From: Octopus vulgaris
Taxonomy: Eukaryota
Direction: 5' to 3'
Assembly (NCBI GenBank): GCA_951406725.2
Contig: OX597814.1
Coordinates: forward strand, 35,836,001 to 35,900,000
Length of the DNA: 64,000 nucleotides
Positions 1 to 64,000 of the stretch are shown one piece after another. The notes beneath the pieces were generated by a model, which saw nothing but the letters and a program-made list of their open reading frames with translations, made no database searches and was not told the origin of the DNA. Numbering within the stretch: the stretch's first letter is position 1; each line of letters starts with the position of its first letter. The position numbers were made by a program, and so were the translations under genes.

Positions 1-409
1 ATCTTCAGTCTGTATGGATATTTAGACAGCATTGTTGGCTGTTTCACATGTCTGAGAATTTCAATTTCCTTCTGACTGAGAGGCATTTAGATATATAGGA
101 TTAGTGTACATGGTCTGTGTGATACGTGTGTAAGCGTGATATATTTTACAGCTGGGTGCAATGTGGAAAGGTAGACTGTGGTGTAGTTACGCAAACATGA
201 CTGAGCCAAGGGAAGGAGCATCCGAGGTGGAAGATGAGAAATTGTTGTTGGTGATAGCAAAAGTAGGGAAGCTAAGGTGAGTGTGTATATATGTGTATAT
301 GTATGCTCATATTTGCATATATTTAAGCATCTATATATGTACTTACGTATATACATTTGTTTAGGTATATATATATATATATATATCAGCATCTGAGCTG
401 AAACTAGAG

Positions 410-458
<49 letters not shown>

Positions 459-631
459 CTATACACACATATATAGATATGTGTGTGCATGCATATATGT
501 TATACAGACAGACATACCTTACTATTTCTGTGTTTTTCTTATATTTCTCCAGTAACAATCTACATGTCTCAGCAATATTAGTGTGTATTTTTGTATGCGT
601 GTATGCATATATATTTTATACGTAAAGACTA

Positions 632-664
<33 letters not shown>

Positions 665-1009
665 TGTATGTATGTATATACTCACATATATAGACATGAA
701 TGCAACAAAATATGTAACCCGTATATATAAGCACCCATAAATTTATACATATATGTATACATTTGTACATTCATACATATATATAAATTCATGTTCAAAG
801 GAAATCAGCTATCTTTTATCTATAACTTGCAAATATAAAACAAAATAAAAAGAAAAATCCACCTAACCTGCTACCCACGAAGCACTATACCTACCTACCT
901 ATCTACATGCATACATATATACACAGACACACATGTGTAAGAATGTAATGTATGTATGTATGTATACTATCTCTCTCTGTCTCTCTCTCTATCTATCTAT
1001 CTACCTATG

Positions 1010-1094
<85 letters not shown>

Positions 1095-1115
1095 GTGTAT
1101 ATATATATACATATA

Positions 1116-1148
<33 letters not shown>

Positions 1149-2707
1149 GCATTTCTACAAAATTAGAAATAATGGCCTAGTAATTTATGAACGACACCAA
1201 CGAAATAAAAATATTGGTTATTTTATCACAGGTCTGGCACTTTTGTAGTTGAGCAGTGATAAAATTATTAAGTAGCCTGCTCAATAGTTAAATCCATTTA
1301 AAGAAAAAGAAAAGAAGAAAAACACTATTTTTGAAATTACTTTGTAATAAGAACAATTTTATTTCTGCTTGTATGAGCATGAAGCTCAAGAAATTCAAAT
1401 GAAGGAAGATATTCTCTTTTGAAATCATCTTTGGTAGATCTTTAACCCTGCTTTAGTTATTGCTTGAAATTTTTTATTATTATTGTTGTTGTTGTTGTTA
1501 TTATTATTATTATTATCATTATATTATTATTATTATTATTATTATTACTATTATTATTATTATTATTATTTTTATCACCATCGTCGTCATCATCATCATC
1601 ATCATCATTATTGTCGTGTTAAGGTTTGGTTTTGAGTTTTGTTTTTCTATACTTGAGATTTTCGTTCAATAACTTCATTAGTCAATACTTTTCATCAATG
1701 TAGCCAAAGTCTAGTTTTTAAATGTGAACTTACCACTTTGTTGCTTATGTATTATAACTATAGCTCTTCACTATGTGTGTGTATGTGCATGTGTGTGTGC
1801 ATGTGCTTGTGCGTATGGATATATTTGTATATATATATGTATGTATGTATGTAGGTATTTCTTTTGAAAGTTAACAAATCAAGGGTGCTGCAATAGAGAA
1901 ATGGGGAAAATGAGGGTCTAATAAAGCTTGTAACTTGAAATTTATACCTGTGCTAGGAAAACTCAAAAGATAGAAATAGAAAAGGAAAAATAGATCAACA
2001 GAAAATACCAATGCGTAGAGTATATTGACGTGTGTATGTAGGTGTATCTTTAAGAGATAGGAAGGAGTAGTATACACCAAAACTTGGAATGAGAGAGGGA
2101 GAGAGAGGGAGAGGAAGAGGGGAGAGAGAGATGGCAAGTGATATGAATCTGTGAAAGAGAGAGGAAAGTGGAGGAAGATGAATATAAAATATGCATATAT
2201 TCTGTATGCATATGCAAGCGAGGTTGTAGAAGGAAGGAGTGAAAGGAAGAGAGAAAGGAAATAGAATACAGAATTTGTGGTTACGCCAAATTTGAGGTCA
2301 TACCAAATTTGAAGTTACTCTAATGTGGTGCAGCAATAAAAATCATCTGACCAACTGTAATTTTTCTTCTTTCTTTTTTTTTTATTTTGAAGCTCATTTC
2401 CTTTCAATGTAAACATAACTTTCAGTGGTTAAGTTAGTGTTAACATTTTTAAAGCAGGATGAACAAAAAAAAATAAAAAATAAAAAAATTATAACCAGAA
2501 TTCATCATATGGTCTGCAGAAAATAAATATTAGTTATTTACCAATGTTGTTTCAATTCTTCATGAAATTATGTAAGACATCTCTGGTCATGTTTTGGCCT
2601 TATTTTATCTATCTCCAGAGAAGTATAAACATCATTGCACTTGCTGATGTTGTATAAGGGAATTAGAACAAGAAAAATGTTAAGAGGGTGCTAGCTTACT
2701 TGATGTA

Positions 2708-3228
2708 TTTGGGTTGTCTGATTTTTAAAGGAAAGGAAAAGGTCAATAAATACTTGCCATTATATTTTTAATCAACCAAATATGAACCATTTTGTTGCAC
2801 AATACATCTCCATCTTTCCTTTAACTTGAAAATACTCTCTTCCCAGAATTGAGGTGGTTTCATGGCAAAAACTTCATCAAGGTATCTTTTTATATCATCC
2901 AAGGAATTGAAATTTTTACCATTAAGACTATTCTGCAGAGATCTGAATAAGTAAAAATCCGAAGGAGCAATATCTGGTGAATATGGAGAGTGGGATAACA
3001 CATCCCAGCTGAGCTGCAGAGATTTTTGTTTGGTTCCCAAAGCATCAAGAGCTGAAAATGAACTTTCTTATCTTCCATTTTAAAGGGTTACACAGGTTAT
3101 AGGAACATAAACCTTCTTCCACGAAAAGATAGCTTAAACTGTGCTCTAAAAGGAGTTGTAGTCAAATTTCTAAAATAAGTCAAAAGATAAGCTACTATAA
3201 ATCGGCACGAACTTTCCAGACAACCCAA
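2708..3228 (-). mobile_element. Internally deleted mariner (Tc1/mariner) DNA transposon
   Basis: Ends TA|TTTGGGTTGTCTG and CAGACAACCCAA|TA (inverted termini, TA flanks). Minus strand joins the transposase start MEDKKVHF directly to the C-terminus HSPYSPDIAPSDFYLFRSLQNSL...WRCIVQQNGSY (YSPDLAPSD motif). Confidence 0.9.
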
Positions 3229-3378
3229 TAATAAGGCAAGAAATTTTTATTAATTAGATTACACCCTTAATGATAAAAGGAATACCTAATTCTGCTAAAA
3301 ATAAAAGCAGGGGAGCCAAACACTAAATTTTAATTAAACAAGTAAATTAAATACGATGTGTAGTAGGAAATATGGTCT

Positions 3379-3607
3379 TTAACCCTTCTGATACCGAACC
3401 ACCTGAGACTGCCCCAGGGTCTATGACAGAACCTTATGGTTCTAAAGTGGTCTAAATTACAATTTTCTATCAACATTTTATGCTAACTTGCTCCAAACCT
3501 CCAGCTTAATAATGAGAAAGTTATTTTATGAAATACCTCATTGTTTCAAAAGTTAATTGAAATAAAGGCAGCATATGTTGACCAAAATATGGTAACAAAA
3601 GAGTTAA
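3379..3607. mobile_element. TTAA-flanked MITE (piggyBac-like), diverged
   Basis: TTAACCCTT...AAGAGTTAA ends; interior similar to copies at 22018 and 39956. Confidence 0.6.
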
Positions 3608-3836
3608 CAGTAAAGTGACAACTCTGGACATATATCTATGTTATTGGAACACCTCAGCAAACTATAATTTGTTGCTTCTAGATCTTTTAACAAGAGAATA
3701 TTATAAATCTTTTGTGAATAAACAGAAATAGTGGCATTATGAATTAAAAAGCCCAAGGTAATATGTGGCATAAAACTTCATAGTACATTGTACTCTAGTA
3801 TACTTGAAAAATTAATAAAATTATTGTTCTCATCAC

Positions 3837-4244
3837 TACTCTTTTACTCTTTTCTCTTTTACTTGTTTCAGTCATTTGACTGTGGCCATGCTGGAGCACC
3901 GCCTTTAGTCGAGCAAATCGACCCCGGGACTTATTCTTTGTTAACCCAGTACTTATTCTATCGGTCTCTTTTGCCGAACCGCTAAGTGACGGGGATGTAA
4001 ACACACCAGCATCGGTTGTCAAGCAATGCTAGAGGGACAAACACAAACACACACACACACACATATATATATACATATATACGACAGGCTTCTTTCAGTT
4101 TCTGTCTACCAAATCCACTCACAAGGCATTGGTCGGCTCGGGGCTATAGCAGAAGACACTTGCCCAAGATGCCATGCAGTGGGACTGAACCCGGAACCAT
4201 GTGGTTGGTTAGCAAGCTACTTACCACACAGCCACTCCTGCACC
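3837..4244 (-). mobile_element. tRNA-derived SINE family A
   Basis: Minus-strand head GGTGCAGGAGTGGCTGTGTGGTAAG...GGTTCAGTCCC (A/B-box-like), internal (TA/TG)n tract, (TAAAAGAG)n tail; more than 10 near-identical copies in the window. Confidence 0.9.
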
Positions 4245-4631
4245 TACTGTGTAATTTTAATTGGTAAGTACTTAGTTTACTGTGTCAAGCATACCTATTT
4301 ACCGTGGTGTTTATTATGTGCAGTAGTCTATGAATATTTTTTCCAAGTCATTCTTACTCTTTTACTTTTTTTTACTTGTTTCTGTTATTGGACTGTGACT
4401 ATTCTAAAGCATCCTGAAAAAGATTAGACAATCATATTCTCTCCAATATTTAAGCATGGTGGCCATTCCATACCCTTTCTTTTACTTTGAATGATTGTGT
4501 TATGGGGGACTTAAATAAGCCTACACACGTGGTCCAGTAATGAAAGACAAATGTGCATGTACGTACACACACATGCACACACACACATACTCACACACAC
4601 ACATACACAAATACACACACACACACACACA

Positions 4632-5534
4632 TACAAGTGAGAATCAAAAATTATGTAATTTTGTTTTTTCAGTATATTTACACAAAAGGAGATAAAAAGT
4701 ATGCTATTTTTCTGTATAGTTTCCCATCTTTTCTGTGCACTTGGTCCAGTGGTCCACAAGCTTGCATATTCCCTCCAAGAAGAAGGTTTTTGTTTGGTTG
4801 TGCAACCAATTATGCACACTTCATTCACTTCTTCATCCATAGGAAAGCAACGACCTCGTAAACCATCTTTGATGGTTTGATGGTGAAATCTGGGCTGTAG
4901 GCAAGGTGTTTCAGCATCTCAAAACTCAATTGGTAAATGGCTTTAATGGTGTGAGCATTCATTGTGATGCAACAACAAAACATTCTTTGATAACAGGCTT
5001 CAGAATTTGTTGCGAATTGCTGGCTTCAGTTTGTTGGCCAGCAAAGCTCTGTTTCTTCAGTGTTGATTGTACACACCTTTTACAGCCAGTCTTACAGCAT
5101 GAGCCCTTTTGAGTCCCAAAATGGGTTAGTATCACCTTTCCCATGGAAGACTGAGTTTTGAATTTTTCCGTCGCTGGTGAGCCAGGACATTTCCACTCCA
5201 TACTCTGTCTTTTGGATTCTGCCTCATAATGATGGACCCACGTTTCATCTTCTGTGACTATCCTGCTCAAATATTCCTCACCCTCATTATTGTAATGACT
5301 GAATAAACATTGGCAGACCTCAAGACGTTTGTGCTTGTGCTCTGCAGTAAACTCTCTTGGCACCCATCTTGCACAGACTTTATGGCCACTGTAAAGCCAG
5401 AAAGAAAAATGGTATGATCAGGTTCAAAATTTGATCATGTGACCACAATAGCACTAACTATAAGCATGCATGTGCAGAAGGCAGTATGACAATAATAAAG
5501 ATATGTTATGGCAAAAGTGTGGATAACTTTCCTC

Positions 5535-5538
<4 letters not shown>
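4632..5538 (-). mobile_element. Decayed mariner transposon
   Basis: ORF 4959-5363 carries RIVTEDETWVHHYE...RQSMEWK (mariner catalytic motif). TIR-like ends TACAAGTGAGAATCAAAAATTA and TGGATAACTTTCCTCATA. Frameshifts and stops. Confidence 0.85.
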
Positions 5539-5565
<27 letters not shown>

Positions 5566-5567
<2 letters not shown>

Positions 5568-6280
5568 CATCATCATCATTTAACATCCGTTTTCCGTGCT
5601 AGCACGGGTTGGATGGTTTGACCGGGGTCTGGGAAGCCAGGAGGCTGTGACAGGCTCCAGTCTGATCTGGCAGTGTTTATACAGCCGGATGCCCTGCCTA
5701 ATGCCAACCACTCCAAGAGTGTAGTGGGTGCTTTTCACGTGCTACCGGCACAATTCCATTTGATTTTTATTTCGATGTTGGTGTTGACGTACTTGACTCA
5801 ATAGGTCTCCTCAAGCACAGCAGGTCGCCCTATGAACCAAGGTTAGCCCAGCAGGTCATCCTGCGAGCCATGAACTTACTTCATTTGTCGGGTCTTCGAA
5901 GCCACAGCATATCTCCAGAGGTCTTGGTCTTTCATCATAGCCTCTGTGAGGCCCAATGTACGAAGGTCATTCTTGATCATCTCATCCCATGACTTCCTGA
6001 GTCTACCTCTACCCCAGATTCCTTCAATAGTTTGGGAGTGGCACTTCTTCACACATCTCTCCTCATCCATCCGTAGTACATGACCATACCAACACAAACG
6101 TCTCTCCTGCATGCCACATCCGATGCTTCTTATGTCCAACATTTCTCTCAAGGTGCTTACACTCTGTTGTGCATGGTCACCGACATTACACATCCAGCGG
6201 ATCATGCTAGTTTCATTTCTTTCTAGCCTATGCATGTCCTCCACAGTCACAGACCATGTTTCACTGCCGTGAAGCATGGC
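5566..6280 (-). mobile_element. 5'-truncated RTE/BovB-type LINE (RT C-terminus, 3'UTR, (TGA)n tail)
   Basis: ORF 5876-6277 MLHGSETW...MIRWMCNV...RRLCWYGHVLRM...GRGRLRKSW is the RTE C-terminal region; followed by the 3'UTR shared with many short copies and a TTAAATGATGATG tail. Confidence 0.9.
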
Positions 6281-6998
6281 AGTTCACACACATGTGAACT
6301 GCCATGTATATATACCAGGAGAATGGAGATTTACACATCCATAATTTATTATACAGTTATTATCAGCATTCTTCCCTTGGATTACTATACTTTCACACAA
6401 TTTACAGCAACCGAATTCATCTACAAGGCAGTAGTCAACCTGGGGCTATATTAGATGACACTCACTGAAAGTGCTGTGGATTAGAGGCAAATCCAAAGCC
6501 ATAATGTTTGGCAGAAAACAAAATTGTATAGAGAATAAATTACTCTCATATATTTCCTGTTAGCCTTTTGACACCACTCGCATTAACCATGTTAACTGCA
6601 GTTAATTAATGGTTTTACATTCAGTTAACGTCATTGTGTAATAAACTCTCAACGGCTGAATTCATCTTTCTCTAAATATTTTGTGGTTTATTTGTTTAAG
6701 GACTGCTCTGATTGAACAAACTAATGATCAAAGATATTTTATTCATGACCATCCCTTCATATATTCAAGCACAGTGAAACACAAGGCTTCCATGTAATTA
6801 AGTGTAAGGTAAACTATAAACTTTGCAGAAGTTCAACTTCTCTTCTTACATATAGTACAAACTGTACAATTCAGATATGACAAAATTAATTTCTAACATG
6901 AGAACTGTGCCACAAATTGTGGGAGAATGTACATCGAATTAAATCAGCCTTAGTACTTAACTGGTATTGTATTTTAACCACCCTGTCTGGATGAAAGG

Positions 6999-7541
6999 TG
7001 AAGGCACATGGCTTAGTGGTTAGGGCATTTGGCTCACAATTGTAAGGTCATGAGTTCAATTCCCAGTAACATATTGTTATTTCTTTACTGCCCACAAGGG
7101 GCTACACACAGAGAGGACAAACAAGGACAGACAAATGGATTAAATCGATTATATCGACCCCAGTGCATCACTGGTACTCATTTAATCGACCCCGAAAGGA
7201 TGAAAGGCAAAGTCGACCTCGGTGGAATTTGAACTCAGAACTAAGCATTTTGCCTGGTGTGCTAACGTTTCTGCCATCTCACCACCTTAAACTTATTGTG
7301 TCCTTGAGCAACACACTATATTTCACATTGCTACAGTGCACCCAGCTGGCAAAAATGAGTTGTACCTGTATTTCAAAGGGTCAGCCCTGTCACACCGGGT
7401 TATGTTGAATCTCCCTGAGGACTATGTTAAGGGTTCATGTGTCTGTGGAGTGCTCAGCCACATGCATGTTAGTTTCACGAGCAGGTTGCTCTTTTGATCA
7501 AATCAAATTGAACCCTCGTTGTTGTAACTAATGGAGTGCAA
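6999..7541 (+). mobile_element. tRNA-derived SINE family C variant, interrupted by a family B SINE
   Basis: GGCACATGGCTTAGTGGTTAG...GAGTTCAATTCC head; body TGTGTCCTTGAGCAACACACT resumes at about 7292; related to the copy at 35095. Confidence 0.75.
7077..7288 (-). mobile_element. tRNA-derived SINE family B (nested)
   Basis: Reverse complement of GGTGGTGAGATGGCAGAAACGTTAGC...GAGTTCAAATTCC...GACTTTGCCTTTCATCCTTTCGGGGTCGAT...GTGGGCAGTAAAGAAATA. Confidence 0.85.
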
Positions 7542-8129
7542 GTTAGTTATTTGGACAAAAAGCACAGTTGAACTTGTGAAGACTTAAACTCAGAATATGA
7601 AACATTTGAAGCTAAACACCACCAGACAATCTTCTTCAATGCTCTAAAGATATGTGAATCCACTACCCTGGAATAATGCTTTACAATCAACTAGAAATCC
7701 TTTCCAATCAACTAGAGACTCTTTATATTTGGACACTACAAAGATCATCTAATTATGAAGTAATTTTCTTGAAAGAGTCCAAGCTTTCTTAAACATCTAA
7801 CAAGAGTGAATATATTCAGATGTAAAATGAAGTAAAGATACTGACTTCAAGGTATAACAGCTCATTAAGAAAATAGATATCGGCTTTGTAGTCACTATCT
7901 ATTTTCTTAATGAGGTGTTACAGCTCTTTTTATTTATGTTCTTGTTCTGATGTATTTCTAGTTAATTCAGTATAATTCTATATCGTTTGTGGTAACATAT
8001 TTTAAGCCTTAAAATATAGAAGATTTCTTTGGAGTTGACACTCAGTCATATTTTGTAGCATAATAAAATAATTACTTCAAGCACTTTATGATACTACTGT
8101 AACATATTGCCTGGAAGTTAAAAAAGAAA

Positions 8130-8650
8130 GCAGGAAATACTTTCAGCTACCCTGGCAGCCACATAGTATCTATAGAAGCAGCTGTTAAGCAATATGTTAG
8201 CTAAGGTTTGGCAGCACTTAAAATGTCAGCCTAATATGGAAATCTAAGCTCTCGGAGAATCTGAAAAGAACTTCTTCCACTCAGTCATTCAATCTGTATT
8301 ACTTTATAGCTCTTTGGCCTGGACATAAACCATAACACTTGAAACAATACTATATGGCACTTATGCACACATATTACATACCATTTTGAATGTGTCCTGG
8401 AAAAAATACTTCACTGAAGGCAAATTGTACAATGATCTTTCATAAGTATTAAATAGCATTTTAGAATGAAGAGCTGTCTTTGCTGGACACTGTTGGATTA
8501 GGAAGGATTTTAGTGTTACCCCACTTTGTAATTTCACTGAGCAGTGATTAGTTAAGAGATGACACTAGATATCACTGAGAGAAGCTATCACCCACCATGA
8601 AAGACAAAGATGAGTGGAGGATGAGAGCTATGCATATCTGAGCAAGGGTG
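8130..8650 (+). mobile_element. Old RTE-clade LINE relic (RT C-terminus)
   Basis: Frameshifted translation FSYPGSHI...IWKSKLSENLK...FFHSVIQSVLLYSS.AWT...LYGTYAHILHTILNVSWK...FAGHCW matches the RTE consensus. Confidence 0.75.
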
Positions 8651-9902
8651 TTCATTGACTATTGTGCTATTGTTGGAGTGTTGATAATTTGTTTAAAATA
8701 CCAAGCATAAAAAAAAAGATACAATTAAATACCACAAAGCATTTTCCCAACACTCCAATCTGTCTGCAAGTTCATAACATATAAACATCTTTTTTTAATA
8801 TGGGCAGCACAAGACCTCAACAATTGGAGAAGGGGCATAGTGAAATAAAAATAAATGCAGATTTTTGCCTTTACTTGCTTAACAAACAATAGAAAGGATA
8901 GCTAAATATTACGGTTCATTTTATTTGATACTCTACCAATTTAGCCAATCCATCTCATCAAAATATTGATAACAAGCCATAACATTTTTTTATTACAATA
9001 ACAAAATTAATTTAATTAAATTAAAAATCATTTTTGTTTTATTGTATTTATGATTCACAGAAATAAAAGTAAAGGGGAAACAGCAAAAATATTACCATTA
9101 ATTTCCTTGTTGCTTTCTTTATGTTTTTCATAATGATTATCATTTAGTCAAATGACTTAAATTTGGTATTAGTACTATTAACCAAATTAATGGGGAACGA
9201 AACCAAAGAGAAAACAACTGAACCAGATTTGAATACTAACATGAAATTTTGAGCTGATTTATGTAATATGATTAAACTTAGATTACTTAAAAAACAGTTT
9301 TCAGGAACCAAAATGCCTTCAAATTATTTTTATTGAAACCCATTTCACTTGTGAAAACTGTGTATATATTGGTGGAGAATATGTGTGTGTGAGTGTGTGT
9401 GTGTAAGCAAAAGCAATATTTGTGGTAGATTGATGTTTTGAATTATGAATACAGTTTGAAGAATGAACTTAAAAGTACTTGTGGCCTAATCTCAAATAAA
9501 ATATATAGAAAAGGATTAAATGAAATTGCCATATGACCTTAATTCTATAATAATGTTGACAGAATACTGAAAGATTTAATATATTCTTTTTTTTTTTTCA
9601 AAATCAAGTGATTTAATAATCTGGAAAATTTTGTCTTGAACACTCTTATTGCTTTAGTAGTGACCCAGAAAATGTTGCTATCAGCTATTATGACAAATCA
9701 TGCAGGACACTGAATTGACAGACTCATAAGAGCATTGACCTAAAGGTCAGGTTTGCAATTTCTTCTTGTGTAGTTGTGATGCAGAGGGTGATCCAAGATT
9801 TTAGGATGATGCTCTGGCAGTGAAGAAGGAAGTGATGCCACATAATGAAACAAGCTTTTGAACAGTCTCTTTCTTGGACGAGTAGCCAGTGTGAACAGAT
9901 GT

Positions 9903-10297
9903 CTCTTTTACTCTTTTACTTGTTTCAGTCATTTGACTGTGGCCATGCTGGAGCACCGCCTTTAGTCGAGCAAATCGACCCCAGGACTTATTCTTTGGAA
10001 GCCTAGTACTTATTCTATCAGTCTCTTTTGCCGAACCACTAAGTTACAGGGATGTAAATACACCAGCATTGGTTGTAAAGTGATGTTGGGGGTACAAACA
10101 CAGACACACACATTCATATACATATACATATATATGACAGGCTTCTTTCAGTTTCCATCTACCAAATCCACTCACAAGGCTTTGGTCGGCCTGAGGCTAT
10201 AGTAGAAGACACTTGCCCAAGGTGCCATGCAGTGGGACTGAACTCGGAACCATGTGGTTGGTAAATAAGCTACTTACCACACAGCCACTCCTGCACC
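9903..10297 (-). mobile_element. SINE family A
   Basis: Full-length match to the 3837-4244 copy. Confidence 0.9.
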
Positions 10298-12499
10298 TAT
10301 ATGTGTGTAAGAAGTTTTGATGTATTGTAGAGTTCTGACAAGGAGGTTTGGGTTAGTGAACATACAGGGTCTCACATCAAGTTCCACTCAGATTGTAGAG
10401 TAGTTCTCGTTTTTGCAGTTGTTTCATCAATCCAAGTTAAGAGCCTTTATTTTACCATCCTTCATATTTCGGTGGTCATTAAAATAAAGTACTGGTCAAA
10501 AACTGGAATCAACTTAATTGTTAGTACACATGCCAAACAATCAATGTGTTGCTCTTTGACTATGTGTTACAAAATCAATATCATGGTTAGTCATTTAATA
10601 AGCCATGTGAATATGTTTTTCTGTATCTGCAAGGCATCAAATAGCAAAAGAAGGGAGGGAGGAAAAATAGACAAAAAAGCCAGATAGATAGTCAGCAAGT
10701 GAGGAACAGATGGAGTGAACGCAGCAAATGTAAACAGAAGCTATGATATTCACTCATTGTTCAATTATAACATATTATCCAATAAATTTTAGTCTTTTGC
10801 ATCCAATATTTTCTACAATACAAATTCTTTCTTTTCTTTTTTTATCTTGTTAAAAAATCTTTAAATTATTTTTTAAATGATTAATGTAACAATTAGCAGA
10901 GGAATTAACAAGAAACTAGCCTTCTGTGCAATAATTCACCATGTTATTAATACTGCAATAAACTATATGAAAACTTCTGTGTGTCAAGTCAAGGAGATTA
11001 TCAATATAGCTGTTCATCACTTTTTCAAACAATATCGATCACAATATGGTATTATTTAATTATTTTTGTTTGCCTTTTTTCTCATTTATAGATGTTATTT
11101 TAATATTTTATTCTTTTCTTTCTTGGCATGTCATAGTTGCATTTTCCTTTTAATGTTCTTTCTTATTTGATGTTTTTTATGTTCCCATAGTTTCTTTCTA
11201 TGTTTATATATTTTTCTATTTATTTATGCAATAAAATGCAAAGAAATACATTGTAAAAAGATAAAAAAAAAGTATTGTTTTGATGCTGTCAACATAGGAT
11301 TTTAATGAATCTACAACTCCAGGTCTATTGAAAGTGTTAAAGATTGCTGTCCAAAGAAGCACAGAAAAAAAAAAGCAACTGCTCTTTGTTCTTTGTTTCA
11401 TTCAGAGTAAAAGAACAAATAGCTCTTCAATATTGCCTAAGAAATAGAGAAACATATATTGCAATAATATATATTTATTAATCATAAATATGCATAATTT
11501 TAATTGGATACATTGGATTACATATCCCTAGAAATCCTCTAGTAAGATGAGTTGGTCCTATCTGAAATGTTCAGTCAGTCATGACATGGAACTAAATAAC
11601 AACAATGTAGGAGGCAAGACAATTCTTGTGCTTATGTTATGAATCAGGGCTTGGCAGATTGGTGGAATGAGTAAAGCAGGGGGGAAAAAGAGATAAAACA
11701 ATATTTAATCATGTTTCTTAATGTCCTTCGCTCAAAATCCATTGATGTCAATTGCATTTTTCATTCTTCCAGGGTTGATAAAATAAACATCAATAAAGTA
11801 TACACCCCTCCTTTGTGCTTTTGCTAGAAATCAATAATACGTGTGATGATCAATTCCTATTGTACTTTTATAAATTGTTAAGTCACAAATATCAATGTTG
11901 AAATTGGCTGGAAGATTCTGTTTAGCCACCAGTTGGATTTCGTTTCCATTACATTGCCAATGCATTTGGGAAAGCCATGAATATCTAAATATTCCATTTC
12001 TTCTCTTTTGAGACTTTATTTTAAATTAACAAAGCTAGGATGGGACCAGCGTATTAATTTGTAATTTCTTGATACATGTGTTTATCCTGGCTTTTAGAAT
12101 AGGTACACCATATATCTGCTTGTTATAAGAAGCAATCAAAATAGCTAGGATCAGAAACAGTCTCTGGTTGTAAAACCCTATTTGATGAAACCCATCCAAT
12201 ACCTACCAGCATGGAAAAACATATATAAAACTTATCATATTTGCCACAGGGGTGTTTGGTGAAGGGAGCATTGCAAAGAAATATTACGAGTGGAGGGTTG
12301 CATAAAAATATTGAAGGAACAAGGAAAAGAAGAGAGAAGTAAGATAAAAAGTACACAGTATACGAGATATGTGAATATGTGTATGAAACAGTCCTCTTGA
12401 TACAGAAGAGACTCCAACTAGAGATAATCAAGGAATCTACTGATCTAATATCATTCTAATCACTAAGGGCATGTGCCTTCACCTAATTATTGTTTTCTA

Positions 12500-14320
12500 A
12501 TCTACATTCTGCCTCGCTCTGTTCCCCTTATCTACAGACTGAATAATGCTAAGAGAGGGTATAAGATCTTTGACTAGAAAATTAACCATCTACTCTATAT
12601 GGATGATCTAAAAGTGTTTGCCAAAACCGACAAAGAATTAGAAGAGCTCTTGAATATTGTCAAAGAATTCAGCTCTGATATAGGTATGGGATTCATTTTT
12701 TATATAAATTTGCAAAGGCTACTTTCAAGGCAGGGAAGTTCATAAAGGAAGAAACCATAGAACTTGATACTACCACAGCTATTCGAAACCTAGACCAATC
12801 TGGAATTCATTGAAGGTGATGGTATCCAGCACTCTAAAATGAAAGAGAAAACCTGCAAGGAATTCTACCAAAAGGTAAGAATGATCCTAAACTCAGAATT
12901 AAATGCTGCTAACAGAATTAATGTGATCAATTCTTTGGCCATACCAGTAACCACATATAACTTTGGTGTCATTAAGTGGAGTCTCACTGACATGCAGAAT
13001 TTGGATGGAAAGATCTGCAAAATCTTTACAAGGTGCTGAATACATCATCCAAAATCAGATGTAGACAGGATTTATCTCCCAAGAAAAATAAGTGGAAGAG
13101 GCCTAATACAGCTCGAACAATCCTTCAAATCAGCAATAATAGTCCTTGAAGCATACCTTAATGCAACAAGTGATATGCTTTTACGAACTGCACTGAAGCA
13201 TGAAGATTCCAAGCAAGCTTCAGTAATGAAGCTGAGTCAGAAATTTTAAAAGCTTCTTGGCCTACAAGTTAATAAAAAAGACCAAAGACACCCAAATACT
13301 GACAGACCATTGCTTCTCCTGATTTATAAACTAAAAATTAGAAAGACGAAAGGTATCCAAATAGTGACAAACTTATAATTGATGCAAAAAACATTTTAAA
13401 AAATGCAAAGAAGGCTTGCATGAATAATATCGAAGACAACTGGAAAGGTAAGCTCCTGCATGGAAAATACCCTAACTGTCTGTCAAAGCCAGATATTGAT
13501 AAAAATCTAACATATCAATGGCTACAAGGGATAGGTCTGAAAGGGGAAACAGAAGGTTTTGTCATTGCAGTGCAAGATCAGAGCTTACCTACCAGAATCT
13601 ACCCTACAAACGTCCTTAAAGATGGATCTGACCCCTCATGCAGAATTTGCAGAAAATTCGCTGCCCAGTCCTTGCTGAAAGGGAGTACCTCGTAAGACAT
13701 GACAGACTAGGGCAGTACATCCACTGGAATGCTTGTAAATACTACAAAATTAAATCCCATGTTAAGTGGTACAGGCACCATCAAGAGGATGTAGTAAATG
13801 GTGAGAGCATCACCATCTTTGGAACTTTCAAATACAAACAGACAGAAAAATTGACTCCAGTCGACCAGACATTGTGATCAAAGACTACAACAGAGGAACT
13901 TGTCTGTTAATAGATAGGTATTTCCCACAAGACTAAAATGTCGCAAGAAAGGAATATGAAAAGCTTTCTCACTATAAAGATCTGTAAATTGAAATCACAA
14001 AAACATGGAAGCTTAGTACTACGATCATACCAGTATTAATTGGTGCATTGGGAATGATAAAGAAGGGAGCTGAAAAGTATATTAAGCAACTCCCATGTAT
14101 CTCCAGTCTCCGTAAACTACAAAAGATAACCTTTGTGGATACAACCCACATACTACTGAAAGCACTCTCCTTCTAAAATGGAATAAATGTGGTGATAACT
14201 TTAGCATGCATAGCAAAACATAAGTGCCCTTGCTACTCTTGGCCTCTGGAGGATGCCTGGACCTAAGGCAGATGAAATAAAGTTATAATGAAAGGAACCC
14301 ATAATTGATAATAATAATAA
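12500..14320 (+). mobile_element. 5'-truncated R4/Dong-type non-LTR retrotransposon (RT + REL endonuclease), pseudogenised
   Basis: INHLLYMDDLKVFAK near 12580, LKGETEGFVIAVQDQSL, CRIC, RHDRLGQYIHWNAC, PDIVIKD; ends in (TAA)n at 14300-14320; multiple stops and frameshifts. Confidence 0.9.
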
Positions 14321-14321
14321 C

Positions 14322-17300
14322 ACTAAATACTATTAGAAGAAGAAAGTGGATGAAAGAATTGGAGGAAGAAATCACAAAAGAACTGGAAAAGAAAGACCAG
14401 GCATTGGGAAAGACAAACAGCAATATAAGAGATAAGGATCAAAGAAGAACCTAAAGGTAAAAATAATAATAGCACTACCAATAAGGAAGGGAAAACTGGC
14501 ACCAATAACTTAAATGATTTAAGTGACAAAGATCAGAAGATTTTAGTTGAGTTTCAGGAAGTAATGATTAAAGAAGTAAGAAAAAGATTGCCAGCATTAA
14601 AAGGCACCAACAGAAGGAAGCTGCTAGAAATGACTAGGAAAGTAAATTCGGTTATCAGTAGGATAGATACTAAAAATATAGAAGACACTAACTTATTGAA
14701 CTATGCAGGAGGGGTAGTAGTCACCAGAATATTAGATGTCTCACAGGGAAAGATTAAAAACGAGCAAATGTGTAAAAGGAGACTACAAAATAAACTGAAG
14801 ACTTTAAGACAAGATCTGTGTAGAATAGAAGCATGGAAACCAAACAAGTTAGGAAACACAAGATGCAAATCTTCCCTCGGGAAAAGATACTTAATGAAAG
14901 AGAAAGGATTTAGGACAGTAAAAGAAGAGTTGAAACAGCATATCATAGCAGTAGCAGGCAAGCTCTCCAGATATCAGTAAATAATACATCACTATCAACA
15001 GAATAGATTATTTGAGACAGACCTGATGAGATTTTATAACAAAATAAATAGTGGAGAACGAAGTACTGAAAATGAGAAACCTAATGCATAAGAAGCTAGA
15101 AAGTTCTGGAGTAATATTTGGGATAAGCCAGTCAATCATAATGGAGATGTAATAGAGTTAAACAAAGTGAGGGAAGAAGTAGCGAATGAGAAGTAGCCAG
15201 ATCTAAGATTAACTAGAGCATTAATGAGTAAAGTGTTTGGAAAAAGGCCGAATTAGAAGAGCCCAGGATCAGATTTAGTTCAAGGATACTGGCAAAAGAA
15301 ATTCAGTAGTTTACGTGGGAAGCTGGGGAAACAACTTCAGGATTGCCTCAATGGAGAAATGATATCAGATTGGATGACTAGAGGGAGGTCAATACTCATT
15401 ATGAAAGATAAGAGCAAGGGTAATACAGCTAGCAGCTAAAAACCAATCACTTGCTTACCATTAGTGTGGAAGCTGTTAATAGGAATACTTTCAGAAAGCA
15501 TTTACGTGCACCTTGACAACCAGAATTTACTATCAGAAGAACAGAAAGGTTGCAGGAAGAAGGCTAGAGGAATGCATGATCTACTATATATAGACGAAGC
15601 AATTCTAAATTAAGTAAAAGCTAGAAAGAAAAATCTAACAGTAGCATGGATAGATTATAGGAAAGCCTATGACATGACCCCATACTCATGGATAAGGGAA
15701 TGTTTGAGTATATTACTGCAGACAACATAAAAAAATTTATTAGCTGTAGCATGAAGAAATGGAAAGCAGATCTCTACTCAGGTGACTCACTGTTAGGGAA
15801 AGTTAATATCAAAAGAGGAATTTTCCAGGAGGACTCGTTGTTCACTTTTATATTTGTCTTATGTTTGATACCCCTCAGTTTAGCATTAAGGAAGGAAAAA
15901 GCAGGGTATCAGTTCAGAAATAGTAATGGAAAAATTAACCATTTGCTCTACATGGATCATCTGAAGCTCTTTAGTAAGAATGAAAAAGAGATAAATTCCT
16001 TAACACAGACTGTAAGACTTTTCAGCATAGACAGGCATAAAATTTGGCATAGATATGTGTGCAATATTAGCCATGAGAAGGGGACAGGTAGTCAACAGTG
16101 AAGGCATCCAATTACTAGATGGCTAGACATTAAAATCATTGAAAGGAGGAGGGAGAGAGTTATAAGCATCTGGGAGTATTAGAATCTGACAGAAAAGAAA
16201 ACTACAGAAAGAAAAACAAAAATTGAGGAGTACGTTAGAAGAGTAAGGAAGCTAATGAAGTCAAAGCTAAATGGTCTGAATCTAGTGAAGGCTGTAAATA
16301 CTTGGGTAATATCATTACTTAGATACTCTGCAGCTTTTGTAGATTGGACAAAGCTGAATTAGCAAAGCTAAACAGAAGAACTAGGAAGGAATTCAATATG
16401 AAAAGAGGACTCCACTCAAGGGCAGGAGTAGCAAGATTGTACCTGCCTTGTGAGGAAGGCAGAAGAGGGTTAATATCAGTAGAAGACTGTGTGGAGTTAG
16501 CTAGAGCAGATATAGACTCCTATGTAGGTAATTGTGAAGAAAGTTTATTAAAGTCACAGAAAGATATAAGGAAACCCAATAAAACCCAAACGAAATTAAA
16601 CACCAGAAAAAAGAACAGAAATTATCTGATTGGCAGGAGAAAGCATTGCATGGTAGATTCCCAAAGATAGTTGCAGTAAATAGTAGTAGGGAGACATGGT
16701 TATGGCTGCAGAAAGGAAAGCTGAAAAGGGAGACAGAAAGTTTGTTAGTTGCTGCACAATATAGAACACTAAGGTTTTATTGGATAAAAGCGAAGATAGA
16801 CAGAAACCAAATAGATTCCCAATGTAGATTATGCAAATCAACAGAGAAAAGCATTACTTATATAATAAGTGAATGTAGCATGCTGGCACAGAAAAAAATA
16901 CAAGATAAGACATGACAATCTAGGGAGAGTAATCCACTGGAAGCTTTGTAGAAAGCTAGGATTTGAACATACTAATAAATGGTATGAACACGAACATAGT
17001 AAAGTACTAGAAAGTAAGAAATACAAGATGTGGGACTTTAACATTCAGACTGACTGAGTAATACAAGCTAGAAGTCCTGGTTTGGTAGTAGTAGATAGAG
17101 AATAGAAAGTATCAGATAACTGACTTTACAATTACTAATGACAAAAAAAAAATTAGTATGAGAAGTATAGAAAATTAGCAAAGAACTAGGATCTTGTTAT
17201 TGAATTACAGAGACTATAGAAAGTGTGGGTAAAATGTAACCCAGTAGTTACAGGTGCATTGGGAACTATCCCTAAAGATCTGAACAGATGGATAAAGGAA

Positions 17301-17470
17301 ATAAGCATTAAACCCAGTTTAGTACACCTCCAGAAAACTGTTATTAGGGACAGCTAGGATACTTAGGATGATTCTTGGCATCAAAGGTTACTTGTTGTAA
17401 CCCGATGTTAGGATTCTTTTTCAACAGCCTAATCTGTTGAGTGTATATGAAAATAATAATAATAATAATA
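14322..17470 (+). mobile_element. About 3.1-kb R4/Dong-type non-LTR retrotransposon (RT + CCHC + REL), pseudogenised
   Basis: PGSDLVQGYW, PITCLPLVWKLL, EEQKGCRK, AWIDYRKAYD, RGIFQEDSL, INHLLYMDHLKLF, CRLC, RHDNLGRVIHWKLC, WDFNIQTD; starts and ends in (TAA)n. Confidence 0.92.
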
Positions 17471-17731
17471 ATCTTTTCTACTACAAGCACAAGGTGTGAA
17501 ACTTGTGGGGAGGAGGTAATCACTTACAGCAACCCCAGTGCATACTCTTTTACTAAACTTTCTATATAACTCTTTTACTAAACTTTCATATATAACACTT
17601 TCCTAGCAAGAGATCAGATATGCATTTGTTTGACATGTTAGTAATAGCAGCAAAATCTTTTTTACCATCTTTCAAAATGCAAGGCACATACTGCATAATA
17701 TGTTTCTAGATACAGTCTATTATATAATATT

Positions 17732-17956
17732 CTCTCTTTTACTCTTTTATTTGTTTCAGTCATTTGACTGTGGCCATGCGGGAGCACCGCCTTTAGTCGA
17801 GCAAATCAACCCCAGGACTTATTCTTTGTAAGCATAGTACTTATTCTATCGGTCTCTTTTGCTGAACCGCTAAGTTACGGGGACGTAAACACACCAGCAT
17901 CGGTTGTCGAGCGATGTTGGGGGAACAAACGCAGGCACACAAACACATACACACAC

Positions 17957-17997
<41 letters not shown>

Positions 17998-18018
17998 CAT
18001 ATATATATATATACATAC

Positions 18019-18053
<35 letters not shown>

Positions 18054-18229
18054 CATACATATATACGACGGGCTTCTTTCAGTTTCCGTCTACCAAATCC
18101 ACTCACCAGGCTTTGGTCGGACCAAAGCTATAGTAGAAGGCACTTGCCCAAGGTGCTATGCAGTGGGACTGAACCCGGAACCATGTGGTTGGTAAGCAAG
18201 CTACTTACCACACAGCCACTCCTACGCCT
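17732..18229 (-). mobile_element. SINE family A
   Basis: Full-length copy with expanded internal (TA)n. Confidence 0.9.
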
Positions 18230-18234
18230 ATTAT

Positions 18235-18374
18235 AACTGATACTGATTTCATTAACCTCGGAAGGATGAAAGGCAAAATCAATCTCGGTAAAATTTGAAC
18301 TCAGACTGTAAAGACAGACAAAATCTGCTAAGCATTTTGCCTGGTGTGCTAATGATTCTACCAGCTTGCTGCCT

Positions 18375-18376
<2 letters not shown>
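18235..18376 (-). mobile_element. SINE family B, partial
   Basis: Reverse-complement head AAGGCAGCAAGCTGGTAGAATC...GAGTTCAAATT...TTTGCCTTTCATCCTTCCGAGG. Confidence 0.75.
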
Positions 18377-18431
<55 letters not shown>

Positions 18432-18451
18432 TTAATAATAATAATAATAAT

Positions 18452-18740
18452 CAACATAGCAATTTCAAATGACTATACTGTTGCACAGAGGAAGCAAGAT
18501 AGGCCTGTAAGAAAATACACTGACTTGGTGTAGTTGAATTAAATAGATTAAGGCAGTTAAGGTATGTATCCATCACCTCATTTGTATTTGGTGCAACTGG
18601 AATGATACATGACCAGTTCTATGAGGACATTGACAGATTACAGTTAGAATAGATGTGGGAGCATTCAAGGAAATAGCAATACAAGGTTCTGTAAGTATTA
18701 TTCGGGCATTTCTCAAACAGCATTTGTTAAACATGAACAT
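18452..18740 (+). mobile_element. Third R4/Dong-type LINE, extreme 3' fragment
   Basis: Directly follows (TAA)n at 18378-18451; degenerate REL C-terminus IAISND...KYTDL...FVFGATGMIH...EIAIQGSVSIIRAFL. Confidence 0.65.
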
Positions 18741-18984
18741 ATTTTGTGATGTATGCTTTCAAAGATATACTGAATGCACTTACGTATTAGGGAAGAAACT
18801 CATGAAGTATTTCTTAAGCAACAACAGCTGTAGCAGCAGTAATAACAACAACAGCAACCACAAAAACAATCTACTGTGACATATGAATGAGAAAGGAAAG
18901 AGTGATAGATGAATGAGTAAGGAAGAGTGATGGCAAACTTGGTAGTCCAGTGATGGAAATTGTACAGTGAAAAAAAGTCAAACG

Positions 18985-19580
18985 TTTCAACTCTGTGTGG
19001 GTATGTGTGTGTTTATGTAAAAGGGAGGTATGTGAATATTTGTGTGTGTGCATATACGTGTGTGTGTGTGTGTGTGCAATGGAAGTGAGATGTTGAACAT
19101 TCAATGCTGTAAAGAAAAATCAAACAGCATTTCAACTCTGTGTGAGTATATGTGTGTTTATGTAAAAGGGAGGTATGTGAATATTTGTGTGTGTGCATAT
19201 ATGTGTGTGTGTGTGTGCAATGTAAGTGAGATGGTGAACATTCAATGCTGTAAAGAAAAATCAAACAGCGTTTCAACTCTGTGTGAGTATATGTGTGTGT
19301 ATGTAAAAGGGAGGTATGTGAATGTTTGTGTGTGTGTATGTATGTGTTTGTGCAATGGAAGTGGATGGTGAACATTCAATGCTGTAAAAAAAATCAGTGT
19401 TTCAACTCTGTGTTAGTATATGTGTGTGTATGTAAAAGGGAGGTATATGAATGTTTGTGTGTGTGCATGTATGTGTGTGTGTGTGTGCAATGAAAGTGGG
19501 ATGGTGAACATTCAATGCTGTAAAAAAAAATCAAACAGCGTTTCAACTCTGTGTGAGTATATGTGTATATGTTTGTGTGT
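18985..19580. repeat. Tandem repeat, about 130-145-bp unit, 4 copies plus a partial
   Basis: TTTCAACTCTGTGT...GTAAAAGGGAGGTATG...AACATTCAATGCTGTAAA recurs at about 18985, 19130, 19271, 19400 and 19541. Confidence 0.9.
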
Positions 19581-19842
19581 GTACAAGCGAAGTGTATGAA
19601 TGTTTGTATCTGTGATTATTATGTACCCTATTTTGTACCTTATATATATATAAAATACTACAATTAGTTGTCATTTTTGATAGCATGGGTCCAGCTAGTA
19701 AGAATAATAATGATTATCACAATAAATAATGATACCAATTGGTTATGGTAGCGATTATTCCTTAGTTTAGTAGTTTAGTACAAGCCAGATATTTTCAGGA
19801 GGGAAATTAATTAAAATTGAAGTCTGTACTTGACTGGTCAAG

Positions 19843-19873
<31 letters not shown>

Positions 19874-19934
19874 CAGGGTAGGGCAAAGATGTGTAGAGAA
19901 GTCAATAAGAAGGATTTTTATATTTGCTTGCCTG

Positions 19935-20415
19935 GTTAGAAAGAGTAGCTAGAGTTTCCTTAAATATCATCTTGCTATCTTGAAAATTGAAGAACACATT
20001 GGATAATTTTATCTAAAATAAAAAGTTAAAATTACTAGATGTTTTTTTTTTAGATGGAAAACCTTTGATCACAGTTCTACAAGAAATAGCTGCAAAATCT
20101 GCCCCCAAATCACATTCTGCTATCTTAAAAATGGAGAAATGCAGTGAGTAATATGGTCCAAAAACTAAAGTAAATTAAAAAAAAAAAAAACTGGATTTTT
20201 TTCTAGATTGAAAGCCTTTGATCGTAGTTTTGCAAGAAACAGCAGTCAAATCTCTCTCAAACTGCATTCACAATCTTTAAAATAGAACATATTTGAGTTA
20301 TATAGTTTAAAAAACAATAGAAACAAGATGTTCTCTAGATTAAATACCTTTGATCATGGCTCTGCTTAACTGGTGCCAACCTCAGGCTAAACCACCACCA
20401 CCAACAACAACAACA
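19935..20415 (+). repeat. Three degenerate tandem units (about 150 bp) of an old dispersed repeat with GGCTAAAC(AAC)n tail
   Basis: AGAAATAGCNGC.AAATCT...TAGAT.GAAA.CCTTTGATC recurs three times; similar pieces at about 17610, 40290 and (minus) 6690, 24360. Confidence 0.6.
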
Positions 20416-20692
20416 GGGATGATGAGGATGATGATGCTAATGTTGCCGCCGCTGCCAACATTAGCAACATGGACAATGATGATGCCAATGTTGTCACTCC
20501 CTCTACCACCATTACTAACAAAAGTAACATAAGAAAACCAAATTTACCGCAGAAGCATTTGAGCTCAAAAGGTAGAGATAAAAAAAAGTAAATATAGCAA
20601 TACCGACAAAGTAAATCTGCTGCTCTACTATTTCTGCTGACTCACACTTCTTACCTTAACAAAACAATAAAATCAATTAGGCCAAAAAACAA

Positions 20693-20727
<35 letters not shown>

Positions 20728-21184
20728 TAATAAAAAGAAAATGAAGTTGAACAACAGCAATAACAACAAACGACACAATAGTGAGAAAAAAAAGACAATG
20801 CAATAAATTTACAACAATAACAAGAACATCAACAGCAAATCATAATAAAGAAGAGAGATCAAAAACAATTCAGAGAAGACATCTATGGGGAAAAATAAGA
20901 GTGTAAATAAGAAGAAAGTCTGTAAGTGAAATAAGAGGTTGAAACAAAGTATGATTGTGGGAGAACACGAGAGCATAGTAGAGAGGTATGGAGGTGTGAT
21001 GCAAACCTACTCTGAAATTAATCAGAAGGAACTGCCAAAAAAAAAAAAAAAGCCTGGGAAAAAAATCAGCAAAAGAAAAACAAAAACAAATTGTATTATT
21101 ACTTTCGTAATTGAAATTTAAAAATTTAAACTAAATTTATATTTCATGGTTCTTAATGTTCATGTATGCAAACACTTTTCAAAT

Positions 21185-21443
21185 GCATCATCATCACCAT
21201 CGTCATCATCATCATATCATCATCATCGTCGTCGTTGTCGTCATCATCATCATCATCATCATCACCGTCATCATCCTTCTTGCGATAATCATTATCATCA
21301 ACATTCAGCATTAATCATCATCATTCCTATCACTACCATTACAATTACACTACTAATACTACCACAACCGCCACCACCACCACCACCACCACCACCACCA
21401 CCACCACCACCACCACCACTATTATCATCACCATCACCATCTC
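21185..21443. repeat. Compound (CAT)n/(CCA)n trinucleotide microsatellite
   Basis: Directly visible; produces the spurious poly-H/poly-P ORF. Confidence 0.9.
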
Positions 21444-22017
21444 GGTAATGGAAATTGTAGCCATGTGTCTTTTTTCATTTCAAGAAGAGTATCTTTGTGA
21501 TAAAACGGTCACCTATAGTCATTATCTTGGTGTAGCATATATCTAGATATTTTGTCAACCACTACAAACAACTAACTAGAGTCTAATCGATTCGGTAAAG
21601 CTGCCAGGAAGCCAGCCACTCATTCTATGACATACCAAACAGAATTTAAACAAAAACAGAGACAGCCTGGCAAGAAGTGTTGTTATGAACACAGTACATA
21701 AGTAAGCTCATATATACAATAGAACCTATCTACCATACAGCATTACAAAATATACCTATAGATCTTTAGCCAATACTAAAATACTTTAGGTGCAGAGGTG
21801 GTTGTGCAGATATAGAATTTATTTTGTAAGTATGAAGTTTTGAGTTCTGTCTCACTGTGTGGAATCTTGGGCAAGTATCATATGTAGCTTTAGCTTCACC
21901 AATGTCTTGAAAGTGAAATGGGAAGTGGGAAAACAATATGAAATCACATTATATATGTCTCATGGTTCGGAGACAACAGATGGACCTGTGCAGTTGTCAA
22001 GTGGTAGACAAGAGATG

Positions 22018-22249
22018 TTAACCCTTTCGTTACTGTATTTATTTTGAGATGCTTCATGTTTCTTTCAATTACTTTAAATATAACAAAGAATTTAGTAAAA
22101 TAAGTTAGTTATCATTCAGCTAGTGTTAGGAACATAAGATTTATGTGACTAAGATTTATTGGAAGATTTTAATTCAAAATTTATGAAAACGAGACATTTG
22201 TACTCAGAGCCAAAGCCGGTTTCAGCCGGGTTGGTATTAAAAGGGTTAA
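22018..22249. mobile_element. TTAA-flanked MITE (piggyBac-like)
   Basis: TTAA|CCCTTTCGTTAC...GGTATTAAAAGGG|TTAA; reverse copy at 39956-40171. Confidence 0.8.
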
Positions 22250-22849
22250 AGGTCTTCAGAATAATGGTAAGATGATTTAGTTTAACGATTTGGTCCAAGA
22301 TGGAAAAGAACGACACAATCAAGAAAGAATTGGAAACACATCATGACCAATGATGTATACAATATTTGATAGCCAGGTCAATACAGTGATAAACACACAC
22401 ACACACACACATAATATATATGTATATATAACTACTACATACAGGCACCCCAACAAACCAATTTACATCTCCACATCTCTTCTCTTCCTCACATTTTCTC
22501 CTTCATACACTATGCCTAGCTCTCACTCCCCAATCCTCTCCTCACAGTTCTGTTCCTCTGCATCATTGCTATCCGGTAGCCACCCCCATCTCTATACATG
22601 CTCAGGTTTTCCCCGCTCACTCCCCACCTCTGCACTCTTTACTCACACTTCCTTCGCAATATCCTGCCACTTATATTATGATGTTTGAGCCTCAAGGGTA
22701 TGCCCTGGCACTTGCCGCCATATATATCTCTTCTTTTACTCAACCATCCATTTATATCCTAATCCCCGTCCTTTGTGAGTATGCCCAGTATTTTGTCACC
22801 ATCTCTATCCTGCTGTCTCCTACTCTTGAGCCACATAAAAAGCACTACA

Positions 22850-23010
22850 TCCACACTGCTGGTTGGTTGGATTTAGGAAGGGCTTCCAGCCGTAAAATCC
22901 TACCAAAACAGTTACAGATGTCCAGTACAGGCTTCTGCTTGGTTGGCTCTTATGAAACCGTTTCACCCATGCTAGCACAGAAGCTGGACGTTAAATGATG
23001 ATGATGATGA
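22850..23010 (+). mobile_element. RTE-type 3' end, diverged
   Basis: GGTTGG...TAGGAAGGGC.TCCAGCCGTA...CCCATGCTAGCA...GGACGTTAAATGATGATG. Confidence 0.7.
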
Positions 23011-23030
23011 TATATACTCACAAATATATG

Positions 23031-23309
23031 TGGAGGGACATGGCTCAATGATTAAAGCATCAGGCTTACAATTGTGAGGTCGTGAGTTTCATTCCCAGAT
23101 TGGGCTGTGTTGTGTTCTTGAGCAAGCTACTTGGTTTCACGTATGTGATGTTACTGGTGCCAAACTGTATTGGCCTTTATCTTTTCCTATGATCACATTA
23201 ATAGCATGGAGGGGGAAGACTGACATGTATAGTCATCCACAAACAACCTTGCCCTGATTTCTACTTCAGAGAGGAGATTTCTAGGTGCAATTCCATGGTC
23301 TTTATGACA
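23031..23309 (+). mobile_element. SINE family C, diverged
   Basis: Colinear with 33328-33672. Confidence 0.75.
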
Positions 23310-23366
23310 TACATACATATATACATACACACACATATATAATCATATGTGTATGCATATAACTGT

Positions 23367-23579
23367 AAGGCAGCAAGCTGGCAGAAATGTTAGCACACTG
23401 GGTGAAATGCTTGTGGTATTTCATCTGTCTTTACATTCTGAGTTCAAATTCTGCCAACGTTGACTCTGCATTTCAGCCTTTCGGGGTCGATAAATTATGT
23501 ACCAATTACACACTGGGGTTGATCTAATCAAATGAACCCCTTCCCCAAAATTTCGGGCCTTGTGCCTAGAGTAGAAAAG
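23367..23579 (+). mobile_element. SINE family B (tail type 2)
   Basis: AAGGCAGCAAGCTGGCAGAAATGTTAGC...GAGTTCAAATTC...CAAAATTTCGGGCCTTGTGCCTAGAGTAGAAAAG. Confidence 0.85.
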
Positions 23580-24514
23580 TATATGTGTATGCCTGTTTGT
23601 GTCTCTGTAAATGTTTATACTCTCCCTCTTTGCATGAAATTGTCTGAGAAAAATTGTGATTCCATGTTACCATTAACTGTTATCTTTGTAGACCTTGCCC
23701 TTTTGAAGAGATGTGAAATGAAAAAAAAAAACCTTACTTGAAAAACTGTTAAAAATTAGTAACATTAGCATCATTTACTGGTAAAGTAATGTTTTAATAA
23801 TAAATACTCACCCAACCCATGCTGGCATGGAAATGGAGCGTAAAACAAATGAATAAACAAATCAACAGAATATATAGACAAATGTCAAGCCCCAAAATGT
23901 CTCTATTTAGTATGGAACATTCAACATTATGCATAATGAAAATACTATCTATGTAAGATTTGTCAACTTTCCAGTACGTTCTAATTGGCCTGCTTTCCTA
24001 AAGCTAAATATGTTGGAAAAAGCACTAGTCTAGATTTGAATGCTGCAACTTGCTACTGCTGTTTAATATTTACACAAGGCATAATCATATTTCTGCAAGT
24101 ATAATGGAGAAATTTTATACCAGAATTAAATATTAAAGTCGAGGTTACATTACACGAGAGGTTAATATTTAAAATAAATTTATTTGGCCAACATCAGTTA
24201 TCTTTCATTTACACTACTAATTGAACTCTCTTATAATTCAATAATAATAATTCATGTATTATATATTTATTAAGCTAAACAAAGTTCTAATTAGCATTCA
24301 AGTTCAAAGCAAACAGGCCACCATTGGATGGAATTTTGCTGGAACTAAGTATTTTCTTTATACATATGCACAGATTTTTGCAATTGTTCAGCTCCAGGTC
24401 AGCTTTGTTCGAGCAGATCTCTGATCAGAAGCAATCTAGCCATGACCACCCCATCATCATCATCTTCATCATCTCCACCACTACCACCACCACCACCACC
24501 ACCACCACCACCAC

Positions 24515-24880
24515 CATCATTTAATGTCCGCTTTCCATGCTGGCACAGGTTAGACGGTTTGTCTGGATCTGATAAGCTGGAGAGCTGTACCAAGTTCCAG
24601 TCTAATTTGGCTTGGTTTCTTCAGCTGGATGTCCTTCCTAATGCCAACCACTCCAAGAGTGTAGTGGGTGCCTTTTATGTGTCACTGGCATGGATGCTTT
24701 TTATGGGTCACCGGCAAGAGTGCATTTTATGTGTTACTAGCACAGGTGCCTTTTATATGTCACTGGCAAAAATGTCTTTTACATGTCACTGGCACCAGTC
24801 ACAGCTATGAGTTCACTTGGTTTAGCATGTCTTCTCAAGCACAGCAAATCGCCAAAGGTCTTGATCACTTGCCATCACCA
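24515..24880 (-). mobile_element. RTE-type 3'UTR copy with internal about 30-bp repeats
   Basis: (TGA/TGG)n tail and shared terminal 3'UTR; GTGCNTTTTATGTGTCACTGGCA unit repeated about 5 times at 24668-24796. Confidence 0.75.
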
Positions 24881-25262
24881 AAGAACTGCATTATTCAATG
24901 TGGCCTTTCTAATTTCCGATGGCAATGTGTTATATGAGGGGAATTTGGCATTTACATCTAACAGATGGAGCAACTAAAAAGAGATGCCTTTAAGCCAAAA
25001 TATGAGATAGCACTGTATTTTTGCTTTACTAGTTTTAATATTGGGAAATATGTTATACAAGCAATCACATTATGTACTTGTAAATGCAGCAACTCTTTTG
25101 AAAGAAGGCCTTCAAGGAGACATGCAATATATGTATATTGTGTGTGTGTGTGTGTGTCTTTGTCTTGATGTCATATGATAATTGTAAATGACAATCCAAC
25201 CCATCTGTACATGAAAAAGTAGAAGTTAAGGTGATGATGGCAATAATATATGTGCATGTATA

Positions 25263-25571
25263 TATCACGTGATCACGTGACCAACCAGACCATCAGATGT
25301 TGTTACACATCGCTGGTCACAATGCGTTTGCATTGTTTTAGCCTTCGAATGACGCCACCCCGCTGGCTCAGTGAGCAGGCCAACAGAAGAAAGAGTGAGA
25401 GAAAGAGTGGTGAAAGAGTACAGCAGGGATCACCACCCCCTGCCGGAGCCTTGTGGAGCTTTTAGGTGTTTTCGCTCAATAAACACTCACAACGCCCGGT
25501 CTGGTAATCGAAACCGCAATCCTGCGACCGCGAGTCCGCTGCCCTAACCACTAGGCCATTGCGCCTCCACG
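25263..25571 (-). mobile_element. tRNA-derived SINE family D (tail 1; OR-like octopus SINE)
   Basis: Minus head GTGGAGGCGCAATGGCCTAGTGGTTAGGGCAGCGGACTCGCGG...GGTTTCGATT; tail ...GGTCACGTGATCACGTGATA. The OR-family name is from recall and unverified. Confidence 0.8.
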
Positions 25572-25658
25572 CATGTATATATACATATCTATATACGTAT
25601 ATATATATATATATATATATACAAGCACACAGATATATGTATATATATATATGTTTAT

Positions 25659-25890
25659 AGGCGGCAAGCTGGCAGAAACATTAGCGCGCCGGGTGAAATG
25701 CTTAGAGGTATTTCGTCTATCGTTATGTTCTGAGTTCAAATTCCACCGAGATCGACTTTGCCTTTCATCCTTTCGGGGTCGATAAATAAACTACCAGTTT
25801 CGCACTGGGGTCGATGTAATCGACTTAATCCGTTTGTCTGTCCTTGTTTGTCCCCTTTATGTTTAGCCCCTTGTGGGCAGTAAAGAAATA
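25659..25890 (+). mobile_element. SINE family B (tail type 1)
   Basis: Full-length; tail AATCCGTTTGTCTGTCCTTG...GTGGGCAGTAAAGAAATA. Confidence 0.88.
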
Positions 25891-25910
25891 TATATATATG
25901 TTTCTACATA

Positions 25911-26150
25911 TACAGTAGAACCTCACAGTATGAGGGCACCATTGCACAAGTAATTTGCTGTATGAGCCGAGGTTCGTGCTAATTTTGTCTTGAAGTATGT
26001 GTGGAAATCTGCAGTACGAGCGAGTATCATATACGCAACAACTGGTTGGCACTGAGCTTGCACATGCTCTCCCAACACATGCAGCCTCCGCTCACTCAGT
26101 TCACATTTTTATCTCATTGTGGCAGAAATGGCAAGATGCTGTACTAGATA
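25911..26150. mobile_element. Probable Tigger/pogo-like terminal fragment
   Basis: Begins TA|CAGTAGAACCTC, typical of pogo/Tigger TIRs; no partner end found. Confidence 0.4.
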
Positions 26151-26385
26151 AAACCTATCCAACACTTGAAATCATGGAAAACACAGATAAAAGGATTATA
26201 AGGATAATGATGATGATGTCATGTAAATTGCATTATGGTATACGTCCTTAAGTCTTGCTCATATTTAATCCTTCAACTTATTCATGACCCTAACCCTTAC
26301 CATAAACCATTGCTTTGTAAGTGATACTAAGCATCAAATGTTACATTGGGCCAACATACCTACCTACAAAGAGCTAAGTTACAGA

Positions 26386-26870
26386 ATCATCATCATCATC
26401 ATCATTTAAAGTCCGCTTTCCATGCTAGCATGGGTTGGACAATTTGACTGAGATCTGGCAAACTAGATGGCTGCACCAGACTCCAATCTGATCTGGCAGA
26501 GTTTCTACAGCTGGATGCCCTTCCTAATGCCAAACACTCTGAGAGTGTAGTGGGTGCTTTTACGTGCCACTGGCATGAGGGCCAGCCAGGTGGTACTGGC
26601 AACAGCCACGCTCAAATGGTGCCTTTTATGTGCCACCTGCACAGGCAACAACCTCGCTTGAATGTTTTTTCACGTGCCACCAGCACAAGTGCTAGTAAGG
26701 CGATACAGGTAACGATCACAAAGGATGTTTTTAACGGGTTTCGTTAAAAACACCATTGATTGGTGTTTTTAACATGCCATCGGCACGGAGGTCAGCTTGT
26801 TGCTCTGGCACCGATCACTGTATGGTACTCTTAGCACTTCACTAGCACAGATGCCAGTCATCGAAATCAA
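26386..26870 (-). mobile_element. RTE-type 3'UTR copy
   Basis: (CAT)n tail plus TTTAAAGTCCGCTTTCCATGCTAGCATGGGTTGGAC..., with repeated GGTGCTTTTAYGTGCCAC units. Confidence 0.85.
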
Positions 26871-26879
26871 CGACAAAAC

Positions 26880-26992
26880 AAAACCAAGATCAGGGAGAGG
26901 GGCAGAAAGTATAGTCCAGAACTGAGAACAGTGGAGACTTGTCATTGATGGCCTCAGCACCAGTGGGAGAGAAGGTCTTAAGAAGAAGAAAC
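26880..26992 (+). mobile_element. RTE-clade LINE extreme 3' end with (AAG)n tail
   Basis: ...VQN*EQWRLVIDGLST.G.EG resembles the RTE terminal AQDR..WR.LV.GLC motif, followed by TAAGAAGAAGAA. Confidence 0.5.
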
Positions 26993-27450
26993 ACATTAAG
27001 AACTTTATGTTTGGCTTTACTTCTATTACTGATTTCTTATTTTTAAACTAGGAACTGTGAGCAAGGCATATTCTTTTGTTTGCAATAAATTTGCTTAATG
27101 AGATGATGACAACTTCAGTCATATCCCAGAATTCCATCTCTTTAAATGTGCAGATATATTCAAGCATTTAATGTTTTCATATACCAGTATAATCCTCTTG
27201 GGGATGTTTACGTCACACATTTCGTTTTGTTCAGTGCTTTATTTGAATTTAAGTGTATTTGATACATGCATATAGGCTGAAAGGAATGATTATCTCTCTT
27301 TTGTTTATGTGAAATTGTACATTATACTTTGAGGAAACCATTCTGTACTCACATAGGTATATTTTTGTTTTCCTTTTGATATATATTTTTACCATGCTGT
27401 CATGGTAAAAATGTGCATATGTGTTTATGTAAGTATATATGTGTGTATAC

Positions 27451-27485
<35 letters not shown>

Positions 27486-27510
27486 CATGTTTATATATAT
27501 ATATATATAT

Positions 27511-28382
27511 GTGACTATTCTGTGGTACAGAAGTATTTTTTACTTCTATTTTAAGCGATGTAGGTGCTCATTTGGTGCCTTCACACACACATATATATAT
27601 ATATATTTCTTGTGCTGACCTAGCAGAGTTAAGACATTTTTAATGTTCACTGGAATTTTTTCCTACCATGCCTATAGTAGATTTGTGAATATTCTGTGGT
27701 ACAGAAGAATTTTTGACCTCTATTTTAAGCGATGTAAGTGCTTGAAACAATTGTAATGCATCACTAACTGATATCCTGTTGCTTAATTTGATTATATATT
27801 ATATATAAGTACATATCTTGCATTGTATGTATATATTTTATTAATTTGCTTGTATGGCTGTTAACTCACTTGCCACCGGTGATGGCATTTCAATAATACC
27901 ATCTCTTCTTATATTTATTTACAAATAATTTCATGAATTTTGTTTGTTTAAATAGTGTTTGGTCACTTTAAACAAAACTTTTGTAAGTATGGTGGGGGAA
28001 AATATTAGCAGTAGTAAGTTGGCAGACTTTGGCTGAAGAAAAAAAGGAACCTATTTGGTGCTAATTTTGAAATCAGTTCCAAGTTGACCGGTATTGGTTG
28101 TGCTGACCTAGCAGAGGTAACACGTTTTTAATGTTCACTGGAATTTTTTCCTACCATGTCTGTAGTAGATTTGTGACTATCCTATGTTACAGAAGTATTT
28201 TTGACTTCTATTTTAAGTGATGCAGGTGCTCATGTGGTGCCTTCCTGTATGTATATATATATATATATATATACAAGTACGTCTTGTATGTATATATTTT
28301 ATTAATATCAATAATTTGCCTGTACAGCTGAACTTGCTTGCCACACGTGATGGTATTTTAATAATACCATCCCTTCTTATAT
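27511..28382. repeat. Local segmental duplication (about 490-bp offset) with rearranged pieces
   Basis: TGTGCTGACCTAGCAGAG...TATTTTAAGCGATG at 27611 and 28099, with a third partial at 27511; TTGCCAC...ATAATACCATC at about 27870 and 28340. Confidence 0.85.
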
Positions 28383-28413
28383 ACATGCATACATACATAC
28401 ATACATACATACA

Positions 28414-28461
<48 letters not shown>

Positions 28462-28462
28462 A

Positions 28463-28983
28463 AATTGAATAAGGGTAGAAATTGATGTTAATCAATTAAA
28501 ACCAGTGGCCTAGCATATTAAAAAAATCCGAAGATTAAAATTTTTTATTACATACAAAATTTAAAGGACTGACCGCTAAAAGTGGACGGTCAATATGCTA
28601 GATATAGACGTCAAAATCGCTATTTTCCGCGAAGAATGTGTTCTCAAGAAAAAACTCAGCACAAAACCAAAGTGTAACAAATAAGTAAGACAAACGAAAA
28701 ATATACGAAATCAAAAACTATTACATATGTACCAATCAGTTTCACTTGTTAATATTCATGCATATGTATACACGAAAATCTGCAAGCTCATCAGCATAGT
28801 CTGGTAATCGCATAGGTAATCGTTTTTGATTTCGTATATTTTCATTTGTTTTACTTATTTGTTACACTTTGGTTTTGTGCTGAGTTTTTTTCTTGAGAAC
28901 ACATTCTTCATGGAAAATATCGATTTTAACGTCTATATCTAGCATATTGACCGTCCACTTTTAGTGGTCAGTCCTTTAAATTT

Positions 28984-28988
<5 letters not shown>
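28463..28988 (-). mobile_element. Hammerhead-bearing non-coding mini-element (Penelope pLTR/retrozyme-like) with about 180-bp inverted duplication, inserted in (TA)n
   Basis: 28551-28729 is the reverse complement of 28811-28988; the spacer contains a hammerhead core on the minus strand; flanked by (CATA)n/(TA)n. Confidence 0.75.
28724..28810 (-). ncRNA. Type I hammerhead ribozyme motif (minimal stem III)
   Basis: Minus: cgattaccagactatg-CUGAUGA-gcuug...caagu-GAAA-c ugauug-GUA-cauaug. Stem I uaug/caua plus auuac/guaau, stem II gcuug/caagu, intact core. Confidence 0.75.
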
Positions 28989-29030
<42 letters not shown>

Positions 29031-29049
29031 ATATATGATTATGTGACAC

Positions 29050-29220
29050 ATTACCACTATCCAAGTGGTAACACAGTATCAATACCAAGGGAAAGGCAAA
29101 GACCAGTACAGCTTGGCACCAGTGACATCACAACTGATTCCTACAGCTGAGTGAACTGCAGCAACATGAATAAAGTGTCTTGCTCAAGAACACAATATAC
29201 AGCCCAGTCTGGGAATCAAA
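29050..29220 (-). mobile_element. SINE family C fragment
   Basis: Reverse complement of GATTCCCAGACTGGGCTG...TTCTTGAGCAAGACACTTTATT...CACTCAGCTGTAG...GGTGCCAAGCTGTA. Confidence 0.75.
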
Positions 29221-29410
29221 TACACATATGGCTCTATATGCATATATTTATATACATGTATGTGTGTGTGTGTGTGTGTGTGTGTATGAGAAGTATTGGT
29301 ATCCAGAAAACCCAAAATGGCAGATAAGGCTATGTAATGACTGTAGTTAGACTCTCGGTTCAATAATAATATGATCAAGGAGTTTAATGTGGGTCTTATG
29401 TTAGCATGTA

Positions 29411-29556
29411 TATGTAAAATAAAATGAGACAACACAGCCAAGGCAGTGTGAACTTTTTAAGGCATTTATAAAGAGAGAGGAAGTCTACCTTTTTCTTTGT
29501 AAATGTCCTAAAAATTTCATACTGCCTAGGCTTTGTTGTCTCATTTTATTTAACAT
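29411..29556. repeat. Imperfect inverted repeat (about 70-bp arms, very short spacer)
   Basis: ATGTAAAATAAAATGAGACAAC...AAAGAGAGAGG versus CCTTTTTCTTTGT...GTTGTCTCATTTTATTTAACAT. Confidence 0.85.
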
Positions 29557-29621
29557 ACACACACACACACACACATATATACTGTATATATATATATACA
29601 CATCTAAGGCAAACATTGGTT

Positions 29622-30029
29622 TACTCTTTTACTCTTTTACTTGCTTCAGTCATTTGACTGTGGCCATGCTGGAGCACTGCCTTTAGTCGAGCAAATCGAC
29701 CACAGGACTTATTCTTTGTAAGCCTAGTACTTATTCTATCGGTCACTTTTTGCCAAACCAAGTTACGGGGATGGAAACACACCAGCATCGGTTGTCAAGC
29801 GACGTTGGGGAGGGGGGCAAACAAAGACACACGAACATATACACACACATGCATATATATATATATACATATATAAGATGGACTTCTTTCAGTTTCCATC
29901 TACCAAATCCACTCACAAGGCTTTGGTCGGCCCGAGGCTATAGTAGAAGATACTTGCCCAAGGTGCCACGCAATGGGACTGAACCCAGAACCATGTGGTT
30001 CGTAAGCAAGCTACTTACCACACAGCCAT
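29622..30029 (-). mobile_element. SINE family A
   Basis: Near full-length copy. Confidence 0.9.
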
Positions 30030-30558
30030 ATATTTATCATATATATATATATATGTTTGTGTGTGTATGTGTATGTGTGTGTGTATAGAGAGATATAAAA
30101 ATATGCATATATATATGATGATATATCTCCCATTGAAGATGGCATATGAATGTTCAGCTTTTGCCAAATGACCTGCACAAATGATTTGTTTATAGTGATC
30201 AAGTGTCCATGTTGTACATTATCTCACTTCCTCCATCAAATCTAAGTTGTCTGAACAGGTGCATGGTGTACCATTCATCAGGCTTCAAAGTGATCACAGT
30301 GCAATGTGAGATTAAGTATTTTTGCTCAGGAACACAATCTACCACCTGGTGTAGGAATTGAAACCATGATTTTGTGCTGTCATGGGTTGGACAGTCTATA
30401 GGATTTGATGAGTGCAGAGAACTGTGTCAAATTCCAATGTCTGTTTTTGGCATGGTTTCTACAGATTTACAGAAGGTATGGAGAGTTATATGCATGGTAC
30501 TAGCACTAGTGAAACAAATGTACCCCAGAACACTCTATAACATGATGTATGTATGTGT

Positions 30559-30989
30559 CTCTTTCTCTTTCTCTTTCTCTTTACTTGTTTCAGTCATTTG
30601 ACTGCAGCCATGCTGGAGCACCGCCTTTAGTCAAGCAAATCGACCCCAGGACTTATTCTTTGTAAGCCCAGTACTTATTCTATCGGTCTCTTTTGCCGAA
30701 CCGCTAATTGACGGGGACGTAAACACACCAGCATCGGTTGTCAAGCAATGTTGGGTCAGGGGGTGCAAACACAACACACAAACATACACACACATATATA
30801 TATATATATACATATATACATATATACGACGGGCTTCTTTCAGTTTCCGTCTACCAAATCCACTCACAAGGCATTGGTCGGCCCGGGGCTATTGCAGAAG
30901 ACACTTGCCCAAGATGCCACGCAGTGGGACTGAACCCGGAACCATGTGGTTGGTTAGCAAGCTACTTACCACACAGCCACTCCTGCGCC
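30559..30989 (-). mobile_element. SINE family A
   Basis: Full-length, CpG-rich (young) copy. Confidence 0.9.
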
Positions 30990-32146
30990 TGTGTGTGTAT
31001 GGAGACAGGGAGAAAGAGAGAGAGACTGACAGATAGACAAATATACATCGATACCTGCATATACACACATACCCACACACATGTGCACACCTCATTCACA
31101 GACACCTAAACAAGGTGTTCATTCTAAATGGGAATAAAAATAGTCTGTTTCAACTTCCTTTTGTGCTTTGGCATTAAGCAAAGGAATGCACAGCATACAT
31201 ATGATGTAGGTGTTGAACAATTCAGTTTCACTGTCCTGTGAGTTATGTGTGTAAAATCTCTAAGTGAAGGTAAGTGTTTTAAAAGTACACATTTACCAAT
31301 GATACATTGCATTTTCTAATGAAGTAAAGCCATTACACACTCTGAAAATGTCTGAAAATGGCTATTTGTAAAGAAAATTGCAGTTAAGTACACATGTAGT
31401 ATTAGCATAGCTAGGAGAAATCGAGGCTGTTGCAAGAAGTTGAATGGGCTGGAGAAGCTATTGTTATATAAAAACTTGCTAAATTGGAGGCACAAAGAGT
31501 TCTACATCATAACATGCTGCTTGAGAATAGAATACTTATTTACCAAAATGTTTATTAACTTACAAACTATCGTTGATGGAATTGTGGTTTTGTAGCCTGA
31601 TCAACTAGTTATCTTCATGTCCATATTGCTCAAAATAATATAAATTTGATATGGACCACCTGTAATCACCGTTGTAAAATACTTGTAGGTCTAAGGATAA
31701 ACATGTATAGCCATCAAGTAGAATAAATTAATTTTTACATAACTGTATAGTAAATACATAGCGGGCCTCTAGTGGTTTATCGATCATAGGAGAGACAATG
31801 TATTCTGGAATAAATTGGGGCAGTTTTGAACATTTGTAATTTACATTAAAGAAGAAAAGAATAGTATTTAATATTTTTTTTTACACATTATAAAGTTCTT
31901 AAAGTTTTTTGTCATTGGTAGTAATATATAGTGTTATTTCATCCTTTTTTAGAATCACCAGCATGACATAACCTGAGACAAATAAATTAAGCTAAATTCA
32001 ACAGTTTATCAAGTTGAACATTTCTTACAGTGATAAAATAGTTTATAGTTTAAAAGGCATTCTTGTTTCCTTTTTTTTTTTACCCTCGATTTTTGAACAG
32101 AAAGGTACACAGGAAAGTAGTGTAAAATAATTCATGCAAAACTATA

Positions 32147-32370
32147 CTCTTTTTCTCTCTCTCTTTACTCTTTTACTTGTTTCAGTTATTTGACTGTGGT
32201 CATGCTGGAGCACCACCTTTAGTCGAGCAAATCGACCCTAGGACTTATTCTTTGTAAGCCTAGTACTTATTCTATCAGTCTCTTTTGTCGAACCACTAAG
32301 TTATGTGGATGTAAAAACACCAGCATCGGTTGTCAAGTGATGTTGGGGGGACAAACACAGACACACAAGC

Positions 32371-32432
<62 letters not shown>

Positions 32433-32590
32433 GGCTTCTTTCAGTTTCTGTCTACCAAATCCACTCACAAGGCTTTGGTCAGCACGTGGCTACAGTAGAA
32501 GACACTTGCCCAAGTTGCCACGCTGTGGGACTGAACCTGGAGCCATGTGATTCGTAAGCAAGCTACTTACCACACAGCCACTACTACACC
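32147..32590 (-). mobile_element. SINE family A
   Basis: Full-length copy. Confidence 0.9.
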
Positions 32591-33327
32591 TATATTGTAA
32601 ATAACAAATGTAAAATAAATTACTTCAGCATATTCATGTGTAGACAACCAGTTCTGCATCTGTGTCTTCCAACTAGTCTTGAGTTTTATGTTTGTTTTGT
32701 AGGTTTATGATACGTTTTTCTTTTTCATCCAAATGGTTGTGTGTTTCGGATATTGTTCTCCATTTGTTATTTCAAGATGACAAGAATTATTATTCAGGGT
32801 CAACACTGATATTCAAAGTTAACAACAATGAGTATAATAATAGTAATGATCATCATCATCATCATTGTTGTTGTTATCATCATTTAAAGTTCACTTTTCC
32901 ATGCTTGCATGAATCAGACACAATTCATTGAAGCATATTCTCCATAGTCAAGTGCCTTTCTTGCTGCCAGCCCTTACCTGTTTCCATGTAAGGTAAAAAT
33001 ACTTTTGTTCATTGAACAACAAACAATCAAGCACAGTTACAAGCTGCTGTTTTAGTTACAAAGATCACACAAATTATCAAGAAGTCTTGGTATGATTTTG
33101 TAGTTGACTGTAAGCATATGACGCTGTTTGTATTGTTAGTAAGGATGCTGATATTCTTTCCACTCAGCAAACATGCATAGCAACAAGGAGAAAATATGAT
33201 ATCAGTCACATTAATACATGCACATACCTGCATATATATATATGTATATATCATTCATCATTTAACGTCCGCTTTCCATGCTAGCATGGGTTGGACTATA
33301 TACATATATATATATATATATTTATGT

Positions 33328-33672
33328 GAAGGTGCATGGTTCAGTGGTTAGAGCGTTGAGCTTACAATCGTAAAGTTGTGAGTTCGAATCCCGGACTGGG
33401 CTGCGGACTGGGCTGCATGTTGTGTTCTTGAACAAGACACTTTATTTCACGTTGCTCCAGTTCACTCAGCTGTAGAAATGAGTTGCGACATCACAGGTGC
33501 CAAGCTGTATTGGCTGTTGCCTTTCCTTTGGATAATACTGGTGGCGTGGAGAGGGGAGGCCGGTATGCTTGGGCGACTGCTGGTTTTCCATAAACAACCT
33601 TGCCCGGACTTGAGCCTGGGAGGGTAACTTTCTAAGTGCAATCCCAAGGTCAGTCATGACCGAAGGGGGTCT
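33328..33672 (+). mobile_element. tRNA-derived SINE family C
   Basis: GGTGCATGGTTCAGTGGTTAGAGCG...GAGTTCGAATCCC (A/B boxes), then TGTGTTCTTGAACAAGACACTT core and tail CATGACCGAAGGGGGTCT. Confidence 0.85.
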
Positions 33673-33689
33673 CAGCATAGGCTCTGAAT

Positions 33690-33925
33690 GACTGTCTGTT
33701 TTCCGTGTTCGTCAATTCGTGAATTTCACGTTCTTTATATATAAAGTTTTATTCTATATTATCGCAGCGTACATGCACCAATCCATTTATGTTTGTCATA
33801 TCTCCACCATTGCACGACTTCTTTAACTTTAACTTTCTCTTTCCCATTCACCATTGACTGTCTGTTTTCCGTGTTCGTCAATTCGTGAATTTCACATTCT
33901 TTATATATAAAGTTTTATTCTATAT
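33690..33925. repeat. Head-to-tail repeat, about 166-bp unit, 1.4 copies
   Basis: GACTGTCTGTTTTCCGTGTTCGTCAATTCGTGAATTTCAC...AAAGTTTTATTCTATAT at 33690 and 33856. Confidence 0.85.
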
Positions 33926-34828
33926 ATATATATATATACACATATGTGTGTGTGTGTGTGTGTATGCATGTATATATCTGACTAGTCCTCAACAGGCCCT
34001 GCACTATTTAATGTTATTCCAAAACAAATCAAAGTAGAAAAGATCTCATCACCTTCAAATGACATCTGGACAAATTTCAAGGGACACCAGGCAAGCTGCT
34101 TATACCTGGATACACCCAACAAAACCTTCCGATTTCAATGGGCCATGATACCACAAAAGTTGAAATTGGAAATGACTTAAGAGAATCTATCAGATGGTGC
34201 TATAAAAGTAAATATAGCCTGGGCAAATTTTTGGCCAAAACATATCTAAGTTTACCAAATATATAACATTGATCATCATCATCATTACTCCCCCCCCCCC
34301 ACTACTACCACAACCACCACTATCCACATCATCATCATCATCATCATTTAATATCTCTTTTTCCATGTTGGCATAAGTTGGATGATTTGATAGAAACCAG
34401 CTAACTGGAAAGCTGCTCCAAGTGACAGTTTCCACAGTTTAATGCCCTTCTTAATGCCAACCATTTTATATATTGTACTGGATGCTATTTTCATGGTTTC
34501 TTCAGTTACTGTCTACAAATTTCGATCACAAGATATTGGTCATCCTGTCGCTGTAGTATAGAACATCAGCCCAAAATATTCACACAGATGTATCAAACCT
34601 CTAATCCCTTGGTTCAAATTCAAAAGTAAACTTCATAACCATACAGCCATACATCTTTGGATGTACCCCAGATATTCATTACAAATGGTATGAGTGACAC
34701 ATTCTTTAACTGCCATAATATTTTAAATGTAACAGCTAGGTTGATGGAATTCTCTATCTTTTCTCTTTACATTTGCACAAATTTACGGTCATTTGTTAGT
34801 GCTATGTCAATAATATGCTACTGTCTTG

Positions 34829-35040
34829 AAGGCGGCAAGCTGGCAGAAGCGTTTGCATGCCGGACAAAATCCTTAGCAGTATTTCGTCAATCTATGTTCT
34901 GAGTTCAAATTCCGCCGAGGTTGACTTTGCCTTTCATCCTTTCAGGGTCGATAGATTAAGTACCAGTTGTGCACTGGAGTCGATCTAATCGACTGGCCCC
35001 CTCCCCCCAAATTTTGGACCTTGTGCCTAGAGTAGAAAAG
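34829..35040 (+). mobile_element. SINE family B (tail type 2) with 15-bp target-site duplication
   Basis: AATATGCTACTGTCT at 34812-34826 and 35041-35055. Confidence 0.9.
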
Positions 35041-35081
35041 AATATGCTACTGTCTCATTTGTCATTGTTCATTATGTCTTA

Positions 35082-35575
35082 TCTCATAGTCTCTATGTGA
35101 AAAGCATAAGGTTTAGTGAGCAGGGTACTTGACTGTGAGTTTGATTCCTGGTGGCACATTGTATCTCATAGTCTCTATGTGAAAAGCATAAGGTTTAGTG
35201 AGCAGGGTACTTGACTGTGAGTTTGATTCCTGGTGGCACATTGTATCTCATAGTCTCTATGTGAAAAGCATAAGATTTAGTGAGCAGGGTACTTGGCTGT
35301 GAGTTTAATTCCTGGTGGCACATTGTATCTTTGAACAAAGCACTTTATTCCAAGTTGCTCCAGTCCACTCAGCTGGCAAAAAGGATTTTGAACCTATAAT
35401 TCAAAGAGCCCCACCTGTGTTACACTCTGTGCCATTCTTAACCTCTCTGAGAACTACGTTAAGGGCACTTGTTTCTGTGGAGAACTCAGCCATTTGTACA
35501 TTGACTTCTTGAGCAGGTTATTCCATTGATAGGATCAACTGGTGCACTTATCAGTGTAACTGACAGATAGCCAGG
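35082..35575 (+). mobile_element. SINE family C variant whose 5' flank and head are triplicated (82-bp unit)
   Basis: TCTCATAGTCTCTATGTGAAAAGC...GGTGGCACATTGTA starts at 35082, 35164 and 35246; the body continues like 7292-7541. Confidence 0.8.
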
Positions 35576-36407
35576 ATGTGAAAGTTCCAAAATATTTTCA
35601 ATGTTATTTTCTGAAATAGCTGGTTGTTCATGTGAATGCCACAAAGCAATTTTTTTTGTTCTTTCTGCAACAGATGAAATTAGATTCATATAGAGCAACA
35701 TTGCTATGTCACTATATCTCTTAGAACATTTTGCCAGAACTATTTGTTATAATATAGGCATTTTTGATATTCCTTATCATATATCTAGTAGTATTACTTA
35801 CTCTTGTTAGTCCAAAGTAATCATGAACATATAGTTTCCATGATTGGCTCTAGGAAGCAAAACTCCTGTGGGACTTTATCATACATGTGCATATCTATAC
35901 AATCACTTTTGATTCTCTTAGCTTCTATGTAAGCAAGCACAGTTTTTTCATAACCTATCCTTTTATTGTCTCTTTATTCTTTGTGGCAGTCACAAAGAAA
36001 TTATCATCATCATTATTATTATTGTTATTGTTGTTGTTGTCGTTGTAGTTATTAGCTCGTTGTCTTTTAGCTTTTGTAAATATTTTTCACTGGGTTGTTA
36101 TAATTAACCTTGGGTATTGGATATGTTCAAAGAACATATAAATATGCAATAACATATGCTTTGATAAGTGTTTTGTTTGTTTGTTTATATATGTGTGTGC
36201 ATCTTAATATGTGTGACTGTATCCAAAGATGTATGATATGAAGAGGGTGACAGAGGATGTTGTAAAGGTGGCTTGTTCATATTATACCAATCATTTCTTT
36301 TCTAGAATGGTTGTTGACAACATTGTTGTTGCTAATACTGCTACAGCTAATATTTCTACCATTTTTTTTTAGATATCATTCTTACTGCTATAGTTTTTGG
36401 TCTTGTC

Positions 36408-36485
36408 TATGTGTGTGTACACACACACGCACACACACAAACATACATATATGTGTGCATGAGTGTATATATGAATGTATATAAG

Positions 36486-36523
<38 letters not shown>

Positions 36524-36592
36524 TATGTGTGTGAGTATATATATATATGCATATATAGATATGTGAATATGTATATATATGTATACATGCGC

Positions 36593-36626
<34 letters not shown>

Positions 36627-36825
36627 ATACATATATGTACATGTGTATGTATTCATACAAACATGAAAGTATGTGTATATATATATATAGTCATACATAC
36701 ATGCGCAAACATAAATATATGCATATACATATACGTACATGCACACACACACACACACACACAGACACACATATATATATATATATTTTGTGTGTGTTTG
36801 TATATATATATATATATACAAACAA

Positions 36826-36882
<57 letters not shown>

Positions 36883-37050
36883 CATATATATAAATATATA
36901 TATATATAAATAAATATGTATATATATGTATATATCCATATATATATAGATATATATATATAAATAAATATGTATATATATGTATATATATCTCTATATA
37001 AATATATATATGTGTGTGTGTATATGTATATACATATGTATATATGTATA

Positions 37051-37081
<31 letters not shown>

Positions 37082-37250
37082 GTTTCTGTATGTGTGTATA
37101 AATATATACATACACATACATTCATGCTTGTATGAATACATGTATACACTCATTCATGTATGTGTGTATGTTCATATATATATGGTCATATATAGATATA
37201 TATGTGTGTATATGTACACTCACACACAAACACAGACGTGCCCTCCCACC

Positions 37251-37282
<32 letters not shown>

Positions 37283-37310
37283 GTGTGATGTTGTTACATA
37301 TATATACATA
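36408..37310. repeat. About 900-bp compound (TA)n/(CA)n/(TG)n microsatellite
   Basis: Directly visible; source of the YI-repeat ORFs. Confidence 0.95.
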
Positions 37311-38315
37311 TGGTGATGTTGTTCACTTGGTTTACCTTGACAATATGGTCGTTTCCATGTTGTTGCTTTTCTAATTTATTTTCTTCCTAGTCCTTTATGT
37401 TTTTCTTTTGCTACATTTGTTATTGTGATTATCACTTGAATATCTATCCCAACGTGTATTTGCATGACAAAATCTGTAATATGCAATTCAACATAACTGT
37501 AATTGAAGTTTACACTCAAATGGAAAGTAGATAATTGATGCAACTTTTGCCAGTTGGTGCATAAATATCAGTGAGGCATTTGCATTTCGTGTTGGAACAT
37601 TTTCTTGATATGAAAAACAGCAGAAGGCAGAAACAAAATAATAATGATTACTTTTTGTTGCCAATCATGAGGAATTTTTGCAATAAAACAAAAAGAAGCA
37701 TAAACGCTGATACATAATTGTTTAAATCTATCCGCCAAGAAAATAATCTCAGATATCTAATTTACTGAATACCAAAAATATGCAAGAATAGTGATTCATA
37801 GAGTAAATTGTAAATATTGCTTGTAATTTAGGGTCATGGAGCAGCAATTCTGAAGGGAGGGGATGGTTAGTTTATTTCATTGATGCTTGTTGATGATTGG
37901 TGCTTTATTATAACAACCTGAAATAGATGAAAGGCAGTGTTGATCTCAGTAGGGCTTGAACTTAGAACAGAGATTTCAAAATTCTAGGCATGTTAACATT
38001 ACAGTTAATTCTTTTGGGATCAAAAAAAATTAAGTGCTACTCATGCACTTGATGTGATATCCACTTATCCTTATTAAAAATAGTGTACTTGTGCTGAAAT
38101 TAGGAATGATTACAGTCTACATTTAGAAATGTAAATACCAGCACTGGCTATGTGGCTAATAAGTTTGTTTCTCAGTCATGTGATTTTGGGTTCAGTTACT
38201 CTGCAATGTACCTCAGGTATGTGTTCTACTACAGTTCCAGAATGACCAAGGAATTTTGAGTGGATTTGATAGACAGAAACCCATTGCATAAATATGTATG
38301 GTTTTATGATATTTT

Positions 38316-38560
38316 CGTCATCATCATCATCATCGTCTGCTTTCCATGCTAGCATGGGTTGGACGATTTGACTGAGGTCTGGCAAACCAGATGGTTGCAC
38401 CAGACTCCAATCTAATCTGGCAGAGTTTCTACAGCTGGATGCCCTTCATAGTGCCAACCACTCTGAGAGTGTAGTGGGTGCTTTTACATGCCACCGGCAC
38501 GAGGGCCAGTCCGGTGGCACTGGCAGCAGCCATGTTCAAATGGTGCTTTTTATGTGCACC
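38316..38560 (-). mobile_element. RTE-type 3'UTR copy
   Basis: (CAT)n tail plus GCTTTCCATGCTAGCATGGGTTGGACGATTTGACTGAGG... Confidence 0.85.
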
Positions 38561-39247
38561 ATTTGAGCAATATTTCATTTTTTCAATCTTTTATGTATTT
38601 CTGTCATTTTATTACAGGTATGTTGGGATACTACCTTGAAGAATTTGGTGAATCAAATTGACACCAATATATTTTTTAAAGTTTGGTATTTATTCTGTCA
38701 GTCTCTCTTTTGGCAAAAACCACTAAGTTATGGGGATAAAAACAAATCAACACTGGTTTTCAAGTGGCAAGAGACAAATACACAGATGCACACACACACG
38801 CACACGACTGTATAGTAAAGATGTTTGCTTCACAGCCATATGATCCTCAGTTCAGTATCACTGCATAGCACCTTGGGCAACCCATATCATTGGGCTGACC
38901 AATACCGCATTTGTGTGTGTGTGTGTGTGTTCTCTCTCCTAAACGCAGTTAGCAATGTGGCTCCTGTACAAAAATTTGCTCTATCCTAACCTCTTCCTTC
39001 ATACTGTAACCTCCATCTAACATACAAATGCAACACTCTCCCTCCTTGAATTATTTCACTTGCAATCTACATGGTGAGCAGAATAGTGCTGGCGGCATGG
39101 AAAAAAACTTTCAATACATACTGCAAAATTGATTGGAATTAAAAAGGACATCCAGTGATAAAAACCATGCCAAACCAGACACTGAAGTACAATGCACTCC
39201 TTGGACTCATCAGATCCTTGTCAAACCATCCAACCCATGAACATGGA

Positions 39248-39678
39248 AAGGTGGCGAGCTGGCAGAAATGTTAGCACGCTGGGCGAAATGCTTAGCGGTA
39301 TTTCGTTTGCCATTACATTCTGAGTTCAAATTCTGCCGGGGTTGACTTTGCCTCTCATCCTTTCGGGTCGATAAATTTAAGTACCAGTTACGTACTGGGG
39401 TTGATGTAATCGACTTAATCCCTTTGTCTGTCCTTGTTTGTCCCCTCTGTGTTTAGCTCCTTGTGGGCAATAAAAAAATAAGAAATGTTAGCATTCCAGG
39501 TGAAATGCTTAGCAGTATTTCGTCTGTCCTTACGTTCTGAGTTCAAATTCTGCTGAGGTTGACTTTGCATTTCATTCTTTCGGGATTGATAAATTAAGTA
39601 CCAGTTGTGCACTGGAGTCGATCTAATTGACTGGCCCCCTCTCCTAAAATTTCGGGCCTCGTACCAAGAGTAGGAAAG
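39248..39678 (+). mobile_element. Tandem dimer of SINE family B (tail 1 then tail 2) nested in an old RTE 3' end
   Basis: First unit 39248-39483, second 5'-clipped unit 39484-39678; CATGGAA on both flanks; the host RTE tail resumes GGACATTAAATGATGAT. Confidence 0.85.
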
Positions 39679-39955
39679 CATGGAACATGGACATTAAATG
39701 ATGATAATGACATATACATATGCACAATGAGCTTCCACATAATTTCTGTCTGCATTCACAAAGCATTGGTCAATCCAAGATGTCATGCAGCGGCACTGAA
39801 CTGAGAACCATATAGTTGTGAAGCATGCATCTATAGAAAACATCTTTTCAGGTATGATGCCAGCCATACCTGAAGCTATATGATACTTTAAAACAATGTA
39901 TTGCATGATCCTAAACAACAACATCAATCCTGGTTAGTAGAATTAGTGCACTTCT

Positions 39956-40171
39956 TAACCCTTTCATTACCAACCCGGCTGAAACTGGCTCTGGCTCTGT
40001 AGTACAAATGTCTTGTTTTCATAAGTTTTGAATTAAAATCTTAGTCCCAATTTATGTTCCCAACACTAGCTTAATGATAACAAAGTTATTTTACTAAATT
40101 CTTTGTTATATTTAAAATAATTGAAAGAAATGCAGAGCATCTCAAAATAAATACGGTAACGAAAGGGTTAA
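39956..40171. mobile_element. TTAA-flanked MITE (piggyBac-like)
   Basis: TTAA|CCCTTTCATTACC...GGTAACGAAAGGG|TTAA. Confidence 0.85.
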
Positions 40172-41750
40172 AAATACAAGAACATAGGAATCTTCAAGTG
40201 TTCATTTAATTTGTTAAAAGTGTGGTCAAATTTCTCAAGTGACACCCAACTTTTTCAGAGACGTGAAGACTTGTTGAATAACTTGTTGAATAAACTTCTG
40301 AAATATGAGATGGTTATAATCATAATGCCTTTGGTTAGAGGTCTGTTTGATCAGGATTGTCCCAGAGCTAAAGAGCAACAACAAAAGCAACTCAAGAAAG
40401 TTGGTGAAACACCGTTTAATTTTGTGTCTGTAAACTGGTAGTTCTATATCACTTTTGAATATTCACTTTTATAGCCACAGCTGAGGTTTAGTTAGTTAGT
40501 TAGGTAAAGGAGAAAAAGAAGTAGAGAAGGAGGAGGAAGTAGAAGACAAGAAGAAGAAGAAGAAGAAGAAGAAGAAGAAGAAGAAGAAGAAGAAGAAGAA
40601 ATTATTATTGATGGGGAACATGAGTATGCAGCAGAAAGAATTTGAAGAAATTGAAGAAAATGAAAACCATAAGTCTCTCTCTCTCTCTCTCACATACACA
40701 CACACACACACGCACACACATACAAAAAGAAAATCGTGAAATGAAGTATAAGAAAATAAATGGAAAGGAGAGGGTGGAAAGAACAGACAGAAGAAATAAG
40801 AAGAAATAGGAAGAACATTACTTTTGATTGCAAGAATGTTTCTGCATTTTCTTTTTCTTTTTCTTTTTTTACTTTTTTTTCTTCTCTTTAAGAAGATCTA
40901 AAATGTTTTGAATTAGTCAATTAGTAGATTTGGGTTATGAACAATAATGCTATAAATTTGTATATAATTCTATTAGTTGTTGGCTTCTGGCATTTTACCA
41001 TATCTAAAATGACTGTTATTCTGGCAGAAAGCAATCACAGGAGATGAGCTGATGAAAATGTACCCTATTTTAAAATTTTCTATTTTTTTTTTTTTTGCTT
41101 TTGTTTTTATTATGTGCTGAGGTATGTAAATATGTCTGTGGATAGTACTGCAAGTGAAAATGATAGTTAATCAATAGGTGTTATATATATATTAATTTGT
41201 TAATAGATTAATAGATTAATATTTAGGTGTGCATATATAAAAACATAATGATGTATGTGTATGAAGTATGTGAAATATTTACCAGTGAGAAATTATATAT
41301 TTGAAATATTTCTATTGTGTCAACAGTCCTTGCAGATAAAAATAATTGTAAAATGACTACTTCATTAATTTAATATCTTAATGAAAGCAATATCTTGATT
41401 GAAGCTGATTTTAGTCACTAACATATTAATTTAACTACTAAAAATCTTAAATTACATTAAAGAACTCAATGTCTACTAATGTTATAAACTTTTTTTTAGA
41501 AAATGGATTTATATATTTTGAGAAATATCTTCAAATGGAGGCAGAATACTGAGTATGTGAGGACAAAACTTTCTTATGCATATTTTACTAGCAAAACATG
41601 AAAAAATCCACTGTTACCATACTTTCTCTGATAACCAGGCTTGAGAGAGTCTAGAATACAAGTCATAGCAGTTCCAAACTCCATATTATATATGCTATGT
41701 CTTCTGGTTAACAAAATAAACTCCCAAGCCTCCTCATAAAATACCTGTTA

Positions 41751-41792
<42 letters not shown>

Positions 41793-41796
41793 ATAT

Positions 41797-42057
41797 TGAA
41801 AAAATCTCGGTTACAACTGTGATGTTGTTGATAAAACATGTTCTTTGTCTATCTACTTATCCTCTTTGTGGCTTTGGATAAAAAGAAAACTATACAAATG
41901 AATCCTTCGAATTTAACTAAATTCTATATTTTTATGCAGCTGAAGATTGGTTTACATTTTAAATTGATGTAATGTTTGCATTGTTCAATTAAATGGAGTC
42001 GCATGAAACGGTCGTACTGCATTACCCCTGGATATCCTTGTTGTTTATTTTGATTAC
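41797..42057 (+). mobile_element. Hammerhead-bearing non-coding mini-element between (TA)n and (CA)n
   Basis: About 260-bp island with a hammerhead motif and 3' tail GGATATCCTTGTTGTTTATTTTGATT, which is related to 27744-27793. Confidence 0.65.
41934..42022 (+). ncRNA. Type I minimal hammerhead ribozyme motif
   Basis: augcag-CUGAAGA-...-GAAAC gguc GUA-cugcau. Perfect 6-bp stem I and intact core; base of stem II mismatched. Confidence 0.75.
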
Positions 42058-42599
42058 ACACACTCACACACACACACATATAAATTTATTGCTGTAAATT
42101 AGAAAATTGTCAACATATCACTACAATCATTGAGAAAATAACAGATTAACTGTACCTAATTATCGAATTATTACTTATCAAAAGTTTTCAAACGAACATC
42201 AATAAACAAATCTTCTACCTGAAAAGGTAAGAGCAGGGAATCAATTTTTTACTGGTCTTGATTCCCAACAACTCTTTTAATACAAGTTCTAACATTCATA
42301 TAGAATTTATATATCAAGACCAGTAAATTTGTTTGGGTGTTGGTTTATCTAAAGTGTGAGTTGTAGTAATTCCTTTTTGCTCATTAGAACTGTTACAATT
42401 ATGTGATTCGTTTGATTCTCAACAGCCCAGGTTTCTGACTGAATATTAGGTTCAATGGTGAAGTGCATCTCGTTATTGCAATAGTGATAGAATTATAAAA
42501 TTTACAAATATTTCATGAACTTATAGTTGTTAAACTAATGAATTTAACTAAACAAGATGTATTTTGCCTGTTACTTTTGCCTCTACAAATCAATGCTCT

Positions 42600-43112
42600 T
42601 ACTCTCTGGACATTGCCCACCTATGTATGCCTTTCCTCCCTTGGACACAAAGACCTGTTGAGGCAAGCGAAGACGATATAGAACCTCATCCGACGACAGG
42701 CACCCATGCCAACCCCCTTTGCTTGCGAAGACATGTTGGGGCAAGCGAAATTGAAATCGAATTGAACCAGCCAGGATCCCTGGTCTGGTGGTACATAAAA
42801 AGCACTATCCGACTCGTGGCCGATGCCAGCGCCGCCTCCACTGGCTTCCGTGCCAGTGGCACGTAAAATACACCAATCCGACCGTAGCCGTTGGCAGCCT
42901 CGCCTGGCACCTGTGAAGGTGGCACGTAAAAAGCACCCACTACACTCACGGAGTGGTTGGCGTTAGGAAGGGCATCCAGCTGTAGAAACATTGCCAGATA
43001 AGACTGGAGCCTGGTGCAGCCTTCTGGCTTCCCAGAACCCCGGTCGAACCGTCCAACCCATGCTAGTATGGAGAACAGACGTTAATCAATGATGATGAGG
43101 ATGATGATGATG
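42600..43112 (+). mobile_element. RTE-type long 3'UTR copy
   Basis: Repeated GGTGGCACGTAAAAAGCAC units, terminal CCAACCCATGCTAG...GACGTTAA(TGA)n. Confidence 0.85.
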
Positions 43113-43129
43113 TCTAGTCAGAGCTCCAC

Positions 43130-44915
43130 TAGTTTTAATCTATTCATAACTGCTTGTGCTTCACTTCTTACCTATTGGAGAGAGTTAGTTGGTGAATAAA
43201 ACTATCCTCTTAGGTATGTTCTTCAACACCCATCTCACAACAAAAACATAATGCAAAATCCCCAAATTGAGCTTCTATTCATGCATTGCATGAAAAGGTT
43301 TATTTTTACCTTTCACCTCCTACAAGACAATATAAAGCTTAATGGATTTATTTCATGCATTACACAGACTGCAACTTGAGCCATCTTCTAAAATCCAACC
43401 TACTATTTTAGTTCATTGCCAAAACTATTTCTTCCATCTCTGCATAATCCTCTTAGCCTTCACTTCATAATGACTTTGTAAGCAGTACTCCATGGAAATG
43501 CCTTTGAAACTGATGTTTGATTTGCATTTAGCTCCACACTGTACACACTAGGCAAGAGTCTTCTCAATCTTTCCTACCTCACATTGCTAGGAATTTCCCC
43601 ATATATGCCAAGATGAAAGCAAGTCAAGTAACTTCAAACAAACAATAACACTAGCCATAATTGTATCCATTCTAATACTTTGATGCAATGTATCCAAGAA
43701 ATTTCCTTAACAAACTCTTCAAAATATCTCTCTCCATAAGCCTCTACCCTTAATTTTGGAAAGATGCTTCAGTGTGTCCCATTCTCAAGAGTGTTGATCT
43801 CTTTGATCCTACCATCTATCAATCCACTGCTTTCAATCCCAAAGTTGTTAACAATCACCTTCTTATGTCTCCCTTCCTCCTCAGTAACCATTATTTTGGC
43901 TTCCATAAAACTAGATTTATTGTAGACCTTATGTCATTCAACCTCGACAAATTTGGCATTATATCTAATATCATTTCACTGTATATGACAAGTGGATCTC
44001 TTAGCCAAGCCTCAGACACTGGCCTGCATCTATCTTTTGTCTATTAGATTGAAAGCTGTCTATTAGATCATTCCACCAACTCTGATATGCTCTAACATTA
44101 CATTTAATGCTCTACACTTTTTGTGCTGTGTATCAGCAGCCTTTTAACAGTCATGTCTAATAATACACAGTCTTGTGCAAGTGCTACTGCCTTTCATTCC
44201 TCTATACAGAAGCACCATCCTAAACACTTCACAACAAAATTGCATGCCTTCCATGAAGAGATATCACTAAAGTTCTCCACTGTCTCCTTAGTAGCAGCAC
44301 AAAGATGCAATCAATAGAAATGGGATATCTTGTATTTCACCCATTCTTGGTCATAGACAACACAGAGCTTAAAACACAAAATTATCAGAATTACCATAAA
44401 GGCAAAAGGAGATCTCATATTCACATTATGGGGGGAAAAAATGCATCTCAGAGACTAATGTTCTTTTGACGAGCCAGAAAATCCTACAGATCTCTGTAGT
44501 TGCTGACTTTTTACAAAGTTCAAGTGAGAACCACGTGGAAATACTGCTCTCACATCTGTGACAGTACATATATGAACATTCTAAAATGCACAAATTCTGA
44601 GTGATTGACTACAAGTCACTCATCCATAAATTTCGACTGCCAACCCACAGATGTACAGTTTTCATACTCTGACTTTTATATCACTTTTTTTTTTGCTCTT
44701 TGCAGTTAGCAGGTTGTGTAACAACTCCTCCAAACTCATTCTCCACACTTTTCTTCTTTCCACTCATCATACATCCACATTGTTCCTCTACTTAGAAGGT
44801 CCTGCATCTTTTCTCGAAATACTTCCTCTCAATTATTGCAATCTTCTATAATTCTGTCCTTGCCAACATTTTGTCAGCTGTAATAGTTTTACAGATATAT
44901 AAGATGTATATCAAC
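43130..44915 (+). mobile_element. Highly decayed jockey/CR1-type LINE RT region
   Basis: VCPILKSVDLFDPTIYQS...VVNNHLL...LLSNHYFGFHKTRFIVDLMS resembles V.PV.K.GD.S.P.NYRP...LLSDHQYGFR..RSTGDLL; degenerate C-terminal SF.R.S...NLL at about 44810. Confidence 0.65.
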
Positions 44916-45520
44916 ATCATCACTTTTGGAGGGCTACTTTGGGAAGGTTCGTGGGAACAGCCACTTTCTCTTGACTAAAGCATTGAAATAAATCCATGAG
45001 AAAAGAAACCAAGTACACAATATTTTATGAACAGTATGTAAATAATTATGACAGACGAGATAAAAAAAAATCTATCCACAAATATTGTCTATTTCTTCAA
45101 TATTTCCTCAAAGAATCAACTGATCAGACATTTGGCAGAAAGTGATTTCAGATACAGAGAATTGTCCGAGAATATACCTATCTACAATCTATTTACTAGA
45201 TGCCACTACTTCAAACAAAAAGTTCTTATCAAATAAGAAAAACTTTCATGCATAAAAGATCTGTTGAAAATATCTTGGAGTAGTTTGTCAAATTCAGAAG
45301 TTCTCATTTCTTTTAAGTTAGCATCAATGAAATGCCCTACATCACTTTTGGCTAAAATTCTATTTACCTTGTTATTGCTTGGATCAATAGATTTGTTATT
45401 GTGCTTCATAAACTAGTCACACACGCACGCATGCACACACACACACATACACACACACGCACACACACACGCACACACACACACATACACACACACATTC
45501 ACACACACATATGTATATAC

Positions 45521-45564
<44 letters not shown>

Positions 45565-46170
45565 GTATGTATGTACACATATGTGTGTATGAGTGTGTGT
45601 GCTTGAGTATACATGTGCATGTTTGGGTATAATTGGGATTATATGTAAACGCACACATACACACAAATACTTATATAAATACACACATATAAATATATAT
45701 TCCAACTTTATCACTTATACCATGACATGCTGTTGATTTTGTTGTTCTTGTTGTGGCTGTTCTTGACGATGATGCCTTACTGGACAGAGGTGTGTGAAAC
45801 TTTCTTTGCAAACATGTGGTTTAGAGTTCAGTTGCACTGTGCAGCATCTTGTGCAAGTTTCTTCTACAATAACTCCAGGTCGACCAAAGCTTTGCAAGGG
45901 AATTTCATAAAGGGAAAATATTACCTAGCTTTGAAGCAGTTAAGAGAAGGTGATAGAAAGGGCATATGGCTATAGAAAATCTTCCTAAATGAATTGTATC
46001 TGGCCCATACAATCACAAAAAATGTTGATGTTAAACAGGTATTAGGATATGAAATATATACATTCACATGTATGTGTGTGAGTGCATACATATGATATAC
46101 ACAAATATACATATGCATGTATTAAAACAGATCATGAACAAGCCCAGTTTTAGTAGTAAACCAAATTGAG

Positions 46171-46288
46171 TGCTCATAATACATACCTACTACATTATAT
46201 AAATTGATGAAAATCTTTTTTATATACACTGCTCATAATACATACCTACTACATTATATAAATTGATGAAAATCTTTTTTATATACAC
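46171..46288. repeat. 59-bp tandem duplication
   Basis: TGCTCATAATACATACCTACTACATT...TTTTTATATACAC twice. Confidence 0.9.
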
Positions 46289-46474
46289 TACCCACACACA
46301 CACACATACTCACACAGACACACACATACTCACACAGACACACACTCCTGCATGCACAAAGATATATGTATATACACATCTACCATTGTATATTTGAATC
46401 CCTGTGCTAGTAGGGTGCTAAGAGCACCATCCGAGCGTGATCGTTGTCAGAGCAGCTAACTGGCTCCCATTTTG

Positions 46475-46800
46475 TAAATTCAAATCAGGACATACCTTCA
46501 GTATAAAAAATCACTTCACTTGTTCATCAAAAAAATTTAATTTATGCTGTTTGAACATAATGGTTATAACAAAACTGACAAGAAAGATATGACAATCAGA
46601 CTCACTAATGATTGGCAGCAAATATGATATTTTAATACTAGACAGATGCCTTTAAGCAAATGCAGACAAATGTGCAACAAAGAAAATCTCCCAAAGTCCT
46701 AATCTTCCATTTTATTTTTGCTCTGTCATAATTACAGGTCTAATATGGAAAGTAAAGAAAACATGTTTATAAAAACATATAAACCATGACTTAATAAGCT
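46475..46800 (+). mobile_element. Decayed Penelope-like GIY-YIG fragment
   Basis: KSGHTFSIKNHFTCSSK-(frameshift)-NLIYAV matches the PLE F.I...FTC.S.N.IY motif that opens the GIY-YIG domain. Confidence 0.5.
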
Positions 46801-47093
46801 ATAGCAACATATTGTACAGGCATGTTGCAGATATCTGACAAAAGTTTGAACCTGAAGGGATTATTCAGAAAGCATTGATAAAATGCTTTGATAAAAAAAA
46901 AATGAGAGAACTTCTAAACTAAGTATTGATGTCATCAAAAGATCGACTAAAGCTCACTTTGATCTGAACACCTAACTGATCTTTAGATGTCGGCATGATA
47001 AACCAACTGAAGTCCCAAAATGCCTAAAATTTGAAAACATAATATCTCGTTTGGAAATCTTTAATAAAATCATTGATGAAAAAAAAAAAAAAA

Positions 47094-47192
47094 GGAAAAA
47101 CTGTCACAATATTTTTTTGTGATAAAATCCACTAAAAATTCAGGAAAAACTGTCACGTTATTTTTTTTGTGATAAAATCCACTAAAAATTCA
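47094..47192. repeat. About 50-bp tandem duplication
   Basis: GGAAAAACTGTCAC...GTGATAAAATCCACTAAAAATTCA twice. Confidence 0.85.
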
Positions 47193-47386
47193 ACCCATAC
47201 AAATACAATGTAGCCCCAGGACTCTCTGAATTTCATTCCTTCTGAAAATCATAAATATTATCTTTACATTACTATAAATATATTTTCTTAAAGTACATTT
47301 TAAACTTTCCTTTTCATTACACACACACATGACCATGTGTGTATGTGTGTGTGTATATGCATGCATGTATACATGTATGTATATGC

Positions 47387-47439
<53 letters not shown>

Positions 47440-47445
47440 TATAGA

Positions 47446-48110
47446 TATTGCATTGATCAAAAACTCCATCCAGTTCTTGTCAACACTAAGATTTAAATAC
47501 TTTAATAAGAAGCTAACTTTAGTCTGTCTTTTGTGCATGCACACTCGTAGCTTACTTGACACTTCAATGTAGTTCGCTGTAAACTTGCAGCAAGACAGGT
47601 TGTATTTTATGTGCTTATGATCACCCTGAAAATGGAAAGCCAAATGAACCTTATCAACTTCACGTTCATATTTTTAAAAAAGACAAGAAAGTGGTGGAAA
47701 CCTGCAAGAAGAAATGCATCTAGTACAGAGAGGATGCTGTGACAGAAAATCAATTATGAAGTTTTCTAATTCAAGTTCACCTTGCTCTGACCGGCCAACT
47801 GAGACTAATAGCAACACCAACCTTCATTATAAGATCAAGATAGTCGCAGAAATTCCTCAGATATCCAAATTGAGTACTGGAAACCATCTGCATCAACTCA
47901 TTTATGTCAACAAGCTCAATGTTAGGGTCCCACATCAGTTGAATAAAGCGAACATTACCCAACAGATTTCCATCTGCAATTCATTACAGACATATGAAGA
48001 AAACATTTCGTTTTTGAAAAGAATAGTGACAGAGGATGAAAAATGGATCATCTATAACAATGTTTAGCACAAGTAATCATGAGGGAAGTGCAGCAAAATA
48101 CTACAAACAG
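47446..48110 (+). mobile_element. Decayed mariner transposon, 5' part
   Basis: NVRVPHQL...ISICNSL...FLKRIVTEDEKWIIYNNV (WVPHEL and TGDEKW motifs). Confidence 0.85.
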
Positions 48111-48256
48111 CTTTCTCTCACTCTTTCTTCTGGTGGCCTGCTCACTTAGCCAGTGGGGTGGCATCATTTCAAGGCTAAAACAATGTGAAGTGCATTGTGA
48201 CCAGCGATGTGTAGCAACATCTGATAGCCTGGTCGGTCGCAGTGATCACGGGGATA
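48110..48256 (+). mobile_element. SINE family D, 3' half
   Basis: Reverse complement of 25263-25410. Confidence 0.85.
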
Positions 48257-48281
48257 TATATATATATATATATATTCTTTT

Positions 48282-48603
48282 TTAACCTTTTTGGATTTAA
48301 GTCAGCTATATCCAGTACAGATGTTCTACATAATTGTTTATATTGAAACTGGTCAGATCTGATGTCTTACACCCACCATTCAGAGGCATTCTAAAAATAT
48401 ACACTCACATCATCGGAATCTTGGCCTTACAAAATAACGTAATGCATGATTAATTGAAAACTGTAAATATTTATGCTACTAACATGCTCAGAAGTTGTTC
48501 ATACGAATTATTATTTTTAGCTATGACATAAATTTAAAGAGTAAAAATATATTAGGTATATTTATTCACATTTGATAAAATAAATTGAATGCTAAAAGGT
48601 TAA
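48282..48603. mobile_element. TTAA-flanked MITE, second family
   Basis: TTAACCTTTT...GCTAAAAGGTTAA; oppositely oriented relative at 49080-49378. Confidence 0.65.
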
Positions 48604-49079
48604 ATACTCTGTAGTAAATACACACTTGTAGTTTCAAACTTCAAAGAATATCAGCAGTGTTCAATAAATGCTCACATAAGTTTTAAACAAAGCTATCAAT
48701 CATGTGAAATCTGATATAAAACTATCCTTATAAGAATGATGAAAACTTTTTGTGAGGTATGATCATAGATATTCCATTTAAGTTGCGTAAGACTAATTAA
48801 GATATCTTCTATGACATATTTCTGTGTATTTATGCTCTTAGGAAGTAACTCTTGTGTTGAATACTTAAAGATAACTTTTCCTCAAAAGATAGCTTCATCT
48901 GGTTGGATATAAATGTAACTGGTTTTTTTTTCTTTCTCTTTCATCATTCTTATTAGGATAGTTTTATATCAGACTCCACATGACTGATAGCTTTGTTTTA
49001 AATTTATGTAACCATTTACTGAAAACTATTTATATTCTTTGAAGTTTGAGACTACAAGTGTGCATTTACTACAGTGTGT

Positions 49080-49378
49080 TTAACCTTTTAGCATTCACAT
49101 TATTTTGTCAAATGTGAATAAATATGCCTTATATATTTTTGCTCTTTAGACTTATGTCATCTCATGTGAACAACTACTGAGCATGTTGTCAGTATAATTA
49201 TTTGCATTGTTTTCAATTAATCATTTTGTATCTACATGATTTCGATGATGTGAGTGTATATTTTTAGAACACCTCTGAATGGTGGGTGTAAGACATCAAA
49301 TCTGATCAGCTTCAGCATAAACAACCGTGTAGAATATTTGTACTGGATATGGCTGATTCAAAGAGAAAAGGGCTAAAA
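49080..49378. mobile_element. TTAA-flanked MITE, second family (inverted relative to 48282)
   Basis: TTAACCTTTTAGCATTCA...GGTGGGTGTAAGACATCAAATCTGA...GTACTGGATATGGCTGA...AAAAGGGCTAA. Confidence 0.65.
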
Positions 49379-49410
49379 AAATATATATATACATTCATTC
49401 ATTTATTCAT

Positions 49411-50050
49411 TTACCTGTTTCAGTCATTTGACTGTGGCCATGCTGGAGCACCACCTTTAGTCGAGCAAATTAACCCCAGGACATATTCTTTGTAAGCCTA
49501 GTACTTATTCTATTGGCCTCTTTTGCTGAACCACTAAGTTACGGGGACGTAAACACACTAGCAACAGTTGTCAAGCGATGTTGGGGGAGGGGGGCAAACA
49601 CAACACACAAACATACACACATATATATATATAAGGCGGTGAGCTGGCAGAAACGTTAGCGCACTGGGCGAAATGCTTAGCGGTTTTTCCTCTGTTGTTA
49701 CGTTCTGAGTTCAAGTTCCGCCGAGGTTGACTTTGCCTTTCATCCTTTCGGGGTCGATAAATTAAGTACCAGTTACGCACTGTGATCGATATAATTGACT
49801 TAATCCGTTTGTCTGTCCTTGTTTGTCCCCTCTATGTTTAGCCCCTTGTGGGTAGTAAGGAAATATATATATATATATACATATATACGATGGGCTTCTT
49901 TCAGTTTCCGTCTACCAAATCCACTCACAAGGCTTTGGTCGACCCAAGGCTATAGCAGAAGACACTTGCCCAAGGTGCCATGCAGTGGGACTGAACCCGG
50001 AACCATGTGGTTTGTAAGCAAGCTACTTACCACACAGCCACTCCTACGCC
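49411..50050 (-). mobile_element. SINE family A with a SINE B (49633-49864, plus strand) inserted in its central (TA)n
   Basis: The two A halves flank a complete B copy. Confidence 0.9.
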
Positions 50051-50629
50051 TATATTAATATTTTTATGATGAGGATAATAATGATGATGATGATGAAGAT
50101 GATGATGAAATACTATGGCTTTTCTTCTAAATCCATCTAGCTATGTAGTATGTAAACTTAGTTTGTACAAGGTCTGTGCCCAGCATCCATTATATGGCTG
50201 TGTGTGTGTGTGTGTGTATGTGCGTGTGTGTGTGTATTATAAATGTATAATATGTGTGTGTGCATGTGTGTGTGTGTTTGTGGGTATATATATATATATA
50301 TATATATTGCATATATATATATATATATGAATTGTACGTGATATAAAAGTAATATATCCTGTAGAAACACATTGTTTTATTTAGTGTGCAGATGTTCAAA
50401 TTCTTATTCTAGTTATTTAGTTTTCATATGTGATATATTGACTCATAAGCTAGATAGCACTGAACTCTGTTGATCAGGTACTCATAGTATTTTTTGCTCA
50501 TAAATACATTTTTACTATACTTTTAGAATCAAGCATGCAGACAAGTTTACACTCATGCACACACACACTTGAAAGCTAATTTATGAATTAATTAATATAG
50601 CTGACACTACTTCTTCCAAATGTCTCTCA

Positions 50630-50920
50630 CGCTGGTATGAAGGTCAGAACAGGACAAAAATGGAAAGCAGCAAAGGTCATGGGTGCATCAAAATCACTGC
50701 TAAGGTATGGAATACTGGGGACATACTGCCTTGTAGAAGTGCTGACCTGAGTAGCATTATCGTACTTGAACTGTAACAAGAGACAGTAGGTAAACTGTAG
50801 GTTGCTTATCCAGAGTAATGTGTGAACGTCCTTTATGAAGGAACAAGCTATCAGGTTTACTGGAATCCAGTTGGAGATGCCTGATCTCATGGTCAGAAGT
50901 CTGGAAAGCTGAATTCCATT
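50630..50920 (+). mobile_element. HERO/NeSL-type REL LINE relic
   Basis: AGMKVRTGQKWKAAK at 50631 and ISWSEVWKAE at 50884 match the VRTGRKW.A and I.W..IWK.E motifs downstream of RT in HERO/NeSL-like elements. Confidence 0.6.
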
Positions 50921-51162
50921 AATTCTTGATTCAAGCTGTTGCCTTTTTCCACTGAAAACACTCATATTGTTCCACTGAGGAATTATTAAATTTTGTGGCA
51001 AATGAGTCATTTTGACTGTTATTTCTAGCAATGCTGGTACTACTTTGTACCCTTGTCACTTTAGTTATGTTCATAAATTTGCCTTTAAGTTTTAATTGCT
51101 AATAAGCCACCTTCATTATATATATATATGTGTATGTCTGTGTGTGTATGTGTGTGTGTGTG

Positions 51163-51348
51163 CATCATCATTGTCATCATCGTTATCATTTAACGTCCGT
51201 TTTCCCTGCAAGCATGGGATGGAAGTCTGGAAAGCCAGCAGCTGCACCAGGCTCCAATCTGATCCGGCAATGTTTCTACAGCTGGATGCCCTTCCTAATG
51301 CCAATCACTCCAAGAGTGTAGCGGGTGCTTTTTATTTGCCACTGGCAC
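51163..51348 (-). mobile_element. RTE-type 3' end
   Basis: (CAT)n tail plus TTTAACGTCCGTTTTCC...GGTGCTTTTTATTTGCCACTGGCAC. Confidence 0.8.
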
Positions 51349-51639
51349 TTATCAGATATACATACATACATACATGCATACATACATATATATATATATT
51401 TATATAATCCAAATTGTGTGAGTGGAACAGGCAAAATCCAGGTTATATATGTTTCCTAACAAGCAAATCCTCTGATGTAATAATTACTCAATGAGGAGTA
51501 CTTAGCTAGCTACTCTTCAGGCTGAAGATTACATTGTCATTCAGGAATCTCATGTTAACTCGCTGGAGATTCTTTTCAGCTTATCAAACTTCAATATGGG
51601 AGAAGCTGTCAGCATTCGATACCAATAATTTATTATTGT

Positions 51640-51862
51640 AAAGTAGTGAGCTGGCGGAAATGATATCATGCTGGGCGAAATGCTTAGCGGTATTTTGTCT
51701 GTCTTTACATCCTGAGTTCAAATTCCACCAAGGTCGACTTTGCCTTTCATCCTTTTGGGGTCAATAAATTAAGTACCAGTTGCATACTGGGGTCAATCTA
51801 ATCGACTGCCCTCCCCCCCCCAAAAAAAAATTTCGGGCCTTGTACCTAGAGTAGAAAAGAAT
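51640..51862 (+). mobile_element. SINE family B (tail type 2)
   Basis: GAGCTGGCGGAAA...GAGTTCAAATTCC...TTTCGGGCCTTGTACCTAGAGTAGAAAAGAATA. Confidence 0.85.
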
Positions 51863-52189
51863 AAATTATCATTTTTCCTGAAAGTTGTTTTTATACATAC
51901 CACAGACTGCTCGAAGATTACAAACTTCCTGCACTTAGATTCTTAGATTTTATAATTACACACACACACACATGCACGCATGCACACACATACATGCACA
52001 TGCGCATGCATGCACATGTGTGCATACACATATTGATATATATATATATAGATGAATTGGATTAGTTCATTCATTTTGCATTCACACTATTGAGCATATA
52101 TGTGGGTGTATGTGCGTGTGTGTGTATATATATAGATGTATATATATATATATAGATAGATAGATAGATGTGTATATATAAAGACAGAC

Positions 52190-52227
<38 letters not shown>

Positions 52228-52900
52228 GTATGAGCATATACATCTACACAGACAGTCACACACACACATATATATGTGTGTGTGTAAATTCATATATATT
52301 TGCAAAAACACTCAGGTAAACTCAAACAGATATAGATCCTTTCAAGACATTACAATTTGTAACTTCTCTCTAACAGTATATTCAGGTGCATTACATTGTA
52401 CATATATCCACGTGTTTTTCTTTTTAGGCTGTCATATCTTTGTCTGGATCGGTAATAATTGATAACTGTTGCTTTTGTCCAAGATTGAATTGCACTAAAC
52501 AAGAAATATCTACCTTGAATTGAACTGTACAATGCAAGAAATCTCCACCTTGATCTATCTACCTATCTACCTGTCTATATTTATGTTCTGTCTATCTATT
52601 AAGTAAACTTGGAATTCTCTTGATATAAAAGTACCACAAAAGTAGCAACAATATTGTTAGTGTCGGTAATAGAATGCTATGACCATGCATATATATACAT
52701 ATGTATATGTGTGTGTGTATACCTGTAGGTATGTGCATGCATGTATATATGCTATATGAATGCACATGAATATACTTAGCTATGTGTGTATGAAGGCAAG
52801 TAGGCAAGTGTAGATGATTGTGTATGTGTGTGTGTGTTACTGAAATCAAAGGAAGTGAGAGTGTTATACAAAGAATACAAGAGTGAGAGAGATCGATAAG

Positions 52901-52938
<38 letters not shown>

Positions 52939-53002
52939 AAGGAAAAGAATGAGAAATCCAGACTTAGTGTTAGGGTAAAAAAACAAGTATACATATGTAT
53001 GA

Positions 53003-53107
<105 letters not shown>

Positions 53108-53148
53108 TGTGTGTGTGTATTTATGTGTGTTGTATGTATGTATATATG

Positions 53149-53189
<41 letters not shown>

Positions 53190-53652
53190 TCAGTATATGT
53201 ATGTACATTCAAACACCCACACACACACACAGACGCACACATGTGCGAATGGTGATCTAGTTCAAAGAGTATATCGAAAAGTTCTTTTGTAGTTGCAAGG
53301 TTCCGTGGTACTGTACATATTAGAGAAAACAAAATTACAGTACTTTGTCGATGGAGTAGATTCTCTCAGTTTGTGACAATGCAATTTTATGATCCACAAT
53401 GCTTATATTGAAGCAGTTTTAAAAGTTTGTGAAATGAATTAGGATACTACTGAGAGACAGGAATTATTTTTGACTAAAAATGTATTACAAAGAGAAGAAT
53501 GATGTAAAAATTTGTCCATATAAGGACACTTATACATAGAAACATACACATATACAAACACTAATGTACAAACACACACTCATATATATACCAACATACA
53601 GAGACAGGCAAGCCCTAACAAACACACACGTATATGTATGTATGTATGTATG

Positions 53653-53719
<67 letters not shown>

Positions 53720-53720
<1 letters not shown>

Positions 53721-54258
53721 AGGATAAGATCGTTCATTTAAATTAAATAATGATCTTATCAAGTGGCCAGCATGGAAATAAAAACCTTCAAAGGTAATAA
53801 TTATTATCAAAATTATAACTTAGGGTATCTACAAGATACCGCCATGCTGAAAATAGCAGCCAGGATCTGACTCTAAAACCGCCTTAAGTGTTCATATAGC
53901 ACAAGGAGAGAAGACAAAAAGACAAAATAAAACTAGTAAAAAATTACTGGATAATTCCAGATCCTGGATTTCTGACTTTGCATTTAGAAATGCTTTGCCT
54001 CATCAATGGAATATATGCAGAGAGAAACATAAATACATATATATATATATATATACATATAACATACGAATACTTACATATACGAACGCATACATACATA
54101 TATATGCATGTATGCATCATGACCAGTTTAAAATGTCTGCTTCTTAATTCCATGTGTGATCTAATTAAAACATCACCGCAGTAAATACAATGACGAAATA
54201 AATTTAAATTTATATAATTAAGGATAAGATCGTTAATTTAGATTAAATAACGATCTAT
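53720..54258 (-). mobile_element. Hammerhead-bearing mini-element with about 40-bp terminal direct repeats, in (TA)n
   Basis: AAGGATAAGATCGTT.ATTTA.ATTAAATAA.GATCT at 53720 and 54220; hammerhead motif at 53954-54012 (minus). Confidence 0.7.
53954..54012 (-). ncRNA. Type I minimal hammerhead ribozyme motif (C3-to-U variant)
   Basis: Minus: auucca-UUGAUGA-ggc aaa gcauuu cu aaaugc aaa guca-GAAA-ucc a gg-AUC-uggaau. Perfect 6-bp stem I (extendable), stem II hairpin, palindromic stem III. Confidence 0.7.
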
Positions 54259-54262
54259 ATAT

Positions 54263-54472
54263 TCTTTTATACTCTTTTACTTGTTTCAGTCATTTGACTG
54301 CGGCCATGCTGGAGCACCGCCTTTAGTCGAGCAAATCGACCCTTGGACTTATTCTTTGGAAGCATAGTACTTATTCTATCGGTCTCTTTTGCCGAACCGC
54401 TAAGTGACGGGGATGTAAACACACCAGCATCGGTTGTCAAGCAATGCTAGGGAGACAAACACAGACACACAA

Positions 54473-54507
<35 letters not shown>

Positions 54508-54671
54508 CACATATACGATAGGCTTATTTCAGTTTCTGTCTACCAAATCCACTCACAAGGCATTGGTCGGCCCGGGGCTATAGTAGAAGACACTTGCCCA
54601 AGATGCCACGCAGTGGGACTGAACCATGTGGTTGGTTAGCAAGCTACTTACCACACAGCCACTCCTGCGCC
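54263..54671 (-). mobile_element. SINE family A
   Basis: Full-length young copy with a small deletion near the B box. Confidence 0.9.
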
Positions 54672-54862
54672 ATATATATACATATATGAGTAAAAAGGCC
54701 AAATGGTTAAAATTTTAACTATAAAACATAAATAAATTATTTAGAAGTTGAATGTAGGACAGAACAAAGGCAACAAATTTATAGGCTAAGGACATAGTGA
54801 GAATATGTTCTTTCTTCCTTGTACTTGAACTTACTTAATATACATTCATGCATGCCTACATA

Positions 54863-55023
54863 GGTGCAGGAGTGTATGTGTTGTAAGTAGCTTGCTTATC
54901 AACCACATGGTTCCAGGTTCAGTCCCACTGCAAGGCACCTTGGGCAAGTGTCTTCTACTATAGCCTCGGGCTGACCAAAGCCTTGTGAGTGAATTTGGTA
55001 GAGAGAAATTGAAAAAAGCCCAT

Positions 55024-55058
<35 letters not shown>

Positions 55059-55285
55059 ATGTGTGTGTATGCTTGTGTGTCTGTGTTTGTCCCCCCGACA
55101 TTGCTTGACAACTGATGTTGGCGTGTTTATCTACCTGTAACTTAGCAGTTCAGCAAAAGAGGCCAATAGAATAAGTACTAGGCTTACAACGAATAAGTCC
55201 TGGGTTGATTTGTTGAAATTCAGGCAGTGCTCTAGCATGGTCGCAGTCAAATGACTGAAACAAGCAAAGAGTATAAGAAAAAAGA
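54863..55285 (+). mobile_element. SINE family A (plus orientation)
   Basis: GGTGCAGGAGTG...GGTTCAGTCCCACTG...CAAATGACTGAAACAAG. Confidence 0.88.
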
Positions 55286-55320
55286 ATACATACATACAAA
55301 CATACATACTTTCATACATA

Positions 55321-55765
55321 CCAATCTTGAGAACTTAAGCTTTTCAAAACCAAAGAGGAGAAAGCTGATTTGAAGACTACAGATCCAATCCATCACTGGA
55401 ACAGTAAAAATCTGTAAAACTTTTCAGAAGTTTATCCTTTAAGTATATATGAGCATGTTTAGATATGCATGAGAAGATTTCAAGATTTGTTGCCAATAGA
55501 GAAAGCATCAGTTTCTAACCTAAATCAAAGGCTCCTCCATTGGAATTTCAACATCAAAAACAGGGTATTTTTGTATGTATGTATATGTGCAGATTCCTTT
55601 TTTTTTATTGTTTTATTGGCAACAAACATAGAAATCTGCACATATACATACATACAAAAATACCCTGTTTTTGATGTTGAAATTCCAATGGAGGAGCCTT
55701 TGATTTAGGTTAGAAACTGACTCTTTCTCTATTGGCAACAAATCTTGAAATAAAATTGAATAATT
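55321..55765 (+). mobile_element. 3' end of a REL-type LINE in (CATA)n with inverted-duplicated 3'UTR
   Basis: ...RLQIQSITGTVKICKTFQKFIL* resembles REL-LINE C-termini; 55477-55596 is the reverse complement of 55632-55751; (CATA)n on both sides. Confidence 0.6.
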
Positions 55766-55930
55766 ACAACCATGCATGCATACATACACACATAGTTATA
55801 CGTACATATATATATATATATATACACATAAATATATATGCACACACATGTATAATGGTACTAGGAAAAGTATCTATATTATATATCTATATCTATATCT
55901 ATCTATCTATCTATCTATATATATATATTT

Positions 55931-55961
<31 letters not shown>

Positions 55962-57009
55962 CATACATACATACATACATACATACATACATACATACAT
56001 ACATACATACATACAGTTCCATGCACATATTAAAGTCTGTATGTATGCTATTCCAGGTTATAAAATTGTGCATAGAATAATTGGTCAAATACCAAGTTAG
56101 CTGGACTTTCACATTATATTTATCATTTTACATTTTTGAATGGTGCTTTTATTCTCTACAATGAGCTTCAGGTGAATGTTCAAATAGCAACTGTATATAT
56201 GAACATGTTTAGATTGCTACACAGCAACAGTAGCTATACGTAGATAAATATTTACATAGCAACATTACCTACAATTTGTGGTAGTGTTGTATAGTTAAAG
56301 AGAGAGAATACTTACAAGCTGTACAAAAGTTTTTAATGAATATTATTTTGAAATCAAATTAAATTCATGTCAATATGACCGTCCACTCAAAACTGCTTTG
56401 AAATTCCTAATATAGTTGTTTACTTTTGCTCTTTTGTTAAATTCATTTGAATCATAAAGTTTATAAATTGAAAATATATAAGAATCGTGGCATATTTCCA
56501 ATTGATAGGGTCTTTAATTTGCTGCCATTTTATTCGTATTTGTTATGGCAATGAATTTCCAGTCTGGCCAATATATATTTTTTAGCAATTTGGGCTTTTG
56601 ACAGAATAAATCAGATTTCTTTAACTGTTCATATTTGCATTCAAAAATAGTTTTCTTCCCATCTTTGTGTTGACATAATGACCACCATGTATAATTAGCA
56701 TGTATTACAATGAAAAACACATCATTGACTCAAAGTGGAATAACAATTTTATTGATAATTTCGAGCAAATCCTGAATGGAGAGTAATGTTAATTTGAATT
56801 GAAAGATATTACAAAGACATTCTCATGAAAACTGATTTAATATTGTAAGTGTTATCTCTAACTATATAACAAAGCCATCTGGTTATACTTACTGTTGCTA
56901 GATAAACAATTACCTGAAGATTTTTGGAAAACATGGAAGTACTTGTGAAAATACGAGAATAAAAGTTTCATCTGAATATTCAGCCTAGCTGGATTTTGAT
57001 TGGCTAATA

Positions 57010-57284
57010 TATATATATATATTTGTATGTTCCTCTCACCACCATCTAACGGTGAATAGATACAATGTCTTAGATGCGTACATGCAAATATAAGCCTACC
57101 TATACATATATAATAGCACACACACGGTCATATAAACACACATACACACCCATATATACGTATAAGCTTAAAGTATACACATATATACGTTTATCCATCT
57201 ACACATATATGTCTCTATTTTCACAGACAATGGTTAAACTCTGATACTTTTTTGTATTTTACATAGACATACATATACATGTGA

Positions 57285-57337
<53 letters not shown>

Positions 57338-58672
57338 GTACATATATATATATATACACACATACTTATACGTGCATGCATATACACACTCATACATACA
57401 CACACATACTCACACACACACACATATACACACATACACATGCACATTAAAATCCACCTCCATCTACACATACATACATGCATACATACATACATACATA
57501 TTAATCTATGTACATTCATACGACTATATATAATTACATATACATTTGTATGTATGGATTTCTACATGTAAATGAAGGAATGGGATAATTATAGATGGGT
57601 CCTCCTGACTGGAATCTGTGTGTTACCCCATTCGGATTCACGGTTGTGGGTGGGTTTGTATTCCTGTATACAGACAGCCTCAGTAACTTGTCTCAGTATT
57701 GCCTCAGTGGCATGTGCAGATAGGATGCCTAACCTAAGTCTCCCTAAGGAGCTATTGTGGCAGTCTACAGCATGCTGATATAAGACGGAGTTTGGTTTAT
57801 TTTCCGTGTAGTTGTCCAAGTGTTCTTTGAACCTGACATTGATGCTCCTAGGTGTCTTACCAATATGGGACTGCAGGAGAACTGTGCTAGTCATTTCCTG
57901 GCACTTAATCTGGTATACGGCATTTTGCTTTTTGCAGTTCATATGTAGCTTTTGTAGAACATACTACACAATTATTCTGACACAGGATTTTATCAAATGG
58001 GTAAGACTTACTTAATACAGATTTGATAGTCTTACTTGTTGTTTCTACAACTTTGATTTTAGGGCCAGTTGTGTGCAGGATTTTCTTAAATGCCCTAGTT
58101 AGTTTGTTCATAGGTTTAGTGTCAACAAACAGTGCACTGTGAAACTTCTTGTTATCTTATCAGGTATTATTTCTATTTCTTTTGTTGGTGATCTTCTCCA
58201 ACCTATTCCAGAACTTCCTGTGGTATAGGAGGCATATACCATTTTCATCATCTCTTAGAATGCGTTCACGTCTTGCTTTCGTTACTTTGTACAGTTTGAT
58301 TCTATTGTACTATGTGTAACTGGAACGTTGCATTCAGAATATGTAGTGCTGGATGTGTTGTTGTCATTCTTGTGGTTGGCATAGTGGGGATACATTCCTC
58401 ATTACTCTTAGTCTGCCACGAGGATTTTGATTTTGGTAGTACTTGACATCGCTGAGTGAATACGGATTACCAGTGGATTACATATATGTAATTATATATA
58501 GTCATATGCATGTACATAGATTAATATGTATGTACATATGTGTAGATGTATGTGTATTTTAGCTTGCATGTGTATGTGTGTATGAAAGTGTATGTGTTTG
58601 TGTGAGTATGTGTGTGTTTGTATGAGTGTGTATATGCCTGTATGTAGGGGTATATATGTATACATATATATG

Positions 58673-58744
<72 letters not shown>

Positions 58745-58995
58745 TATGTAAAACAAAAAACAGTATTTGAGTTTAACCATTGTCTGTGAAAATAGAGACA
58801 TATATATGTGTAGATGGATAAACGTATACTTGTGTATACTTTAAGATTATACATCTATATGTGTGTGTGTATATGTGTTTATATGATCGTGTGTGCTTGT
58901 ACATACGTATAGGTAGGTTTATATTTGCATGTATGTATCTAAGACATTGTGTCTATTCACTGTTAGATGGTGGTGAGAGGAACATATATATATAT
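57010..58995 (-). mobile_element. 5'-truncated Penelope-like element (Naiad-like) with about 500-bp inverted flanks
   Basis: Minus 58475-57575: HSAMS.TTKIKIL..LRVMRNVSPL...DDENGICLLY...SALFV...KIKVVE...KSYPF..C...C..C..NC.KQNAVYQIKC...HIGKTPRS...RFKEH...LRQVTEAVCI..EWGN (RT thumb plus GIY-YIG). 57010-57560 is mirrored by 58475-58995. Confidence 0.85.
57589..57942 (-). pseudogene. GIY-YIG endonuclease domain of the Penelope-like element
   Basis: AVY...HIG.T.R...R..EH...E...I...N catalytic pattern; frameshifted from upstream ORF 57905-58111. Confidence 0.85.
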
Positions 58996-59436
58996 ATACA
59001 ATATTTGACAGAGTAACAGTCACATATACAACTTGAACAGACACACATATCAGTACATAAATATAAATTTACATGTACATACACATATACACACATGCTG
59101 ACACATCTACACACTTACATACCTAAACCTACACATATATATGTACATACATAAACACATATATATCATGAACTAACTGTTAGTTTCTTAGATGCAGCAC
59201 AAAGTTTTGTCAGTGAACAGGTTGTGGTTTCAAAGCAATGAAAATATTTTGACTCTTATTAAATTTAAATGTTGAAGTGAATCTAATGGTTTTTTTGTGT
59301 GTTCTTAAATGGCTTATAACCATCTTCCACATTGCAATCGTGTGTGTATGTGTATATATATATATATATACATAAAATTACATAAAATTACATAAAATTA
59401 CATATATATACATAAAATATATATATACATAAAATT

Positions 59437-59675
59437 ACACCAATCCGACCATGGCCGTTGCCAGCCTTGCCTGGCACCTGTGCAGGTGGCACGTAAAAAG
59501 CACCCACTACACTCACGGAGTGGTTGGCGTTAGGAAGGGCATCCAGCTGTAGAAACACTGCCAGATAAGACTGGAGCCTGGTGCAGCCTTCTGGCTTCCC
59601 AGATCCCCGGTCGAACCGTCCAACCCATACTAGCATGGAGAACGGACGTTAAACGATGATGATGATGATGATGAT
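59437..59675 (+). mobile_element. RTE-type 3'UTR copy
   Basis: Near-identical to 42870-43112, (TGA)n tail. Confidence 0.88.
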
Positions 59676-60084
59676 ACTCTTTTACTCTTTTAATTGTTTC
59701 AGTCATTTGACTGCTGCCATGCTGGAGCACTGCCTTTAGTCAAAAGCAAATCGAACCCAGGACTTATTTTTGGAAGCCTAGTACTTATTCTACTGGTCTC
59801 TTTTGCCGAACCGCTAAGTTACAGGAACATAAACACACCACCATCGGTTGTCAAGCGATGTTGGTGGGACAAACACAGACACACAAACATATACACACAC
59901 ATACATATATATACATATATTCGATGGGCTTCTTTCAGATTCTGTCAACCAAATCCACTCACAAGGCTTTGGTCGGCCTGAGGCTATAGTAGAAGACACT
60001 TGCCCAAGGTGCCACGCAGTAGCAATGAACCCGGAACCATGTGGCTGGTAAGCAAGCTACTTACCACACAGCCACTCCTGTGCC
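59676..60084 (-). mobile_element. SINE family A
   Basis: Full-length; tail-to-tail with the preceding RTE end. Confidence 0.9.
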
Positions 60085-60981
60085 TATACATATATATATA
60101 TATACACACACATACATACATACATACATACACACATATATATGCACACACACGCACACACACACATACATATAAACTCAAAGAAAGATGTCTTCATACA
60201 AATTATACAGATAACTAGAGAAAATATTTATTACATAGTTATTATGCCTTAAGAATGAAATCTCTGCTTTAATTCAAAAGAAAATCGTTAGACGATAATA
60301 ACATTTTAGCGTGAAAGGTACAGTAGAATGTTATTTCAAAAATATTTCAGACAATTCCAAAACATCTTTAATATATTTGAAAAACATCAGATATTAATAT
60401 TCTATAATAACATAGTAAGATGTTACACAGCCATTGACAGTTAACATTTAATAGATAAAAAGAGCACACAGATGTCAATGATTTAAAACTGCTGGGTGTC
60501 TGCTTGTTGTTGCTTATCGAAATATAAAGCTTAACCATCTCAGTCTTTTGTAACTGAATCGATCTCCCAAATAAGAATTTTAAAATGTGTTTTCCTGTTT
60601 GGAATCTTAGTACTTTCTGTTGAACCATTCAGGTAAATTTTTTTTTTAATGCATGATTGGTCTCAAGTCTAAAAATGCTCAACAAGAAAAGCAATATATG
60701 TATATACTTGATCAAGTTTTCCAAGGAGACTTATATCCAAAGTCAATTTGATACAGATTGTACAAATGACATTAGAGCAATGTTTATAGCAAAGAGCAAC
60801 TCATCCATAAAAATAGACGAGATGGCAAGCTTTCTATGTTGAAAAGCAACAACTAATAGACAAGTAAATACAATATTTTGGTTTTAAATCAAAGACATGT
60901 TACCTTTATAAATCTGTAACTAGTATCATTTGAAAAAGATTATTTGCACATTTTCTGGGTGTTAAATTCAGAAAGATGAGT

Positions 60982-61280
60982 TGTTCCTTCTTGAGCCACA
61001 CCTGGCTCATAAGGGCCGGTTTCCCAGTTTCCTTGGCGTATAGGTTCCCCACCTGAATGGGACGCCGGTCCGTCACAGGTAAGCTGCAAGATGCGGGAGG
61101 AACGAGTGAGAGAAAGTTGTGGTGAAAGTGTCAGCAGAAGTTTGCCATTACCTTCTGCCGGAGCCGTGTGGAGCTTAGGTGTTTCACACATAAACACACA
61201 CATCGCCCAGTCTGAGATTCGAACCCACGATCCCTCAACCGCAAATCTGCTGCTCTAACCACTAGGCCATGTGCCTCCAC
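60982..61280 (-). mobile_element. tRNA-derived SINE family D (tail 2) with 13-bp TSD
   Basis: Head GTGGAGGCACATGGCCTAGTGGTTAGAGC...GGTTCGAATC; CAGAAAGATGAGT at 60969-60981 and 61280-61292. Confidence 0.88.
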
Positions 61281-61689
61281 AGAAAGATGAGTAATCCTTT
61301 CAAACATGGTTTAAATAACAGAATAATATGAGCATCCATTATATTACAGCTATCTTCAGAGACTCAGATAAATTTTAACAGTTTAAAGAACACATTTTTC
61401 ATAGCCAAGTCTACTTCACAGTATTTTAGCTAAGATCAAAGAATACTTAACAATGTTGAAAAGCTATAATCTCGAAATGTACATACATATGTGTGTTGGT
61501 GTGTATACAAGTGTTTGTGCATATTACTTTAAACACAGAGTATGAGGGGAAATTTCTCCTTGTGAATATTTGTGTTAAATCGCATAAATTTTCTTGGCTT
61601 ACAGTGATCAACCATCCATCCATCTGCCCACCCATATATATTCACTGCCTCATCTAGCTATCAACACCAACTTAGCCTGCTTCAACACT

Positions 61690-62433
61690 AAAAGCAAACC
61701 AGCCACCTCCATTACCCACCTATCAACATCATCGAAATTACAATAAAGATAATGACAGAAGACAAAGTGGTACCCTGATGCATTTCAAAAGACTTTAATC
61801 TTTGGTCAATCAGCACTGACTTAAGATTAAACAGTAAAAACACTAAAATTAGCAAGAATAATAAAACTGTGACTGATGAAACTTGCAGTGTTGATACAAA
61901 GGTTTCTACGAATTCTGTGCAGCTTAAGTAAATGATTTCTGAAGGGAAATATACACCAGAGAATCTATACAATTTGGGTGATATTGCAATTTTCTGGAAG
62001 TTTATGCCTGATAGAACTATTATTTATTGAGAAGAATCAACACTAGGATTTATAGCTGCCAAAACCCATCTCTAACCCTTTCTCTTGAAGGAAATGTTGT
62101 TGCTGATTTAAAAGTACTTGTGTAATACTTGCGTACTACCCTGAAATTCCAAGGACTTGTTTGCAAGAGTTATGCAAAGTTTAACATATCCCTGAATTGA
62201 TGTTCAAACAAGACTATATATGACTGGAAGTCTTTTTGAAGAGTGGTTTACAAACATTTATTTCCAAATAGGTGCAGGAGTGGCTGTGTAGTAAGTAGCT
62301 TGCCTACCAACCACATGGTTCTGGGTTCAGTCCCACTGTGTAGCACTTTGGGCAAGTGTCTTCTCCTATAGCCTCAGGCTGACCAAAGCCTTGTGAGTGA
62401 ATTTGGTAGATGGAATTTGAAAGAAGTTCGTCA

Positions 62434-62464
<31 letters not shown>

Positions 62465-62910
62465 GTATATGTGTGTGCATATGTTTGTGTGTCTGTGTTT
62501 GTCCCCCCAACATCACTTGACAACCGATGGGGGTGTGCTTATGTCCCCATAACCTTGTGATTTGGCAAAAGAGACCAATAGAATAAGTACTATGCTTCCA
62601 AAGAATAAGTCTCAGGGTTGATTTGCTTGACTAAAGGCGGTGCTTCAGCATGGCCACAGTCAAATAACTGAAACAAGTAAAGGAGTAAAAGAATAAATGC
62701 TACAGTGTTAGACATAGCATTTCTAACAAAGCATTACCATTTTTAGACAATGCACCAAGTCACCTAATGAATGAATTCTCAGATAATTTGAGAGTAGAAT
62801 ATATCCTCAAGAATACAACATCTTTGCTCCAGTCTATTGATGATATCAAATTTTAAGATATATATCATCTGAGAAGAACTTTCAAATAATTTATGAAAGT
62901 AATTGACTAG
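61690..62910 (+). mobile_element. Decayed Tigger/pogo DDE transposase
   Basis: ISEGKYTPENLYN...WKFMPDRT, LLEGNVVAD, MTGSLFEEWF, LDNAPSH (62743), KNTTSLLQSIDD; interrupted by SINE A. Confidence 0.8.
62270..62694 (+). mobile_element. SINE family A (plus orientation)
   Basis: Full-length copy. Confidence 0.9.
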
Positions 62911-63013
62911 GGGAAATGTTGTTGCTGATTTAAAAATACTTGTGTAATACTTGCGTACTATCCTGAAATTCCAAGGACTTGTTTGTAAGAGTTATGCAAA
63001 GTTTAACATATCC

Positions 63014-63172
63014 CTGACAAAAATCCGTGATGGATTTTTGTCAGTGAACAGGTCGCGGATTTTAGCGACGAAAATATTTTGACAAATTAAACTTAAATGT
63101 TGAAGTGAATCGAACGGCTTTTGTGTGTTTCTTAAATGGCTTACAAACACCTACCACGCTGCAATTGTTATT
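63014..63172 (+). repeat. Unclassified dispersed repeat beginning with a 13-bp perfect hairpin; second copy at 59204-59340
   Basis: CTGACAAAAATCC-GTGAT-GGATTTTTGTCAG, then TGAACAGG...AAATGTTGAAGTGAATC...CTTAAATGGCTTA. Confidence 0.7.
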
Positions 63173-63214
63173 GTACTATGTATGTTTAGAAATTACTTGC
63201 TTTAATTGTTTTCT

Positions 63215-63965
63215 TTTATTTCCTTTTCTTTTTCTTGTTTCAGTCATTAGATTGTACCTTGAAGCATTTCTAGGTGAATGAATCAACCCAAGTCCATCTT
63301 TTAAACCTGGCAATTATTCTATTGATCTTTTTTACCAAACCACTACGTTACATGGACATAAACACACCAATACCAGTTGTCAAGCAGTGGCGGGGGACAA
63401 ACACAGACACACATGCACACAGACACACATGCACACATACACACTCACACATGATGATGATCATCATCATCATTGTTTAACGTCCGCTTTTCATGCTCGC
63501 ATGGGTTGGACGATTTGACTGAGGTCTGGCAAACCAGATGGCTGCACCAGACTCCAATCTGATCTGGCAGAGCTTCTACTGCTGGATGCCCTTCCTAATG
63601 CCAACAACTCCGAGAATGTAATGGGTGCTTTTACATGCTACTGACATGAGGGCCAATCAGGCGGTACTGGCAACGGCCATACTCAAATGGTGCTTTTTAT
63701 GTGCCACCAGCACAGGAGCCAGTCCAGCGGCACTGGCAACGACCTTGCTCGAATGTTTTTTCGCGTGCCACTAACACAAGTGCCAGTAAGATGACGCAGG
63801 TAACATATATGATGGGTTTCTTTCAGTTTCATCTACCAAACCCACATTCAGGGCTTTGGTCAGCCCGAGGCTATAGTAGAAAATGCTTGCCCAAGCTGCC
63901 ATGCAGTGGAATTGAACCTGGAACCATGTGGTTGGTAAACAAGCTTCTTACCTCACAGCCACGCA
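63215..63965 (-). mobile_element. Old SINE family A copy with an RTE 3'UTR (63452-63805, minus) inserted in its central microsatellite
   Basis: The A halves flank a (CAT)n-tailed RTE segment. Confidence 0.8.
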
Positions 63966-64000
63966 TTGCAATTTTTATTCCAAAAAAATTTCGTTGGAAC

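Follow-up and report, generated by a model that had tools for sequence, protein, structure and literature searches.

The genome of Octopus vulgaris carries, within the 64,000-nucleotide stretch analysed here (the window), an inverted duplication whose plus-strand arm starts at the first base after a predicted hammerhead cut on the minus strand. This coincidence raises the question whether the genome has preserved the end of a ribozyme-cleaved RNA, as the first-pass annotation of the window proposed, or whether the duplication starts there for another reason. In what follows, +1 is the base directly 3' of the predicted cut (window position 28729, minus strand), and family positions refer to the majority sequence of a 536-bp repeat unit derived from the fetched loci.

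The locus and its hammerhead motif

The insertion and its target comprise the following features:

28460 to 28803, minus strand: long arm (hammerhead, downstream region and tail), family -74 to +266, 95% match to the family majority sequence (L001 1499-1842)
28460 to 28551, minus strand: tail of about 90 bp, present in the long arm only; the same two end points are found family-wide
28811 to 28988, plus strand: short inverted arm, family +1 to +176, 96% match to the family majority sequence
28803 to 28810, plus strand: 8-nt junction duplication of family +5 to +12; the G at 28803 is common to the long arm
28441 to 28461, no strand: left part of the (TA)n target, from the sequence
28986 to 29022, no strand: right part of the (TA)n target, from the sequence

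The plus-strand arm starts, as first described, at 28811 with the counterpart of +1; its 178 bp take it to 28988, in (TA)n. It is 93% identical to the minus-strand arm. The right boundary originally given, 28988, is correct; the left one, 28551, is not, as the long arm extends 90 bp past it to 28460, and (TA)n flanks the insertion on both sides. The gap between the arms consists of 7-8 bases that copy +5 to +12, and the junction at +1 is without microhomology. Another parse of the junction takes the long arm to about -81, followed by one substitution, a 4-nt insertion and a short arm starting at +2 to +4; we ranked it lower because it needs more events. The locus is a single, ordinary head-to-head insertion of a small non-coding hammerhead repeat, probably mobilised by a Penelope-like element (PLE).

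The predicted ribozyme lies on the minus strand of the long arm:

28725 to 28799, minus strand: type I hammerhead motif, predicted from sequence, covariation across subfamilies and a constrained fold
28799 to 28795, minus strand: stem I, 5' strand
28794 to 28788, minus strand: CUGAUGA box
28787 to 28744, minus strand: stem II
28743 to 28740, minus strand: GAAA box
28739 to 28732, minus strand: palindromic stem III
28732 to 28730, minus strand: GUA, preceding the predicted cut
28729 to 28725, minus strand: stem I, 3' strand, changed at +5

The CUGANGA, GAAA and NUH boxes are all present in order at the locus, in the type I arrangement of PLEs, and the GUA triplet stands where the first-pass annotation had placed it. 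In the loci examined, 95 motif matches were found, which are copies from a few subfamilies and not independent events (two look spurious). The triplet is GUA in 78 of these 95; stem I occurs in three paired forms (59, 8 and 7 matches), the base of stem II in several, one common form containing a U-U pair, and stem III is fully self-complementary in 73, with at least four sequence forms. These compensatory changes across subfamilies support the predicted hammerhead. The assignment rests on motif and covariation, since Rfam gives no hammerhead match at the locus at E≤10; its matches there are microRNA models driven by the microsatellite and a weak chance match to a flavivirus UTR model. At loci L374, L376, L377 and L218, fold-back junctions have the stem III palindrome at their centre. 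Several other subfamilies or families have the +20 to +38 core in common and carry other stem III palindromes and triplets (GUC, AUA).

The locus copy itself departs from the family. The octamer CGATTACC at 28810-28803, previously read as a longer stem I, is the junction duplication and not family sequence: it is present in 1 of 71 copies, and most others read A(A/T)CGAC there. The family's predicted outer stem I, ACGA/UCGU, is lost in this copy. CATAGG, which had been taken for a variant, is what the family normally reads; it is the cut-side arm that has changed, at +5 and +11, and stem I is thereby shortened to 4 bp. If transcribed, the arms would form a long hairpin, in agreement with the original proposal (predicted fold -274 kcal/mol, z -36). 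Inside this hairpin the hammerhead fold is predicted to cost +10.9 kcal/mol, compared with +6.7 for the family majority sequence, suggesting that the locus copy is likely a poor ribozyme. The family ribozyme is likely functional as a dimer, with most templates left uncut or re-ligated at the site.

Other repeats lie nearby in the window. A second fold-back occupies 29407-29561, with 77-nt arms that are 84% complementary and separated by 1 nt. A degenerate direct duplication with a spacing of about 488 bp is found at 27504-28402, and one repeat, which we take to be SINE-like, occurs in two copies about 945 bp apart (29636-30028 and 30580-30979).

The repeat family and its two-armed layout

The family unit is 536 bp long, has a GC content of 33% and is non-coding. 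No ORF was found in the unit, whose longest stop-free stretch is 60 aa, and a tblastn comparison with 86 related proteins for an ORF combining reverse transcriptase (RT) and GIY-YIG gave a best E of 0.13. The family comprises about 1,500 arms; with no more than one mismatch allowed, 1,490 matches were counted for a 20-mer close to the short end. Most of the 149 distinct long ends run into a microsatellite (117), and 21 continue into a further unit; a single composite accounts for 6, and the remaining 5 end otherwise. Tandem units occur, as in L022. In the outer-end regions, +125 to +176 and +225 to +266, each end is preceded by a small predicted hairpin and closes with a similar T-rich motif, which finishes in TA and merges with the target.

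The outer ends of the arms are fixed, at +266 and +176, and their inner ends are scattered. For the short end we used the 100 listed of 124 arms that stop at +176 within (TA)n. Of these, 99 could be mapped, and 74 of the 99 face an opposing partner; breakpoints in this set of arms and partners are spread between -438 and +237. The loci L001-L192 contain 111 distinct head-to-head junctions: in 90 the two arms end at +176 and +266, none joins two ends of the same type, and the other 21 include an end that was not assigned. Loci not chosen by end type gave 29 short-long pairs of 42, with 0 homotypic and 13 not assigned. This rule fits two fixed priming sites, one for each DNA end.

The two arms of a pair come from one source, judging by their divergence: in the 58 pairs with enough overlap it is 3.6%, against 8.2% for shuffled pairs (minimum 7.0% in 300 shuffles). 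Their similarity could also stem from gene conversion after insertion. In 31 of 77 pairs it is the short arm that extends further 5' (in 27 it is the long arm), so neither arm is simply copied from the other. The arms of a pair break within 3 nt of each other in 10 of the 77, where shuffling gave a mean of 2.4 and a maximum of 9. At the 111 junctions we observed apparent microhomology in 48 cases, blunt joins in 9 and inserts in 54.

The layout thus consists of head-to-head arms from one source with fixed outer and scattered inner ends, placed in (TA)n targets and lacking an ORF. It has the features of Penelope-like insertions, namely an inverted, 5'-truncated neighbour head to head, a tail on one side (about 90 bp) and a microsatellite target. 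The family is a new one of a known kind. Searches of an open-access library turned up no strict arm-pairing count or breakpoint test at the cut; the supplements of PMC8557442, with their lists of families and hammerheads, may include the family.

No autonomous partner with shared sequence was found among the loci examined. One candidate, L285, in which an arm of 85% similarity precedes a PLE-like ORF, was rejected: only four composites, related to one another, show the join, and the ORF, of another family, has its own repeat end and hammerhead. These composites (L285-L288) are one arrangement of nested repeats with the same junction, on contigs C31, C4, C7 and C1, and three of the four copies lie within 250 kb of a contig end. 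The element at L285:2009-5540 (G000:C31:11781400-11784940) is a PLE with a broken frame, RT-like and GIY-YIG-like motifs and an asparagine-rich linker. Its ORF was assigned from motifs read by eye against section 11 of PMC8557442 and from one source name; neither this ORF nor three homologues had a significant Pfam match. Read in the same way, it shows the DKT, RW, CxxC and CxH marks of the Hydra clade. It has its own hammerhead with a palindromic stem III at 5379, and many of its copies have inverted arms.

Breakpoints around the predicted cut

If the start at +1 recorded ribozyme cleavage, breakpoints among other copies were expected by the first-pass annotation to peak at the base after GUA. 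We examined 409 arms genome-wide that contain exact +1 to +12 and +20 to +32 motifs. In this set 16 arms lack the A at -1, 16 lack the T at -2 and 377 have both, 30 of the 377 lacking the G at -3. Reading by eye, checked on the loci, left true breaks at +1 in 3 arms (this locus, L224 and L234), at -1 in 2 and at -2 in 5, the remainder being point changes, subfamily variants and internal deletions. Sequence past -2 is therefore present in 399 of 409 arms, and at most 10 break within -2 to +1. One further locus outside the set, L032, starts at +1 to +3. For comparison, head-to-head breaks numbered 2 at control position +5, counted in the first 100 of 146 arms, and 4 at control position +6, where all 49 were counted.

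A second, enriched sample drew breaks between -22 and +20 regardless of position, from 100 of 114 arms in one listing and all 76 in another. With the exclusion of arms that were intact, internally deleted, joined to flanking sequence or from other families, 65 head-to-head breaks remained, scored by eye. Eleven of the 65 fall within -4 to +3, which is the share expected of 7 out of 42 positions under a uniform distribution. The position +8 is a hotspot with 11 breaks; +1 has 1 certain break and 3 ambiguous ones. A peak at +1 is thus absent from the 409-arm set, from the comparison with control positions and from the 65-break sample. Hotspots lie at +8, at -13 and at +80 to +108, the first two being A-runs that match an A-rich partner arm.

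Breaks are about 2.8 times denser downstream of the cut, with 43 at +2 to +20 (19 positions) and 18 at -22 to -1 (22 positions). The upstream rate by itself would give 4.2 breaks within -2 to +1, fewer than the 10 observed (P 0.011); local or downstream rates predict 7.2-7.7 (P 0.19-0.25). There may be a local excess of about two-fold at the cut. The upper 95% bound is 2.1% of arms at +1 and 4.5% for -2 to +1. In the 99-locus set the break rate falls gradually, from about 1.2% per base at +71 to +110 to about 0.5% upstream of the cut. Any of several causes could produce the downstream excess: trimming of run-off products, stalled synthesis at stem I, the base composition or a survivor effect. 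Because other copies show no peak at +1, the start of the short arm at the predicted cut is likely chance. The proposal of a retro-element insertion, in which another copy was attached in inverted orientation, is supported; the proposal that the +1 start marks the end of a cleaved RNA, reached by reverse transcription, is not supported. Cleavage by the ribozyme is not demonstrated by this locus.

Origin of the insertion and comparison with known systems

We consider it reasonably probable, and well short of certain, that a Penelope-like enzyme acting in trans inserted the repeat into (TA)n, with one cDNA primed from each side of the break and a stop at +1 that was likely fortuitous. The steps that we infer for the enzyme, the priming and the joining are as follows. 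The enzyme would nick (TA)n, and each broken DNA end would prime at its own internal site, +266 or +176, on RNA from one source locus. Both cDNAs would halt early, at scattered points, and their 3' ends would be joined through microhomology and short templated stutters, which would amount to 8 nt at this locus. Stem I makes the two cDNAs complementary at +1 to +5 and -70 to -66 and may draw the join there without cleavage. At L368 the join runs exactly through stem I.

A second explanation starts from an RNA cut by its ribozyme: synthesis of the short cDNA would have continued to the 5'-OH end of this template and run off it, copying the final bases again in a stutter, and the product would then have been joined to the long cDNA. 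We regard this as unlikely and still worth serious attention. An exact, microhomology-free start at +1 followed by an 8-nt repeat is what a run-off end would give, there are at least three other certain or near-certain starts at +1 (L032, L224 and L234), and breaks are denser downstream. Six other junctions, all picked by eye, repeat bases from around +1 to +12: L289, and L367 and L370-L373, where the same 8-12 bases recur. An apparent enrichment of such repeats close to the cut, in 6 of 32 compared with 8 of 137 (P 0.028), was set aside as biased, because outside the hand-picked loci a near-cut repeat of at least 8 nt is found at this locus only. The missing peak relative to controls and the upper bounds at the cut also count against run-off, as does the rate of about 1.2% per base at +71 to +110. 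PMC11167929 reports no RNA-seq reads that start at a PLE cut site. Only a small fraction of templates could have been cut on this reading, and loss of bases in the joining step would spread the signal over +1 to +20. An equally tentative proposal has all two-armed insertions made by a dimeric Penelope enzyme, whose two active sites would take fixed and different start sites, 90 nt apart, on RNA of a single source; on the few templates that were cut, it would run off at +1 and re-copy the final 8-12 bases in a telomerase-like stutter. If it were true, the genome would hold a faint, countable record of germline hammerhead cleavage.

We think it improbable that the long cDNA instead folded back by pairing of its stem I counterpart and, after a single slip, served as its own template out to +176, so that the short arm would be second-strand DNA and +1 would be set by stem I pairing. 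The short arm is nested within the long arm at this locus, and the long arm ends 4 nt past stem I. The excess of pairs with closely spaced breaks and the join at L368 point the same way, and self-priming has been proposed for palindromic PLE junctions (PMC3846280, in the part consulted). Snap-back is however unable to yield the 31 pairs whose short arm outreaches the long arm, it needs a separate cause for the fixed end at +176, and its restart at +1 would have occurred without microhomology. A later rearrangement or an assembly artefact is very improbable: we saw no public contig covering all of the stretch, which is uninformative for repeats, but the arms differ at 9 of 170 sites and 90 loci have the same layout with the same outer ends.

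The preferred reading, insertion by a Penelope-like enzyme from two priming sites, can be set beside several known systems. In L1 twin priming, both ends of the target prime cDNA and the products join as an inversion. The two L1 segments do not overlap, whereas the arms of this family cover the same sequence.

Non-LTR retrozymes are described as tandem units of 150-450 bp (PMC7229834) and as PLE derivatives (bioRxiv 10.64898/2026.07.22.740005), in the parts of these sources available to us. Like them and other non-autonomous PLEs, the family has a non-coding tandem unit of low GC (33%, below the 50% mark) with a type I hammerhead in each unit. It differs in its 536-bp unit and in occurring mostly as dispersed, truncated, two-armed copies. 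The PLE hammerheads with a small palindromic helix III, as far as the accessible text of PMC4209133 describes them, share the core boxes, the long helix II, the 5-bp helix I and a self-complementary helix III that suits dimers; in comparison, this family has a helix III insert of 6-9 nt and a predicted outer stem I (ACGA/UCGU).

In vitro, Anolis Poseidon PAc uses two internal start sites and extends both strands, and the ribozyme is not needed (PMC11167929, in part). The AT-rich targets are a likeness to our family, and so, on the preferred reading, are the two internal start sites and the use of uncut RNA as main template. PAc is autonomous, and a pairing of one site with each DNA end is not reported in the available portion of that paper. 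The role of the hammerhead in PLEs and the origin of the inverted arms and the one-sided tail are open questions according to the sections of PMC8557442 at hand. The family provides figures for them: cDNAs that stop at the cut make up about 2-4% at most, the same end point never occurs at both DNA ends in 90 assignable pairs, and both arms have one source. The end rule and the breakpoint numbers constrain models, which can be tested in an existing in vitro system.

The closest likeness of layout is to PLE insertions, whose typical form includes an inverted copy truncated at its 5' end and a tail on one side (PMC8557442, Fig. 2, and PMC3846280, each in the part available). Going by the same parts, the head-to-head arm, one-end tail, partial tandems, 5' truncation, (TA)n targets and hammerhead in the repeat are shared. 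PLE tails there measure 30-40 bp; this family has a tail of about 90 bp and no ORF, and it is here that the short-long rule and the shared source of the arms have been counted.

Follow-up and report, generated by a model that had tools for sequence, protein, structure and literature searches.

Penelope-like elements (PLEs) of metazoans carry type I hammerhead ribozymes in their pseudo-LTRs (pLTRs); these have a long helix II and a palindromic helix III, are mostly dispersed as single motifs and are weakly active as dimers (Cervera and De la Pena 2014, PMC4209133). In PAc, a Poseidon element of the green anole, initiation is internal, in a stem-loop downstream of the hammerhead, two start sites bound the tail, and insertion in vitro proceeds without cleavage (Frangieh et al. 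2024, PMC11167929). PLEs form partial tandems, bear optional tails of 30-40 bp, target microsatellites and give rise to non-autonomous derivatives (Craig et al. 2021, PMC8557442). The animal non-LTR retrozymes are non-coding, low in GC and equipped with a type I hammerhead; solo monomers are known and a PLE origin has been proposed (PMC7229834; 10.64898/2026.07.22.740005).

The element described here lies in a 64-kb stretch of Octopus vulgaris DNA (the window, in whose positions all coordinates are given) and shares features with each of these systems. Like the pLTR hammerheads of PMC4209133, its motif is of type I with a long helix II and a palindromic helix III and is found in many dispersed single copies of high variability; unlike them, it has a 6-bp stem I, a helix II split by a 3x3 A loop and no linked ORF that we could find, and its extra nucleotide sits on the 3' side before G12, whereas theirs lies between 9 and 10.1. 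As in PAc, a hammerhead stands upstream of a stem-loop that ends copies, with AT-rich targets and possibly an optional tail. The PAc ORF, however, begins inside the hammerhead and initiation occurs 111-118 nt in (PMC11167929), whereas the present element has a non-coding body, its main end ~280 nt from stem II and a graded extension of ~50 nt. MRC1 of Chlamydomonas, a non-autonomous PLE derivative, is likewise short, with pLTR-like partial tandems, and belongs with microsatellite-favouring PLE clades, but the Chlamys elements mostly lack hammerheads (PMC8557442). The retrozymes share the non-coding, low-GC character and the hammerhead type, and our ~500-bp unit falls within 51-972 bp, the span of lengths in Li et al. 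2026 (10.64898/2026.07.22.740005), but is longer than the 150-450 bp given by Cervera and de la Pena 2020 (PMC7229834); unlike in retrozymes, no second hammerhead or array is seen here, and most copies look like a shorter core with fixed ends. We consider it likely that the stretch is a mutated copy of an abundant non-coding family derived from a Penelope-like pLTR, present here as a partial tandem, mobilised in trans and carrying a hammerhead that is probably dead.

Layout of the locus and its hammerhead motif

The features are as follows (start to end, strand, description).

53631 to 53720, unstranded: (TATG)n(TATC)n(TA)n microsatellite flanking the element on the left, probably the site targeted for insertion
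53719 to 53760, minus: terminal palindromic hairpin (arms 53723-53760) with 38-nt repeat copy 1 (53719-53756); family members usually have their 3' end here, read on the hammerhead strand
53761 to 53953, minus: non-coding structured body (predicted fold, stops in three frames), with the highest summed depth of the family
53767-53774 with 53842-53849, minus: stem within the body, with short hairpins inside it (such as 53824-53840) and followed by a pyrimidine-rich tract
53860 to 53869, minus: 10-nt exact antisense match to 53958-53967 (stem III and cleavage site), likely copy-specific
53947 to 53960, minus: 5-bp hairpin that rivals hammerhead stem I and sequesters the cleavage site in minimum free energy (MFE) folds
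53954 to 54012, minus: type I hammerhead motif (descriptor scan, folding)
54016 to 54118, unstranded: degenerate TA/TACA-rich spacer, which either belongs to the ~500-bp unit or is a former target microsatellite
54119 to 54218, minus: segment U, which in a minority of copies extends the sequence past the hairpin like a tail, on the hammerhead strand (three joints, depth gradient)
54171 to 54195, minus: second hairpin, inside segment U (predicted fold)
54219 to 54256, minus: hairpin copy 2, cut within its outer arm and interpreted as the upstream member of a partial tandem, truncated at its 5' end

An earlier note, made from this sequence, had described a unit of about 500 bp between hairpin-forming direct repeats of about 40 bp, and these repeats are real. 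They (53719-53756 and 54219-54256) are 38 nt each, 92.1% identical (3 of 38 positions differ) and spaced 500 bp apart. Both fold better than their shuffles, on the plus strand with z = -5.55 for copy 1 (0/200 shuffles as good) and -3.24 for copy 2 (1/200), and on the minus strand with z = -5.11 and -2.90; in the right copy the outer 4 nt are missing from one hairpin arm. The whole unit folds with z = -6.49, of which microsatellite pairing accounts for part. The element has a GC content of 0.30-0.32, and its minus-strand body is non-coding, with stops in all three frames. It is flanked by the microsatellite tract on the left and by the TA end of a SINE-like repeat on the right, and the window holds no further copy apart from the hairpin duplicate and microsatellite matches.

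On the minus strand, stem I pairs 54012-54007 with 53959-53954, the core occupies 54006-54000 with U at position 3, and stem II spans 53999-53974; on the 3' side there follow an extra A (53973), GAAA (53972-53969) and the near-palindromic stem III, and cleavage is predicted between 53960 and 53959. Three sites in the window fit a loose type I descriptor, of which the minus-strand site 54006-53960 alone has a stem I of at least 6 bp and a stem III of at least 4, a combination that appeared in 0/20 block-shuffled windows. A separate scan of the window for palindromic stem III motifs returned one site, this hammerhead. Two weak core look-alikes, at 28033-28093 (plus) and 28794-28730 (minus), have a 4-bp stem I and lie within the range of the shuffles. 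Rfam gave no match at gathering scores; none of the 31 matches up to E = 10 is a hammerhead, and most come from miRNA models driven by microsatellites.

The details of the motif largely agree with the earlier note, which had placed a hammerhead with a C3-to-U change on this strand. G12, A13 and A14, the A15.1-U16.1 pair, H17 and stems I and III are all in place. This copy departs from the core C3 U4 G5 A6 N7 G8 A9 by U3, with G8 unchanged, as the note had it; U3-A8 is the covariant form of the core (PMC3088659), and it is not the one present here. The near-palindromic AUCC-A-GGAU stem III is as described. The 12 bp claimed for stem I are reached solely as 6+3+3, interrupted by a bulge and an internal loop. 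The GCAUUU/AAAUGC of stem II is present but closes a 2-nt loop, so that 5 bp pair, and this distal part stands on a 3-bp base helix by way of the 3x3 A loop. What the note had overlooked is that an extra A (53973) separates C11.1 from G12, so that the 10.1-11.1 pair is not adjacent to G12.

The hammerhead of this copy is probably inactive, with U3 facing G8. The harm of the C3-to-U change is inferred from the pairing of C3 with G8. In PAc, either C3G or G8C causes the hammerhead to lose cleavage (Frangieh et al. 2024, PMC11167929); the covered hammerhead literature contained no tests of C3U itself. The MFE fold, in which the hairpin 53947-53960 takes the 3' strand of stem I, is 2.9 kcal/mol more stable than the hammerhead fold, and folding z-scores of the region are 0.33 and -0.14. 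Stem III forms no hairpin in the monomer, and its self-duplex is predicted at -7.6 to -9.9 kcal/mol across the family variants.

The window is AT-rich and contains many microsatellites, SINE-like repeats and broken retroelement and transposase frames; a Pfam search with 12 ORFs from it matched no family. An abundant SINE-like repeat next to the element (copies 54260-54689 and 54846-55298, in opposite orientation, arms ~85% complementary) recurs about a dozen times, and we take the SINE-like repeats of the window to be octopus-type. By eye, and negative with Pfam, broken frames resemble a non-LTR retrotransposon ORF at 13342-16915 (plus) and 5876-6283 (minus) and a mariner-type transposase at 2768-3067 (minus), 4959-5417 (minus) and 47678-48067 (plus). 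A separate PLE-like remnant lies at 57006-59005. Its frame, on the minus strand, is broken and has a GIY-YIG-like domain (57589-58300) at its end; inverted repeats of ~540 bp (57006-57542 and 58483-59005, 83.7% alike) with TA-rich tracts inside flank it. The homologue that matches it best (39% identity, E = 4e-16) has a Pfam GIY-YIG domain, and scanning the repeats of the remnant revealed no hammerhead.

The family in sequencing runs

Parts of the stretch occur in 20 of 24 listed sequencing runs with four species labels. For a survey of the family, the stretch was aligned at 80% identity or more to the assembled contigs of four runs (X1, X3, X8 and X12; three species labels). Matching contigs numbered 3016, 2905, 1252 and 321, most of them 90-99% identical, so that the element noted earlier proves to be a multi-copy, hammerhead-bearing family, abundant in 4/4 runs. 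On a rough scale that is not a copy number, summed depth at 53881 amounts to ~1350 (X1), 2350 (X3) and 650 (X8) times the median of the listed long records, and in distal U to about 27, 44 and 20 times; summed depth of contigs is a poor measure. A metagenome scan with a 19-base motif gave 15 loci, none extending past 24 bases, which we take as chance.

Summed depth is high from 53712 to ~54015 and at the second copy of the terminal hairpin, and low in U (54119-54205); in the spacer 54019-54118, which was masked as repeat in the contig alignment, it is near zero, and because of this masking the ~500-bp unit is visible at this locus only. Relative to the hairpin, U depth in the four runs falls to 6-14% at 54204 (15 bases past the hairpin), 3-11% at 54178, 1.5-3.8% at 54164 and 1-2% at 54130-54148 (~80 bases past). 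A second step near 54164-54178, just beyond the second hairpin, is seen in X3 and X8 (10-11% to 2-3%) and is weak in X1 (3.1 to 1.5%) and X12 (6.4 to 3.8%). In loose contig ends, (TA)n or (GT)n immediately precedes the hairpin. The usual family copy is thus a ~297-bp core, composed of hammerhead, structured body and one terminal hairpin with a microsatellite flank; the core end opposite the hairpin is less sure, as contigs break there and the sequence just beyond is masked.

Given the drop in depth just past the hairpin in 4/4 runs, the family ends look mostly fixed. The circularly permuted start points for which the earlier note had proposed to look find no support in the runs; the ends cluster at the hairpin in all four. 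Neither are terminal direct repeats, as at this locus, the norm of the family, whose bulk has one hairpin. One of the two origins that the note had offered for the layout, a PLE partial tandem, fits. Fixed ends with terminal inverted repeats (TIRs) would have indicated a DNA MITE; although the ends look mostly fixed, TIRs are absent, the best inverted match between core ends being 4-5 nt, and an 8-nt inverted match between unit ends stems from the symmetry of the hairpin itself. The MITE reading was dropped for this reason, and inspection of the sequence found no Helitron-type ends.

One contig each in three runs joins U to the hairpin and runs on into the body (54203 to 53764 in X1, 54216 to 53737 in X3, 54197 to 53743 in X8). 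In other copies, therefore, U follows the hairpin on the hammerhead strand, while here it also precedes the hammerhead. This order fits a head-to-tail unit and a PLE tail equally and is no proof of a circle. In X12, one of six listed runs with a small to modest share that we merely guess to be RNA, variant shares mirror those of the DNA runs and there is no excess over U (2.2% versus 1.0-2.0% elsewhere). Within U, 5 of the 9 variants listed for 54119-54237 are silent in one minus-strand frame, against 1 and 2 in the others, with few variants to count; two of these five also keep or improve the hairpin 54171-54195. A protein search with this frame returned 25 low-identity matches, and the four examined are multi-CxxC proteins with generic CxxC similarity. 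The frame could be the start of an autonomous ORF or mere structure.

The terminal hairpin covaries strongly and marks the main 3' end. A G-C pair is regained through the change T>C at 53751 (94-97% of depth); to the A>T at 53750 (74-84%) corresponds an A on the opposite arm in loose ends; and 53755 C>A finds its partner change in one X8 record. In the hammerhead, the near-palindromic stem III noted for this copy is kept in the family: only its centre base 53965 varies (to C, 71-82%), and the predicted self-duplex is maintained. The basal G-U pair of stem II becomes G-C through 53975 A>G (26-32%). In stem I, one pair is lost through 53958 C>T (12-20%), barring an unseen compensating change. 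With the family-majority letters the hammerhead fold lies 4.6 kcal/mol above the MFE. The 10-nt antisense match (53860-53869) was considered as a conserved switch and dropped because the majority letters, T at 53863 (78-88%) and the C at 53965, shorten it.

The earlier note had also asked for CUGAUGA in the family consensus, and C3 does appear in the loose-end consensus of other copies. Behind 53983 it is clear in X1 (33 contigs, agreement 0.70) and X12 (6 contigs, 0.94) and blurred by two registers in X3 (33 contigs) and X8 (19); one loose-end consensus seems to have a further base behind A9, which was rejected as likely a register artefact. Position 54006 is absent among the 40 substitution rows listed, a listing that leaves out 16 more, and the A>G tallies of X1, X3 and X8 are fully taken up by listed rows. 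No deletion of the extra A at 53973 occurs among the family variants listed; judged from these sequences, this A is likely family-wide and may belong to a fixed non-canonical core.

A probable pseudo-LTR derivative and competing readings

How might such a family spread? Its abundance, the extent of its core, the covarying hairpin, the microsatellite flanks, the absence of TIRs and C3 in other copies are observed; for the remaining steps we infer from known PLEs that a PLE reverse transcriptase/GIY-YIG protein would mobilise the family in trans. Copying would be target-primed: this protein would nick the (TA)n tract and initiate reverse transcription internally, just 3' of the terminal hairpin of the RNA or, less frequently, after the second hairpin ~50 nt further on, which would yield the optional tail. 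Reverse transcription would usually halt close to the TA-rich tract that lies on the upstream side of the hammerhead; in the present copy it would have passed through the whole internally deleted unit of ~500 nt and 38 nt of the preceding one, leaving the short direct repeats. By analogy with known PLE motifs, the hammerhead would cut as a dimer via its palindromic stem III, and the extra A before G12 may weaken it across the family. The PLE-type traits found here are a hammerhead-type motif with a palindromic helix III in a terminal non-coding repeat, the partial-tandem layout, a microsatellite or AT-rich target and the lack of TIRs. Against this reading, the ~50-nt extension exceeds the classic tail, the extra A is not the PLE-type bulge between 9 and 10.1, and Rfam finds no match. 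The GIY-YIG remnant 3.3 kb away indicates that PLEs occur in this genome, although it shares no sequence with the element, and no autonomous PLE with this pLTR is present in the window.

Part of the evidence can be read as a true non-LTR retrozyme, in which a tandem-array transcript is cut by paired hammerheads, a ~500-nt circle forms and rolling reverse transcription leaves a monomer plus 38 nt. U precedes the hammerhead at this locus and comes after the hairpin in three other contigs, as in a head-to-tail unit; the unit is well folded (in part through microsatellite pairing), 30% GC and without a coding frame, and a pLTR origin of retrozymes has been proposed (Li et al. 2026, 10.64898/2026.07.22.740005). 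The same authors, however, demand two consecutive hammerhead units, and this locus has one, a count that covers the 64-kb window, tandem arrays elsewhere being beyond the resolution of short contigs. With distal U at 1-2% of hairpin depth, a 500-nt unit is at best a small subfamily, and the ends cluster at the hairpin; the three joints give the order of U, hairpin and body only, which a tail explains equally, and the guessed RNA run holds no excess over U. We hold a retrozyme to be unlikely. Similarly unlikely, in our estimate, is a hybrid of the two readings: a small active subfamily existing as a circular mini-PLE RNA of ~500 nt, dimer-cutting despite the extra A, its covarying hairpin setting the start of reverse transcription, that seeded about a thousand or more solo cores in (TA)n. 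In the hammerhead and PLE literature covered, a core with an extra A between C11.1 and G12 has no counterpart.

We give little credence to two independent insertions of the family in one microsatellite, a 297-bp core and, 100 bp upstream, a 3' fragment of hairpin and ~100-nt tail, with no 500-bp unit at all. The spacer is indeed microsatellite-like, as is the preferred flank of the family, both pieces match family end types, and the hairpins differ at 3 of 38 positions. Two events on the same strand within ~100 bp would be needed, however, in a family with no other copy in 64 kb, and partial tandems are commonly formed by PLEs (PMC8557442). Moreover, the neighbouring PLE-like remnant holds TA-rich tracts inside its terminal repeats, so that such tracts can belong to an element. 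A LINE-dependent SINE-like or DNA element with an accidental or long vestigial hammerhead likeness is improbable: it would suit the lack of an Rfam match, the non-canonical extra A and a hammerhead fold 2.9-4.6 kcal/mol above the MFE, and a 3' hairpin with a microsatellite is also compatible with LINE-type ends, but the full core with 6-bp stem I and palindromic stem III arose in 0/20 shuffles, family variants spare or improve stems II and III, the exception among the hammerhead variants being 53958 C>T (12-20%) in stem I, and TIRs are absent.

Significance

As it stands the locus is ordinary, since hammerhead-bearing PLE end-pieces are common in animal genomes, and the family is likely a further case of this already described sequence type. 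PLE expansions with 31 recently active Penelope-like families are reported for Octopus vulgaris (PMC13282606), and 235 hammerhead matches for the giant squid (PMC6962438). The literature covered on hammerheads in octopus or cephalopods, on Penelope and on retrozymes, with journals incompletely represented, holds no account of this family, and the covered part of PMC7229834 mentions neither octopus nor cephalopod; the family may already be annotated in repeat databases. The covarying hairpin at the main 3' end offers a natural opportunity to test whether PLE reverse transcriptases initiate internally. If a circular mini-PLE subfamily were real, it would unite retrozyme circles, PLE tails and microsatellite targeting. 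If the motif with the extra A cuts, it would be a new tolerated variant of the hammerhead core; if it does not, the family would support PLE-type spread without cleavage.
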